Source of the DNA: a virus
Taxonomy: Duplodnaviria; Heunggongvirae; Uroviricota; Caudoviricetes
Reading direction: 5' to 3' (one strand)
DNA length: 64,000 bases
IMG/VR virus record: IMGVR_UViG_3300042514_001345
How positions within the stretch are numbered: the stretch's first letter is position 1; each line of letters starts with the position of its first letter. Positions 1 to 64,000 of the stretch are shown piece by piece. Below the pieces are notes generated by a model, which saw only the letters and a program-made list of their open reading frames with translations, was not told the DNA's origin and did no database searches. Made by a program: the position numbers and the translations under genes.

Positions 1-1
1 T

Positions 2-2698
2 CCAGCTTTCGAACCAATCTTGGTGTCTAATTTCGACGAATTCAAAACATATTTTGGTGGCACTTCACCCGCAAAAGACGGAAGTGATAACCCAAAATAC
101 GAGTTACCTTATGTAGCAAAATCATATTTACAAGAATCAAATCAGTTATTTGTAACCCGAGTATTGGGTTTAACTGGTTATAAACCAAACAGAACCTATG
201 GTATTAAAACATTGGGTGGTATGGTTGTTGGAGACCTTGTAACAACAGGAACAACAACTGGAACAACAGTGGTTACCGCAAGTGGTATTACTGGTTCAAC
301 ATTTTATGCTGAACTTTCAGGAAAAACAGCATCTGATGGCGACTCAGTACCAGGATTTATCTTAGACCAATATAGTGGAAACACTAGTGGGAATACTGGT
401 AACTGGTTTACAATTGGAACTGTACCAACTGCTGCAACAAGTTCTTTAACTGGAACCACTGTTTCATCACCAATAGGTGCTAGTGCAACCAAAAACTGGT
501 ATAACACATACTCAAACTTTACAAACAAGGTTTATTCATACCTATTCGTTTATAATCACGGAACAACATCATTTGATGTTACAAGATATGAATATAGCGC
601 AACTTTAGCAAATGACGGAAAAGTTGTTTGTTTGTTAAGGTCTAGAGGTTCATACATTTCGGAAGTATTAACACATAGAGTTACTGGTACAACATCGGTT
701 CAAATTACTGGATCAGATATTGCATTAGATCCTTTATCAGAATTCACATTAACTGTTACAGACGTCGATGCTGATGTTAGAACATTTGATTGTAGTTTTG
801 ACACTGCTTCAACAAAATATATTACAAAAGTTTTAGGTGTTGATGTTTTTGATAAAGAAAAAACGGTTAACCCAATATATGTTCACGAAGTTTATCCAAA
901 TTTAATTAAAAATCTTTTCCAACAAGGTCAAATCAGAGGTTTAAATACTACTGAATATGTAAACGCAGAAGGAACAGATTTTGTACAACAATGGGATATG
1001 GCGGGTTCAAATTTAGTTGTTTCTGAAGTAAGAGGTGGTAACGTATTTGATTTATTTAGTTTCTTAACAATATCAGATGGTAACGCTTCTAATAATGAAG
1101 TTAAAATTACTATTCAAAATATTAATGTTGAAACTGGTGAATTTGATGTTTTAGTTCGTGATTTTTATGATTCAGACGAAAACCAAGTGGTTCTAGAGAA
1201 GTTCTCAAGATGTTCAATGAATCCGGATCTTCCAGGTTTCGTTGCTAAAAAAATTGGTACATCTGATGGTGAATATGAAATCAGAAGTAAATACGTTATG
1301 TTAGTATTGGCTGATAACGCGCCAGCAGACGCAATTCCAGCGGGTTTCAAAGGATGTACAACCAAAGATTCTATCGGAGGTTTAACATTTAAAACAAAAT
1401 ACAATACAGCAGGTGAAACAATTTATTATAACACAGATGGTAGTGCGGAAATATCTAATGGAGATAAAGTTAAAAAAGTAACATTAGGTTTATCATCGCA
1501 ATCACATATTGGATATGACAAAGACATGTTCAAATTTAAGGGTGTTGGTGCTAATGAGGTAACATTTGGTTTTCACTTATCAACAAATGCCTCAACAATA
1601 ACTGACGCTAATGGAAATACAGTATATGAAACAACTGCATATGACTTTGAAGGTCAAACAGGTGTGGATAACCCATTAACAGGTATATCTTATTGTAAAT
1701 TCACATTACCAGTATTTGGCGGATTTGATGGTTGGGATATCTACAGAAATGTTAGAACAAACACAGACGGATATATTTTTGGTAAAAACACATATTCAAC
1801 CAATCACTCAACAAGTGGTGGTGTATTCAGTTCAACAGTTGGTAACTCAGATTATTACGCTTATTTAGAAGGTATTAATTCATTCTCTAATCCAGAAGCA
1901 GTAGATATTAATTTATTTGCAACTCCAGGTATCAATTGGTTAAACCACAGTTCTCTTGTAACTCAAGCTATTGATATGGTTGAGAATGATAGAGCGGATT
2001 CATTATACATTATTAATGCACCAAACCACACAACAACAGCGGAAGTTGTTGATGATTTAGATAGTGTTAGTTTAGACACAAACTATTCAGCAACTTACTG
2101 GCCTTGGATTCAAGTAAGAGATACTGACAACGCAACTCAACTTTACTTACCACCAACAGGAGAAGTTGTTAAAAACATTGCATTAACCGATAATGTATCA
2201 TATCCTTGGTTTGCAGTTGCAGGTTATTCAAGAGGTTTAGTTAACTCAATTAAAGCAGCTAAAAAATTAACATTAGATGATAGAGATGAATTATACAAAA
2301 ACAGAATTAACCCAATTGCGACATTCTCTGATACAGGTACAATTATTTGGGGTAACAAAACCTTACAAGTAAGAGAATCAGCATTAGATAGAATTAACGT
2401 AAGAAGATTGTTATTAAGAGCTAGAAAGTTGATTTCAGCAGTAGCAGTTAGATTATTGTTCGAACAAAATGATGATCAAGTAAGACAAGAATTCTTAAGT
2501 TTGGTTAACCCAATATTAGATTCTATTAAGAAAGAAAGAGGTTTGTATGATTTCCGCGTAGCGGTTTCTAACGACCCAGAAGACATTGATGCTAACACAC
2601 TAAGAGGTAAGATTTACATTAAACCAACTAGATCATTAGAATTTATCGATGTAGAATTCATAATAACACCAACAGGTGCTTCTTTTGAAAATATATAA
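2..2698 (+). CDS. Contractile tail sheath protein (T4 gp18-like), 5'-truncated by the window edge
   Basis: The frame is open from base 2 (PAFEPILVSNFDEFKTYFGG). C-terminal sheath motifs: YSATYWPW, PWFAVAGYSRG, INPIATF, IWGNKTL, RINVRRLL, IYIKPTRSLEFI. Confidence 0.95.
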   Translation, partial: PAFEPILVSNFDEFKTYFGGTSPAKDGSDNPKYELPYVAKSYLQESNQLFVTRVLGLTGYKPNRTYGIKTLGGMVVGDLVTTGTTTGTTVVTASGITGSTFYAELSGKTASDGDSVPGFILDQYSGNTSGNTGNWFTIGTVPTAATSSLTGTTVSSPIGASATKNWYNTYSNFTNKVYSYLFVYNHGTTSFDVTRYEYSATLANDGKVVCLLRSRGSYISEVLTHRVTGTTSVQITGSDIALDPLSEFTLTVTDVDADVRTFDCSFDTASTKYITKVLGVDVFDKEKTVNPIYVHEVYPNLIKNLFQQGQIRGLNTTEYVNAEGTDFVQQWDMAGSNLVVSEVRGGNVFDLFSFLTISDGNASNNEVKITIQNINVETGEFDVLVRDFYDSDENQVVLEKFSRCSMNPDLPGFVAKKIGTSDGEYEIRSKYVMLVLADNAPADAIPAGFKGCTTKDSIGGLTFKTKYNTAGETIYYNTDGSAEISNGDKVKKVTLGLSSQSHIGYDKDMFKFKGVGANEVTFGFHLSTNASTITDANGNTVYETTAYDFEGQTGVDNPLTGISYCKFTLPVFGGFDGWDIYRNVRTNTDGYIFGKNTYSTNHSTSGGVFSSTVGNSDYYAYLEGINSFSNPEAVDINLFATPGINWLNHSSLVTQAIDMVENDRADSLYIINAPNHTTTAEVVDDLDSVSLDTNYSATYWPWIQVRDTDNATQLYLPPTGEVVKNIALTDNVSYPWFAVAGYSRGLVNSIKAAKKLTLDDRDELYKNRINPIATFSDTGTIIWGNKTLQVRESALDRINVRRLLLRARKLISAVAVRLLFEQNDDQVRQEFLSLVNPILDSIKKERGLYDFRVAVSNDPEDIDANTLRGKIYIKPTRSLEFIDVEFIITPTGASFENI

Positions 2699-2718
2699 TA
2701 TTAATTAAAATAAAACAC

Positions 2719-2750
2719 AAATGGGGGGTAGACATAATATCCCCCATTTT
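2719..2750 (+). terminator. Intrinsic terminator after sheath
   Basis: ATGGGGG / CCCCCAT stem followed by TTTTAATTTTT. Confidence 0.75.
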
Positions 2751-2925
2751 AATTTTTGATAGTGAAAAGAGATGATGTTTTTTAAAAATTTTATATTTTT
2801 TTCTCTATTTTTTAAGATTTGTTTGATATTTTTTTAATGTTTTATATAAGTGTTTGCAAAAAGCTACGGAAAAAAATCGACAAAACCAAGAAAACCCAAA
2901 AATAAATTTATTTTAATTAGTGATA

Positions 2926-2933
2926 TATTTATA
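2926..2933 (+). promoter_or_regulatory. Candidate late promoter TATTTATA (tail tube)
   Basis: Motif recurs just upstream of structural gene starts. Confidence 0.65.
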
Positions 2934-2969
2934 ATAAAGCAAATAAACTAAAAACAAATATAACAAAAA

Positions 2970-3458
2970 ATGGCGGATTTATTAATGAAAATGCCGGTTC
3001 CCTACGAACCAAAAAGAAAAAATAGATTTATCCTAAGATTTCCATCTACATTAGGTATAAATGAGTGGTACGTGACTTCAACATCTCGCCCATCAGCTAA
3101 AATTAAATCTGTTGAAATACCTTTCTTAAACACCTCAACTTACGTTGCTGGTAGATTTGACTGGGAAGAAATTAAAGTTCAGTTTAAAGACCCGATTGGT
3201 CCTTCAGCAGCACAAGCACTTATGGAGTGGTTCCGCTTACACGCAGAATCAGTTACAGGTCGTATGGGTTATGCCGCAGGATATAAAAAAGATGTATACT
3301 TGGAAATGTTAGACCCAACAGGTGTTGTTGTTGAAAAGTGGTTATTAGAGGGTTGCTTCCTTACCAACTTAAACTTTGGTGATTTAGCATATTCTCAAGA
3401 TGAATTGGCAAGTATCGACTGTTCTTTAAGAATGGATAGATGCGTACTTATTTACTAG
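2970..3458 (+). CDS. Tail tube protein (T4 gp19-like)
   Basis: 162 aa, directly after sheath. Motifs YEPKRKNRF, YVAGRFDWEEI, GYKKDVYLEMLDPTG, W.LEGCF. Confidence 0.92.
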   Translation: MADLLMKMPVPYEPKRKNRFILRFPSTLGINEWYVTSTSRPSAKIKSVEIPFLNTSTYVAGRFDWEEIKVQFKDPIGPSAAQALMEWFRLHAESVTGRMGYAAGYKKDVYLEMLDPTGVVVEKWLLEGCFLTNLNFGDLAYSQDELASIDCSLRMDRCVLIY

Positions 3459-3483
3459 TATTCTATACAATATATTGATATTC

Positions 3484-3538
3484 AATTCGTTAAGTCCAGT
3501 GTTCCACGTGAAATGCAGGATTTAACGAATTTTTTTTT
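3484..3538 (+). terminator. Intrinsic terminator after tail tube, with a parS-like sequence in the loop
   Basis: ATTCGTTAAGTCC / GGATTTAACGAAT 13-bp stem (one G-U), 20-nt loop, T8 tail. Confidence 0.8.
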
Positions 3539-3542
3539 AAAC

Positions 3543-3573
3543 TTTACTTTAATGTACTTATAGTGTAAACTAG
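3543..3573 (+). promoter_or_regulatory. Bacteroidota-type primary-sigma promoter (TTTA-N19-TAAACTAG)
   Basis: Spacing and -7 box resemble the established TTTG-N19-21-TAnnTTTG consensus. Confidence 0.5.
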
Positions 3574-3577
3574 TATT

Positions 3578-4327
3578 ATGGAAAATTTTAACATAGACCC
3601 CTCAATTGCATACGACGTTGTGCAATTACCTTCGCAAGGACTATCATACACAAATAAGAAAAAATCCGTCAGGGTGGGTTATTTAACCGCTGCTGATGAG
3701 AATGTATTGATGTCCCCCAACTTAATCAATGGCGAAGCCGTTATTGACGAATTATTAAGAAGAAAAATTCTTGATAGAGATTTAGACGTAAATGAACTTT
3801 TAGAAGAAGATAGACAAGCAATCTTAATTTTCTTGCGAAATACCGCATTTGGTACAATTTATAAGGTAAAAGCGGTTGACCCTAAAACAAGTGAAAATTT
3901 TGAACAGGATATTGATTTATCTAGTTTAAAGACAAAAGATTTTACTTTAAAAGCAAACGAAAATGATGAATATTCATATCATTTACCAATCTCTAAAAAA
4001 GATATTACATTCAAATTCTTAACACAATTACAAGAAAATGAATTACTAACAATAAGAAATAAAACAACTGGTAAAGAAGTTTCTAATGTAATAACCAAAC
4101 GACTAGAAATGATGATTAAATCCATTGATGGGAATAAAGACCCAATGGCACTTTACCAATTCATTCAAACGATGCCAATTAAGGACTCTCAGGACTTTAA
4201 GAAATTCGTTTCAGATAATAAACCAGGATTAGATTTGTTTATTGATATAGCCGCCCCGTCAGGAGAAAAAGTCACAGTTGTTATTGACTTTGGGGTGGAG
4301 TTTTTTCGTCCTTTCTACGGATTATAA
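3578..4327 (+). CDS. Tail assembly chaperone / baseplate hub assembly protein (T4 gp26-like)
   Basis: Sits between tube and tape measure. Motifs V.LPSQG..Y, LTAADENVL, EDRQAILIFLR..AFG, PGLDL. Confidence 0.75.
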   Translation: MENFNIDPSIAYDVVQLPSQGLSYTNKKKSVRVGYLTAADENVLMSPNLINGEAVIDELLRRKILDRDLDVNELLEEDRQAILIFLRNTAFGTIYKVKAVDPKTSENFEQDIDLSSLKTKDFTLKANENDEYSYHLPISKKDITFKFLTQLQENELLTIRNKTTGKEVSNVITKRLEMMIKSIDGNKDPMALYQFIQTMPIKDSQDFKKFVSDNKPGLDLFIDIAAPSGEKVTVVIDFGVEFFRPFYGL

Positions 4328-4454
4328 GAAATATCAAATGGATGAAATATTATTCTTGTTGAAAAACGGTTTTACGTATCAAGATGTATTAATGATTCCA
4401 GTACACGAAAGAAGAAATTTCGTTAGTTATTTATTTGACTTGCAAAATGGTTAA
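4301..4454 (+). CDS. Frameshift extension of the tail chaperone (G-T type, gp51-like), or a 38-aa ORF from ATG 4338
   Basis: The +1 frame is open 4251-4454 and reads FFVLSTDYKKYQMDEILFLLKNGFTYQDVLMIPVHERRNFVSYLFDLQNG. Slippery GAG TTT TTT CGT at 4298-4309. Not in the ORF track. Confidence 0.7.
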
Positions 4455-4459
4455 TCTAA

Positions 4460-4467
4460 TATTTATA
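4460..4467 (+). promoter_or_regulatory. Candidate late promoter TATTTATA
   Basis: 4 nt before the tape measure ATG. Confidence 0.6.
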
Positions 4468-4471
4468 GGTT

Positions 4472-6451
4472 ATGGGATTTAACAGCGCAATTGACGAATT
4501 ATTTAGTAGTAATGGTAGACGTGGTAATACGGATTTGCTTTCTTTTATGCAATCCAATACAACTAACTATAGTTCAAACAATGCACTAAAGCAAGACATT
4601 AACGATGGTATATCGACTCTTCAAAACAAAATCAGAACGCTTACAGCATCTTCCGCTGCAACTGGCGCTGCTGCCGGTGGTGCTGGTGTTCTAGCAGCAA
4701 CATCTGGTGCTGTTGGCAGTGTTGTTGGTAGAATATCGAGTTTGGCTGGTACTGCAATAGGTGGATTAGGTAATATTATTGTTAGTGGCGCTGAAAGTAT
4801 ATTTAAAGACCAATTGAATGTTCAGAGAGATTTGCAATCCTCAGAAATTTCTGCACTACTTAAAACAGTTGCCACAAATGTGTTAAAACCCGTGGATCTT
4901 GTTAAAGGAGTAATTAGTTCACTGGCATCAAATGCTGGAGCATTAATTGCTGATGCATATGATAACGAAGCTAAAATGTTAACATCAATTTCACAAGCAG
5001 GTGGAATTATGGGCGATTTAGCTGGTGTTATGAAAGAGGAAATGTTAACGGCGGCAGAAGAAGCGGTTAAATTTGGTGTTTCAATTCAAGATGCGCGAGA
5101 CGCTTCAGCAGCATTAAGTAAAAATTCCGGACAAACAAAACTATATACAGCAGAAACAGTTGCAAATGCACTTAAGATTAGTAGTACATTAACGGATAGC
5201 GCAAAATCTATATTTGAAAATGCTGAGAATTTTAGAAATATTGGTTATGGGTTACAAGACGCAACTAAAATTATATTAAACGCTGGTAAAGCATCTTTAG
5301 CACAAGGTTTAACAGCTAGGGAAACCACAAAAACATTAATGGCTAATTTAGGTAAACTAAATGAATACGGATTTAAAAATGGTGTTGCAGGTTTAACTCA
5401 AATGGTTCAACAAGCACAATCACTAAAACTAAACATGGATAAAGTTTTTGTAGTTGCTGACAAAGTTTTTGAACCAGAAGGGGCTATTGATATGGCGGCT
5501 AAACTACAAATGATTGGTGGTGCTGCTGGTGACCTAGCTGACCCTATTAGAGCAATGTACGATGTTACCAATAATATGGAAGGCATACAAAGTTCAATCA
5601 TTGATTCAGCAAGAAGTTTAGCTGTGTTTGATGAAGCTCAAGGTCGTTTTGCTGTTACAGGTATCAACTTAAGAGTTGCAAAAGCTAGAGCAGATGCGCT
5701 AGGGATGACACTGGGGGAAATGTCGAGTTTAGCTATAAAAGCAGCAAACCAATTTGAGGTAATGAGTCAAATAGATATGTTTCCTCAATTCAAGGATGGT
5801 GATCAAAAAGAGTTTATAAAAAATATGGCTCAAATTGGTTCAGGTGGAACAATTGGGTTTGAAATACCAAAAGAAATGCAACAATTCTTTGGTGGTCAGG
5901 CGTTTGTTGAATTATCAAATATGACTGGTGACCAAGTTGCCGCACTACAAAGATATCAAGAACAAATTGCTGGCGCTAGTTTGGAGGATTTGTCTAGAAG
6001 CCAATTTACCGTTCAAACACAAATGATGAGTGATATTAATAGCATTTATTTGTTATTACAAAACAATTTAAGAAGAGGTATTCGTGAAACTCAGGTTTAT
6101 GATTTATTAGATAAAGCTAAAACCGCATTAATGGACCCGAGTAACGGTCCTGCATTAGTTAAAGGCGCTGAAGAAACCTTAAACAAAATTATGGGTATAA
6201 TACCAGGTGGTGATAGTTTTAAGGGAAAATCTTATGAAAAACAACAGAAAGCAATACAAGATGAAATAGATAAAGCTAAAAGTAGACCTATTTCCGGAAA
6301 TGAAACAACATTTAATGTTAATCTAAAAATTTCGGGAGCCGATAACTATGCTAATTTACTAGCCACAACAATGCAAAAAGACCCATCAATGAAGGATCAG
6401 GTGGTTGCAGCAATAAATGAACCAATTAGGTCATATTTAGCAAATGCTTAA
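4472..6451 (+). CDS. Tape measure protein
   Basis: 659 aa, Ala/Gly/Leu-rich and helical, canonical position after chaperone. Confidence 0.8.
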   Translation: MGFNSAIDELFSSNGRRGNTDLLSFMQSNTTNYSSNNALKQDINDGISTLQNKIRTLTASSAATGAAAGGAGVLAATSGAVGSVVGRISSLAGTAIGGLGNIIVSGAESIFKDQLNVQRDLQSSEISALLKTVATNVLKPVDLVKGVISSLASNAGALIADAYDNEAKMLTSISQAGGIMGDLAGVMKEEMLTAAEEAVKFGVSIQDARDASAALSKNSGQTKLYTAETVANALKISSTLTDSAKSIFENAENFRNIGYGLQDATKIILNAGKASLAQGLTARETTKTLMANLGKLNEYGFKNGVAGLTQMVQQAQSLKLNMDKVFVVADKVFEPEGAIDMAAKLQMIGGAAGDLADPIRAMYDVTNNMEGIQSSIIDSARSLAVFDEAQGRFAVTGINLRVAKARADALGMTLGEMSSLAIKAANQFEVMSQIDMFPQFKDGDQKEFIKNMAQIGSGGTIGFEIPKEMQQFFGGQAFVELSNMTGDQVAALQRYQEQIAGASLEDLSRSQFTVQTQMMSDINSIYLLLQNNLRRGIRETQVYDLLDKAKTALMDPSNGPALVKGAEETLNKIMGIIPGGDSFKGKSYEKQQKAIQDEIDKAKSRPISGNETTFNVNLKISGADNYANLLATTMQKDPSMKDQVVAAINEPIRSYLANA

Positions 6452-6470
6452 TTGGTTTTATAATAATATC

Positions 6471-6478
6471 TATTTATA
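6471..6478 (+). promoter_or_regulatory. Candidate late promoter TATTTATA
   Basis: 13 nt before ATG 6492. Confidence 0.6.
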
Positions 6479-6491
6479 GAATAAAGAATAG

Positions 6492-9400
6492 ATGCCAAGT
6501 TACTTAGATTTTGATTCAACCAAAAAATTAAGAGATGCGATGTTAGCAAAGACATTAGTACAACCTAATGGACCGCAAACATTCACGTCTGGTAATTACT
6601 CTATTCAAAATACTTCAAATTTCGCAAACGTTGATCCAGGGGAAGTTTCAGATCAAAGACCTAAACTTTTATTAGACGCATCAAATAGCAACACATTTAA
6701 ACCAGAAATTTACGTTGTAAAGGAAAATATCGATGTTTTACCAAGAAGAGCAAATCTTGGTTTATATCCCTACTTTCAACGTGACCAAGACCATTCGTTA
6801 ATTAGTATATTAACAACGGACAAATATGATGATGAATCCGAATTATTTAAGTTCGCGGCATCAAATATTAAAACAGCAACAGAGGGACCAATACAGGCGA
6901 GAATTAGACAAAACTTATTAGCTAATACATTAAGTAAAGTTAGAATATTAGACGCACTAGCGGGTAACACAAATACAGCAATCGGTTTAATTTCAGGTAG
7001 AGAACCGTTAGTTGAAAAAAATTATAAAATTACTGTTGCTAAATCTTTGGCCGGTAAGGTAATTGATTTTGCACAAACAGTTGCGGGTGTAGAATTCCCT
7101 TGGAGTGAAATCCCTGGTGATTATTTAAGTAACCCAGCAAATCCGGTAAAATATAGACCAGAAGCAAGAACAGGATTAGGTAGAGCATTTCAAGATGTTA
7201 CAGGTGTGTTAGGTTCTTTAATTGGAATAGAAAGAAGACCAAAGCGCTCTAGAAAACCTTCGGATTTATTAATTGAATATATGGGTAACGGACAATTACA
7301 AACATTGTACAATAACCTAACATTTTCAAAATATAAACCAGATTACACAACTACTGCTAGATCACAACAATCTAGTAAATTATTTAATTTCCCAAATCAA
7401 ATTGCACAGGGAATAAAAAACATTTTAGGTGTGGAAGCACCTAGGGGTAATGCATATATTGGTGATGATAGAGGTGAAGATGTGATGTATGCTATTTCGG
7501 ACTTTAATGATAGACCAGTAAGAAGTGGTTATTATCTTTCATTAATGTTTGATGAAACGGCAACTAAGTTATTTCATAAAGATAAGAATATATCGGATGG
7601 TGGACAAATAGGTGGTAAACTTACTTGGGTTAGTAGACAATCAAATGAAAAAATAAAAGGTGTTCATAATGCTGAATGGCAAAGTGAGGCATCAAGACAT
7701 GCTGAAAGTTTATCTACGGCTTATGAATTTAGAGAGGATTCAATACTAGGTGAAACACAAAGATTACTTAATACATTACCAGAGAATGGTGGTGAAGCAA
7801 AAGGACACGTGGCAAATGCCATTGACCAAACAAGTAGAGTTTTTCGTGAAGGTGAGACAATGTTATCTAGAGGTTCTGCTATAAAATATATTGATAAATT
7901 TTCTGGCGAAGAAAGTGGTATTGAATATTGTCGTGTATGGACAAAAGACCGTTCATATATGAATTATTCTGACACAATGAAACGTACTGGTTTAATTAGA
8001 AATTTTAAGGAAAGTGTAATGACAACTCCTTGGAATTTAAATATTGCCCCAATGTCAAACGGACAAAGAGGTAAAGACGCATTTAATGGTTCAACAAACA
8101 TTATTAATGGTCAGGCAAAAAAATATATGTTCTCAATAGAGAATTTAGCATGGAAAACATCAAACAAGCCGGGATTTACGTACAATGATTTACCATATTG
8201 TGAAAGAGGACCTAATGGTGGTAGAGTTATGTGGTTTCCACCATATGATTTAAAATTTCAAGAGACAAATACCGCAAACTGGGAAACAACTAAATTCATA
8301 GGTAGACCAGAACCCATATACACATATCAAAATGCGGAAAGAAGTGGTACTGTATCGTTTAAGGTTGTTGTCGATCACCCAAGTGTTTTAAACTTATTAG
8401 TTAAAAAACGTTTTGAGGGTATGTCTGATGAAGAATCGACAAACTACATCAATTCATTTTTTGCCGGTTGTGAGCAATTAGATTTCTATGATTTAATTAG
8501 ACGTTATGGTAATTTGGAATCCGAAGAAATTGAGATTATACAAATTTGGTTAAGTTATTATCGTGATGGTAAAACTAGCGACGATTATCTTAAACTAAAA
8601 TTTAAAAGAACTGCTGGTGAGATTGTGTCCACAAACCCTAATAACAGCGATGGGTTGTTACCTTATCAATCAGAACCATTTGACACTGGCGGTGCATCAG
8701 GACAACCAGTATCGTTTGATGGTGACTTATATTTTAGAAACGACCAACCACATCCTCAAGATGGTTTATATGCTGATTCAGATTATGAGGCACAATATAC
8801 TTCTTATGTGGCATTAAAGTCAACATATCAATCTAAATTAGCAACAGGTTTAGCAAGTATATTTGCAAGTAATTCGGCAAGCAATAAAAAAGATAGAAAC
8901 ACATTATACAATAATGAAAACCCAGATCCTAGTGTTACAGGTAAAACAGTTACCGAACTAAATGAGGGTTTCACTAAATTAGACACAAATTATAATAAAC
9001 TTAAAGATGCAACAGCCGCAATTAAAAAAGATATTGAAGCTAAAAAAATTAAAGAAGTAAAACTTGAAATGCAATCATCAACATCATTTGTTGCTGATGA
9101 AAAATATAATATTAAATTAGCGTTTAGAAGATCTGATAGCGTTGCAAAATACGTTTTAAAATCTATATCTAAAAGTGGTACTGTGCCTAGTTTTACGTGG
9201 AAAGCAACTCCAGCAGAATTAAAAAGTAATCCAGCACAAAGAACAGAAGAAATAACTATTTCTTTTAAAGATTTAGGATACAGTGATGATATACAAGGTA
9301 ATGTAATTATTAAATTCGTTATGTTAGGTGAAAACACAAAAAATAGTGATTGCGGTGGTCTTGATTGTCATGGTATTGAATTACTAAACACCTCAGGATT

Positions 9401-11276
9401 AAAAATCGCAGCGCCAATTACATTCTTATGTCGTCACACAAAAGTAAATTTAAATTATACTTCAGTTGATGAAACAGTAGAAAGTGAGGGGTTTGACCCA
9501 TATGACAGTGAACCACTACAAGATTTTGGTAGTGAGCGTGTTTACCCACCAAAAATCGAGATTGATGTTGAAACCGATACTGTTAATAGAAAACCACCAT
9601 TGGATGCGTTGAAATTAATAATAATGAAAATATTATCAGAATGTTTTTATTTTCAACAATTAGAGGAATCATCACCGTTAGCATATAGTGCCTTAAAGGA
9701 CAAATTAAAATATTTTCACCCAGCGTTCCATTCGATGACACCTGAGGGATTAAATTCTAGATTAACATTTTTACAACAATGTTTAAGACCTGGAGACACC
9801 ATCCCAATTAAGGATATTAGTGACATCATGAATCTAGATGCTAGAAATACAACTTTTGGTCCACCACCAATTTGTGTATTGAGAATTGGTGACTTTTATC
9901 ATTCAAAAGTTATTATTGGTAATATACAAATAAACTACGATGATGCGCCTTTAGATATGAATCCAGAGGGTATCGGTATTCAACCCATGATTGCCAACGT
10001 TACGATGCAAATTAGTTTTATCGGCGGTCAAGGATTAAAAGAACCAGTTGCTAAGTTACAAAATGCATTGAGTTTTAACTTTTATGGAAACACTGAAGTT
10101 TATGATCATCGCTCAACAGCAACTGAAGACAGAACGAAATTCAATATAGCTGAATTAACAAAAATTTTAGAATCAGCACCTAAAACACCTACAAAACCAA
10201 CAGTTAGTGAATCACCAAACAAACCAATTGATGGCACATATATTGGTTTACTAGAAGGAACTGATAAATTATCTTACTTACCATACGTTTTAGAACAAGG
10301 CGAGAATAGTATATTTGAATCTACAAAATTATACTTTGATAGTTTAAAAACGAAATATAATGAGTTATTGGTTATTAATGGACCATTGTTAATGCCATTA
10401 TTCATTTCACCAAATTATAGAAAAAAATATAAAATGGATGTAAATGATTCTGTTTCAACAACAACTGAAATTGAATTATTGGGGGTATATGATAGTAAAA
10501 CAGATTATTCAATATTGGTTAATAATTTTAATCAGGGATTAACTAAAAAAGTTAATAGTATTTCTAGCATAAGTACCTTTTTTGAATTTGATTCATTCTT
10601 ACAGGATTATAAAATTACTCAATCAGATTTAATTTTAAAGCAGTTTATTTTAGATTTAATTAAAACAAAAATATCTGATCTTGAGGGTGTTAAATTAACT
10701 GAGATAGAATCAGCAAGAAATAAAGTTGTCCAAATTTTTGATAAATTAAATTTTATTTTAAGTACAAATGGCAAGGACGGTAAAACAGATAAAGAAACTA
10801 TAACAGGAAAACAAGCAGCTAATTTTATACCTGCCGATTTTTACGATAGATATAAAAAGGTTATTACTTTCATACAAAAAGAACACCCTGAATCATTTAC
10901 GAATGATTTAACCACAACTATTGATTTTATTTCAGTACATAATACAACATTACCTGATGATGTTTTTAAAGACCTTATTGGGTATTTTATAACTGAAGCG
11001 GATATAACAAAATTAGAAACACTTTATAAGGATTCACCAGATACTCTTTTCTTTACTCCTAATATAATTTCTAAAATGAGTAAAAAAATGAAAAAATTGA
11101 TACTCACAACTAAAGAAAAGAAAATTAAATTTAAACATCCAAATGTTAAAGATACAAATCCATTATTATATGCTATTACCGATGTAACATTAACGGGACC
11201 AGAAAATGAAAAATTAAAAAAAGTGCTAAACTCAAAAGATAATAGTAGTGGAGTTAAATTAAATTATTTAAGATGA
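6492..11276 (+). CDS. Large baseplate / tube-initiator protein (gp48/gp54-like segments) with an internal OmpA-C-like domain
   Basis: Tube-like segments VMWFPPYDLKF..IGRPEPIYTYQNAERSG and PPICVLRIGDFYHSKVII..PMIANVTM flank LYFRNDQP..YNIKLAFRRSDSVAKYV..LGE. Confidence 0.6.
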   Translation: MPSYLDFDSTKKLRDAMLAKTLVQPNGPQTFTSGNYSIQNTSNFANVDPGEVSDQRPKLLLDASNSNTFKPEIYVVKENIDVLPRRANLGLYPYFQRDQDHSLISILTTDKYDDESELFKFAASNIKTATEGPIQARIRQNLLANTLSKVRILDALAGNTNTAIGLISGREPLVEKNYKITVAKSLAGKVIDFAQTVAGVEFPWSEIPGDYLSNPANPVKYRPEARTGLGRAFQDVTGVLGSLIGIERRPKRSRKPSDLLIEYMGNGQLQTLYNNLTFSKYKPDYTTTARSQQSSKLFNFPNQIAQGIKNILGVEAPRGNAYIGDDRGEDVMYAISDFNDRPVRSGYYLSLMFDETATKLFHKDKNISDGGQIGGKLTWVSRQSNEKIKGVHNAEWQSEASRHAESLSTAYEFREDSILGETQRLLNTLPENGGEAKGHVANAIDQTSRVFREGETMLSRGSAIKYIDKFSGEESGIEYCRVWTKDRSYMNYSDTMKRTGLIRNFKESVMTTPWNLNIAPMSNGQRGKDAFNGSTNIINGQAKKYMFSIENLAWKTSNKPGFTYNDLPYCERGPNGGRVMWFPPYDLKFQETNTANWETTKFIGRPEPIYTYQNAERSGTVSFKVVVDHPSVLNLLVKKRFEGMSDEESTNYINSFFAGCEQLDFYDLIRRYGNLESEEIEIIQIWLSYYRDGKTSDDYLKLKFKRTAGEIVSTNPNNSDGLLPYQSEPFDTGGASGQPVSFDGDLYFRNDQPHPQDGLYADSDYEAQYTSYVALKSTYQSKLATGLASIFASNSASNKKDRNTLYNNENPDPSVTGKTVTELNEGFTKLDTNYNKLKDATAAIKKDIEAKKIKEVKLEMQSSTSFVADEKYNIKLAFRRSDSVAKYVLKSISKSGTVPSFTWKATPAELKSNPAQRTEEITISFKDLGYSDDIQGNVIIKFVMLGENTKNSDCGGLDCHGIELLNTSGLKIAAPITFLCRHTKVNLNYTSVDETVESEGFDPYDSEPLQDFGSERVYPPKIEIDVETDTVNRKPPLDALKLIIMKILSECFYFQQLEESSPLAYSALKDKLKYFHPAFHSMTPEGLNSRLTFLQQCLRPGDTIPIKDISDIMNLDARNTTFGPPPICVLRIGDFYHSKVIIGNIQINYDDAPLDMNPEGIGIQPMIANVTMQISFIGGQGLKEPVAKLQNALSFNFYGNTEVYDHRSTATEDRTKFNIAELTKILESAPKTPTKPTVSESPNKPIDGTYIGLLEGTDKLSYLPYVLEQGENSIFESTKLYFDSLKTKYNELLVINGPLLMPLFISPNYRKKYKMDVNDSVSTTTEIELLGVYDSKTDYSILVNNFNQGLTKKVNSISSISTFFEFDSFLQDYKITQSDLILKQFILDLIKTKISDLEGVKLTEIESARNKVVQIFDKLNFILSTNGKDGKTDKETITGKQAANFIPADFYDRYKKVITFIQKEHPESFTNDLTTTIDFISVHNTTLPDDVFKDLIGYFITEADITKLETLYKDSPDTLFFTPNIISKMSKKMKKLILTTKEKKIKFKHPNVKDTNPLLYAITDVTLTGPENEKLKKVLNSKDNSSGVKLNYLR

Positions 11277-11593
11277 ACCAATATTTTGACAGGTATCAAT
11301 ATTTTGTAGAAGATGAAGAACACAAAATTGTTCCAGGTATTGAAATACCTGTTAAATCTAGTGACAAATATATCCAATACAGAAAAAATAAAGATAGATT
11401 AGATAAACTTTCACAAGAATTTTACAATTCACCCTTATTTGGTTGGATAATCATGATGGCAAACCCTAGTTCTGGTTCTATGGAGTTTGAAATTCCGGAT
11501 AATACTACAATAAGAATACCTTTTCCGCTAGTTAACACTTTACAAGATTATAAAAGAGGGGTAGAATTGTATAAACTATATTATGGCGAATAA
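11273..11593 (+). CDS. LysM-like baseplate protein (T4 gp53 / P2 gpX-like)
   Basis: DRLDKLSQEFYNSPLFGWIIMMANP..TTIRIP; usual position before the hub. Confidence 0.8.
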   Translation: MNQYFDRYQYFVEDEEHKIVPGIEIPVKSSDKYIQYRKNKDRLDKLSQEFYNSPLFGWIIMMANPSSGSMEFEIPDNTTIRIPFPLVNTLQDYKRGVELYKLYYGE

Positions 11594-14500
11594 TAGAATC
11601 AGCATCAATGAAAACATACTTGTCAAAGTCGACCAACAAAACCTTGTTTATATCGACCCATCTAGTATTGTTGATAATGATGGTGAAATACATAGTAGAT
11701 TGGTTGACCATGAAAACTTGGTCATGTATGTTAATCTAGAAGCCGATTTAGTTCCTAGAACAACTTTATTTTCTAACGGTGATGAAAACACAATGATTTC
11801 AATTGCTGGCGGGGAATTAAATTTTTTACGTAATCAAAATGGTCAAAACTACGATACTAGTTGGACAGACGTTTTCACCCCAGCAGCTAATGATGCTTTA
11901 TCATCAAACGTAGATGTTCAAGAAAAAATATCTGACGGCTCTGGTCAAAGTTTCGGTTTTGAAAGTATTAATATTGTTACTAAAGGTGCAAACGCAATAC
12001 CAGAGGTTAGTATTAATTTAATCGATGCTAGAGGTAAAACATTATTTGAATCACCCAAAAATTCACCATACCAAGCATTTTTTCATTTACCTTGGCCGAT
12101 ATTTTATTTAACGGTAAAAGGGTATTACGGTAAAGCAATTCGTTATAGATTGCACATGGTTGATTTTAAAAGTAAGTTCAATGGTACATCCGGAAATTTT
12201 GAAATTACTACAAAATTTGTTGGTTCAACTTTTGCTTATTTAAACGACATATTATTACAAAATATTTTAGCTGCGCCATATATGTATATGGTCGAAAACT
12301 CTGAACCATATCGCGAAAACACAAAAACAGGTTTAATTGAGAAAAAAATATCTCAATCAACAAAGGGTTATTCTATCTTAAAATCGGTATACTCCGACTA
12401 TAAGAATAAAAAACTAATTCCAGAAAACTTTCCAATTAAAACATTAAGAGATTTAGTTATGACCGCAGAATCTGCGGAAAGATTATTGGAAACACAAATT
12501 TTTAAAAATGTTGTTGACTTTAAAGTTTTAGGTTCTGTTAAAGAGTATGAAAATATTATTACAGCTTTTCAAAAAGGTATTGATGCCTGGGGTAGGTCTT
12601 ATTTAAATTTAGGACAACCAGATAATCCGGAAAATGACGGTGTTGCATATTATCCATTGACAAAAGTTGCAAGTGAAGAAGATACCAAGGCGGGTAGTAT
12701 TAGTTTAAGTAGTATAACGGGTACAACTAAAAATGCACTTAACAAGAAAATAAATGAATACAAAGAAAGAGCGTACAATAATCAAGCGTTTGGTGTCACT
12801 TTAGATAAAAACCTAATTAAAGATACCGGTATATCATTAAAAACAATAACATTTGATAGGGTTTTAAATAAAAGGTATTATAGTACAAAGGGCGGTAAAG
12901 TTAGTGTTGCGTTTGATATTTTGGTTAACGACATCAATGATATTAAAAACGAATTTGTTGCACAAAGAAATGAATTAGAAAACAAGTTGGAAACCAAAAT
13001 GAATGAAATCATTGAAAACGATTCAGATTTAGGTATCGGGTTTAAACCAACAATCAGAAATATATTTGCCGTGATATGTGCTAATGCAGACACTTACATT
13101 CGTTTAATGAAAGATGTTCACGTTAAAGCAATTCAAAGTTCAAAAGAAAGACAATCAATACTAACAGCAAGAAGTATTGTAGATAACAAAAATGAGGGAT
13201 TATATCCTTGGCCACAAGTTAAGAAACAAATTAACGAAAACACGTCAACTTTAATGTATCCAGGCGACGCACAAATCGCAAATGGCATTAAAGCAAATGA
13301 CCCAATTATTTGGCCGGAAGTTGAATTTATTGAGACATACGAATCTGTTGCAACTAAAAGAGTTGATCCATTAACAAATAATGAAATTGATGTTAGTAAG
13401 TTAAATTACATATTCCCTAAAGATAATGATGATAGAGTTGTTAATAATATCTCAACATTATTTAACATATCAAATATGAAGGGATATAATGATAAAACAA
13501 TTAGTAATTTATTGTATGAAGTATATGAAAGAGGTTTTTATTCAACATCATATGAGTCATTTTCAACAGACGCTATTGTAGAATTAAGAGATAAGGAGTA
13601 TGAAACAATTGAGGGAGCGTTAAATAACGATCCTGATTTAAAAGCAATGTTAAGAGGTCCGATATATAAAGAATATCTTTTATCCGGAACCGCTGGGTAT
13701 GAAAAATATTTAACAAGTTATTCTCCATTTGAAAGACACCCTTATTACAAAGACAAGATAGCAACTGTTGATTATTTAAAAGAGATAATTGAAAGAGATT
13801 TTAAAATTGAAGAATATGATAAAATTAGAAAAGTTGATTATACAGATGGTTCATATGACGCTTTAAAAAATAGTATAAAAAAATACGAGGTTCAAGAATA
13901 TCGATTTGAAGAATATCCGTTTGGTTCAACAACATATAAGAATTACTTAGGTAGAGCACTAAATGGTGACGATTTTAAGTTTAATGATATATTGTCAATA
14001 AATTCAAATGATTCATTTATTAGTTCACCTATTGAACCTAAAATGTGGATTAATGACACGTATAAAGATAATTTATTTATAAATAAAATTGAATTAAGTG
14101 GAACTACTAGAAACATATTAAATACACCATATTTCCACAACCAAATATATTCTGACTTTTTTAAAGGTGGTAACGTAGGAAGATACTCTGGTTCAGCATA
14201 TCTTTTATTAAACTCATTACCATTTAAGGATTTAGATGATATTATAGAGTATAATGGTAATAGTAAAATATTAATGTCTAACCTTTTTAGAGAGGTTGGC
14301 GCATCGCATTTTATACCATACCATTTAATTTTAAAATGGGGGTCAATCTACCATAGATATAAAAAATATTTAACTGAAGGTGTTGATATAATTTCTGGTG
14401 TTACAAATTCAATTACATCTAGTAAATTTTTTGATAACACGTCAGGTACCACGTTTAATTATGGTGGTGATACAACATATGTTAGTGGATCAACAATTTA

Positions 14501-17324
14501 TACAACTGGAACAACAAGTTCTTTCCCAGTAGAAACTGTTGGTTTTTACCCATTATATCAAGACATCTTTCATCAAGTGGTTAACGGATATGTTTATTTT
14601 TCACCAGGCACTACCACTGGAAATGAGAAAGCAGGGGATTTAGTTTTGAATAGTTCCGAAATGAAAACAAACTTTGCATCTGCTTATAGTTCTGGAGCTG
14701 TTAGAAAATTAACATCATTACCATATCAAAGTAATGGTATCACATTATCATTTATGGTGGACAATTCAATACTTTCATCAAGTAATGCAAACTATACTGT
14801 GTTACCTTCTTTTGGTGGAAATCAACTTAAGGATTTAGAAACTGATTACAAACAAATTGAACAAGATTCATTTAAATTAATTTGGGACCCAGAAAACGAA
14901 GATTATCCAAATTATAGTGGGTTGACAATGCCAACATATGGTGAGAAATTTAAAACAATTACAACTAATGAATATTCGTTAAAAGGAAATAAAAGAAAGG
15001 TAATTGATTTGATGGCAACATTTAGCCCAAAAATGTTAGATGACTTTGAAGCCATGTTTTTAGAGTTCTCAACATTAAAATTAAACACAGACGGTAAAAC
15101 AACAACAACTAGTTACAAGCACAGTAATTTTCAAGAATTATTAAGGGAAATTGTTACATTAAAAAAAGCAAATGTAACAGCAACTGATTTTAATTCGATA
15201 ATAAAAGAACAAATAGTTGTATTAAAAAATATAACTGACGACATTTTAAAGAATGAAAACCTAGTTAAGTTAACAATTGGGAATGCAAAACAAATTGATA
15301 ATTACACATTATACGGTGCTGCTGGGTTAGTCAAAACATATTCAGATAATGATTTTGATGTTTCACAGGTTACTTCAGATAATTTAAATTTAATTAAATT
15401 ATATGTTGGTGAAGATATTGACGGGCATTATTTAGATTATTTCGCCACAACCAATGTTGAATTAAATGAGGAAAACATCTATTCACATAGATTACTAGCT
15501 AGAATATATGCGGGGTATTTAGCTAAGAACTTAGTGGATAACCCATCATATAACCCTACTGTAACAACCTTTAGAGCATATCTAAATGAGAATATAGTAA
15601 TCCCACAAGAAAAAAGATTTGATACATATTTTAATGGATTGATGTTGAAGGTTGGAAAATTACCAATCGACACAACGACTCCAGTAACGGTTTATAGAGG
15701 TTTTAATACCGACAAGACAACTAAATTAGAAACCTACAATTTCTTTAAATCGTTTAATGATAAATGGGTTTCTGGTAATTCATTAGGACAAAGAAATCTT
15801 TTGGAAGAATTTTTATTCTTAGATAGAGCTAATAAGGATATTGGCAACGAACTATACATGAGTTTGGATAGATTAAAACCATTGGCAGACCCAAGAAATG
15901 CAAATAAAAGTTTATTGGGTATGATTTCAATTTTAATTCAAGGTAATAATATTGACTTTAGACCATTACCGGCCTACGTTAATTTTTATGGTACAAACTT
16001 TTCTGACAAGAAAAGAATTACCCCATCCAAAAATCTTGCTAGAAATTTATTTGGAACATTTTTAGAAGTTGACTATCAAGAATCATCTCCTAAAATGATT
16101 TTACAATATATAGGACCATCATCAAAACACTTATCAATGGGTGAGGTTAGTCCAAAAAACAAATTTAAGAATGACGGTGCCGATATTCGTAATGTTAATA
16201 AAAATCCATTATTAGTTTCACAACAACTGTTTATGGATACAGATTTTAGTAAGTCAAATAGGGTTGTGGGTTTTGAGGTTAATTTTGGGGATCAAGCACA
16301 AAGTATGTTTAAAAACGTTTCGTTAAGTCAAGATTCTAAAACACCAACATCAGAAACATTCTTGGCGTATGAAAATTTAGGTAGGTCACAATCTGGTTCT
16401 AACACATATCAAGTAGATGTTAATTTATTTGATTTGTATAGAACATATTCATACACATGTGAGGTTTCTTCTATGGGTAACGCTATGATACAACCAACAA
16501 TGTATTTTTATTTAAATAATATACCTATGTTTGAAGGTACATATTTTATCACCGAAGTTTCTCACAGTATTAAAGCGAATCAAATTGACACAACTTTTAA
16601 AGGCGCTAGAATACCCAACGATAATTTACCAAACATAAAGGATAGTTTTGTTGCGGCATATAGACCATTATTTGACAAAATATTAAAGGCCGCGTTTAAG
16701 AAAAAACAAGAAGCAAATGCTGTTACAACCACAACCAAGAGTGCAACGATAAACGGTAAAACTGTTGAATACGACTTAGGACCACTTAATGTTAATGGGG
16801 AAGTTGTGTTAAGTGAATCCGGATTCCTTTCAGGTATCCCATACAACGGTCAGAACGGTGAAAAATATATCCAATATGTTGAACACACAATTAACGGTGT
16901 TAAAGACAAGTGGCTACGTGCTAGAGTGGTTCAAATGGGTGGGCCGAACTACACATTACCTAACAACACAGAAATGACCGTTACAACAAAAGCTCAAAAC
17001 AACAATATTTTAACATTTGGCGACATTAATGAAAATATTGATTATTACTTCTCAACTAGATTCGATTTTTCAAACAAGTCAGCATCTGAGATATCAAATA
17101 TCAATATGATATTCTATAACCCATTTTTGGCTAAGAATACCACTGATACAGGTGTTCCAAATCCATTAAAAGTTCTACCTTCAATAAACTTTACAACTGG
17201 TCTGTTTTCTGGCGCGGTACATAATGGTTTACCAGATACAACTTATGGTATAGCAATGTCACCCCAATTAATGAGGAAGTTAAAAGTGCAAGACGGTTAC
17301 GTTATTTATTTTAAGCCCGAATAG
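11583..17324 (+). CDS. Very large baseplate hub protein (gp27/gpD-like termini)
   Basis: 1913 aa. C-terminal GNAMIQPTMYFYL..FEGTYFITEVSHSI..TTFKG resembles gp27/gpD hub ends. Follows the LysM gene. Confidence 0.6.
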   Translation: MANNRISINENILVKVDQQNLVYIDPSSIVDNDGEIHSRLVDHENLVMYVNLEADLVPRTTLFSNGDENTMISIAGGELNFLRNQNGQNYDTSWTDVFTPAANDALSSNVDVQEKISDGSGQSFGFESINIVTKGANAIPEVSINLIDARGKTLFESPKNSPYQAFFHLPWPIFYLTVKGYYGKAIRYRLHMVDFKSKFNGTSGNFEITTKFVGSTFAYLNDILLQNILAAPYMYMVENSEPYRENTKTGLIEKKISQSTKGYSILKSVYSDYKNKKLIPENFPIKTLRDLVMTAESAERLLETQIFKNVVDFKVLGSVKEYENIITAFQKGIDAWGRSYLNLGQPDNPENDGVAYYPLTKVASEEDTKAGSISLSSITGTTKNALNKKINEYKERAYNNQAFGVTLDKNLIKDTGISLKTITFDRVLNKRYYSTKGGKVSVAFDILVNDINDIKNEFVAQRNELENKLETKMNEIIENDSDLGIGFKPTIRNIFAVICANADTYIRLMKDVHVKAIQSSKERQSILTARSIVDNKNEGLYPWPQVKKQINENTSTLMYPGDAQIANGIKANDPIIWPEVEFIETYESVATKRVDPLTNNEIDVSKLNYIFPKDNDDRVVNNISTLFNISNMKGYNDKTISNLLYEVYERGFYSTSYESFSTDAIVELRDKEYETIEGALNNDPDLKAMLRGPIYKEYLLSGTAGYEKYLTSYSPFERHPYYKDKIATVDYLKEIIERDFKIEEYDKIRKVDYTDGSYDALKNSIKKYEVQEYRFEEYPFGSTTYKNYLGRALNGDDFKFNDILSINSNDSFISSPIEPKMWINDTYKDNLFINKIELSGTTRNILNTPYFHNQIYSDFFKGGNVGRYSGSAYLLLNSLPFKDLDDIIEYNGNSKILMSNLFREVGASHFIPYHLILKWGSIYHRYKKYLTEGVDIISGVTNSITSSKFFDNTSGTTFNYGGDTTYVSGSTIYTTGTTSSFPVETVGFYPLYQDIFHQVVNGYVYFSPGTTTGNEKAGDLVLNSSEMKTNFASAYSSGAVRKLTSLPYQSNGITLSFMVDNSILSSSNANYTVLPSFGGNQLKDLETDYKQIEQDSFKLIWDPENEDYPNYSGLTMPTYGEKFKTITTNEYSLKGNKRKVIDLMATFSPKMLDDFEAMFLEFSTLKLNTDGKTTTTSYKHSNFQELLREIVTLKKANVTATDFNSIIKEQIVVLKNITDDILKNENLVKLTIGNAKQIDNYTLYGAAGLVKTYSDNDFDVSQVTSDNLNLIKLYVGEDIDGHYLDYFATTNVELNEENIYSHRLLARIYAGYLAKNLVDNPSYNPTVTTFRAYLNENIVIPQEKRFDTYFNGLMLKVGKLPIDTTTPVTVYRGFNTDKTTKLETYNFFKSFNDKWVSGNSLGQRNLLEEFLFLDRANKDIGNELYMSLDRLKPLADPRNANKSLLGMISILIQGNNIDFRPLPAYVNFYGTNFSDKKRITPSKNLARNLFGTFLEVDYQESSPKMILQYIGPSSKHLSMGEVSPKNKFKNDGADIRNVNKNPLLVSQQLFMDTDFSKSNRVVGFEVNFGDQAQSMFKNVSLSQDSKTPTSETFLAYENLGRSQSGSNTYQVDVNLFDLYRTYSYTCEVSSMGNAMIQPTMYFYLNNIPMFEGTYFITEVSHSIKANQIDTTFKGARIPNDNLPNIKDSFVAAYRPLFDKILKAAFKKKQEANAVTTTTKSATINGKTVEYDLGPLNVNGEVVLSESGFLSGIPYNGQNGEKYIQYVEHTINGVKDKWLRARVVQMGGPNYTLPNNTEMTVTTKAQNNNILTFGDINENIDYYFSTRFDFSNKSASEISNINMIFYNPFLAKNTTDTGVPNPLKVLPSINFTTGLFSGAVHNGLPDTTYGIAMSPQLMRKLKVQDGYVIYFKPE

Positions 17325-17345
17325 TGAAAATTAAGATTTTTTAGA

Positions 17346-17353
17346 TATTTATA
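17346..17353 (+). promoter_or_regulatory. Candidate late promoter TATTTATA
   Basis: 10 nt before ATG 17364. Confidence 0.6.
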
Positions 17354-17363
17354 AAATAAAGTT

Positions 17364-17564
17364 ATGGAAAATAATAGAAACAGTTCAATAGATCAGTTCT
17401 TAAATCCAAAAATGGTTAAAACCCAATCTGAGGATGGAAAAGAACAAGAGGTTTGTGACTTACAAACCGGGGAGTGTTATACAATTAAGTCAAAAGACGG
17501 TATTGTTGAAAGAATAAATAAAAAATATATTACCGAAGACGGTAGACAATTATTACAAGATTAA
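17364..17564 (+). CDS. Hypothetical protein (66 aa, CDLQTGEC motif)
   Basis: A-rich leader, follows the late motif, tight packing. Confidence 0.7.
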   Translation: MENNRNSSIDQFLNPKMVKTQSEDGKEQEVCDLQTGECYTIKSKDGIVERINKKYITEDGRQLLQD

Positions 17565-17568
17565 AATC

Positions 17569-18195
17569 ATGCTAGAAAAAAAACTCCTTGAAGAATTAAA
17601 CAGATTTAAAAGTATTAATAGAAATGCTTCAAATTTGAATGAACAGGAATTACCAGCGCCTCCACCACCAGCCGATCCTGCGGCGTCACTAACTCCAGCA
17701 CCAGAAGACGCTCCAGCAGCGGATTTAGGGGCACTTCCAGAAAATCCGGCGTTAGATGCTCCAGCAGCAGGCGGTGATACTGAAGAAGTCGATGTTACCG
17801 AATTGGTTAACATGACAAAAAATATAAAAAATGACTTAGAATCGTCAAAAGGTGAAAATACCGCCGTTTTACAAAAAATGGATGACGCGTTCAGTAAGTT
17901 AGCTGATTTGGAAACAAAATTAGCGCAGATGGATCAGGTTTTATTAAAAATAGACGAATTAGGTTCTAAAATTGAATCAATGAAACCAACAACTCCACAA
18001 GAGAAATTGGAAATGCGTTCATTGGACTCATATCCTTTTAACCAAAAACCTAATGATTTTTTCTCAATGAAGCAAGCTGAAATGCAAGCATCAGGTAAAA
18101 ACGAATACGTTTTAACTAAAAATGACATTGAAAATTACTCTAAGGATGAAATAGCAAAAACATTCAACCCATTACAAGATGATACTCAATACTAG
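17569..18195 (+). CDS. Hypothetical acidic Pro/Ala-rich coiled-coil protein (possible head-internal or scaffold protein)
   Basis: N-terminal KKLLEELNRFK, PAPPPPADPAA low-complexity tract, heptad region. Confidence 0.6.
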   Translation: MLEKKLLEELNRFKSINRNASNLNEQELPAPPPPADPAASLTPAPEDAPAADLGALPENPALDAPAAGGDTEEVDVTELVNMTKNIKNDLESSKGENTAVLQKMDDAFSKLADLETKLAQMDQVLLKIDELGSKIESMKPTTPQEKLEMRSLDSYPFNQKPNDFFSMKQAEMQASGKNEYVLTKNDIENYSKDEIAKTFNPLQDDTQY

Positions 18196-18553
18196 TGTTC
18201 AAAAATTTTTAGAAATACAGGTCCAATTAAGAATATTACATTGGCAAACTAAAGGATATGCAAGACATATCGCATTTGGTAAAACATACTCAACATTAGA
18301 AGGTTTTATCGACACGTATGTTGAAACGGCTATGGGTAAACAAGGTAGATTTGTTTTGGAAGAGCAAGACAAGAATATTAGAATTGACAATTTAACGGAT
18401 GTTAAAATTGTTGAATTTTTACAAAATATTAAAGGTTTTTTAATTTCATTAAGTAATGAATTAGAACCAACTAAAGATAGTGATTTGTTAAATATTAGAG
18501 ACGAAATGTTGGCAACAATAAACAAATTAGCTTACAAATTAACATTAGAATAA
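18179..18553 (+). CDS. Ferritin/Dps-like four-helix protein (DUF5856-like)
   Basis: QLRILHWQT..YARHIA..Y..LEGFID.YVE..MGK.GR pattern. Confidence 0.7.
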   Translation: MILNTSVQKFLEIQVQLRILHWQTKGYARHIAFGKTYSTLEGFIDTYVETAMGKQGRFVLEEQDKNIRIDNLTDVKIVEFLQNIKGFLISLSNELEPTKDSDLLNIRDEMLATINKLAYKLTLE

Positions 18554-18565
18554 AATATATAGAAA

Positions 18566-18808
18566 ATGATATCAGGTTCATTAGCAACAACAAACACAGA
18601 TTCGACAAGAAGTTCATTATCATATGTGAATAATGTGATAACCGGCGCAACGTCTCAAGGACAGTACAATGCTTTTATTGACGAAAGAAGTATGGATGAT
18701 AATATGGCAAATGTGTTAAAAAACACTTATGGGTATAATGTCACTAAAAGAACGGATTCTATGGGTACTTTTGCGAACTACTTAATTAATTGGGGGGAAC
18801 CTACCTAA
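18566..18808 (+). CDS. Hypothetical protein (80 aa)
   Basis: Co-oriented ORF with A-rich leader. Confidence 0.65.
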   Translation: MISGSLATTNTDSTRSSLSYVNNVITGATSQGQYNAFIDERSMDDNMANVLKNTYGYNVTKRTDSMGTFANYLINWGEPT

Positions 18809-18857
18809 GGTTCTAACACGCTATTTAGCTAAAAAAACGATTTTTATTAAAATAATT

Positions 18858-18887
18858 AACCTGGATTTTTTAATTCGGGTTTTTTTA
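18858..18887 (+). terminator. Intrinsic terminator ending the small late-gene block
   Basis: AACCTGGA / TTCGGGTT stem with a T-rich tail. Confidence 0.55.
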
Positions 18888-18897
18888 TTTATATTAG
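18886..18897 (+). promoter_or_regulatory. Composite promoter TATTTATATTAG (late motif overlapping the host-type -7 box) for ssb
   Basis: TATTTATA at 18886-18893 overlaps TATATTAG at 18890-18897. Confidence 0.5.
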
Positions 18898-18933
18898 CTC
18901 ATAACAAAATTTATTCATTTAAAACGTAACATT

Positions 18934-19773
18934 ATGTCAGCATTAGATGCAATTCTCAACCAGTATGAGAAAAACAAACAACCAGCGGGAGCAGCCCAAA
19001 GAGTTAGTTCAGAAGAGAGATTGAAAAAGTATTTCGCACCCATCTTAACAAAAGGTGTGTCTTCTGGAGAAAAAAGAATCAGAATCATCCCAATGAAGGA
19101 TGGTACATCACCATTTAAAGAGGTATGGTTCCACGAAATCCAAGTGGATGGTAAGTGGGTTAAATTATATGACCCAGGAAAAAATGAAGGTAAGCGTTCA
19201 CCTTTAACCGAGGTAAACGAAGCACTTCGTAGCACAGGTAATGAAGCCGATAGAGAATTGGCTAAAAATTACAATCCTAAACGTTTTTATATCGTTAAAG
19301 TTATCGACAGAGATAATGAGCAAGACGGTGTTAAATTCTGGAGATTTAAGCACAACTCAAAAGGTGATGGTCCTCTAGATAAAATTGTGCCAATCATGCG
19401 CAATAAGGGCGATATTACAGACCCTAAAAATGGTCGTGACTTAGTTATTTCATTAACATTAACTAAGAAGCCAAGTGGCGGAGAATACACAACCATTTCA
19501 TCAATTTTCCCAGATGATGCTAGTCCAATCAGTACAAACGAAGGACAAGCAACAGAATGGTTAATGGATGATTTAACATGGGCAGACGCGTACTCTAAAA
19601 AGCCAGAAGAATATCTAGAAGGTGTTGCTAAGGGTTATACCCCAAAATGGAACACTGAAGAGAAGAAATGGGTTTATGGTGACGACGGACAAGTTGACTT
19701 GGGAGCGACTGAGACACAGAAATTAGTTGATCCACAAGACACTGATGAGGTAGACGAAGATTTACCGTTCTAA
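18934..19773 (+). CDS. Single-stranded DNA-binding protein (T4 gp32-like) with a bacterial SSB-type acidic tail
   Basis: VKVIDRDNEQDGVKFWRF, DITDPKNGRDL; C-terminus DEVDEDLPF. Confidence 0.85.
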   Translation: MSALDAILNQYEKNKQPAGAAQRVSSEERLKKYFAPILTKGVSSGEKRIRIIPMKDGTSPFKEVWFHEIQVDGKWVKLYDPGKNEGKRSPLTEVNEALRSTGNEADRELAKNYNPKRFYIVKVIDRDNEQDGVKFWRFKHNSKGDGPLDKIVPIMRNKGDITDPKNGRDLVISLTLTKKPSGGEYTTISSIFPDDASPISTNEGQATEWLMDDLTWADAYSKKPEEYLEGVAKGYTPKWNTEEKKWVYGDDGQVDLGATETQKLVDPQDTDEVDEDLPF

Positions 19774-19783
19774 TTAAGATGTT

Positions 19784-19833
19784 GAGGGCCCTTGTCAAAT
19801 TTTAATCTAAGGGAGACAAGGGTCCCTCTTTTT
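19784..19833 (+). terminator. GC-rich hairpin plus T tract between ssb and uvsX (terminator or attenuator)
   Basis: GAGGG-CCCTTGTC / GACAAGGG-T-CCCTC followed by TTTTT. Confidence 0.65.
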
Positions 19834-19846
19834 AAAAAAAAATATT

Positions 19847-20857
19847 ATGGCAATTAAGAAAAACGATTTTTCAGCAATAAAGAAAAAATTCTCAAAAGAG
19901 GCGTCATTTAAGCCAGATAGATTCTTTGATCTTGGTGACGCATTCTCAGACGCAGTAGGTATACCTGGACCAGCTATGGGGCATTTAAACATGCTTCTAG
20001 GGCATTCTGATACTGGTAAGACAACAGCATTGGTAAAAACGGCGGTAGATGCACAAAAGAAAGGTATATTACCAGTGTTTATCATTACAGAACAAAAATG
20101 GGATTTTCCACACGCAAAACTTATGGGTTTTGAAGTTGAAGAAAGCATTGACAAGGAAACTGGAGATAAGACATTTGATGGATTTTTCTTATTTAACAAT
20201 CACTTTGAATACATTGAACAAATTACTGATTATATTGGTGAATTATTAGATGCACAAGATAAAGGTGAATTGGATTACGATTTATGTTTCCTTTGGGATT
20301 CGGTAGGGTCAGTTCCATGTAAGATGACTTTTGATGGTAAAGGTGGTGCACAACATAACGCCAGAGTATTATCAGATAAAATTGGTCAAGGAATTAATCA
20401 AAGAATTTCAGGTTCAAGAAGAAGTGATAAGAAATTTACAAACACACTAATTATAGTAAACCAACCTTGGGTAGAGTTACCAGATAATCCATTTGGTCAA
20501 CCTAAAATTAAAGCTAAAGGTGGCGAAGCCATCTGGTTAAACTCAACATTAGTTTTCCGTTTTGGTAATGAAAAAAATGCCGGCACAACTAAGATTGCTA
20601 TCACTAAAGATGGTAGAAAAGTTAAAATGGCTGTAAGAACTAAAATCTCAATTATGAAAAACCACGTAAATGGTTTAGGATATGAGGATGGTAAGATTAT
20701 TGTTACAGCACATGGTTTTATGCCGGGTAAGTCAGAACCAGAAGAGAAGAAAAGTATTGAAGAATACAAAAAAGATTATGGTAACTATATTAGTGAAAGA
20801 TTAGAAGTTAGTATTGACGAAATTTCTAAACTAAAAGTTGTCACAGAAGAGGAATAG
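19847..20857 (+). CDS. uvsX: RecA/UvsX-like recombinase
   Basis: Walker A GHSDTGKT, Walker B LWDSVGS, IIVNQ, KGGEA, KNHV. Confidence 0.9.
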   Translation: MAIKKNDFSAIKKKFSKEASFKPDRFFDLGDAFSDAVGIPGPAMGHLNMLLGHSDTGKTTALVKTAVDAQKKGILPVFIITEQKWDFPHAKLMGFEVEESIDKETGDKTFDGFFLFNNHFEYIEQITDYIGELLDAQDKGELDYDLCFLWDSVGSVPCKMTFDGKGGAQHNARVLSDKIGQGINQRISGSRRSDKKFTNTLIIVNQPWVELPDNPFGQPKIKAKGGEAIWLNSTLVFRFGNEKNAGTTKIAITKDGRKVKMAVRTKISIMKNHVNGLGYEDGKIIVTAHGFMPGKSEPEEKKSIEEYKKDYGNYISERLEVSIDEISKLKVVTEEE

Positions 20858-20885
20858 TTTTTTAACATTATAATTTAAATTTTAA

Positions 20886-21899
20886 ATGTCTGTACTGCTT
20901 GTTGATGGTGACAATTTACTTACGATTGGTTTTTTTGGTGTCAAAAATTACTTCTATAAGGGAAAACATATTGGAGGAATTTATCATTTTCTCAATACTC
21001 TTAGAAAATCATTTGAGACATACCACCTAGACAAGATATGCGTTTTTTGGGATGGTGCCGACAGTGCCGCCACTCGGAAAAAAATTTACCACTTATACAA
21101 AGACACAAGAAGAAGTAACAGATGGACGGATGAAGCACAAAGTTCATACGGTTATCAAAGAGTTCGAATTAAACAATATCTAGAAGAGTTATACGTACGC
21201 CAAGGCGAATATCAAAATTGCGAATCAGATGATTGTATTGCCTATTATTCACAAAATTCACCCAAAGAGAAAAAAATCATCTATTCATCAGATAGGGATT
21301 TAGCACAATTAGTTTCAGTTGATACTGATTTATATAATCCAGCACATGGCAAAATATATAAACCAGGGGATAATATTGAATACGACCATGAAACAATCTT
21401 AATTGAAAATGTTAAAATTGTAAAAATGCTGTGCGGAGACCCATCTGATAACATATTTGGTATTAGAAACTTAGGACTGAAAAGGATGATTGGGTTATTT
21501 CCTGAAATGCAAACAAAAATTTTAACACTTAACGAGGTTAGAACTAAAGCAGAAGAAATATGGCAAGTGGATAAACACAACAAAACCTTACAGAATTTAC
21601 TTACTGGTGTTAGCAAATTAGGGGTACTAGGTGAAGAATTTTTCGAAACAAATGAAAAAATAGTTGATTTAACGGAACCAATATTAACTGATGATGCGAA
21701 AACGCAAATACTTGACTTAATAAATGAAACATTGGATTCCGAAGGGCGATCATATAAAAATACTATGAAAATGATGATGGATGACGGGATGTTCACCGTA
21801 TTACCCAAACAAGAAGACGCCTGGATAAAATTTCTAAACCCCTTTCTGAGGTTAACCAGAAAAGAAAAAAATAAAAAAATAATAAAATTTAAAATTTAA
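20886..21899 (+). CDS. 5'-3' exonuclease / flap endonuclease (T4 RNase H / Pol I 5' nuclease family)
   Basis: LLVDGDNL, VFWDG, ESDDCIA, SSDRDLAQL, H3TH motif GDPSDNIFGIRNLGLK. Confidence 0.9.
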   Translation: MSVLLVDGDNLLTIGFFGVKNYFYKGKHIGGIYHFLNTLRKSFETYHLDKICVFWDGADSAATRKKIYHLYKDTRRSNRWTDEAQSSYGYQRVRIKQYLEELYVRQGEYQNCESDDCIAYYSQNSPKEKKIIYSSDRDLAQLVSVDTDLYNPAHGKIYKPGDNIEYDHETILIENVKIVKMLCGDPSDNIFGIRNLGLKRMIGLFPEMQTKILTLNEVRTKAEEIWQVDKHNKTLQNLLTGVSKLGVLGEEFFETNEKIVDLTEPILTDDAKTQILDLINETLDSEGRSYKNTMKMMMDDGMFTVLPKQEDAWIKFLNPFLRLTRKEKNKKIIKFKI

Positions 21900-21902
21900 A
21901 AC

Positions 21903-22346
21903 ATGAACATCCAAGAACAAAACAAATTTGAATTCCTTTTGACGTTGGACAATAACATCATCTGCCAAAGATTTTTTAATGTCCACGACTATAACCCAGT
22001 TAGTAGACGGTCTATGGACCTGCACTATTATATACAAGATATTTGTGTAGAAATTAGTGAGGATTTAAAAATAAAAAGTTCCAATTATTTGGTTGAAAAT
22101 CAAAATTATATCCTGAATTCGACATACGTGGAAGACCCAAAAGAAACCGAAGAACAATACTTTTTGTTACAAGTGAAACAAGGTAACGATGTATTTATTG
22201 AAAGGATTTTCCTTGCGAGTGTGTTCCATCCAAAAGTGAGATACTCGGTTGACATTAGACCAAATTTGAGAAGAATTTTATCTGATTTAACTGACATAAT
22301 GTCAAGAGAAGACCTAGAAACGGTATATCTACAGTATGAACTGTAA
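21903..22346 (+). CDS. Hypothetical protein (147 aa) in the replication operon
   Basis: Tightly packed co-oriented ORF. Confidence 0.8.
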   Translation: MNIQEQNKFEFLLTLDNNIICQRFFNVHDYNPVSRRSMDLHYYIQDICVEISEDLKIKSSNYLVENQNYILNSTYVEDPKETEEQYFLLQVKQGNDVFIERIFLASVFHPKVRYSVDIRPNLRRILSDLTDIMSREDLETVYLQYEL

Positions 22347-22382
22347 GATATAGTTATTTAATTTAATTTAAAAAAAAAGATT

Positions 22383-23768
22383 ATGTCGAAAGAAATGAAT
22401 TTTGGTTATTTGGGTCCTAGATTCCAACAATCATTATTAAAAACAATTATTGAAGATAAAAAATTCGGTGATTCAATTGTTGAAGTTATCGAAAGCAACT
22501 ACTTTGATGGTGTGTATTTTAGAGTGATTATGGAACATATTAAAGAGTTGTATATAACCTTAAATTCAATACCAGCTTATGAAACTATTAAAAATAAAAT
22601 TTTAATTGAAACAAAAGAAGGTTCATCGTCTTCTAAAGTTATTATTGACACATTAAGTGATATTCAAACTATAGAAATTAACGATGCATTGCACATTCAA
22701 GGCAGTGCCCTTAATTTCTGTAAACAACAAGTGTTAAAGAAAGCATTAAAAGAAGTTGAGGCGATAACTAATGACGGTGAATTTGAAGCATACAAAAGAA
22801 TTGAAAATATTATTCAAAAAGCACTACAGGTTGGTGTGATTGATCATGATATGACAGATATTTTTGACGATGTCATGTCGGCATTACAAAAAGATTGTAG
22901 AACCGCTATACCAACAGGTGTTGTGGGCGTTGATAACTTATTAAAGGGTGGTCTAGGTAGAGGTGAGTTAGGTGTGGTATTAGCACCAACAGGTACTGGT
23001 AAAACAACGTTACTAACCAAGTTTGCGAACGCAGCGTTTAATAATGATTTTAATGTTGTTCAAATATTTTTTGAGGATAACGTCAATAATATTAAAAGAA
23101 AGCATTTTACAATTTGGTCTGGGATTGCGCCAGACGACCAAACAGAAGTTCCTGAAGAGGTTGAAAAAAGAGTTAATGAAGCCAAAGAAAGGTCTAAAGG
23201 TCAAATTAGGTTATTAAAATTACCTAGTGATTCTGTAACCGTTAGTGAAATTAAATCTAAATTAAGAAAGATGATTGCCGATGGTTTTAAAATAGATTTA
23301 TTAACACTGGACTATGTTGATTGTATTTCACCAGAAAGAAGTGCATTTGGTGAAGAATGGAAAGGTGAAGGTGCTATTATGAGACAATTGGAATCGATGA
23401 CTTCTGAGTTTGATATTGCAATCTGGACTGCAACACAAGGTAATAGAGAATCAATTAAAAGCGAAGTAGTTACAACGGACCAAATGGGTGGTTCTATTAA
23501 GAAAGCACAAATTGGTCACGTAGTTTTATCTATTGGTAAAACATTACAACAAAAAGAATTAAATTTGGCAACTCTTACATTGTTAAAATCTAGAGTTGGT
23601 AGAGATGGTGTTATATTTGATAACTGCCACTTTAACAATGAGTATTTAACGATTGATACTGATTCACAAAGCACTATGCTTGGTTTTGAACAAGACAAAG
23701 AAGAAAAAAACAAGCAAAGAATTAGAAAACTATTAGACGAGAAAACAAAAACTCGCGTAACTAACTAA
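22383..23768 (+). CDS. Replicative DNA helicase (DnaB / T4 gp41 family)
   Basis: Walker A APTGTGKT, LDYVD, WTATQGNR, SIKKAQ, LLKSRVG. Confidence 0.92.
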   Translation: MSKEMNFGYLGPRFQQSLLKTIIEDKKFGDSIVEVIESNYFDGVYFRVIMEHIKELYITLNSIPAYETIKNKILIETKEGSSSSKVIIDTLSDIQTIEINDALHIQGSALNFCKQQVLKKALKEVEAITNDGEFEAYKRIENIIQKALQVGVIDHDMTDIFDDVMSALQKDCRTAIPTGVVGVDNLLKGGLGRGELGVVLAPTGTGKTTLLTKFANAAFNNDFNVVQIFFEDNVNNIKRKHFTIWSGIAPDDQTEVPEEVEKRVNEAKERSKGQIRLLKLPSDSVTVSEIKSKLRKMIADGFKIDLLTLDYVDCISPERSAFGEEWKGEGAIMRQLESMTSEFDIAIWTATQGNRESIKSEVVTTDQMGGSIKKAQIGHVVLSIGKTLQQKELNLATLTLLKSRVGRDGVIFDNCHFNNEYLTIDTDSQSTMLGFEQDKEEKNKQRIRKLLDEKTKTRVTN

Positions 23769-23782
23769 AAAAACAATAAATT

Positions 23783-24757
23783 ATGGTAGAGAAAATTTTG
23801 GTTGAAAACCCAAACCGATTTGTTTTGTTCCCAATAGAACATGAGGATATTTGGAAATTGTACAAACAACAAGAAGCGTGTATTTGGACAGCAGAAGAGA
23901 TTGATTTAGGTCAAGATATTACTGACTGGGAGCATAAACTTAATAATGATGAACAACATTTTATTAAGAATGTGTTGGCATTTTTTGCGGCATCGGATGG
24001 TATTGTTAATGAGAATTTAGCAATGAACTTCGTAAATGAGGTTCAATATACTGAAGCAAAATTTTTCTACGGATTTCAAATAATGATGGAAAATATCCAT
24101 AGTGAAACATATTCATTATTGATTGACACATACATTAAAGATAGAGAAGAACAAATGCATCTTTTCCGTGCAGTAGATACAATCCCAGCAATTAAAAAGA
24201 AAGCTGATTGGGCTATTAAATGGATTAATTCTGAATCTTTTGTTGAAAGATTAGTTGCGTTTGCGGCTGTTGAAGGTATCTTTTTTTCGGGTTCATTTTG
24301 TTCTATCTTTTGGTTAAAAAAGAGAGGTCTAATGCCTGGATTAACATTCTCCAATGAATTAATTTCTAGAGACGAAGGTATGCATTGTGATTTTGCTTGT
24401 CATTTATACAACAGTCATATTGAGAAAAAAATACCTGAAAAGAAACTTAAAGAAATCATTGTTAGCGCATTAGAAATTGAGAAGGAATTTATATTAGAGG
24501 CGTTACCTGTTAGATTAATCGGTATGAACTCAGATTTAATGTCTCAGTATCTTGAATTTGTCACAGACAGGTTATTAGTTGCTTTAGGTTGTTCTAAAGT
24601 ATACAACGTAGCGAATCCATTTGACTTCATGGAGAATATCGCTATTCAAGGTAAAACCAATTTCTTTGAAAAAAGAGTTGCTGAGTACCAAAAAGCAGGA
24701 GTACATAATAAAGCTGAAGAAGAACTTGACAGCGCATTTTCTGACATGGATTTTTAA
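23783..24757 (+). CDS. nrdB: Class Ia ribonucleotide reductase small subunit
   Basis: [54 protein letters not shown]. Confidence 0.97.
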
Positions 24758-24768
24758 AATAATAAAAA

Positions 24769-27180
24769 ATGAAGGTAAAAAAAAGAAACGGTGAATTAGA
24801 AGAAATGAGATATGACAAAATTACTAAAAGAATTAGTGCCCTTTGTCATGACTTAAATTTGGAATATATTGACCCAACATACATCACTCTTAAAGTAACG
24901 CAAGGGATATATGATGGAATTAGTACATTAGAGTTAGATAAACTAGCGGCTGAAACCGCCGCATCAATGACAACAACTCATCCAGATTACGCAAAATTAG
25001 CTGGTAGAATTGCTGTTTCAAATTTACATAAATCAACACCAAATAAATTTTCACAATGTATTAAACAATTATATTCTTTCAATGAACCTAAAACTGGAAA
25101 AGAATCATCATTGATTTCAAAAAATCTATATGATTTTGTTTTGGAAAACAAAGAAGTAATTGACTCAGCGATTGATATCGAAAGGGATTTAGATTTTGAT
25201 TTTTTTGGGATTAAAACTTTAGAAAGATCATACCTATTAAAGATTGGCGAAAAAATAGTTGAAAGACCACAGTATCTTTATATGCGAGTTGCTATGGGTA
25301 TTTGTAATGGTGATTTAGAAATGGGCTTAAGGATCTATGATGATTTGTCTACTCATTTATATACACACGCAACACCAACATTGTTTAATGCCGGAACACC
25401 AAAGGCACAAATGTCATCATGTTTCTTATTAGCGAATAAAGATGACAGTATCGAGGGGTTGTTTTCAACAATTAAAGACGTTGCACACATATCTAAATGG
25501 GCCGGTGGTATTGGATTACACGTTCACAATGTTAGAGCAAAGGGTGCGTATATAAAGGGTACAGGCGGTGAATCTGATGGCTTAATCCCTATGATGAAGA
25601 CATACAATGAAATTGCTCGTTGGATTAATCAAGGTGGTAAACGTAAAGGTTCATTTGCAATTTATTTAGAACCTTGGCATTCAGACGTTTTTGAATTTAT
25701 TGAATTAAGAAAAAATACTGGTAAAGAAGAGATGCGTGCTAGAGATTTATTTTTAGCAATGTGGACTCCAGATTTATTCATGAAGCGAGTTGAGGAAGAT
25801 GGTGATTGGTCACTATTCACACCAGACGAAGCTCCAGGTTTATCTGATACATATGATACACCAGAAGAAAAGAACTTTACAAAATTATATGAACAATACG
25901 AACAAGAAGGTAGAGCGCGTAAAGTTGTAAAGGCAAGAAAATTGATGGATAAGATTTTAGAAGCGCAAATGGAAACAGGTACACCTTACATGTTGTACAA
26001 AGACCCTGCAAATTATAAATCAAACCAAAAGAATTTAGGTACAATCAAGTCATCTAACTTATGTACTGAAATTATTGAATATTCATCTGCCGATGAACAA
26101 GCGGTTTGTAATTTAGCGTCAATCGCTTTACCAAAATATATTATTAATGGTGAGTTCAATCATGAATTATTATATGAAACTACTAAGCAAATTGTTAGGA
26201 ACTTAAACAATGTGATTGATTTAAATTATTACCCGACAGAAGAAACTAAACGTTCTAACTTTAGACACAGACCAGTAGGTTTAGGTATTCAAGGTTTAGC
26301 AGATATTTTCTGTTTGTTAGGTATTGCATTTGAAAGTGAATTGGCGGATAAAATCCAAGTGGAAATTTTTGAAACAATTTATTTTGCTGCACTAACATCT
26401 TCAATGGAGATAGCACAAAAAGAAGGTGCTTATGAAACATTTGAAGGATCACCTTTATCTCAAGGTATTTTACAATATCAAATGTGGGGTAAAACTGATA
26501 AGGACACTTCAGGTAGATGGGACTGGAAATCACTAAGAAAAGAAATCATCAAATTTGGTGTTAGAAACTCGTTATTAGTTGCACCTATGCCAACGGCATC
26601 TACAGCACAAATTTTGGGTAACAATGAAGCGTTTGAACCATTCACAACAAATCTTTACTTGAGAAGAACTTTAAGTGGAGAATTTGTTGTAATTAACAAA
26701 CATTTAGTAAAAGATTTATTAAAGATTGGTATGTGGAACGATACCATCAAAAATAAATTAATTATGGAAAATGGTTCTGTTCAAAATATCCCAGAAATTC
26801 CTACAGAATTAAAAGAGATATATAAAACCGTTTGGGAAATGTCACAAAAAAGAATTATCCAAATGGCTGCAAATCGCGCTGTTTATATTGACCAATCACA
26901 ATCTATGAATTTATTTATGGACAATGTGACAAAACCAAAATTATTGGCGGCACACATTTATGGTTGGAAAATGGGTTTAAAAACCGGAATGTATTATTTA
27001 AGAACTCGTTCAGCGGTAGATGCTATAAAAAGTTTAGGGGTGGATATTTCAGCCACAACACCAAAACCAGAACCAGTGCAAGCACAAACGACGAATTCAA
27101 TACATTTTGAACAAAACGATGCAACCTTGACAGCAAAACCAGACGATTCACCATTTGAATGTGTTGGTTGTGGTTCATAA
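24769..27180 (+). CDS. nrdA: Class Ia ribonucleotide reductase large subunit with ATP cone
   Basis: N-terminal VKKRNG ATP cone, ATPTLFNAG, SSCFL, SNLCTEI, VCNLAS, PTASTAQI, YYLRT, C-terminal CVGCGS. Confidence 0.97.
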   Translation: MKVKKRNGELEEMRYDKITKRISALCHDLNLEYIDPTYITLKVTQGIYDGISTLELDKLAAETAASMTTTHPDYAKLAGRIAVSNLHKSTPNKFSQCIKQLYSFNEPKTGKESSLISKNLYDFVLENKEVIDSAIDIERDLDFDFFGIKTLERSYLLKIGEKIVERPQYLYMRVAMGICNGDLEMGLRIYDDLSTHLYTHATPTLFNAGTPKAQMSSCFLLANKDDSIEGLFSTIKDVAHISKWAGGIGLHVHNVRAKGAYIKGTGGESDGLIPMMKTYNEIARWINQGGKRKGSFAIYLEPWHSDVFEFIELRKNTGKEEMRARDLFLAMWTPDLFMKRVEEDGDWSLFTPDEAPGLSDTYDTPEEKNFTKLYEQYEQEGRARKVVKARKLMDKILEAQMETGTPYMLYKDPANYKSNQKNLGTIKSSNLCTEIIEYSSADEQAVCNLASIALPKYIINGEFNHELLYETTKQIVRNLNNVIDLNYYPTEETKRSNFRHRPVGLGIQGLADIFCLLGIAFESELADKIQVEIFETIYFAALTSSMEIAQKEGAYETFEGSPLSQGILQYQMWGKTDKDTSGRWDWKSLRKEIIKFGVRNSLLVAPMPTASTAQILGNNEAFEPFTTNLYLRRTLSGEFVVINKHLVKDLLKIGMWNDTIKNKLIMENGSVQNIPEIPTELKEIYKTVWEMSQKRIIQMAANRAVYIDQSQSMNLFMDNVTKPKLLAAHIYGWKMGLKTGMYYLRTRSAVDAIKSLGVDISATTPKPEPVQAQTTNSIHFEQNDATLTAKPDDSPFECVGCGS

Positions 27181-27211
27181 TATAATGGGTGGCACCTAAA
27201 AAGTCACAATT

Positions 27212-27247
27212 ATCGCGACATTTTTTAATAAAGTGTCGCGATTTTTT
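27212..27247 (+). terminator. Intrinsic terminator after nrdA
   Basis: ATCGCGACA / TGTCGCGAT stem followed by T run. Confidence 0.85.
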
Positions 27248-27273
27248 ATTTATTACCATTTCGGTATTCTTTA

Positions 27274-27281
27274 TATTTATT
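27274..27281 (+). promoter_or_regulatory. Candidate late promoter TATTTATT
   Basis: 3 nt before ATG 27285. Confidence 0.55.
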
Positions 27282-27284
27282 GGT

Positions 27285-27737
27285 ATGGCAACATCCTATG
27301 GTATAGATTTCCCATTTAGGGATAGTATGGTCGGTGACTTTGTTAGAATGACAAAAACCCCCGAGCAAGAGATTAGAGCGAATCTAATACACCTTATATT
27401 AACAAAGAGGGGTACTAGATATTTTTTACCTGATTTTGGTACTAGAATTTATGAATATATTTTTGACCAAAATGATGTTATCACCTTTAACCATATTGAA
27501 GACGAAATAAGAGAATCGGTAAAAAAATACATTCCAAATTTAGATATAAATTCAATAAAGGTTGTTAACGCTGAAAATGATCCAGATGAACAGGTTAGTG
27601 TTAGTGAAGATGAAGATAGTCGATTATTTAGAACATCTGATTCATCAAACAAACCTTATACAGCAAAAGTAAGAATTGATTATACAGTAAATAATGGGGC
27701 ATTTGGTTCAAGTGATTTTATAATTATTAACATATAA
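27285..27737 (+). CDS. Baseplate wedge protein (T4 gp25-like); start revised to 27285
   Basis: YGIDFPF, IRANLIHLILTKRGTRYFLPDFGTRIYEYIF. The ORF-track extension from 27189 crosses the nrdA terminator. Confidence 0.88.
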   Translation: MATSYGIDFPFRDSMVGDFVRMTKTPEQEIRANLIHLILTKRGTRYFLPDFGTRIYEYIFDQNDVITFNHIEDEIRESVKKYIPNLDINSIKVVNAENDPDEQVSVSEDEDSRLFRTSDSSNKPYTAKVRIDYTVNNGAFGSSDFIIINI

Positions 27738-27738
27738 G

Positions 27739-29568
27739 ATGAGTAAAAAAATATCGTACACGAATAGAGATTTCGCGGGAATTAGAGAAGAGTTAGTTAA
27801 TTTAACAAAAGATTACTATCCCGAATTAATTAAAAATACAAATGACGCATCAATATTTTCGGTGTCATTGGATTTAAATGCCGCTGTTGCGGATAACTTA
27901 CATTACCATATAGATAGGGTTTGGCAAGAAACTATGCTGGACTTTGCTCAACAAAAACAATCATTATTTCATATAGCAAAAACATACGGAATTAGGGTTC
28001 CAGGTCAAAGACCGGCCGTTTCATTATGTGATTTTAGTATTAATGTACCAGTTAGAGGTGATAAGGATGATGAAAGATACGAAGGTATCTTAAGAGCTGG
28101 CGCTCAAGTGTCTGGGGGTGGTCAAATATTTGAAACAATTTCTGATATTGATTTTTCTAACCCATTTAATGACAGAGGAGAACCAAACAGATTAAAAATA
28201 CCAAATTCTGATGCCAATAATAAATTGATTTCATATACGATTACAAAAAGAGAAGCTGTTGTTAATGGTGTTACTAAAATTTTTAGAAGAGCAATCACGC
28301 AAAGAGACCAAAAACCATTCTTAAAACTCTATTTACCTGAAAAAAATGTTCTAGGAGTTACTTCAATTATACATAAAGAAGGAACGTCTTTCGGTGCTAA
28401 TCCAAATGCTTCTGAATTTATTAGTTCAACAAATAAATGGTATGAGGTTAAAACACTAATACAAGATAAAGTATTCATTAAAGACCCTACAAGCACTTCT
28501 GACAAAAAGAATTTTGTTGCAGGTACAAATGTTAAGGTTTCAAATAAATTTATTACAGAATATACACCAGAAGGTTATTTCTCATTAACATTTGGTTCAG
28601 GTAATGTTGATCCATTAGATAATTTGGACAACTATATTACAAGTAATTTAAAGGTTAACCTAGGAACATATCTAAATAATATGTCAATGGGTACAATTCC
28701 TAAAGCAAACACAACCTTATTTGTAAAATATAGGATTGGTGGTGGTAAGGAAAGTAATCTAGGGGTTGGTGTTTTAACAACGGTAGAAAATGTTGATTTT
28801 GTGATGACGGGTCCTTTAAGTTCTATAAATAACCAAGTATCTCAATCATTACAAGTTACAAACGTAACACCGGCTGTGGGTGGGGCGGATCAACCAACTG
28901 TTGAGGAATTAAGAAATATGGTTGCATATAATTTCGCAGCACAAAACAGAGCAGTTACGCTTAATGACTATAAATCATTGATTGAAAATATGCCATCAAC
29001 ATTCGGGGCTCCGGCCAAAGTTAATGTAATGGAAGAAAACAACAGAGTGAGAATTAAGTTATTATCATATGATGAGAATGGTAACTTAAGTGATACAGTT
29101 TCTAACACCCTAAAAAACAATATTTTAAATTACTTGTCGGAATATAGAATGATTAACGACTATTTGGATATTGTTAGTGGTGAGGTTATTGATATGGGTT
29201 TAGAAATCGATTTGGTGGTTGATAAAAACCAAAACCAAGCAGATTTATTAAGAGAAGCGATTACTAAAATAACAGCTTATTTCTCAATCGACAAACGTAA
29301 GATGGGAGACCCATTATTTGTGGGTGATTTGCAAAAAGAAATCAATGATATTTCTGGTATTGTCAACGTGGTCAGTATTAGAGTTTTTAATAAAATTGGT
29401 GGAGAATATTCAACAGCACAGGTTGCTCAAGAGTCAAATCCTATAACAAAAGAAATTGTACAATCTGATTCAACCATATATATGAAAGCAAATCAGATAT
29501 TTCAAATCAGATTTCCAAATAAAGATATTAAAATAAGAGTTAAAACCTTAGGTTCCACTACATACTAA
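27739..29568 (+). CDS. Baseplate wedge protein (T4 gp6 / baseplate J-like)
   Basis: YTNRDFAGIREEL, YRIGGG..SN, GGADQPTVEELR, AQNRAVTLNDY. Confidence 0.88.
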   Translation: MSKKISYTNRDFAGIREELVNLTKDYYPELIKNTNDASIFSVSLDLNAAVADNLHYHIDRVWQETMLDFAQQKQSLFHIAKTYGIRVPGQRPAVSLCDFSINVPVRGDKDDERYEGILRAGAQVSGGGQIFETISDIDFSNPFNDRGEPNRLKIPNSDANNKLISYTITKREAVVNGVTKIFRRAITQRDQKPFLKLYLPEKNVLGVTSIIHKEGTSFGANPNASEFISSTNKWYEVKTLIQDKVFIKDPTSTSDKKNFVAGTNVKVSNKFITEYTPEGYFSLTFGSGNVDPLDNLDNYITSNLKVNLGTYLNNMSMGTIPKANTTLFVKYRIGGGKESNLGVGVLTTVENVDFVMTGPLSSINNQVSQSLQVTNVTPAVGGADQPTVEELRNMVAYNFAAQNRAVTLNDYKSLIENMPSTFGAPAKVNVMEENNRVRIKLLSYDENGNLSDTVSNTLKNNILNYLSEYRMINDYLDIVSGEVIDMGLEIDLVVDKNQNQADLLREAITKITAYFSIDKRKMGDPLFVGDLQKEINDISGIVNVVSIRVFNKIGGEYSTAQVAQESNPITKEIVQSDSTIYMKANQIFQIRFPNKDIKIRVKTLGSTTY

Positions 29569-29612
29569 TAGTTTTTTTACTTATATTCTACATTAGAAAA
29601 TCAGTAGGTTTC

Positions 29613-29624
29613 TATTTATATTAG
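29613..29624 (+). promoter_or_regulatory. Composite promoter TATTTATATTAG
   Basis: Same 12-mer as 18886-18897; ends 1 nt before ATG 29626. Confidence 0.55.
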
Positions 29625-29625
29625 T

Positions 29626-32600
29626 ATGGTTCAAAAACATAGAATTTTAACAAATGTTGGGAAGGATAAATTGGTTACTGTTGAATTACAACAGAAATTC
29701 GATTTATTAGAGATACTTTCATTAAAATTTACTCAACAAGACACTTACGCATCATTGTGCGCCGACTATGGCGTTGTTTGTGGTAGAATATCAGTAAACA
29801 ACGGATTTGGTGTTCCTAATGCTAGAGTATCCATATTTGTTCCATTAGCCCAAGAAGACGAAGATGACCCAGTGGTATCAGCTTTATACCCATTTAAATC
29901 AGCACAAGATAAAAATGAGAACGGATATCGCTATAATCTACTTCCAGCAAGAAAACAACACGGCGGTCATGAACCAACAGGAACATTTCCAGACCAGACA
30001 GATATTTTAACAAGAGAAGAAGTTCTAGAGGTATATGAGAAATATTACAAATATACTGTTAAAACAAATACTTCAGGCGATTTTATGATTTGGGGGGTAC
30101 CCCTAGGTGAACAAACAATACATGTGGATGTTGATTTATCTGACATTGGTTGCTTCTCATTACGCCCAGATGATTTTTTAAGGAATGGTTATGGGGTTGA
30201 CCAATTTAAGTCAACATATCAGTTTAAACCAAGCGTAGATTTAGATTCACTACCACAAGTCGTTTCTTTTGATAGAACCGTTGAAGTTCACCCTTTCTGG
30301 GGAAATGTCGAACTATGCACTTTAGGAATTACTAGAAGCGACTTTGATTTGTCTAGTCAAGGGGTTAAAATACAACCAAAAGCATTTGTTATTGGTGGTT
30401 TATTTACTGACAAGGATAGTAATGCAATTAATAAGAATTGCCAACCAAGAAGACAAATGGGTAGAAAGTGTGATTTGGTAACAGTTAATTCCACTATCGA
30501 ATCAATTAGATTTACAACACAGAGAGATTCAAGTAATCGACCAATATTAGAACTTATTGAAACAAAAGAAGATATTGACGAAAGTGGTTCATTCGTAATG
30601 CCAATTGAAATGAATATGGACTATGTCTATACAAATGAATTTGGTGAAAACGAGTTTACAAATGACCCAAACAAAGGTATTCCAACGTCAGCCATTTATA
30701 GAATGCGAATGTCTGTTAAGAACGAAACATTGGGTAGGGTTAGAACAACCGCAAGTTATCTTTTACCAAACATTAAAGAGTATAGTAACGACCAAATGAA
30801 ATCGTATGCGTGGTCAACCGAATATTCGGATTACCCCGCATCTGCTATGGGCGACATATTAAACAATGTCGACGGGTTTAATTACCCACAAGATTATTTC
30901 TATAGATTTTCATATAATAAAGTTTATACTGTTTCATCTTTTCAAAGTTCATATTTTAGAAACGTACCATTCTCAACTGATAATTTCTTAGCAATTAAAG
31001 AAATTGTTCCAAGTGAAGAAGAAGATTGTACAAGTTCAGCAAATACATTCCCAGTTAACTTTGGTACTAAAAATGTAACTTTCACATTATTAATTGCTGA
31101 GGTTCTATTATTTTTAGAACATTTAATAAATCTATTAACATTGACGTTTACAAATTCTTTAGTGCGTTTATTATTTACAATTGGGGATGGTGCAGATTTT
31201 AGACCTATTAGACAATTAGCCAAAAGTATTAAAAAGGCAGCATTTAGAGCACAAGAAAATGGTCAAAGACGTTTATATCTAATAAACTATCCAGAATGTG
31301 AGGAATGTAACGGTGATGACACTTATGGCTCTGTTGTAAGCGGTACTGGAACTAGTAGTGATTATTGTTCAGTTGGTAGTGTAACAATAACTGGAGATTA
31401 TTTAGAAAATAGTAGAACGTTAAATGTGACATCATTAACATTTGCACCATCGTCAACAGGTAATTGTTCTGGCGAAGATTTAGATGCCTTAGGCGCCGCA
31501 TTAATTTCTGGCGGTACAGGTATTCTTTATTTTATAAATAATCAGTCAAATTATCTATTATCTAGTGTGACTTATGGAAACCAAAATTTAACCAATCAAT
31601 TTTCGGGAACACCTGTTTTAGATATTAGCGGTAATACTATTAGTTATAGCAATATAACATTTGAAGATATAGAAGCATCATTAGGTGAACCAATATCATA
31701 CACATTAACAATTAGAAGCGCAACAGAAAAAGAAGGTACAGACACATCAACATTAGTTCAATTAGAATCTGGTTGTGAATTATATGATACACCATATGAT
31801 GAAAGTATTGTTAGCTGGTATTATCCAACAACCGGTTACACTAATTACAGTCAATCGGGTGTAATATCACCAGCAAGTTATAATGCTGGTACAACATCAG
31901 TTGTTGCAACAAACATTACCAATACCGGATATGGTGCAACAACAGATGCTTATACTTCAACACTTTCAGGTACAGACGATATTATTTTTTATCCTAGTTC
32001 AGGTGTTCCATTAGTTACATCTTTTGGTGGTGATTCCTATGAAAAATTTACCCGTAGTGGTATGTCTGAATTTGAAAATGGTGTTTTCACCATTGTCCCT
32101 GGATCCCAATCAACAAAAAGGGTTTGGGAGATACTGAGAGAATATCGAAGAAGAAAACGTGTTGGTAAACTTTTTTGTGGTGGTATCGTAAATTATTCAT
32201 TTGTTGATAACTGGTTATCTGGTTCGTTATATTTCTTTGCATTTAAAGCTAAGAATAAAACATCAACAGATGCTGATTATTGTAAAGATATTATAAAATG
32301 GGCGCCAGATCAAAATATATTTTATTACAGATCATGCCCGTATAATCCTAGTACAAGTGCTTGGGGGGCAGGCGCTAGTTTATTTTTTACCAAAAAAAGA
32401 ATTAATCGCCCAACAACATTTGTTGATTTAGGTCCTAGAGATGAATTCATTAAAGAAATTTGCACTGACCCAAATTTAGACCCAAACTGTTCTGTTAGTA
32501 GACAGATTGGTCCAACATCATATAAAAATTTTGGTGAACTGTTAGGGTTGGCAATTAACTATAGAATGGATGTTAGTAACAATGAACATGATATTAATAA

Positions 32601-33501
32601 TTTTTTTGATAATGAAGGATTTAAAGTAAACGGTATTAATAAGGTGTTGGATGGTGATATTATGCAATTAATATCCATTAATAATGAAGTTGGTATTGAA
32701 CCATTTGATTTACAAAGCCCAAAATATCTTGGGTATTCATATCAAGTATTAGATCCAGATGTATACCCTAGTGTGTTTAAAAACGGAACAAATGTGTATG
32801 GACCATTACCAGTAACTTTTGAATTTGCTGAAGATGGCGAAAGACAAAGAGCTTGTTTAAATGAACCAACACATATTGCAAATGATGGTTTAACACTTGT
32901 GCAGGGTAGATTGACAGAATCGGCTCAACCAGTACCATTTTATTTATGGGAAAAAGGCGGAACCGGATTTGGACCACATAATGAAACAACGTTAGATAAT
33001 CAACGATGGGATTATGGAAATGTTCAAGTACAACCTTTACAAGGAATGACTTATGGCTATAATTTAACATCGGCGGCGGATGATTCTTCTGACAAATATC
33101 TGTTATTACCAATGACATATACATTCTCTGGTTTAACTATTGGTGGTATTGATGTAACAACAACAGTTGAATTTGATGTGGTATCGTCATCTGATGGTCA
33201 CGCATCATATGATGGTGAGTATCCAGGATTTACTTATCTATATTATACTAGTGGTACTCAAATAGAACCAACAGCAGGAACACTATACACTAGATATGGT
33301 ACCGCTGGAACTTGGAATCAAGTTACTTGGGATGCTTCTATGGATTTTATAATTAGAAAAACACAAGATTATTATAGTAGTTCAAAACAGATTTTATCAA
33401 CACCATTTTTATTTTATTTCGGTTTAAGACCAGGCAAAACCGGCTTGGATAAGTTTATTGAAAGATTTGGTCCGAAAGGAGCATTCCCATCAGCAGAATA
33501 A
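29626..33501 (+). CDS. Large virion structural protein (baseplate region; carboxypeptidase-regulatory-like N-terminal beta domain)
   Basis: GVVCGRISVNNGFGVPNARVSIF..TNTSGDFMIWGVPLGEQTIHVD; Cys- and Ser/Thr-rich; follows gp6. Confidence 0.6.
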   Translation: MVQKHRILTNVGKDKLVTVELQQKFDLLEILSLKFTQQDTYASLCADYGVVCGRISVNNGFGVPNARVSIFVPLAQEDEDDPVVSALYPFKSAQDKNENGYRYNLLPARKQHGGHEPTGTFPDQTDILTREEVLEVYEKYYKYTVKTNTSGDFMIWGVPLGEQTIHVDVDLSDIGCFSLRPDDFLRNGYGVDQFKSTYQFKPSVDLDSLPQVVSFDRTVEVHPFWGNVELCTLGITRSDFDLSSQGVKIQPKAFVIGGLFTDKDSNAINKNCQPRRQMGRKCDLVTVNSTIESIRFTTQRDSSNRPILELIETKEDIDESGSFVMPIEMNMDYVYTNEFGENEFTNDPNKGIPTSAIYRMRMSVKNETLGRVRTTASYLLPNIKEYSNDQMKSYAWSTEYSDYPASAMGDILNNVDGFNYPQDYFYRFSYNKVYTVSSFQSSYFRNVPFSTDNFLAIKEIVPSEEEDCTSSANTFPVNFGTKNVTFTLLIAEVLLFLEHLINLLTLTFTNSLVRLLFTIGDGADFRPIRQLAKSIKKAAFRAQENGQRRLYLINYPECEECNGDDTYGSVVSGTGTSSDYCSVGSVTITGDYLENSRTLNVTSLTFAPSSTGNCSGEDLDALGAALISGGTGILYFINNQSNYLLSSVTYGNQNLTNQFSGTPVLDISGNTISYSNITFEDIEASLGEPISYTLTIRSATEKEGTDTSTLVQLESGCELYDTPYDESIVSWYYPTTGYTNYSQSGVISPASYNAGTTSVVATNITNTGYGATTDAYTSTLSGTDDIIFYPSSGVPLVTSFGGDSYEKFTRSGMSEFENGVFTIVPGSQSTKRVWEILREYRRRKRVGKLFCGGIVNYSFVDNWLSGSLYFFAFKAKNKTSTDADYCKDIIKWAPDQNIFYYRSCPYNPSTSAWGAGASLFFTKKRINRPTTFVDLGPRDEFIKEICTDPNLDPNCSVSRQIGPTSYKNFGELLGLAINYRMDVSNNEHDINNFFDNEGFKVNGINKVLDGDIMQLISINNEVGIEPFDLQSPKYLGYSYQVLDPDVYPSVFKNGTNVYGPLPVTFEFAEDGERQRACLNEPTHIANDGLTLVQGRLTESAQPVPFYLWEKGGTGFGPHNETTLDNQRWDYGNVQVQPLQGMTYGYNLTSAADDSSDKYLLLPMTYTFSGLTIGGIDVTTTVEFDVVSSSDGHASYDGEYPGFTYLYYTSGTQIEPTAGTLYTRYGTAGTWNQVTWDASMDFIIRKTQDYYSSSKQILSTPFLFYFGLRPGKTGLDKFIERFGPKGAFPSAE

Positions 33502-35246
33502 TGGAAAAGAGACAAATTATATTACCAGAAAAGGAATACGCTAAAGCGCCAGAAAAAGATTTGGTGACTAAAATTGGTTTGAATACATCTGAAGAATTGT
33601 TAAGAGAAGGTGACAAAACAATATTATTGGATGTTCAAGAATTATTTGGTGAGGAGAGAAACGAAAGTCCTAAGTATAAAATATATGGTAAATTAAAAAT
33701 GATTTTTAGAAATCTATATTCTGGAACAACAGGATATGCAAAATTACAAAAGTCGTTATATCTAAATGGTGACGGAGCAACTGGTGCACAAAATGAAGGT
33801 TACTTACCATATGATGAATTTGCTTTTTTAAGACGTGATTTATTGCGTGAAGTCATAACAGAGCCAGATGTAAATGCTGGAACTATGGGCACGTATAGTG
33901 GTTATGGCGTTAGCGTTACAGGAAACAATAACCATGCGTCAATATCAACTATGGACGCACCATACCATAACTGGAATTTATATCTTAGTTATGTTTATGG
34001 TTCTGACCCCGAATACCCTATTGCGTATACATTAACCGGCGGGGTAAAAACACCAAGTGGAAATAAAGCTAAACACGGAATACCGGCAAGAGTAACCGAT
34101 AAAGGAAGTTATTATAAGTTAACAACACCAGTTCCTCACGGAATTGAACAAAAAGAATTTGTGGTTATTAATGGTACAGCACATTCAATTAAAAGTATTG
34201 GTGACGAGGTTTATGAATCTGAAAAGTATGTTATTAATGTTGATAAAACAGAATTAAGTGGAACTACCATTAGTGGTGTGATTATGATTAAAAGATGTTT
34301 AAGTGATAACGACGTAACAGGAACAACTTGTTCGTATTATGTACATAAACATAAAACACTTACAGATAATTCAGCTTATATAATGGATAAGGCAGGATTT
34401 GAAACGCCAATATTTGAGGATGAAAAAAAATTATTATTTGAAAATAGCGCGCAAGAAAACGATGTGTTAGTTGAGAAAAATAGAATGGAGTCAGTGATAT
34501 TTGATTTTAGGGAACCATTTATTTTAACTGGTATTACTAACAATTTAGATTTTACACCAAGCGAAGTTTACTTGTCTGTTGTTTTTAAAAATGGCTCTGG
34601 ATATTTTGAATACCCACCAAAAGTGGGATATAAGTTTCACTTACATAATTCATGGGTTGATGAACACTTCAGCGGATCAACATCTAATGAAACCGGAATG
34701 TCTGGTCAAACATTTACAAGAACTCAAGGATCAGACACTTATACATTTAGTAGTGGAACAACATTACCAAAAGGCACTGTATTAATTGGTGCTTTTGTGG
34801 AATATGACCCAGTTAATTTAAAAGAAAGAATTATTAGTGAATCTTTACATAAAATCACTAACCCAGTTTCAATATTCGACTTTAATCAAGATGATTCTGT
34901 TTATTATGTGGGTAATAGCGCACAAAATAAAATGGGGTTATATTATCAACCACATTATAGAATTAAATTAAGACAACTTTCGCCATATATTGAAACTTCA
35001 AATACGGATAATATATATGATTTACCAGATAACGTACAATATTTTCCAAAAGAAGGTATTTGGAAATGGAGAGACGTTTATGACCACGGATATATCGATG
35101 ACGAAGGTAACGGAACAAATTTTCCATTTGTTAATGGTCAACATTATGTTATGCAAGATATTAATTTCTATATGAGAAATGAGAAGGAATATTTAAATAA
35201 AACAAATGGCATTAGAGCGTTTGGTAAAAAGAAAACTATCTGTTAA
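33501..35246 (+). CDS. Putative baseplate structural protein
   Basis: Coupled by TAATG overlap; beta-rich; repeated SGTT/TGTT. Confidence 0.6.
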   Translation: MEKRQIILPEKEYAKAPEKDLVTKIGLNTSEELLREGDKTILLDVQELFGEERNESPKYKIYGKLKMIFRNLYSGTTGYAKLQKSLYLNGDGATGAQNEGYLPYDEFAFLRRDLLREVITEPDVNAGTMGTYSGYGVSVTGNNNHASISTMDAPYHNWNLYLSYVYGSDPEYPIAYTLTGGVKTPSGNKAKHGIPARVTDKGSYYKLTTPVPHGIEQKEFVVINGTAHSIKSIGDEVYESEKYVINVDKTELSGTTISGVIMIKRCLSDNDVTGTTCSYYVHKHKTLTDNSAYIMDKAGFETPIFEDEKKLLFENSAQENDVLVEKNRMESVIFDFREPFILTGITNNLDFTPSEVYLSVVFKNGSGYFEYPPKVGYKFHLHNSWVDEHFSGSTSNETGMSGQTFTRTQGSDTYTFSSGTTLPKGTVLIGAFVEYDPVNLKERIISESLHKITNPVSIFDFNQDDSVYYVGNSAQNKMGLYYQPHYRIKLRQLSPYIETSNTDNIYDLPDNVQYFPKEGIWKWRDVYDHGYIDDEGNGTNFPFVNGQHYVMQDINFYMRNEKEYLNKTNGIRAFGKKKTIC

Positions 35247-36004
35247 TGAAAATTTTAAAAACAACTGATGATTTTTATTTAAACATTCCACAATCCGTTG
35301 ATTTCAAAACTAATGCTGGTTGGGAAGAAAACTTTGCTAGTTATGAAAAAGAAACGATGAAAAAAATTATCAATCAAGTTGATAACTACGAAACGACCAG
35401 ATACATACATGAACCATATTTAAATTCAGGAATCAATCAAAGCGATATTTGGTTTTACTTTTATTTTTTAGACGCTAATAATGGGTATTCAAATGGTTTA
35501 GATTATAATCTAGTTGGTATATCTCCAGAAGAGAATGCTATGTTATTAGCACATACTGTTAAGAGTTTCTTCAGAATAGAATTTTATAGCACACCAAAAA
35601 AGGAAACACAAAAATTAATATTTGCCAAAACATTATCATTACCATTAGGTCAAAAAGTATTCTATACCTCTTTAGGTGACTATATCCATGTTCCAGTTTT
35701 TACTGGTAACAATTACAGGAATAGTGAAAACATGTACTTCTTTTGGTTCCAAGATAATTCCGTTTATTCTGGTGACACTTTTTACATTTCAGCTAGATTT
35801 TTTAATGCTGAGGATGGTTCAATTTTAAGTTTTTCCAATAAAAATATTATTGGATCAGAATTAAATCAAGATGATGACTTGTATTATGAAGTGCAAACAG
35901 ATATGACAAATCATTCATATGTTATTTATGAGTATGATGGTTCAACTGGATCTAGAAAGGGTTTAAGAACAACACCAATAAATTTTTATGAAATACCAGA
36001 ATAA
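35246..36004 (+). CDS. Putative baseplate structural protein
   Basis: Translationally coupled, aromatic and beta-rich. Confidence 0.6.
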   Translation: MKILKTTDDFYLNIPQSVDFKTNAGWEENFASYEKETMKKIINQVDNYETTRYIHEPYLNSGINQSDIWFYFYFLDANNGYSNGLDYNLVGISPEENAMLLAHTVKSFFRIEFYSTPKKETQKLIFAKTLSLPLGQKVFYTSLGDYIHVPVFTGNNYRNSENMYFFWFQDNSVYSGDTFYISARFFNAEDGSILSFSNKNIIGSELNQDDDLYYEVQTDMTNHSYVIYEYDGSTGSRKGLRTTPINFYEIPE

Positions 36005-36919
36005 ATGAATAAAAATCAATTTCAAATATTACAAAATACCGGAAAAACATTCAATGTGCCAATATTTTTAGAGGCAGATTTGGACGAGATGGGGGTAATG
36101 GTGGAATTTGATGGCGAATTAGAACAAATTGAACAGCTATGCAATTTTACTTATTCTGGAAATGGTAATGCAATTACAGTTTATAATACCGGAAGCACAA
36201 ATAGGTTAAAAAAACTTGTTGAAGCCGAATTTACAGTTGATTGGGGTGACGGTGCATTGTTAACCGGATTTACATTACTATCAAATACATCACACACATA
36301 TACTAGTAGCGGTGAAAAAACAATAACAATAACAATGGATAGCCCCTGGGGTGTTCAAGAGGTTGAAAAAACAATACAGGTACCTTTGGTTAGCGGGTAT
36401 ACCGGCACAAATGCATTAGGAACACTAACGTTTGATGTACCATATACAAGCATTACTGGAGTTACACAAGATTATTTGAACGATTATGATTATGCTACCG
36501 GACATACGGGTACCACCACTTTCTTAGGTGTTGGAACTAGTAGAGTAGACGAATTAAAATTATATGGTTCAGGAAATTCATACAGTGGAATTACAACCGG
36601 AACAACAACAGTTGAAGGTGAAACATACGCATATACAGGATACACATTAGATGGATTACAATATAAAGATTTATCTGATGGTTCTACATATATTTCTGGG
36701 AACACGGCGTCATTTCAAATAGAATCAACAATAAACGCAATGTTAACCAGAAATGAACATTTTTTAGGGTTTATTGATGATCCTGTGATATATTCTGACA
36801 TTTTTGTTGAAAGAGGAAAGCAGGGTGTTTGCGAATATAACTTAAGATTAGGTGAAGTTGACAGTTTAGGTGAGTTAGAAGTGTATGGAAATGGATTTTT
36901 TACAGTAAGAAAACAATAA
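36005..36919 (+). CDS. Structural protein with a PKD-like domain
   Basis: FTVDWGDG..HTYTSSGEKTITI PKD signature. Confidence 0.65.
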   Translation: MNKNQFQILQNTGKTFNVPIFLEADLDEMGVMVEFDGELEQIEQLCNFTYSGNGNAITVYNTGSTNRLKKLVEAEFTVDWGDGALLTGFTLLSNTSHTYTSSGEKTITITMDSPWGVQEVEKTIQVPLVSGYTGTNALGTLTFDVPYTSITGVTQDYLNDYDYATGHTGTTTFLGVGTSRVDELKLYGSGNSYSGITTGTTTVEGETYAYTGYTLDGLQYKDLSDGSTYISGNTASFQIESTINAMLTRNEHFLGFIDDPVIYSDIFVERGKQGVCEYNLRLGEVDSLGELEVYGNGFFTVRKQ

Positions 36920-36925
36920 AAATTA

Positions 36926-36933
36926 TATTTATT
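36926..36933 (+). promoter_or_regulatory. Candidate late promoter TATTTATT
   Basis: 10 nt before ATG 36944. Confidence 0.55.
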
Positions 36934-36943
36934 ATTAAAACAC

Positions 36944-37849
36944 ATGGCAGTAGGATCATACGGAATAGTTAGACCAGCAGACGCATCACCAGAAGATGTT
37001 GAAATCATCTACCATTATGCGGCGACAAGGTCGACAGATTCCACCCCAATCTTGAAAAAATTATCTGCAACAGATATTTTAACTCCAGTATATCATAATG
37101 ATAGTACAGGTGCTTCAAATGGTGTTGAAGTTTTAGGTGGTATGTACAATCTAAAATTAGAATCATCAGATTTCACAGATATTGGAATATATACATTACA
37201 TATTAGACCTAAACAAATTAGAACATTAATAGCTGATTGTGGGGTTTTAGCGTCATTACCATCAGTTAGAGGTATTATTGTAGATTTAGGTAATATTGAA
37301 ACAGAGGATAGAAACAAGTTCACACCTCAAGGTCTAATTGGTCACAGAATTGAATATCTAGATGCTAATCACAAAAAAGTTCCTAATTTTTACCGAATAG
37401 TGACTTCTTCATTTTATTGTGAGCCAATCACATCTAATTTAACAAACTCGTCACAAAAAGCGATTCGTTATAGATACATTGATTCTGCTAGTAATTTAAT
37501 GTTTTTGACGGTGACACCATCATCGTCTCCAGCAAACAGACCGAATACAATACCTTTTATTGGTCAGCCAAACCAAGAAATAATCATTACAAATACATAC
37601 TTTAACCCAACAACAATTGAGGTTGAAATGGTTGAACATGATGCATCGACATTAGCACTTGCTCTTTATGGTAATCAAACTAAAGCAATTAATAGTGGTA
37701 TATACAGCATATACAATAAAGAAAATAATATATACAAACAATTTAATCTTTACGAAGTTAAAGACGAATTTAATGAAACATTATATGAAGTTCGTGAAGA
37801 GAGAACAACTATTGATGAATCTTTAAACTTTGATGATATTACAGAATAA
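36944..37849 (+). CDS. Putative virion structural protein
   Basis: Follows the late motif and is coupled to the next gene. Confidence 0.6.
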
Positions 37850-40800
37850 TGGCAAAATATAAGGTACCAAGTCAAGCAACGAGCGGAAATCAAACATTTT
37901 CCGACAGTATTATCGGTAGTCAAATTACCGATGGAACTAGTCAATTGACCAATACCAATTTTGCTTTAGATAAAATCATACCAGAAAAAGATTCAAAATC
38001 GTTTAAAACTGCGCCGTTTTCAGATTTTTTAACATTAGAAGATTTAAAAATTGAAACAGAATCACCAACAACTGTTACACAGTCAACAGGTGAAAAAAGA
38101 CCAATCAAATTTAATGATTCTAAAGCAGATGCCGGAAAATCATTATATGGTTCATTAAGAGAAAGATTTAGAGTTTCAACAGCTAGGATTATTAATAATT
38201 TCCCAGCAGCACTTTTAGCAGATAGTACATCACCTGTTGGTGTTAACAAAAACACCGCTGAAAATATTGTTTACAATATAATTACAAATAGAACTACGTT
38301 TACATTACAAACATCATTAATGTATAACCCATTAGATGTTGTTTTGGTTGAACCGACAGTTGTTGTTACTGGAGAAACGACAAATAGTATAAGAAATTTA
38401 TATTCAGCATATAAAAAATATGCCGTTGATGTTAACAACACAACTTATACTGTAACAAAATATACGGAGCCAGATGTTAATAATGTTGTTGGGTTCGAAG
38501 TTATTGGTAAGCCATTTACTGGTTCAACATATACAAGTTCATATTTAATTCGCCCAAATAATGGCGTTGTCGAAGAGTTTTATATAGGGTTAGACGATTT
38601 AGAACAAACAATTTTAAATAGAGAAACACTACCAATATATAAGACAACGTTTCAAATACCTAGAGATACTTCCGGCGGAACAAAAACCGAAATTATTCCA
38701 GTTGAAGTTAATTGGCCAGTATCTAAAGACGGTTGGAATATTAGAATTGTTGGTTTAGAATACCAAAACTATATTGACACTGTTAACTCAATTGCGATTG
38801 AGGTAGATGAGTACAAATCTGATTTAATAATTAGATTTCTATCATCACCACAATTATTTGAATTTGATACAGATGACCAAAAAACCAATAAAATTTTCCA
38901 ATTATATGGTCAAAATTTTGATAAGGTTAAAAAATATATTGACAACATTGCATACATGCGTAATGTTAGTTATGATACCATCAATAACATACCAGATGTA
39001 TTCTTAAAAAACTTAGCAAACACGTTAGGTTTTAATACAATTAATATGTTTGATGAGAAAACATTACAAGATCAAATATATAACGCTTCAATTCAAACAT
39101 ACGACGGGGTTTCAATAGGTAAAAACTTAGTTGAAGCAGAACTTGAATTTTATAGAAGAATTGTTGTTAACCTAGCACATATCTATAAATCTAAAGGTAC
39201 TAGAAGTAGTTTAGATTTCTTTTTAAGGTTTATAGGTGCACCACCACAAATGGTAAAAATTGATGAGTTCGTTTATAACGTTGAATCAAGTTTACCTAGT
39301 TCAACAATTGAGCAAGATATCTTTGATGTTATGCAAGGCAACAAAGTCAATAAAACGTTAACCTTTAACACTACTGGTTACACATATGACATTGTTGAAG
39401 AAACGGCATCAACATCATTTAGTTCTAGAACCGATTTCCCTGTTGATGAAAATACTGGGTTACCAATATCACCAACAACAAATGATGAGAACGTGTTCTT
39501 CCAAATGGGTTCTGGTTGGTATGAGGAAACATTAGACCATAGATCATATGATGTTTTAGATGAAGCTAATTCAATTACAACAGGTAGAACTAAAACATTA
39601 AAAACCAAATCTAGAGAATTCACATATGGTGAGGACTTCTACAATTATTATAGAACATTACCAGGATTAGATTACGGTTATGAATTAAGAAGTAGTATTG
39701 ATAATGTTAAAGGACAAATAGTCGACGATTTAGATGCAACTAATTTAATATTAAATAGAAAAAATATAAACGTTTTCGTATCATCTTCAAAAGCAATTGA
39801 TTATGATATTTGGAGAAAATCACAAAACTTAACATTATCTTTTGGCACACTAGATGTTCAAACCGAGATTAGTTTTGCTGAGTATCTTGATAACGTATTA
39901 AAAAATCATATTAGAAATTCTCATGTAATAAAATACAAAAAGAATTACATCGCATTAGAAGAAATCTATCGTGAATACATTTCACATTCTGGTTTTACAT
40001 CATACGATTTTGTTAGTGTTTATGAATTTGTTGACAAGATGGGTCCTTATTGGCCTAACATCTTAAATCAAATTATTCCAGCAACAACTTTATGGTTAGG
40101 TGGTAACTTAACAGAGAATAATGTTTTCGGTAGACCAAAATATCAATACGTTAAACCATGTACCCCAACAGAGTTTGTTGATAATTTATATCCTGAATTT
40201 GAAACAGCTATTGAAGAGGATTTAGAAACTTTAATCGGTACTGAATCAAATTTAAGAGGTTTATTAAAACTTACGGGGGTAACATACCATTTAATTGTTG
40301 ACGTTGACGGAGTAGAATATACTGGAGACACTAAAGTTAATTTAACCGGTACCACACTATTTGATCAATTCACACCAAAAACTGGTTGCACTTCATTTGT
40401 GTCTGGAACATCTTATGCTCCACTTATTTGTGACTTTAAAGAATGGATTGGTTTAGATATTTCGACCATAAAAGTTTCTTGGAAAAATGCTTTATCAGAT
40501 TTAATTGACCAGATTAATACAACACACACAAGAGATAGTGCAGGATGTATAACTGATTATATACCATATAGTGCAATTACATCAGGAGCAACATGTAATG
40601 TTGATTTACCAATATTATCTCATGAGTTTTTTGTTGACACTGACGGTATTGAAAAAGTTAAATTCTTTTCACAAAAAAACGCTGATGGTGTTTGTACAAA
40701 ACAAATTGATTTCTTCTTCTCTTCAGAATTTTTATATGAAGAGCCACCATGCATGCAAGTTTATGTTTCAACACCTTGCGACATATATGAAGAAGGTACC

Positions 40801-43800
40801 GAAGATTGTCGACTTAAAAGTGATGTTTACATTACAATTAGCGGAGCCACTAGAAATCAAGACGATGTAACTTCTTGGCCGGTTAACATATTTTATGATT
40901 GCGGAGAAAATGCCGAGAATTTCAACGAGAATATTAGTGGTTTAGAAATTCAACAAATTATTGGTGAGCCATGTATGTTTATCATACCAGACGTTTACGA
41001 AGATGGGGATATTGATGGTAATCCAATTGAATTATTATTTACAGACGCAGCAAACTGCGAACAAAAAATAAAAATTGAAGGTCTACAACTTAAAGTAGAG
41101 CACGATCCATATCCACTAGGATATGGTAGATCACATACACAATTCTTTGAGTTAATTGGTACAAAAGACGCTTTAGTTTTATCAACAATGTCAGGTGTTA
41201 CTTTTTGTGACAACTACACTGGTTACACAATACAACCAAAAGTTCAATATCGCGAAACATTTAATTATGGTATTAAGCACGGGTCAATTGTGTTATCAGG
41301 TGCAACTGGTTTGATAAATGTTTCAGATAAATCAGCAGTTGACGCTGCGATTACCGCTGGTACCTTGATTAAAACTGAAATAGAAAATATAAGACCCGGT
41401 GATTATATATTATCCGCAGATTTTAATCCATGCCCATTTGCCACAACAGATTTTAGAAACGTGGCAACAAATGGATACTCATTTAGTTTTACATATAAAC
41501 TAATTCAAATAACAAATAAAGATTGTTTGGGTTCAGTTAAGAAGCATTTAATTAACAACCAATTTGAAGTTTTACCAACAACAGAATTAAGAATTTTGCG
41601 TGATGGTAATTTCACAAGTGCGTTTCCAGAAGATTTATTATTAAAAGAAACACCACCAGAAGAACCTTGTTGTGATGTTAATGCATCATATTATGACGGA
41701 TACGCTGGGGATATGTTATTAGATCAGCTTGGTTTCCCAATTGAAGTTGAAACTGTTGAATTAGATTATTGCTCAAGAAGTATATTCTATCACTTGAACT
41801 GGAACGGTACAGGTGATGTGGTTCTTTTTAATGGTGACAATAACAAACAAATCTTATTATCATTCACACAAAATAAATTTGTTTCATTAAACTTTGATTT
41901 AGAACAATTATATGTAAATGGTTCTAACACAAACTATTTCCCTAGAGAAATGGGTATTGAGGATTGTGATAACACACCAGTTGTTGAATGTGGTGAAGTG
42001 TATGTTGCACAAACAAGAACACCTACACCTACACCTACATTAACACCTACGGTAACACCAACAAAGACGCCAACAAGTACACCAACAAGTACGCCTACTC
42101 AAACTTTAACTAGCACACCAACTAGTACACCAACTAATACACCTACACTAGGTGTTACAAATACACCAACACAAACTGTAACTAGTACACCAACTAATAC
42201 GCCTACGTTAACGTTAACGTCTACACCAACGTCTACACCTACTTTAACACCAACTTTAACACCAACAAATACACCAACGTTAACCTTAACCGCTACACAA
42301 ACACCTACGGCAACAATTGAGTGTGATTTTAGTATTCAATATGTTGTAAATACTCCAACACCAACACCTACATCAACACAAACATTAACACCAACTAATA
42401 CGCCTACGTTAACGTTAACGTCTACACCAACCAATACCCCAACATTAACACCAACAGCGACTGTTGATTGTGATTTCGCAATTCAATACGTTGTTAATAC
42501 ACCAACGCCTACACCAACTCAAACTTTAACTCAAACTCCGACGTTAACAGAAACGCCTACGAATACCCCAACATTAACGTTGACTAGTACACCTACAGAG
42601 ACACCAACTCAAACACCTACGTTAACACCTACGGCAACAATTGAGTGTGACTTTAGTATTCAATATGTTGTAAATACTCCAACACCAACACCTACACAAA
42701 CCTTAACAACAACACCTACACAAACCCCAACTAATACTCCAACGGCAACCGTTGATTGTAATTTTGATTTTGATGTAATTGTTAACACACCAACACCTAC
42801 ACCGACTAGCACCCCAACTAATACTCCAACGTTAACACCAACTGAAACACCAACTAGCACTCCGACCAATACTCCGACTTTAACACCAACAGAGACACCT
42901 ACATTAACACCGACAGAGACGCCTACATTAACACCGACAGAGACGCCTACATTAACACCGACAGAGACACCTACATTAACACCAACACCGACTGTTGATT
43001 GTGATTTCGCAATTCAATACGTTGTTAATACACCAACGCCTACACCTACACCAACTTTAACTGAAACTCCAACAAATACACCTACGTTAACCCCAACGGC
43101 TACTGTAGATTGTGCTTTTGATTTCGATGTAATTGTTAACACACCAACACCTACACCAACTAGCACCCCAACTAATACACCAACGTTAACTCCAACAGAG
43201 ACACCGACTGAAACGCCAACTAACACACCAACAGAGACACCAACAGAGACACCAACAGAGACACCTACTAATACGCCAACGTTAACACCTACACCGACTG
43301 TTGATTGTGACTTTAGTATACAATATATTGTTAATGACCCAACACCTACACCTACACCAACATTAACAGAAACACCGACTAATACACCTACAGAGACGCC
43401 AACATCAACACCTACTGAAACACCTACATTAACCCCAACTAATACACCTACAGTAACTGTTGATTGTACTTTTGATTTTAATGTAATTGTTAATACCCCA
43501 ACACCGACTCCAACATCTACACCAACTAATACACCAACGTTAACTCCAACAGAGACACCGACTGAAACACCAACTAGTACTCCTACGTTAACGCCAACAG
43601 AGACACCTACTGAAACACCAACTAACACTCCGACACTAACGCCTACGCCAACAATTGATTGTGATTTCGCGATTCAATATATTGTTAACGACCCAACACC
43701 TACGCCTACATCAACTCAAACGTTAACACCAACATTAACTGCAACACCAACTAATACACCTACATTAACATTAACGTCTACCCCAACGCCTACATTAGAT

Positions 43801-44565
43801 TGTACATTTGAGGCATCATTCACTGAAATGATTGATGAAACACCAGGTGAAGGTGCACCGTGTTCTTCAGGTATGGATGTGGTATTCTTAGTTGATTATA
43901 CAGGAAGTATGGGTAGCGCTATTAATGGAGTTAAATCATCAATTGCATCAATTGCAAGTACAATTCAAACAGAATCTAATAATAATTACAGATTAGGATT
44001 GGTTATTTTTGATGAATATGGTGCGAGCAGTAATCCAAACTACAATAATGATTCAGGTTATTCATCATTACCTAGTGGTCAAAAATATATTAATATAAAT
44101 TCCGTAGCAAATAGAAAACAAGTAATTACTGCAATGGAAAAAATGAGTACAAATAATATTTCGTCATTTACTACTCAATTAAATAAAATAAACAATGGAA
44201 CATTTAGTATTGGTTCTGGGGGAGGTTCTCCCGAACCTAGTGATATGGGTGTTGATTTAGTTGCAACAAGTGATAAATCGGGGTATGAATATTTTGCCGG
44301 CACATTTAGAAGTAATGTATCTAAATTAATAATTTTAATTACAGACGCTCAACCAGGTGGTGACGATGACGCTTACAGTGCTACCGATGTTACATATGTT
44401 AATAGTTTAATAACACCATTGTATAATCAAAATATTAAAGTGTTATTAATGACAACGGCACCTAATAACGTATTATATGACTTGGCAACTGGTACAAATG
44501 GTGCAACATATAGTGGATTTAGTGGGGCAAACATAATAACAGCAATACAAAACATATGTCCTTAA
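37849..44565 (+). CDS. 2238-aa baseplate wedge (gp7/gpI-like) fused to a Cys-rich region, a Pro/Thr stalk and a C-terminal VWA domain
   Basis: [29 protein letters not shown] (gpI/gp7-type); ~600-aa PT tract; [27 protein letters not shown] (VWA, MIDAS-like). Confidence 0.75.
42010..43810 (+). repeat. In-frame Pro/Thr repeat tract with 10 interspersed (I/V/L)(D/E)CxF modules
   Basis: Includes a 24-nt unit (TLTPTETP) x3 at 42901-42972 and near-identical 55-65-nt module copies (e.g. ~42311 vs ~42631; ~42461 vs ~42992). Confidence 0.95.
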
Positions 44566-44578
44566 TATAGAATAAAAA

Positions 44579-46501
44579 ATGGCAAAAAAATATCACATAT
44601 TAATAACAGGAGGCACTTCACAAGGACCGTATACGGTATATTATGATAGTGTAAATGTTTCTAATATTGCAACTTTATTTTCAAATAGTAATCCTGCTAC
44701 GAATTTATCATATAGTGATTTAACGACTAGTCCAGGAGTTTTAGTGTCGATGCCAGATTCTATTACAACAATAATTTTATATAACGATAGTTGTAATTCG
44801 GACATTACTTATATTTTACCTACACCAATCCCAACACAAACACCAACTAATACACCTACAGAGACCCCAACAGCAACACCTACACCAACATTAACAGAAA
44901 CACCGACAGCGACACCTACACCTACATTAACAGAAACACCGACAAACACACCTACGTTAACACCTACAGCAACAATTGATTGTGACTTTAGCATTCAATA
45001 CGTTGTTAATACTGCAACACCAACACCTACACCTACACCTACATTAACACCTACGAATACGCCTACATTAACGTTGACAAGCACACCTACAGAGACGCCA
45101 ACATCAACACCTACTGAAACACCTACGTTAACCCCGACTGAAACACCTACGAATACGCCTACATTAACGTTGACAAGCACACCTACTAATACCCCAACTA
45201 TTGATTGTAATTTTGCAATTCAATACGTTGTTAATACTGCAACACCAACACCAACTCCGACACCAACGTTAACACCTACGAATACACCTACATTAACGTT
45301 GACAAGTACACCTACGGAAACACCAACAAACACACCTACAAACACACCTACATTAACCGCAACTAATACACCAACATTAACACCTACGCTAACACCTACG
45401 TTAACACCTACGGAAACACCAACAAACACACCAACATTAACTTTAACTAGTACACCTACTAATACACCAACTATTGACTGTAATTTCGCAATTCAATATG
45501 TTGTTAACACACCTACACCAACTCCGACACAAACTTTAACAGCTACACCAACATTAACACCTACTAATACTAATACACCTACTCAAACTTTAACTAGTAC
45601 ACCTACATTAACTGCAACTAATACACCAACATTAACATCAACTAATACACCTACGTTAACGTTGACAAACACGCCTACATTAACATCAACACCTACTAAC
45701 ACACCAACACAAACTTTAACTAGTACACCTACTAATACACCAACTATTGACTGTAATTTCGCAATTCAATATGTTGTTAACACACCTACACCAACTCCGA
45801 CACCAACATTAACTGCAACAAGTACACCTACATTAACCGCAACTAATACACCAACATTAACTGCAACAAGTACACCTACATTAACTGCAACTAATACACC
45901 TACGTTAACATCAACGCCTACTAACACACCAACACAAACATCAACAAACACACCTACATTAACCGCAACAAACACGCCTACACAAACATCAACAAGTACA
46001 CCTACATTAACAGCGACAAACACACCTACGTTAACATCAACACCTACTAATACGCCAACGTTAACCTTAACGTCAACGCCAACACCTACACCAACAACAA
46101 CAGCTTATCTAGGTTATTACAACTGTGGATACGGTTGTGAATATTACTCAACACCACCAGTTGGATGTATTGAGTGTAATCCAAACGCAACAGATGTTGT
46201 AATTAGTGCTTGTGTAATGGCTGGTGGTAATAATAGTACAACGGTACAAGTAAATTCCGATGTTTCGGTGAACACAAATGTTACCGTTGATGTGAGAATA
46301 ATTGGTGATTTAGGTACTGATACCGCGCATACTATAACAATACTTAATGGTTATTTTTGTGCTAGTACTGTAAATGGACCAGCTTTACAAAATTATGAAA
46401 TCATAACCGATGCTTGGATTATGGACGTAAACCCAGCATCAAACGGTTCACAAAACTACATAATTGGATTAGTTGCATTAAATAGTTGTTTTGGATGCTA
46501 A
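44579..46501 (+). CDS. Pro/Thr-stalk fibre-like protein with an ~80-aa N-terminal GPY module and a Cys-rich C-terminal head
   Basis: 640 aa; four IDCxFxIQYVVN modules inside PT repeats. Confidence 0.75.
44815..46105 (+). repeat. In-frame Pro/Thr repeat tract, including a 91-nt exact direct repeat
   Basis: 45440-45530 is identical to 45713-45803. Confidence 0.95.
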
Positions 46502-46529
46502 ACCTTTAGAATAATTTGAAATAATAGTA

Positions 46530-46537
46530 TATTTATA
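46530..46537 (+). promoter_or_regulatory. Candidate late promoter TATTTATA
   Basis: 10 nt before ATG 46548. Confidence 0.6.
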
Positions 46538-46547
46538 GTAGACAAAT

Positions 46548-47642
46548 ATGGCATACGTAACAATAACATTAGCGGCTGGATCTTCCACAAATAGTGGGCC
46601 TTTTGATATAATTGGCACACCTGGGAACGCTTTATTATTTTCTACTCAATCGTATAACGACCTATCAACCGGTCAAGTATATGATATTGATATGGGGATA
46701 TATACTGGTATTACTTTAACTAGTTCGGGTACTTGTAATAATAGTGTTGGACCATATACATTTGATAGTGGACCTGTTTGCTTGTGTGATGAGGGATATA
46801 CGGTGACAAATGATGGTTTAGGTTGTTATAAAGTAACAATAACAAGTGCAACGTCAGTAGACACAAAACAACCAGGAACTGGCGCCGCTAACGGTGCTTA
46901 TGGCGATTTTGGTGTTTTGATATACAATGTTAGTGATTTCAATTTAAATGGTAGTTCAACTAGTGGTAATTACGCATATAACGGTAGCTATTTTGGAACT
47001 AACGCTAGTATGACAGTTAGTGAATTATTCTGGGCTAATAGAATGAATTATAACGGAGTTTGGGTTAGTGGAAACCCAAATTATGTTGGCACACTTAGTT
47101 TTTGTACAACAATAAATGTTGCAACAACCAAGGTTTATTATATAGGCATTGCTGGTGATAATGAGATTATGATTAAAGTTAATGGAACAACAATAGTAGA
47201 CCAACCAGCAGGTGGAACGACAGTTGGCGGATCTACAACTGCGTCAAACAACTTTAAATATTGGCACGTTTATCCATATGTGTTAAACGCTGGGCCAAAT
47301 ATTGTTGAATTATCAAACTATAATGCTGGTTCTGTTGGAGATTACGCAGCGGAAATATATGACAACACATTGGCACAATTAACTGGTGCAACTTCAGCAA
47401 GTAGTTTAAATATAATATTCTCAACTGGTGATTATTTACCAGCTAGGGCGATATCTGGTGTAACAACAGCTGCTTCGGCGGGCTCCGTTCAATTTATTGA
47501 AAACGTAGGCGCTGGTTCAAAATACGGACAAGGTTTCTGTACTAATTATAGTTGCGCAAGTGGATATGTTTTAGATACATCTGATCCAGAAACGCCAACT
47601 TGTAAATTAATAGAATACGCAGTGTGTATTAATTTAACATAA
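46548..47642 (+). CDS. Fibre/adhesin-like protein: GPF N-terminal module plus a PA14-like beta-sandwich bracketed by Cys motifs
   Basis: YYIGIAGDNEIMIKVNGTTIV..WHVYPYVLNAGPNIVEL; flanking CLCDEGY..GC and CTNYSCASGY..C. Confidence 0.6.
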   Translation: MAYVTITLAAGSSTNSGPFDIIGTPGNALLFSTQSYNDLSTGQVYDIDMGIYTGITLTSSGTCNNSVGPYTFDSGPVCLCDEGYTVTNDGLGCYKVTITSATSVDTKQPGTGAANGAYGDFGVLIYNVSDFNLNGSSTSGNYAYNGSYFGTNASMTVSELFWANRMNYNGVWVSGNPNYVGTLSFCTTINVATTKVYYIGIAGDNEIMIKVNGTTIVDQPAGGTTVGGSTTASNNFKYWHVYPYVLNAGPNIVELSNYNAGSVGDYAAEIYDNTLAQLTGATSASSLNIIFSTGDYLPARAISGVTTAASAGSVQFIENVGAGSKYGQGFCTNYSCASGYVLDTSDPETPTCKLIEYAVCINLT

Positions 47643-47672
47643 AATATAAAATATAAAATATAAAATATAAAA
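47641..47672 (+). repeat. Perfect heptamer microsatellite (AAAATAT)4-AAAA filling the intergenic space
   Basis: Read directly from the sequence. Confidence 0.9.
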
Positions 47673-47673
47673 C

Positions 47674-48192
47674 ATGGACATAACAATTAGTTTTTCAACA
47701 ACACCATCATTATCTGTGGGACCTTTTACGGTTACCGTTAGAGATAGTGGTAATACCGCAACACAAACATTTTTAAATGTTACTAGAGCAACAATATTAA
47801 GTGGATATTTGATTCAAAATATAACTTCTTTAGACGAATCTATTAGAGTAGAAAGTTCTGGAACTTGTAGCACATTAGATACAGTGGACATTAGTTCGGT
47901 AACTGGTGGTGGCGGTGGCGGCGGTGGCGGCGAACACACATCAAATAGCGTATTCTATTATGGTACATCAGATATAAATGCTTGTAACACAGGAACCGCA
48001 TTACCTGTAACAGTATTCTACGACGGTCTTTTAAGTTCATTAATGTCAGGAGATTATCTATATGAAGACCAAACTGGTACACCATTAACTTCGGGTTACT
48101 ATTTCAACGATGGTTTAACATTTGGATTATTTAATGTTGCGGCAGGAGGCATGATTTCAACAATAAGTGATTGTAGCGGTAGTGCCCCATAA
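47674..48192 (+). CDS. Small two-domain fibre-like protein (GPF module, Gly8 linker, Cys-bounded C-terminal domain)
   Basis: SVGPFTV..SSGTC, GGGGGGGG, C..FYDG..GDYLY.D..SGYY..GG.IS..DC. Confidence 0.7.
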   Translation: MDITISFSTTPSLSVGPFTVTVRDSGNTATQTFLNVTRATILSGYLIQNITSLDESIRVESSGTCSTLDTVDISSVTGGGGGGGGGEHTSNSVFYYGTSDINACNTGTALPVTVFYDGLLSSLMSGDYLYEDQTGTPLTSGYYFNDGLTFGLFNVAAGGMISTISDCSGSAP

Positions 48193-48213
48193 TCTTTTGA
48201 CTTATAACTGATT

Positions 48214-48241
48214 AAAACCCCTTTATTTTAAGGGGTTTTTT
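48214..48241. terminator. Likely bidirectional intrinsic terminator
   Basis: AAAACCCCTT / AAGGGGTTTT perfect 10-bp stem. Confidence 0.8.
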
Positions 48242-48261
48242 ATTTAAATTATATGTAAAGG

Positions 48262-48269
48262 TATTTATA
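48262..48269 (+). promoter_or_regulatory. Candidate late promoter TATTTATA
   Basis: 5 nt before ATG 48275. Confidence 0.6.
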
Positions 48270-48274
48270 CTATT

Positions 48275-49417
48275 ATGGGTGTTTCAATAAGATTAATTAA
48301 TATTAGTGGGTCAACATCGTATAGCGTGGCGTATTCAACCTCGCCATACGGTTCATTTACAACAGCTCTTACAGGTACGACATCCACAGCAACAATTAGT
48401 GGTGCCCCATTTGAATTCGACACGCAATATTATATTAAACTGACAGATTTGGTTACAAATAGATATATTATTGAAAATATATATATTCACGATAGTAAAG
48501 CATACCCATTATATGATACAATTGATTTTGATTTAAGTGCTTCATGTGTTCCACCACCATTAACACCAACAGCAACACCTACTTTAACATTAACACAAAC
48601 ACCTACACAAACATTAACTGCTAGTATTGGGTTAACACCAACAGCGACACCTACTTTAACATTAACGCAAACACCTACGGCTAGTTTGGCTGAACCATTG
48701 CCAGGTTGTGGTGATACATTGACAGGAACTTATATTCCAACAGGTTTTACGATTCAAACACAAGCATTAGATTTATCTGAAGCTACTGATGAATCAATAA
48801 TAAGTGTTGGGTACGTTGCGTATGATAGACCAAATAGATTTAATATTTACGGAAATGGGATGTTAATTGAGGATAGCGGATGGGTAGGTGCGGATAACAC
48901 ATATTTTGGACCATGGGGAACTGCGGGAAGTTTAACAGATCCAGATGGTACCGGTTCGTTCACATTTACATATCAAAGTGGAATGTCTTATGAATTACGT
49001 GTTGACGTTGGTCCGGCGAATCCACTTGCCGATCCGGCTTATCCTTCTGATGGATGGTCGGTTACATTTACTTGTTTAGGATCACCAACACCAACTCCGA
49101 CACCGACACTGACAGCATCACTTGGTCAATGTTACACATATCGTGTTGCACAAGCTGCGCCTGTTAGCACAACAGAATATGGTATAAGATACAGATATCC
49201 TGGATCACTTTCAACTGACAATCGCCTCGAAACTTTGTATCAAGGGATAGCAACAATTGAGGGTGTTGATTATTTCACATATTCAATATGTAGTTCGGAG
49301 GAACCAACGTGGCTTGCGATGACAACCCCTAGTTCGGGAACTGGTACGACAGTTCCAAATGGTGTTTATAGATTCGGGCCATTAGGAGGATGTAGTGGTA
49401 ATCCAGAATGTATATAA
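48275..49417 (+). CDS. Modular fibre-like protein with two PT linkers and two beta domains
   Basis: PT tracts separate CGDTL..YDRPNRFNIYGNG..DSGWVG from a Cys-bounded C-terminal domain. Confidence 0.7.
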   Translation: MGVSIRLINISGSTSYSVAYSTSPYGSFTTALTGTTSTATISGAPFEFDTQYYIKLTDLVTNRYIIENIYIHDSKAYPLYDTIDFDLSASCVPPPLTPTATPTLTLTQTPTQTLTASIGLTPTATPTLTLTQTPTASLAEPLPGCGDTLTGTYIPTGFTIQTQALDLSEATDESIISVGYVAYDRPNRFNIYGNGMLIEDSGWVGADNTYFGPWGTAGSLTDPDGTGSFTFTYQSGMSYELRVDVGPANPLADPAYPSDGWSVTFTCLGSPTPTPTPTLTASLGQCYTYRVAQAAPVSTTEYGIRYRYPGSLSTDNRLETLYQGIATIEGVDYFTYSICSSEEPTWLAMTTPSSGTGTTVPNGVYRFGPLGGCSGNPECI

Positions 49418-49425
49418 TATTTATT
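49418..49425 (+). promoter_or_regulatory. Candidate late promoter TATTTATT
   Basis: 4 nt before ATG 49430. Confidence 0.5.
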
Positions 49426-49429
49426 AATA

Positions 49430-49720
49430 ATGGCAACATATAATATAACAATATCGAATATAAGCGGAAGCACAACACCGTGTAGTGTTTATAACATTTA
49501 TACCGGAACTACTTGGGAAACAATACCAACAACACCGCTTTTTTCTGATGTTGCCATACCATTAAATGGAAAAACATTTCAAATAATATATTCTGGCGCA
49601 TCAAAATATGTTTGTGTTTTTGTTGAACATTGCGATGACCATATAACACCAGTACCAAATGCAACGCCTAAAAAACAGGGGGGATATCAAATAAGATTAG
49701 TGGAATTAATTCCATGTTAA
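49430..49720 (+). CDS. Small structural protein consisting mainly of the array's N-terminal module
   Basis: YNITISNISGST..YNIYTGTT..YVCVFVEHCD resembles the N-termini of its neighbours. Confidence 0.65.
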   Translation: MATYNITISNISGSTTPCSVYNIYTGTTWETIPTTPLFSDVAIPLNGKTFQIIYSGASKYVCVFVEHCDDHITPVPNATPKKQGGYQIRLVELIPC

Positions 49721-49730
49721 AGATAAATAA

Positions 49731-51236
49731 ATGGCTAAAGGAGTAACAATAAATTTTACAATAGATTCGGATCATTCACAATCAAATTTTCCTCAATATG
49801 TTTATACTGGGTTAACTGCTGATAATGTGACTGGAACTACAATATGTAATGGGATAACCGCTAGCAGTTGTGCTTTAACAGGTTTAAGCGACACTTTAAC
49901 ACAAGTTTATGTAAAGATTAATTGCAATGGTTGTGACGACCAAATATTTTTGGTTTCATTAGTAGACCCAACACCAACAGCTACACCAACACCAACTTTA
50001 ACAGCGACAGCTACAAATACACCAACAAGTACACCTACTCAAACACCTACAAACACAACAACCGAAGGTGCGACCCCAACGGCCACGCCAACATTAACGC
50101 TAACAGCTACACCGACAAATACAACATCATCGGTTATAGACCCAACTCAAACAAGTACACCAACTCAAACACCGACAAATACTCAAACAAGCACACCAAG
50201 TGCAACATATGTTTACTATAAACTAAGACCTTGTGAGTATCAAGGATTTACTGGATATTTGGATGGCGATTATGATGTTTGGTCATATTCATTAGTTTCT
50301 GGAACATTTAGTAGTGGTGACAGAGTTGAAGGTAGTGCGAGTTACTATTATGTTGTTATGGGTTCTCAAATGGCAACTACTGACCCAACAGGTGGCGGTA
50401 CGAAATATACCGTATATGCTGTTGAGGGTGAAACAGGTTGTCCGGCACCACCACCATCAGCAACATTAAGAACGGCATATTTAACAGCGGCGTGGGCACA
50501 TGATGGTTCAGTGGGTTATATACAACAATTAGCAGATACATGTGGATTATACCCATACCAAGCATCGTCATTGGGGTATACAGGTTTAACACAAGGTGGA
50601 TCAACATCTTTCTATGTTAATGAGGCGTCAATTGTACCAGGAACAATATACACATTATATGATTCAAATATAAGTGGTGGTGGTAATGTTGTAAATGGTG
50701 GTGACAAGTACTACTCAATATTAATATATGGTAGTGGAAGTACATTCAACTATGTTGTTCGTATAAGTAGTTCGGGAGAATTAAGTGAATGGAATTATTG
50801 TACCACACCAACACAAACACCAACTCCAACACCAACATTAACAGCAACACCGACATTAACACCTAGTGCGGCCGGGGCACCGGGGTCAGCATGTATTCAA
50901 ATAACAGAATATTCTTCACAAGGTACCACTGAATGTTTATCTAATACTGTACCATATTTCTATACCGTTATTACAGCATTATTAACTGATGGTAATGGTA
51001 ATGCAATGAATGCTGTTGGTGATGTATATGCCTATGTTAATGTTACGGTAGATGTCCTTTACCAGCAGGAAAATACATATGAATATCCAATTGAAATAAG
51101 TAGTGGAACAAGTTCGGGCACGCTTACCATTGATACATCAGTACCTGTAGATAATGGACAAGGTAATTGTGAAAATGAAACAAGAGTAATAAATTCTTAT
51201 AGTGCACAAGTCGGATATAGTATATGCGCACCTTAA
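49731..51236 (+). CDS. Modular fibre-like protein with PT linkers and several Cys-bounded domains
   Basis: N-terminal module, ~80-aa PT tract, YYKLRPC..GETGC domain, further domains. Confidence 0.7.
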
Positions 51237-51255
51237 TGATAAAAATAAAAAAAGA

Positions 51256-51263
51256 TATTTATA
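51256..51263 (+). promoter_or_regulatory. Candidate late promoter TATTTATA
   Basis: 4 nt before ATG 51268. Confidence 0.6.
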
Positions 51264-51267
51264 ACAT

Positions 51268-53370
51268 ATGAGCTTTTTAAACAGTAATAATTCAGAATTT
51301 TTAACAGCAAGAATTACCCAAAAAGGTAGAAAATCTATCGCTGAGGGTAATTTTGTAATAAGTTATTTCCAAATAGGTGATTCTGAATTTGATTACAACT
51401 TCACAGGATTCACTGGGAATGGTGTAACACCACATCAAAAAGTGTTGGCGCCAATGGATAAAGATGCTCAAGTAAAGTATCCATATAAATTAACATCATC
51501 TGAAAGTTTAACATACGGTAACCCAATAAAACAAAATACGTTAGATACAATTAAAAATGTTATGGGACCGGCAGGTTTCGTTTCAGATTACGTTGAATAT
51601 GATTCAGTGGATTGTACTGGAACAACAATTGCATGTGAGATACAAGAAATATCGTTATCACAAGTTGATGGTACTAATTTATTAACAGTTTTAACTGGTG
51701 CAACATACAATGGTTGTGAATATGTCACAATTCTTTTTAACAGTAGAACCTGCGGTGAGATACCAACATTAACTGGTGAAACAAATAGTTTGGTTTATAA
51801 AATTACAGGTATAACGGGTAATGAATTAGCGTTTGATAGAATTATGCCAAACTTCTCATCATTAAGTGGTTACGCACAAGTGATATGTCACAATTGTGAT
51901 GTTGAGTTTGGGTCTGATACTACAGCAACAACTGTTTGTTCACCATCACCCGTAGATCCATCAGCAGCACATGATCCATGGAGAATGGAAATCGTTTGGA
52001 CAGAAAAACCAGCAGGATTAAATGCATCAAATGAAAGTTTAACAGGATATACTGGGACACAATACGCATCAACAAAAGAATATTTAGGATATAATAGTAT
52101 ATCAGGTCAAACATTTACAAATTTTACTGGAGGAACACTATCAACACCAACAACATTTGTTAATTCATTTGGTGAAGAAGTTAATGTTAAACCAGAAGAC
52201 CAAAGAGTAATAGCAATATTACATTACTCAGAATTAGGAGATTCGGTTAACGACCCTGAAAGATTTTTTAAATACGATGATTACATCGCATCTGAAACTG
52301 AAGATGATATTTTAAGTTTCGAAGTGTACATTCCGTTTATGTTATATCATAGAAATACTGGTACCACTATTGGTGCAGTGTTTACTATGGATGAAACAAA
52401 TTATTATGTAACATCAAGTAAGAACGATAAACCAAATACTAATAATGTTGTATTCAGATATCTTTTAGATGAACAAGGTTATAAAGTTGGTAAAGTTTTC
52501 ACAGGTAAAAAGATAATAGTATTTGATGACCAAGAAATTATAGCAGCATTAGAATACAAATCAAATAGAAGATTCACACTACCTTCACCAAGAGTTAGTG
52601 CAGTTCCGGTGGATTTACCATGTACTGTTGGGGATCAGCCAATGATAACAAGTGGTGAAACAGCATATATCACATATGAATTAGAACTAACAGGAAATAC
52701 AGCATTAAGTGGGATACATTGTAATTACTATAATAGTGTTACTGGTATATCTGTGAATGCATCAATTAAATTCAATACTGATGATTTCAAGTATATGAAT
52801 AATAATGCCAATTTAGTTGGTAGCACCAGCGGATTTAGAGCAAATAAGTTTAAAGCATTAGTTCAAATAGTTTCAGGAAGTACACAACCAGAATCAGATT
52901 CTTGGACTGTAATAGATTTAACAGACCAAATACCTAACCACACAGTTGGTAGTTTAATTGATCCTGATAATTTATGTGACTATCAGTTTGTTATCGGTCA
53001 AGATATGTTAGATGGTGGTTCTTTATATTCAATCGGAACAAATACGTCAACAACAGATAATTTAATTGGTTATCAACCAACATTAACTAGCGGTGATGCT
53101 ACACTTCCACAATTTGGTGATAGTCAACCATTTCCAGGTAGTGTTAAGTTAACCAGAGCATCTGATTTAGAGGTTATGACGTTTATGATTAACCTACCGT
53201 CATCACAATTCACACAAACTCAGAATCCTACGTATATTTCTGGTGCAACTAAAAGAATTACAGAGGTAGCATTACTAGACGCAAGTAAAAATGTATTGGC
53301 GATGTCAAAAACAGCTAAACCAGTTATAAGGTCTGGAGTACAAGTTTTTGCACTAAAAATTGATTTTTAA
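51268..53370 (+). CDS. Baseplate / tail-fibre attachment protein (DUF3751-like N- and C-terminal segments)
   Basis: ARITQKGRKSIAEG..YFQIGDSE at the start; ITEVALLD..VLAMSKTAKPV.R..FALKIDF at the end. Confidence 0.5.
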   Translation: MSFLNSNNSEFLTARITQKGRKSIAEGNFVISYFQIGDSEFDYNFTGFTGNGVTPHQKVLAPMDKDAQVKYPYKLTSSESLTYGNPIKQNTLDTIKNVMGPAGFVSDYVEYDSVDCTGTTIACEIQEISLSQVDGTNLLTVLTGATYNGCEYVTILFNSRTCGEIPTLTGETNSLVYKITGITGNELAFDRIMPNFSSLSGYAQVICHNCDVEFGSDTTATTVCSPSPVDPSAAHDPWRMEIVWTEKPAGLNASNESLTGYTGTQYASTKEYLGYNSISGQTFTNFTGGTLSTPTTFVNSFGEEVNVKPEDQRVIAILHYSELGDSVNDPERFFKYDDYIASETEDDILSFEVYIPFMLYHRNTGTTIGAVFTMDETNYYVTSSKNDKPNTNNVVFRYLLDEQGYKVGKVFTGKKIIVFDDQEIIAALEYKSNRRFTLPSPRVSAVPVDLPCTVGDQPMITSGETAYITYELELTGNTALSGIHCNYYNSVTGISVNASIKFNTDDFKYMNNNANLVGSTSGFRANKFKALVQIVSGSTQPESDSWTVIDLTDQIPNHTVGSLIDPDNLCDYQFVIGQDMLDGGSLYSIGTNTSTTDNLIGYQPTLTSGDATLPQFGDSQPFPGSVKLTRASDLEVMTFMINLPSSQFTQTQNPTYISGATKRITEVALLDASKNVLAMSKTAKPVIRSGVQVFALKIDF

Positions 53371-53373
53371 CCA

Positions 53374-53404
53374 TTTACATTTTTAATATCTATAGTTATT
53401 CTTG
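53374..53404 (+). promoter_or_regulatory. Bacteroidota-type promoter (TTTA-N19-TATTCTTG)
   Basis: Lies at the structural-to-replication module boundary. Confidence 0.5.
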
Positions 53405-53407
53405 TTT

Positions 53408-54004
53408 ATGGAAACAAAATTCAAAAACAAATCTAAAATTTTAGGATTAGATATCTCAACCAAAACTATTGGTTGGGCACTATTCGATTTAGCCGGTAAG
53501 AAGTTGTTAGAGTTAACACATTTCTCACCAAAGGTTAAACCCCTACCAGAAGACAAATTAGAGGAATTAATGAAAAAAGCGGATGCTTTCAAGAAACAAC
53601 TTGAGGGTTATCGTGATATGGGTATTGTTAAAGTTATCATTGAAGAACCATTATTAAATTCTAATAATATCTACACAGTAGGTACATTATTAAGATATAA
53701 CACAATGATTTGCAAGATAGTATACGATATTTTGGGTATTGTTCCGACATTTATTTCCACATATAATGCAAGAAAATTTGCGTTCCCAGATTTAGTTGGT
53801 CCAAATGATAAAGGTAGAAATGTTCTATTTGGCGGTTATCCTAAAGATATTGATAAGAAACATGTGGTTTGGGAACACGTAAACGCTGTTTGCCCAGAAG
53901 TTACTTGGTTATATGGTAAAACCGGTTCATTAAGAAAAGAAAACTATGATATGAGTGATGCTGCAACAGCGGTAATCGGCTATATTAACATGTTAAAAGA
54001 ATAA
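53408..54004 (+). CDS. ruvC: RuvC-like Holliday junction resolvase
   Basis: ILGLDISTKTIGWA, VIIEEP, YDMSDAA. Confidence 0.8.
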   Translation: METKFKNKSKILGLDISTKTIGWALFDLAGKKLLELTHFSPKVKPLPEDKLEELMKKADAFKKQLEGYRDMGIVKVIIEEPLLNSNNIYTVGTLLRYNTMICKIVYDILGIVPTFISTYNARKFAFPDLVGPNDKGRNVLFGGYPKDIDKKHVVWEHVNAVCPEVTWLYGKTGSLRKENYDMSDAATAVIGYINMLKE

Positions 54005-54016
54005 GGCAACTAGTAT

Positions 54017-54047
54017 TTTGTTATTAATTATTAATAGCGTATATTAG
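54017..54047 (+). promoter_or_regulatory. Bacteroidota-type promoter (TTTG-N19-TATATTAG)
   Basis: Best match in the window to the two-box consensus. Confidence 0.6.
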
Positions 54048-54051
54048 TATA

Positions 54052-54129
54052 CAATACAGCAAATCGGGTGCACAGAAATGTACATCTGGTTGGTGTTCCC
54101 CTGGGGTGGTGTCCAGGGGATTTTTTTTT
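54052..54129 (+). ncRNA. Candidate ~78-nt small RNA (internal hairpin plus terminator)
   Basis: ATCGGGTG/CATCTGGT stem (54063-54090); TCCCCTGG/CCAGGGGA plus T9 (54097-54129); promoter-like site upstream. Confidence 0.45.
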
Positions 54130-54144
54130 CTCACATATTTTACA

Positions 54145-54152
54145 TATATTAG
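54145..54152 (+). promoter_or_regulatory. Host-type -7 box TATATTAG for primase (near-leaderless mRNA)
   Basis: 4 nt before ATG 54157. Confidence 0.5.
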
Positions 54153-54156
54153 GCAT

Positions 54157-55095
54157 ATGCCGGAAACCGAAATCGACTATTCAGCTATTGTTGACCTTTT
54201 AGAGGACATATTGGGAGAACCACATATGCACAATGACTATAGGTGTCAAATATCTTTTGACTGCCCTGTCTGCTCGTATGAGTTAAAGGGGTTAGATGAA
54301 GGGGATGGTAAGGGTAATTTAGAAATTAACTATCGTTTTGGGGTTTATAAGTGCTGGGCGTGTAGTGAAACACACGATACTCACGGTGGGCTATATAAGT
54401 TAATCAAAAAATATGGTCGACCTAAACATACAAAACGTTATGAGTTATTGAGACCAGATGATATTGGTGAATTAAGAAAAGTAACTAAGGTTGCGAGGTT
54501 ACCAAACGAGTACATTCCATTAAAAGACGCTAGTATGGGTTTAAAATTAACTCATTACTATAAACAGGCGATGAATTATTTACGTAGTAGAAATATTACT
54601 GACGAAATGATTGAAAAATATCGAATAGGATTTGCATACACTGGTTTATACGCTAGTAGAATCATAATCCCATCATATGGGCATGATTTAATGTTAAACT
54701 ATTTCATTGCCAGATCATATGCCCCAAACACTAAATTAAAATATAAAAATCCAGATGTCAGAAAAGAGGATTTGATTTTTAATGAACATTTGCTTGATTG
54801 GACTAAACCAATCAACATTGTTGAGGGCGCATTTGACAGTATATTCGTACCAAACTCAATACCATTACTTGGTAAATTTGTTAGTGAGTTTGTTTTCAAT
54901 AAGATATATGATAACGCAACCGGGATTACGATATTATTAGATGGAGATGCGTGGGAAGATGCACAAAGAGTATATCATAAATTAAATGGCGGTAGATTAT
55001 TTGGTAAAGTTTGGATAGTAAAACTAGATATTGATAAAGATATCGCTGACTTACAAGGAAAATTAGAAAATTATAAACCCTTTCAATTAAAGTAA
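54157..55095 (+). CDS. DNA primase (Zn finger plus TOPRIM); start revised to 54157
   Basis: CPVC..CWAC, RIIIP, IVEGAFDSI, LLDGDA, DKDIAD. Confidence 0.9.
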   Translation: MPETEIDYSAIVDLLEDILGEPHMHNDYRCQISFDCPVCSYELKGLDEGDGKGNLEINYRFGVYKCWACSETHDTHGGLYKLIKKYGRPKHTKRYELLRPDDIGELRKVTKVARLPNEYIPLKDASMGLKLTHYYKQAMNYLRSRNITDEMIEKYRIGFAYTGLYASRIIIPSYGHDLMLNYFIARSYAPNTKLKYKNPDVRKEDLIFNEHLLDWTKPINIVEGAFDSIFVPNSIPLLGKFVSEFVFNKIYDNATGITILLDGDAWEDAQRVYHKLNGGRLFGKVWIVKLDIDKDIADLQGKLENYKPFQLK

Positions 55096-55096
55096 C

Positions 55097-55954
55097 ATGG
55101 ATTTAAAAGAAATCTCGTTAGAGATAAATGAATTATTGACTAAAAGAAGAAATGAATTAGAACTCACCTTTGTTGAGGACAAACACATTTATTATATGAA
55201 GGATCTTGATGGTATTGTCAGAGATGACTTCCCATCTGTTTCTAGAGTAATTAAAAGATTTCACAAAGCATTTGACGCACCGGCCAAAGCATTAGAAATG
55301 TCTAAAGGTGACAGGACGAAACAACAACAATTATTGGGTGAATGGCGAGCGGCTGGGGACTACTCAACAAATATGGGTAGTCGTGTTCACTATGTTTTAG
55401 AGTCGGAGACAATCCAACGTTATGGTGGTTATAAAGAGGTTAGAGAACCAATTTTCAATTGTGATGAAAGTCAAATTATTAAAGGCGACAACATGATTAA
55501 AGCTGGTAATTCATTTTTAGATTTAATGGCTGAACGTGGAGCAGTTCTATTAGATACTGAAATTATTTTAGGTGATAATGAGCTGGGCTATACGGGACAA
55601 CCAGATAAGGTTTGGTTAATGATGAATAAGGATAACACCAATTACGGAATCGTAATTACTGATTGGAAAACAAATCAACCAAAAAACTTCGAGGTTCATC
55701 ATTATACTGGTAAATTGTATCCACCATTTAATGATTATCATGATAATGCATTAGGTCATTATTTTTTACAACTACCTCTTTATGTTCGTTTATTGTTAAA
55801 AATGTTAAGTGGAACAAAATATGCCGATTTAAAATTACTAGGTGGTGTAATTGTATTATTAAAAGACGACGGAACATATGTTGAATATAAGGTACCGCCT
55901 GTTATTAGTTCAACAATTTTAAGAATGGATTTAAGCAAATACACAAGAAAATGA
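55097..55954 (+). CDS. PD-(D/E)XK family exonuclease
   Basis: GSRVH, GQPDKVW, ITDWKTN, LQLPLY. Confidence 0.8.
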   Translation: MDLKEISLEINELLTKRRNELELTFVEDKHIYYMKDLDGIVRDDFPSVSRVIKRFHKAFDAPAKALEMSKGDRTKQQQLLGEWRAAGDYSTNMGSRVHYVLESETIQRYGGYKEVREPIFNCDESQIIKGDNMIKAGNSFLDLMAERGAVLLDTEIILGDNELGYTGQPDKVWLMMNKDNTNYGIVITDWKTNQPKNFEVHHYTGKLYPPFNDYHDNALGHYFLQLPLYVRLLLKMLSGTKYADLKLLGGVIVLLKDDGTYVEYKVPPVISSTILRMDLSKYTRK

Positions 55955-56769
55955 TAAAAAAAATAATTCATATCGCAGATTTACACATCCGTACATATCA
56001 AATGCACGAGTTGTATAAAACACAGTTTGATAAGTTAATTGAAGAAGTACGTGAACATGCTGCACAATGGACTTCAGAAGGTATTCGATGGGAAGAAATT
56101 CGCATTGTAATTGCTGGTGACATAGCACATCAAAAGATTAATATATCCAACGAACAATTACTATTAACTAGTTGGTTCTTAAATCAACTATCAAGTTATG
56201 GTATGGTTGTTATCATCCCTGGAAATCACGACTTCTTAGAGAATAACCACGAGCGTTTAGACAGCATAACACCTATTATAGAATTGTTAAACAATAAAAA
56301 TATTGTTTATTATAGAGACATGGGTGTTTATAAAGATGATAATGTTAATTGGGTTGTGTATTCATTATACCAACATAATCAACGACCTGAATTTGAAAAA
56401 GAAGAAGGTAAACTACACATCGGATTATTTCACGGACCAATTCAAGGATTATCAACTGATTTAGGTTTTGAGTTTGAAGATGCATATGACCAATTAAATT
56501 TTAGAGATTTAGATTTATTACTATGTGGCGACATTCACAAAAGACAAACCTTCACATTACCTAGCGGTGGTAAAGGTGTAATGATTGGTTCTTTAATACA
56601 ACAGAATTTCGGTGAGACAGTTAATCATCATGGTTATGGCGTCTATGATGTTAATACAAACACATATGAGTTTAAAAACTTACAAGTTGAACAACCGTTT
56701 TTACATTTTAAAATCACAGACATAAATGATATCGAAGAGCAAAAAGAGCATCTCGTTAATCTTGGATGA
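55951..56769 (+). CDS. sbcD: Mre11/SbcD (T4 gp47-like) nuclease domain, lacking the C-terminal cap and Rad50-binding part
   Basis: IHIADLH, IAGDIAH, IPGNHD, FHG, GDIHKRQ; only 272 aa. Confidence 0.88.
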   Translation: MIKKIIHIADLHIRTYQMHELYKTQFDKLIEEVREHAAQWTSEGIRWEEIRIVIAGDIAHQKINISNEQLLLTSWFLNQLSSYGMVVIIPGNHDFLENNHERLDSITPIIELLNNKNIVYYRDMGVYKDDNVNWVVYSLYQHNQRPEFEKEEGKLHIGLFHGPIQGLSTDLGFEFEDAYDQLNFRDLDLLLCGDIHKRQTFTLPSGGKGVMIGSLIQQNFGETVNHHGYGVYDVNTNTYEFKNLQVEQPFLHFKITDINDIEEQKEHLVNLG

Positions 56770-57247
56770 TGATTTTATACAATACTGCAAACTCAACAAT
56801 ATAGAGGATCAACAATCATTTGCTAAAAGAATATTTAATCAAGGTTTCTCAATCATCAAGTACGGTGAAACCCCTAATGGGGTACAGGGTAAAGAGAAAA
56901 TTGTGGAGAAGGAAGTTATCAAAGAAGTAATTGTTGAAAAGATTGTAGAGGTGGTGAAATTAGTAGAAGTCATCAAAGAAATACCTGTTGAGAAAATTGT
57001 GGAAATTATAAAAGAAGTTCCAGTTAAAACGAAAGGGGAAACTCAAATTGTAACTAAAGAAGTTATTAAAGAGGTCTTTGTAGATAAAATAATCCCAGAT
57101 GTTGAAAAGGATAAAACAATTCAAAAACTAACAGAGGAAAATCAAAAACTCACAAATGATTTAAATAAAATAACCACAGCGTTGAATAAGATGGGTAAAG
57201 CCAAGTACCTTAAAAACAGCGACTTAAATGACTTGTATGGCGAATAA
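56726..57247 (+). CDS. Protein with VEKIVEV (alveolin/articulin-like) repeats, a possible RHH-like N-terminus and a coiled coil
   Basis: EKIVEKEVIKEVIVEKIVEVVKLVEVIKEIPVEKIVEIIKEVPV. Confidence 0.7.
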   Translation: MISKSKKSISLILDDDFIQYCKLNNIEDQQSFAKRIFNQGFSIIKYGETPNGVQGKEKIVEKEVIKEVIVEKIVEVVKLVEVIKEIPVEKIVEIIKEVPVKTKGETQIVTKEVIKEVFVDKIIPDVEKDKTIQKLTEENQKLTNDLNKITTALNKMGKAKYLKNSDLNDLYGE

Positions 57248-57287
57248 AATCGGGCAACGGTTATTTTTTATTATGTGGTAAATAAAG

Positions 57288-57295
57288 TATATTAG
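57288..57295 (+). promoter_or_regulatory. Host-type -7 box TATATTAG, with GGCAAC 29 nt upstream
   Basis: Same GGCAAC-N29-TATATTAG geometry as 54005-54047. Confidence 0.5.
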
Positions 57296-57304
57296 TAAAA
57301 ACAT

Positions 57305-57622
57305 ATGAATATGACATTATTATTTTTCTGGGCTTTTATGGCTTACGGTATGACAACAATAATTGTTTACGGATCAATATTCGATAAACCTAGGGAGTTC
57401 ATTAAGAGACACTCAAAATTTTTTGGAGATCTTGTTGGTTGTATGCTTTGTACATCAACTTGGTGCGGATTTTTCTTATCATTAGTTTTGGGCGGGCTGT
57501 CAACTAAAATATTTGACATTAATTGGATTCCAGCAATATTTTTTGATGGTATGTATACGGCCGGCATCGTCTGGGCTATAAACGGAATAGTTGAATTTTT
57601 TGAAGAAAGTAGAATAAAATAA
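57305..57622 (+). CDS. Small membrane protein with CxxC (DUF1360-like)
   Basis: Three hydrophobic segments; GDLVGCMLCTSTWCGF. Confidence 0.7.
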   Translation: MNMTLLFFWAFMAYGMTTIIVYGSIFDKPREFIKRHSKFFGDLVGCMLCTSTWCGFFLSLVLGGLSTKIFDINWIPAIFFDGMYTAGIVWAINGIVEFFEESRIK

Positions 57623-57642
57623 TATAAATAAAATAACAAAAA

Positions 57643-58596
57643 ATGACATCAAGTGAATTTGAAGTAAAAAAAATTAAATGGTTGGAAACTGCTAAAACCA
57701 AAAAAGGTATTATAGCACAGTTAGACCCTGACGGATTATATTCCGCGTTTATTATTAGTAGATTAACAGGATTAGATGTTGTTGGTGTATCGGATTTATA
57801 TAACAACATTTATGGTATCGATGAAAACGACAAGTTAAGTGATTATGTTTTTGTTGACGTTGAAATGTTCTTACCAGATGTATTATCTGTTGGTAATCAT
57901 AATAACATTACAAGCCCTAAAGTTTACGAGGAAATTAAAGACAGATTGGTTAATTGTTTAAACCCTAACTATCAGTTTGGTGTAACCGTAAAAGAATATA
58001 CTGGTAAGTACCCGTTTGGTACCGCACATTATCTAATTGAGTTATATTCAGAAGAATTAAATCTTCCTGAGTTATTTGAATCAAAAGAGTTATTACAACT
58101 TCTGTATATTTCAGATGCGGTATATAATACGGTAAACAAATACCCCACAAACTTTAAGAACTGGGCAGATAAATTATTTAAAAACGATTTATTCCAGGAT
58201 AAGTTTTTAAAGGTGTTATTTAAAAAATTCAGTTTCTCAAAAGACACAGAACGCTTATTAAACGAAGCAAAAAAAATGTTTGGTGGTTATGAATTCTTTA
58301 ATAAACGTTTAAACAGTAAAAATATTGACGAAGAAACTCGTTTATCTTTGGTAAAAGAGAAATTAAATCACTTATCTTTACCATTCCAAAACTTAGGTAT
58401 GGATTTTACTAAAATAAACATGGATAAGAATATTAAACTTAATAGCCACAAATATGGTGGTTACAGTGGTAATGAATTACCAGAAGATATTACGCAAAAC
58501 CCGGCATCATTATATGAAAATGTGATGACAATTAATTACACAGGACAAAATATCATTTCTTTAACCTATATTCCAAAGGAAACACAAAATGTATAA
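57643..58596 (+). CDS. Divergent DHH-family phosphoesterase-like protein
   Basis: LDPDGLYSA (motif I), FVDVE (motif II), and GNHN where DHH is expected. Confidence 0.5.
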   Translation: MTSSEFEVKKIKWLETAKTKKGIIAQLDPDGLYSAFIISRLTGLDVVGVSDLYNNIYGIDENDKLSDYVFVDVEMFLPDVLSVGNHNNITSPKVYEEIKDRLVNCLNPNYQFGVTVKEYTGKYPFGTAHYLIELYSEELNLPELFESKELLQLLYISDAVYNTVNKYPTNFKNWADKLFKNDLFQDKFLKVLFKKFSFSKDTERLLNEAKKMFGGYEFFNKRLNSKNIDEETRLSLVKEKLNHLSLPFQNLGMDFTKINMDKNIKLNSHKYGGYSGNELPEDITQNPASLYENVMTINYTGQNIISLTYIPKETQNV

Positions 58597-60931
58597 TAAC
58601 CCTTTTATTAAAGTTGAGTGGGAAGATACTCCAGAGAATCTTACCCAAGAAAGAATCAAACGTGTTAAATCGTATTTCCAAAACAAATACAATAGCACGA
58701 ATGTTAAGATTGTTACAAAGACAATCAACAACTCATCCAATGCGAAGTTGAAATCGTTAGAGGCGTCTGATAATATATTGGACCCTCAATATCAAAAAAA
58801 CTTGGTAAAGGAGTTCTTAACTGAGAACCAGTCAACAATTAAATGGGATTTTATAAATCGTTTAGATGACCGTGTTAATGGTGAAATTGATAAATTAAAT
58901 CAGAACAAGGTTAGATATAATAAATGGTTTATTAAAAAGGTTGAATTCTCAAACTTCCTATCCTATGGTGAAGGGAACGTAATTGATTTTACGGATTTAG
59001 ACGGCATCACAGTAATTGAATCAACACCTAAAAATTTTGGTGGTAAGTCAACCGCAACTGTTGATTTATTGATGTTTTTGTTCTTTAATTCAACAACCAA
59101 AACAAAAACTAACGGAGAGATATTCAACAAGTTTTCCGATTCAGATGAAGTTAAGGTAAAAGGTGAGGTTACAATTGATGGTGATGATTATCTTATCAGT
59201 AGAACTATTACTCGCAAAAAAAGTAAGTCAGGTGAATACACGGTTAAAAATGATTTGGAGTTCTTTAAGAAATCACCAGAAGGCGAATTGATTAATTTAT
59301 CTGGTGAACAAAGAAGAGAGACAGAGATATTAATTACATCCGCTATTGGAACTGAAGAAGATTTCTTATCTACAATTTTAACAACTGGTTATAACTTAGA
59401 AGAACTTATTGAAAGTAAACCAACTGCTAGAGGACAAATCATCACTAAATTTCTTGGGTTAGAATCCTTAAAACAAAAAGAGGATATTGCTAAAGAAATG
59501 TATAGCGAATGGAGTAAGAAGTTGGTTTCAAATACAAATAACAAAACAGATTTAGATGATCAGATTAAAACGTTTGAAGATTCAATTGGGAATTCTAACA
59601 CACAAATTACTGATTTAGGGGTTTCTTTAGATGGGTTTAAAGATACATTAAAAAATCTAGAAGATAGACGAGATTTAATATTGGGTCAAAAAAATAACGA
59701 CATTGATGATGACCTTATAAGAACTAACCCAACCTTGTTGCAAAGAGAGATTGAGGATCTTAAGCGTCTTCAAACATCTAGCAAAACTCAAGGCAATGAT
59801 GTAAGTGTTGTAGAACCATCGCAGTATTATTTGGATGAAGAACACGATAAACTAAAAGACAAAGTTAATTCAATTGTTGTTGATGGTAAGCTCGTGAGTG
59901 AAACTATTACACGTAATGAAAATTTAGTTAATCAATTAGAGAAAGGTAGTGTATGTCCAACATGTCATAGAGCGTTAGATGAGGTTGACCACACTAGTGA
60001 GATTGAAAAAATTAAAAAGGAAATTGAGGGTTTAAAGGATAAACAAACAGAACTAAAATCTCAATACACCGAAGCAAACGACGCTGAAAAGTTATATGCT
60101 GCGATTAAAAAAGAATATGACGAATACGAAAGAAACAAACTTCGTAAAAGTAGATTCGAATTAGAGGTTGAACAAAAACAAGTTGAAATTGATTCTAAAC
60201 AATCAAAGTTAGACCGTTATGATAGTAACAAATCTAAATTGGAAAACAACCAAAAGATTGAGGCAGAAATCATCACTTTAAGAACTAAGATTGAAACAGC
60301 AAATGCTGATATCCAACAAACCTTAAATAATATTGAAAGACATAAAAATAATATTACCAATCTTAAAGAAAAGATTGAAAACAATATTAAGTTGATTGAA
60401 AAAATTAAGGGCGAGGAAGAATACTTACAAGTGTTTAAAACATACTTAATGGTATTTGGTAAGAATGGTATTTCAAAAGTCATATTAAAAAATATGATAC
60501 CACTTCTAAATCAAGAGTTGTCTCGATTACTATTAGATAGTTCATACTTCACACTAGAGTTGAACATTAACGATAAGAACGAAGTTGAATTTATCATGAT
60601 TGATAATGAAACCAGAGTAGTTAAACCACTTAACTCCGGATCTGGTTATGAAAGAACAATATCGTCACTAGCGTTAAGAAGTGTATTAACTAAAGTATCC
60701 TCGTTACCTAAACCAAACATAGTGGTAATGGATGAGGTATTTGGTAAGATAGCTGATGAAAATTTAGAAATGGTTGGTGAGTTCTTTAAAAAGATTAAGA
60801 ATTATTTCGAACATATATTTGTTATCTCACACAACCCATTAATTAGAAACTGGTCGGATAATATTATTATGGTGAAGAAAGATGATAATATATCATCAAT
60901 CGACTACATAACACCTAAAATTAATTACTAA
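58589..60931 (+). CDS. sbcC: Rad50/SbcC (T4 gp46-like) ATPase with an ~110-aa N-terminal extension
   Basis: FSNFLSYG, NFGGKST, zinc hook CPTC, SGSGYE signature, VMDEVFG, ISH. Confidence 0.92.
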   Translation: MYNNPFIKVEWEDTPENLTQERIKRVKSYFQNKYNSTNVKIVTKTINNSSNAKLKSLEASDNILDPQYQKNLVKEFLTENQSTIKWDFINRLDDRVNGEIDKLNQNKVRYNKWFIKKVEFSNFLSYGEGNVIDFTDLDGITVIESTPKNFGGKSTATVDLLMFLFFNSTTKTKTNGEIFNKFSDSDEVKVKGEVTIDGDDYLISRTITRKKSKSGEYTVKNDLEFFKKSPEGELINLSGEQRRETEILITSAIGTEEDFLSTILTTGYNLEELIESKPTARGQIITKFLGLESLKQKEDIAKEMYSEWSKKLVSNTNNKTDLDDQIKTFEDSIGNSNTQITDLGVSLDGFKDTLKNLEDRRDLILGQKNNDIDDDLIRTNPTLLQREIEDLKRLQTSSKTQGNDVSVVEPSQYYLDEEHDKLKDKVNSIVVDGKLVSETITRNENLVNQLEKGSVCPTCHRALDEVDHTSEIEKIKKEIEGLKDKQTELKSQYTEANDAEKLYAAIKKEYDEYERNKLRKSRFELEVEQKQVEIDSKQSKLDRYDSNKSKLENNQKIEAEIITLRTKIETANADIQQTLNNIERHKNNITNLKEKIENNIKLIEKIKGEEEYLQVFKTYLMVFGKNGISKVILKNMIPLLNQELSRLLLDSSYFTLELNINDKNEVEFIMIDNETRVVKPLNSGSGYERTISSLALRSVLTKVSSLPKPNIVVMDEVFGKIADENLEMVGEFFKKIKNYFEHIFVISHNPLIRNWSDNIIMVKKDDNISSIDYITPKINY

Positions 60932-61743
60932 TCGTTTAAGTAACGATAAACGGTTAATAAACCTCTTTCAAAAATCTCCATCGTGATTTCACAATCTACT
61001 ACAGCATTGTGAGCACCTTGGAGTTTTTTCTTTAATTGATTTATCTCATCATCAAACCCAGTGGCTAAAGATTTTAACGCATTTGATTTAGCACCACCTT
61101 CTTTGCCTGGGAACTTATCTAGTTTAGCTTGATAATCAGGGTTATCTTTTGATATTGTGTTTAATATTGGGAAGAAGAAGTTTTTAAAGAAATTGATACT
61201 ATCTATCATCTCATCGGTGCTATCTTTAAAAATCTCGTGGAATTGAATCCATTTTAAATCAAATGGTGCGTTGTGTGCAATTAAAGTAACGTTTTCATGT
61301 TCTTTTAAAAACTCATCAAACTTTTCTAATGCGTTTCTTTCTTCTTCATATGATTCGCTATTTGCTAAATCATAGTGATTAAATTTTAGAATGCCCTTTT
61401 TAGTGTTAAATAACCATCTTTTATATTCGTCACTTTCTTCATCTTCTGGAGCGTCTGGCTCGGTAGTCATCTGTTGAAGAGTTTCGTCATTTAATTTAAT
61501 ACCAATATTAAATCTACCTAATTCAAAAAATCTTAATGTCTCACCATTTATTTGAGTCGCAATTGCTGCGATTTGTGTTAATTGGTTAGCAGGTCTACCT
61601 GCTGGGTTACGATCTAAACCGGTGGTTTCGGTATCAAAAAAGACAAAAGTGTGGTTAACTCTTTTTAAAAACCAATCTAAAAGTTTTTCACTAGGTAACC
61701 CACCAACCTCAATTTCACGTATAATTTTGGACATTTTAATCAT
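60928..61743 (-). CDS. DEDDh 3'-5' exonuclease; start revised to 61743 (or 61734)
   Basis: FFDTETTG, IAHNAPFD, AHNAVVD. Only convincing minus-strand gene; 4-nt convergent overlap with sbcC. Confidence 0.85.
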   Translation of the reverse strand: MIKMSKIIREIEVGGLPSEKLLDWFLKRVNHTFVFFDTETTGLDRNPAGRPANQLTQIAAIATQINGETLRFFELGRFNIGIKLNDETLQQMTTEPDAPEDEESDEYKRWLFNTKKGILKFNHYDLANSESYEEERNALEKFDEFLKEHENVTLIAHNAPFDLKWIQFHEIFKDSTDEMIDSINFFKNFFFPILNTISKDNPDYQAKLDKFPGKEGGAKSNALKSLATGFDDEINQLKKKLQGAHNAVVDCEITMEIFERGLLTVYRYLND

Positions 61744-61746
61744 AAC

Positions 61747-61754
61747 AATAAATA
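61747..61754 (-). promoter_or_regulatory. Candidate late promoter TATTTATT on the minus strand
   Basis: AATAAATA on +, 3 nt from the CAT at 61741-61743. Confidence 0.55.
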
Positions 61755-61792
61755 TTAGAAAAACATTGTTTTTTATTACGGGGATTTTTAAG

Positions 61793-61800
61793 TATATTTG
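61793..61800 (+). promoter_or_regulatory. Canonical Bacteroidota -7 box TATATTTG for clpP
   Basis: Exact TAnnTTTG match, 23 nt before the ATG. Confidence 0.65.
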
Positions 61801-61823
61801 TTCCATACTAAATTAAATCTACC

Positions 61824-62495
61824 ATGACACCCAAAGATTACAAAGATTTCGGTTTGTACGCAAAAGACCGCGGAATTAGTTCCTTAAACATGCATTATCA
61901 TCAAAAAAATATTGAGGGTAGTTTAACTCCATACGTCTTAGAGGAAAGACAACTGAACGTTACACAAATGGATGTGTTTTCACGTTTAATGATGGAAAGA
62001 ATTATTTGGGTGGCCGGTGAGGTTAATGATAATATGTCGGTTATAACTCAAGCACAGTTAATGTTCTTGGACAGTTTAGATACTAATGACATAACTATGC
62101 ATATCGATACCCCAGGCGGAAGCGTTAAATCTGGTTTATCAATGGTTGATGTTATGGATTACATTAAGTCCGATATTAGGACGATTAATACTGGAATGGC
62201 TGCATCTATGGGTTCAATCCTTTTAGGGGCAGGAACGAAGGGAAAACGCGGTTCATTGAGATTCTCAAGAACAATGTTACACCAATCATCTGGAGGTTTT
62301 AGAGGTAACATTCAAGATGCTAAGATTGATATGGTTGAGTGGGATAAATTAAATAACACATTATTTGACCTATTGGGTGGTTATTGTGGTAAAACAGGTG
62401 AACAAGTTAAACAAGATGCGTCTAGGGATCTCTGGTTGAGTTCTGAAGATGCTTTAGCATACGGTATTATTGACGAAGTTGTCAAAAGAAAATAG
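61824..62495 (+). CDS. clpP: ClpP serine protease (Bacteroidota-like N-terminus)
   Basis: LTPYVLEERQLNVTQMDVFSRLMMERII; triad motifs AASMG, MLHQ, SRD. Confidence 0.95.
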   Translation: MTPKDYKDFGLYAKDRGISSLNMHYHQKNIEGSLTPYVLEERQLNVTQMDVFSRLMMERIIWVAGEVNDNMSVITQAQLMFLDSLDTNDITMHIDTPGGSVKSGLSMVDVMDYIKSDIRTINTGMAASMGSILLGAGTKGKRGSLRFSRTMLHQSSGGFRGNIQDAKIDMVEWDKLNNTLFDLLGGYCGKTGEQVKQDASRDLWLSSEDALAYGIIDEVVKRK

Positions 62496-62525
62496 GGTTA
62501 ATTTATTCAACATTTTGGTTTCAAC

Positions 62526-62556
62526 AAAAAGGGAAGTTTTTAACTTCCCTTTTTTT
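62526..62556. terminator. Bidirectional intrinsic terminator after clpP
   Basis: AAAAAGGGAAGTT / AACTTCCCTTTTT. Confidence 0.85.
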
Positions 62557-62569
62557 ATTTATTCCCTTA

Positions 62570-62577
62570 TATTTATT
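62570..62577 (+). promoter_or_regulatory. Candidate late promoter TATTTATT
   Basis: Immediately precedes the left arm of the long-range inverted repeat. Confidence 0.55.
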
Positions 62578-62579
62578 TC

Positions 62580-62594
62580 TAGACCTTGTGGTTG
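62580..62594 (+). repeat. Left arm of a long-range inverted repeat (TAGACCTTGTGGTTG)
   Basis: Pairs with 63519-63533: 11 perfect pairs plus 4 more, two of them G-U. Confidence 0.85.
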
Positions 62595-62673
62595 AAGTCG
62601 AAGTGTCCCAGAGGCATTTGAGTTGGAATTGATACCAACGAATTCGGGTTCAAATACAAAAAAATATAAGGAA

Positions 62674-63513
62674 ATGAACAGAAGAATTTCAGTTAACACA
62701 ACTGGTCTTGCTGTACCACAATCTTTCATTACTAAAGGTAAACAAAGATTAAAACAGCACATTGACACCGTATATCTTAATAACGGTGATGAGTTCGAAA
62801 TCGAACTTTTTAATCCAACACACAATAAAGTTTTAGCAAAAATTGAGATGAATGGTAATGCCGTTGGTAATGGTATTATAATTCGTCCAGGTGAACGCGT
62901 TTTCCTCGAAAGATATCTTGATGAGGCAAAGAAGTTTTTATTTGAAACATATGTTGTAAATGGTGATAATTTAGAAGTACAAGAAGCAATTGCTGATAAT
63001 GGTGATGTGGTTATTAAGTTCTATAACGAAACGCCTCCACCGACATATTATAGCGGTAATTCAGGCACGTTAACGATATCTAACCCAGGTTGGATAAACA
63101 ACACGGGGACACCATTTACCTACACTACACATAATACTTTAGGTATGAATACATTTAATCCTACTAGTATTACAACAACGGGAACAAATGCGGTTTATAC
63201 TTCCAATTCATCTTTAACAAGTGGAACGTTTAGTACCTCAAATACATTCTTAAACAACCCCGATAAGGTTAAAAAATCTAAAAGACAGGTTGAAACAGGT
63301 AGAGTTGAAAAGGGTTCCAATTCTAATCAATCCTTTACATACGATAGTACATCTTTCAATAGTTGGGCGTCTAACACAAATTGGTGGAAAATAAAACCCA
63401 AATCAACTCAATTGGTAACAATGGATGATTTGGCTACATATTGCACTGAATGTGGCAGTAGAAGGAAAAAAGACACATATAAGTTCTGCCCACAATGTGG
63501 CACAAAATACTAA
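62674..63513 (+). CDS. Conserved hypothetical beta-domain protein with an S/T/N-rich linker and C-terminal zinc ribbon; start revised to 62674
   Basis: EFEIELFNP..VLAKIEMNG..GERVFLERY..NGDVVIKFYNE, VETGRVEKG, CTECG..CPQCG. Confidence 0.8.
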   Translation: MNRRISVNTTGLAVPQSFITKGKQRLKQHIDTVYLNNGDEFEIELFNPTHNKVLAKIEMNGNAVGNGIIIRPGERVFLERYLDEAKKFLFETYVVNGDNLEVQEAIADNGDVVIKFYNETPPPTYYSGNSGTLTISNPGWINNTGTPFTYTTHNTLGMNTFNPTSITTTGTNAVYTSNSSLTSGTFSTSNTFLNNPDKVKKSKRQVETGRVEKGSNSNQSFTYDSTSFNSWASNTNWWKIKPKSTQLVTMDDLATYCTECGSRRKKDTYKFCPQCGTKY

Positions 63514-63518
63514 TAAAC

Positions 63519-63533
63519 TAATCACAAGGTCTA
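63519..63533 (+). repeat. Right arm of the long-range inverted repeat (TAATCACAAGGTCTA)
   Basis: Starts 6 nt after the stop codon, just before the terminator. Confidence 0.85.
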
Positions 63534-63538
63534 ACTCT

Positions 63539-63561
63539 GAGGTCGCTTTTGCGACCTCTTT
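63539..63561 (+). terminator. Intrinsic terminator
   Basis: GAGGTCGC-TTTT-GCGACCTC-TTT. Confidence 0.75.
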
Positions 63562-63562
63562 G

Positions 63563-63570
63563 TATTTATA
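63563..63570 (+). promoter_or_regulatory. Candidate late promoter TATTTATA
   Basis: 14 nt before ATG 63585. Confidence 0.6.
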
Positions 63571-63584
63571 ATAAAACAGATAAT

Positions 63585-63920
63585 ATGAAGATTGATAAAA
63601 CAAACATCCTATTAGTTTTGATTGCTTGTTTGGCTGGCTATACCATATTTCAAAATCAAGGTATAAAAACTGACGTTGCGGGTTATAACGCTAAAATTGA
63701 ATCCTTACAAAAGGAAATTGATTCGGTTTATATTGCAAACAAAGAAATAGACAATCAAATCGAAAAAGTTGATAATCACATTGTTAATGTTGATAAAGAT
63801 ATCGACAACGTGACAAAAAACATAACTATTATTAAAAACAACACAGATGAAAAAGTTAATTCTATTACTACTATTGGTAATGTTGAGCTTGAGCAGTTAT
63901 TCGCAAACAGATACAACTAA
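63585..63920 (+). CDS. Membrane-anchored coiled-coil protein (i-spanin/Rz-like candidate); start revised to 63585
   Basis: N-terminal hydrophobic ILLVLIACLAGYTIF followed by a long heptad region. Confidence 0.6.
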   Translation: MKIDKTNILLVLIACLAGYTIFQNQGIKTDVAGYNAKIESLQKEIDSVYIANKEIDNQIEKVDNHIVNVDKDIDNVTKNITIIKNNTDEKVNSITTIGNVELEQLFANRYN

Positions 63921-64000
63921 AGTTATTGTATTAGATACTACTAAAGTTACTATAACAACAAAAGTTGCTAGATTAGTATTTCAAGATTTGCTTCGTTACG
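63847..64000 (+). CDS. Signal-peptide protein overlapping the previous gene, truncated by the window end (Rz1-position candidate)
   Basis: MKKLILLLLLVMLSLSSYS|QTDTTKVIVLDTTKVTITTKVARLVFQDLLRY. Not in the ORF track. Confidence 0.75.
   Translation, partial: MKKLILLLLLVMLSLSSYSQTDTTKVIVLDTTKVTITTKVARLVFQDLLRY

Follow-up and report, generated by a model that had tools for sequence, protein, structure and literature searches.

The window, i.e., the whole stretch of 64,000 nucleotides that was analyzed, belongs to a virus of the Caudoviricetes (IMG/VR record IMGVR_UViG_3300042514_001345). Near its 3' end lies a single-gene transcription unit, for which the following features could be identified:

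62526-62554, plus strand: intrinsic terminator upstream of the unit, belonging to a clpP-like gene, with a 13-bp stem followed by a T-tract
62568-62576, plus strand: late-type promoter box TATATTTAT, resembling the Bacteroidota -7 element (TAnnTTTA)
62580-62594, plus strand: 5' arm of helix A, TAGACCTTGTGGTTG, predicted extreme 5' end of the mRNA
62593-62652, plus strand: leader three-way junction, from the alignment consensus and pair counts
62593-62602 with 62643-62652, plus strand: helix B, with changes on both sides in 8/9 pairs
62603-62607 with 62613-62617, plus strand: hairpin C, in which 5/5 pairs covary
62622-62626 with 62635-62639, plus strand: hairpin D, with an almost invariant GUUGG/CCAAC stem
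62653-62673, plus strand: A-rich single-stranded initiation region, holding a nearly invariant UAUAAGG at 62665-62671
62674-63513, plus strand: ORF of 279 aa (Ig-like beta-sandwich, S/T/N-rich linker and CxxC...CxxC zinc ribbon)
63519-63533, plus strand: 3' arm of helix A, TAATCACAAGGTCTA, in the 3' UTR, 5 nt past the stop codon and separated by another 5 nt from the terminator stem
63539-63561, plus strand: intrinsic terminator of the unit, an 8-bp GC-rich stem-loop (63539-63558) and a T-tract

The arms at 62580-62594 and 63519-63533 that had been reported in a preliminary description were recovered with exactly the same sequences and coordinates, and the ORF at 62674-63513 was also present. 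The downstream terminator was found at 63539-63558 plus the T-tract, and the late motif could be located as ATATTTAT at 62569-62576, where it matches the pattern [ACT]TATTTAT[AT]. This pattern lies 4-14 nt upstream of the start codon in eight other genes of the window, which indicates that transcripts begin within a few nt of the box. Among the motif-bearing genes of the window, this gene alone has a leader of ~97 nt after the promoter motif, ~80 nt of which lie beyond the left arm and before the ORF. The distance from the end of the promoter box to the core C of the arm is 7-9 nt in 55/63 homologous loci, a spacing from which transcription is predicted to start at the left arm or right beside it. 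From this geometry, the left arm is predicted to be the very 5' end of the mRNA. The terminator at 62526-62554 shields the unit from read-through in this genome, and it is also present in homologous loci that share the clpP context. A TTG-initiated extension to 296 aa was considered as a coding leader and rejected, as the frame upstream of the ATG shifts between homologues through indels.

The two arms can form 15 pairs, comprising a perfect core of 11 pairs to which two Watson-Crick and two G-U pairs are added. The perfect 11-bp core that had been claimed was confirmed, and both deviations from it are a G opposite a T, which corresponds to G-U in plus-strand RNA. When 5' and 3' flanks were compared for the 44 genes of the window, no perfect match exceeded these 11 nt, and the next best had 9 nt. 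Exact copies of the core occur in the 64 kb at these two arm sites only, and the combination of promoter and arm is unique in the window. Copies of the core with one mismatch were found at 5301, 37326, and 50225, inside coding sequence and away from promoters, and the arm was rejected as a general motif. The surrounding 2.5 kb also contain an unrelated 13-nt perfect inverted repeat, and the window by itself makes the arms no more than suggestive. A chance origin of the arms, with which the window alone is compatible, was ruled out by the comparative data.

Homologues were collected from 37 close relatives in IMG/VR and from the best 80 of 457 related stretches in a profile search, and a divergent query added further loci to the set. 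The 117 homologous loci that were compared are located on jumbo-phage contigs, mostly phage genomes of 50-405 kb from lake and river metagenomes, and their proteins are ~40-90% identical to that of the window. Both arms are kept in all 37 close loci and in the 80 more distant ones. Flank alignments showed conservation outside the ORF of the promoter-like box, of the left arm together with the leader, and of the right arm. The terminator stems differ in sequence between homologues, whereas the adjoining right arm is conserved, and the neighboring genes on both sides vary between genomes. In 62/63 loci, the distance from the stop codon to the core CAAGG of the right arm is 10-21 nt, and the arm always precedes the terminator. 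In one locus (L036), the stop codon is displaced by a C-terminal extension of 60 aa, and the right arm follows the new stop codon.

To compare the pairing between loci, the arms were anchored on their cores and 62 distinct arm/leader combinations were analyzed, nearly all of which keep a helix of 13-15 bp that joins the 3' UTR to the predicted 5' end (helix A). Its 7-bp core ACCUUGU/ACAAGGU is essentially invariant, the exceptions in the 62 combinations being one G-U and one C-A; in loci L083 and L126, a core C is changed to U and the pair becomes G-U. Outside the core, both partners were found to change together. At position -2, 31 combinations have G-C and 27 have A-U; at position +6, 41 have G-C and 16 have U-A; at position -3, 36 have A-U and 12 have U-A; and position -4 occurs as G-C (16), U-A (12), and A-U (9). 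For the covariation count, the set was collapsed to 39 distinct arm pairs and the right-arm letters were shuffled among the sequences (column shuffles). In total 52 doubly changed cells were observed vs 18.8 ± 4.3 in the shuffles, and 0/1000 shuffles reached 52. The non-Watson-Crick cells inside helix A comprise 28 G-U vs 9 A-C. Comparison of the homologues for complementary flanks, which had been put forward as a check of the pairing, thus showed that the flanks are complementary, with compensatory changes, over ~62 distinct loci.

The leader downstream of the left arm was studied in an alignment of 61 distinct leaders with RNAalifold and pair counting. The structured leader of ~95 nt that had been described from the window could be confirmed and was resolved as a three-way junction with covariation. 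Of the 19 pairs in helices B, C, and D, 14 are changed on both sides, and the three helices are 96.9-100% paired. For the predicted leader structure of 26 pairs, in which the helix between arm and initiation region (arm:TIR) is included, 97.9% of the cells are paired vs 86.5% in shuffles (0/500), and 164 doubly changed cells were counted vs 45 in shuffles (0/500 as high). Sliding the register of the structure reduces the pairing to 35-44%. Helices A and B share two nucleotides (62593-62594), which makes them adjacent, so that they could stack. An alternative fold, pairing 62616-62630 with 62641-62655, was rejected, being 75.8% paired vs 74.6% in shuffles, with 2 doubly changed pairs vs 2.2 expected; the outer nine pairs of this fold stay pairable.

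With a covariance model of the leader, one copy per genome was found. The window, the 91-kb contig of locus L001 (G001) and three genomes of 311-405 kb that are 93-100% complete each carry a single copy of leader and gene. Searches of the 64 kb, and of the leader and 3' UTR, against Rfam 15 gave no match at the gathering score; the best sub-threshold row of a permissive scan reached 30 bits vs a cut-off of 56 bits and lies on the opposite strand. No tRNA or tmRNA was found, and the T-loop-like GGTTCAAAT is the 3' strand of helix B.

The 982-nt transcript (62580-63561), in which the arms are ~940 nt apart, folded with z = -5.05 compared to shuffles, and its minimum-energy structure as well as its centroid contains the 15-bp terminal helix. 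The terminal helix was likewise present in the minimum-energy and centroid structures of the full-length folds of loci L088 and L091, whose proteins are 42-47% identical to that of the window. In co-folds of leader and 3' UTR, which covered 62 loci, the mean probability of pairing between the 5' arm and the 3' UTR is 0.97.

The covariation, the G-U excess, the fixed positions of the arms and the full-length folds bear out the earlier proposal that an RNA pairing closes the whole transcription unit, and it is very probable that helix A is a selected 5'-3' helix at the RNA level. The excess of G-U over A-C is strand-specific and points to RNA, since DNA sites would show no such asymmetry. RNA is also indicated by the right arm, which is always inside the transcript, and by the left arm, which according to the box geometry stands at the very 5' end and runs straight into the structured leader. 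Taken by itself, the covariation is also compatible with the co-evolution of two DNA sites and one DNA-binding protein. Moreover, the left arm is immediately next to the promoter box and the neighbors of the gene vary between genomes, as might be seen for paired operators (looping), recombination or inversion sites, or the terminal inverted repeats of a mobile cassette. Such a function at the DNA level is nevertheless highly improbable. The right arm stands before the terminator in all loci examined and tracks the moved stop codon, which would be needless for a DNA site, and the strand specificity of the G-U excess also argues against it. The suggestion that the arms are DNA inversion sites was not borne out, as promoter, leader, ORF, arm, and terminator have the same orientation in every alignable locus, unlike the segments inverted by Hin, Gin or fim systems; assemblies report the majority form only, and a rare flip is possible. 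There is one copy per genome in the three genomes of 311-405 kb, and the conserved promoter box, being external to the left arm, would be left behind by a transposon with the inverted repeat as its ends, so that the locus does not resemble a transposon or MITE. A competition of AGGTC in the right arm for GACCT in the terminator, which had also been proposed, could not be upheld for the family: it is possible in 7/60 distinct 3' flanks, which belong to one clade with one common terminator.

When the leader was analyzed alone, the RNAalifold consensus indicated a second partner for the 5' arm, in which CCUUGUG (62584-62590) pairs with the UAUAAGG just before the AUG over 7 bp. In this helix 96.5% of the cells pair vs 39-53% with a slid register. 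Only one pair is informative (G-U in 29, U-A in 15, and G-C in 6 sequences); this lone covarying pair tracks clades and is broken in 11/61 sequences. Its predicted occupancy in the leader alone is ~0.12 in the clade of the window, because UUGUG there prefers to extend helix B, and 0.6-0.9 in the 'GUU' clade. As soon as the 3' UTR is present in the co-folds, the occupancy falls to zero. The UAAGG itself is nearly invariant and lies 5-11 nt before the AUG. An SD-like motif precedes 2/44 genes of the window, and from these SD-less genes and from one homologue in a Bacteroidota-labeled MAG the host appears to be of Bacteroidota type. Ribosomes of Bacteroidia do not read SD sequences (PMC7797042, PMC6847099), and therefore the AAGG that is kept before this start codon needs another reason.

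The AlphaFold model of the 279-aa product shows an Ig-like beta-sandwich at residues 12-120, which is completed by strands at 205-242, with a pLDDT of 61 overall and 70-86 in the sandwich. The linker is S/T/N-rich, variable, and disordered, and the C-terminal CxxC...CxxC zinc ribbon is basic. In Pfam, zinc-ribbon families only were hit, below the curated cut-offs. No PHROG match was obtained for the product, and Foldseek against the PDB gave nothing at E ≤ 0.001. VIA-align returned generic Ig, MSP, and RhoGDI-like sandwiches with Z ≤ 6.7, the ESM Atlas viral hypothetical clusters only, and none of the 2378 protein homologues is named. Our guess would be a virion-associated protein, which would suit the late promoter and the build of sandwich plus linker.

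In the proposed model, the first 13-15 nt of this late monocistronic phage mRNA would pair with the 3'-UTR segment between the stop codon and the terminator hairpin, and helix A would stack directly on the three-way-junction leader. The mature transcript would then have no free 5' end, its 5' and 3' ends lying side by side. The helix would hide the 5' terminus from 5'-end-dependent decay, i.e., removal of pyrophosphate and subsequent entry of RNase E/G, J or Y, and it would keep the pyrimidine-rich 5' arm off the AAGG-containing initiation region. Complete, uncut transcripts alone would be long-lived and efficiently translated. End protection and stabilization could well be the main role of helix A, an assignment that we consider close to an even call. 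The core lies at least 10 nt past the stop codon and thus outside the footprint of a terminating ribosome, which fits a structure that persists on translated mRNA. Against end protection as the whole story stands that a simple 5' hairpin would protect equally well, so that a partner at a distance of 940 nt is not explained. The invariant 7-bp core, which is likewise unexplained by end protection, points to an added sequence-specific constraint, imposed, e.g., by the initiation region, a protein or a nuclease.

The leader and the 5' portion of the ORF are represented in Logan contigs of relatives from four metatranscriptome libraries. In two of the libraries contigs extend 38-52 nt upstream of the left arm, possibly through DNA carry-over or read-through; if they derive from RNA, some transcripts start further upstream and the arm is internal to them. 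No back-joining junction was seen among the metatranscriptome contigs of the relatives; contigs as such do not give transcript ends.

A constraint from the initiation region would be accounted for by a translation switch that is gated by the 3' end, with the full-length mRNA alone being translated. In the silent state, during synthesis or after loss of the 3' end, CCUUGUG would pair with UAUAAGG and occlude the initiation region; once transcribed, the longer 3' arm would capture the 5' arm by strand displacement and free this region, a polarity opposite to that of the fold-back inhibition in hok. This same 7-bp helix is what RNAalifold gives for the isolated leader; it is register-specific and has one pair in three forms, and its pairing probability is considerable in the 'GUU' clade. 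The invariance of the core would follow from a 5' arm that has to fit both AAGG partners. Moreover, such a switch would supply a reason for the near-invariance of UAAGG in a window where SD-like motifs are so rare, given that the ribosomes of Bacteroidia ignore them. A parallel is found in B. subtilis, where aSD-like sequences distant from the ribosome binding site repress via long-range pairing (PMC12697547). However, the helix has 7 bp only, two of which are G-U, it is hardly occupied in the clade of the window, and its one covarying pair follows the clades and is broken in the sequences mentioned above. The phage might also just use the AAGG as a true SD. Overall, the switch is possible, though not probable. 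A related version of it involves closed-loop recycling of terminating ribosomes. Combined into a checkpoint for full-length mRNA in an SD-ignoring host, the 5' anti-AAGG arm would silence the message until the 3'-UTR decoy is made, and the closed loop would then let terminating subunits re-initiate in cis, as it would set the stop codon (~12-15 nt from the helix) beside the A-rich start region. This combined scheme is rather unlikely; if true, a bacterial virus would possess a counterpart of the eukaryotic closed-loop mRNA that is made by RNA alone.

If the constraint came from a nuclease, helix A (13-15 bp) could be a processing stem that is coaxial with helix B (9-10 bp), the two forming a quasi-continuous duplex of ~24 bp that RNase III or a phage nuclease would cut in order to release or mature the mRNA out of longer precursors. 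Helices A and B indeed abut through the shared 62593-62594, and contigs from RNA libraries reach upstream of the left arm. Many homologues lack an upstream terminator, which makes read-through from neighboring genes plausible, and the 5'-3' UTR duplexes of icaR are RNase III substrates (PMC3868564). We consider processing distinctly unlikely, as the promoter box at a fixed 7-9 nt from the core argues for the arm as the primary 5' end and the 3' end would lose its protective terminator hairpin on cutting. RNase III normally needs roughly 20 bp; helix A alone is below this length, and the ~24 bp, which are bulged, are reached only if it is stacked on helix B. A protein as the source of the constraint would mean that the closed helix and/or the junction serves as a binding platform for autoregulation or localization, possibly for the gene's own zinc-ribbon product, with the invariant core and the invariant hairpin D as recognition elements. 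Both the core ACCUUGU/ACAAGGU and hairpin D (UUGAGUUGG...CCAAC) are invariant well beyond the needs of pairing, and the product carries a basic zinc ribbon. RNA binding by the product is purely hypothetical, however, its Ig-like sandwich is generic and has no informative match, and the zinc-ribbon matches are below the Pfam cut-offs, so that a platform of this kind is very unlikely.

To our knowledge, intramolecular pairing between the 5' and 3' UTR is accepted for few bacterial mRNAs, e.g., hbs and icaR, and we know of no comparable covariation support for either of them. In the hbs mRNA of B. subtilis, which the proposed end protection parallels, a 14-bp interaction of the 5' and 3' UTR modulates (limits) cleavage by RNase Y in the leader (PMC5737220). 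The phage unit resembles it in several respects: its mRNA is monocistronic and highly structured, a long-range helix of ~14 bp connects the two UTRs ahead of the terminator, and the interaction would be tied to ribonuclease access and to the coupling of stability and translation. With its complementary UTR segments of the same transcript before the terminator and a pairing maintained by compensatory changes, it fits, in these two respects, the 5'/3'-UTR interaction elements of the hbs type, which are a mechanistic class and not a homology family. There is no sequence relation to hbs, and the hbs helix overlaps an internal RNase Y site, whereas the phage helix is predicted at the extreme 5' end, comes from a phage whose host is probably SD-less and is backed by covariation over ~62 distinct loci. 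In the icaR mRNA of S. aureus, an anti-SD in the 3' UTR (UCCCCUG) pairs with the SD and blocks it (PMC3868564). Here, too, an intramolecular duplex of the 5' and 3' UTR that involves an SD-type motif would control the fate of the mRNA. In contrast to icaR, it is the phage 3' UTR that has the SD-like AAGG, and its pairing with the anti-SD-like 5' end would free the initiation region.

Pairing of the 5' and 3' ends of a full-length mRNA also sets the translational state in hok/sok and aapA/IsoA. The hok mRNA is kept silent by its fold-back until the 3' end has been trimmed, whereas the closed form of the phage mRNA is predicted by the co-folds to leave the initiation region open. A kinship with hok and aapA, which had been cited as precedents, is not supported, as the ORF encodes 279 aa with a beta-sandwich and a zinc ribbon and not a small hydrophobic toxin, type I toxins being hydrophobic ORFs under ~60 aa. 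No antisense RNA was found in scans of the sequence: the minus strand has two weak sigma-70-like matches (9-10/12), no more than in shuffles, and its Rfam rows are all below the gathering scores. As in the precursor stems of the 16S and 23S rRNAs and the RNase III sites of T7, the flanks of a whole functional RNA pair into a stem. Unlike these, the phage helix has only 13-15 bp and a promoter box immediately before it, which makes a primary end likelier than a processed end. It is concluded that the closest known systems share the principle and not the sequence, polarity or setting.

The three-way-junction leader was previously uncatalogued, and helix A together with the leader is a candidate RNA motif for Rfam-type curation. 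A closed-end mRNA architecture is thus kept across a large and diverse family of freshwater phages of 300-400 kb, which offers a sequence-rich natural system for asking what closure of an mRNA does in bacteria with respect to stability, translation competence, and ribosome recycling.

In most homologues, complementarity within the leader (62616-62655) is retained between AUUUGAGUU, the junction strand on the 5' side of hairpin D, and GGUUCAAAU, which forms the 3' strand of helix B. As judged from this complementarity, a 9-bp pairing may form as an alternative to helix B. When the homologue leaders were compared, no compensatory changes were present in the AUUUGAGUU/GGUUCAAAU complementarity. 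A full 15-bp pairing of the same leader region, referred to as fold B, was not supported.

The 5' strand of the terminator (GAGGTC) echoes the AAGGTC of the right arm (window 63525-63558; loci L038, L050-L054 and L065 of related jumbo-phage contigs), and this repetition is confined to one clade. Because the terminator repeats the right-arm motif, the 5' arm or the terminator 3' strand has two potential partners in that clade.

The homologue in L036 (1796-2788) carries a 60-residue C-terminal extension past the zinc ribbon, and despite this extension the 3' arm directly follows the shifted stop codon. In L077 (1501-1890) the leader is intact, yet the ORF ends early at ∼130 codons, and no right arm was found 3' of the premature stop codon. 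A frameshift may have caused this early stop, or the locus may be a pseudogene or wrongly assembled.

The studied gene is followed in the window by:

63585-63920, downstream gene, 111-aa product containing a coiled coil and, at its N terminus, a membrane segment

In PHROG, the product had weak hits among the holin families and the Rz-like spanin families (E 0.005-0.006). Among the homologous loci, this gene occupies the same position only where clpP is also present upstream.

The window (1-64000) contains 17 matches to the late-type box [ACT]TATTTAT[AT] on the + strand and 6 on the - strand. In eight genes the box lies only 4-14 nt 5' of the start codon:

4472, 6492, 27285, 29626, 36944, 46548, 49430 and 51268, examples of late-type boxes near start codons

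Because of this short distance, many of the late mRNAs of the window must be leaderless or nearly so. An SD-like motif was identified upstream of only 2 of the 44 window ORFs of at least 80 aa; the studied gene (62674-63513), with its nearly invariant UAAGG, is an exception. The scarcity of SD motifs is consistent with an SD-blind host of the Bacteroidota type.
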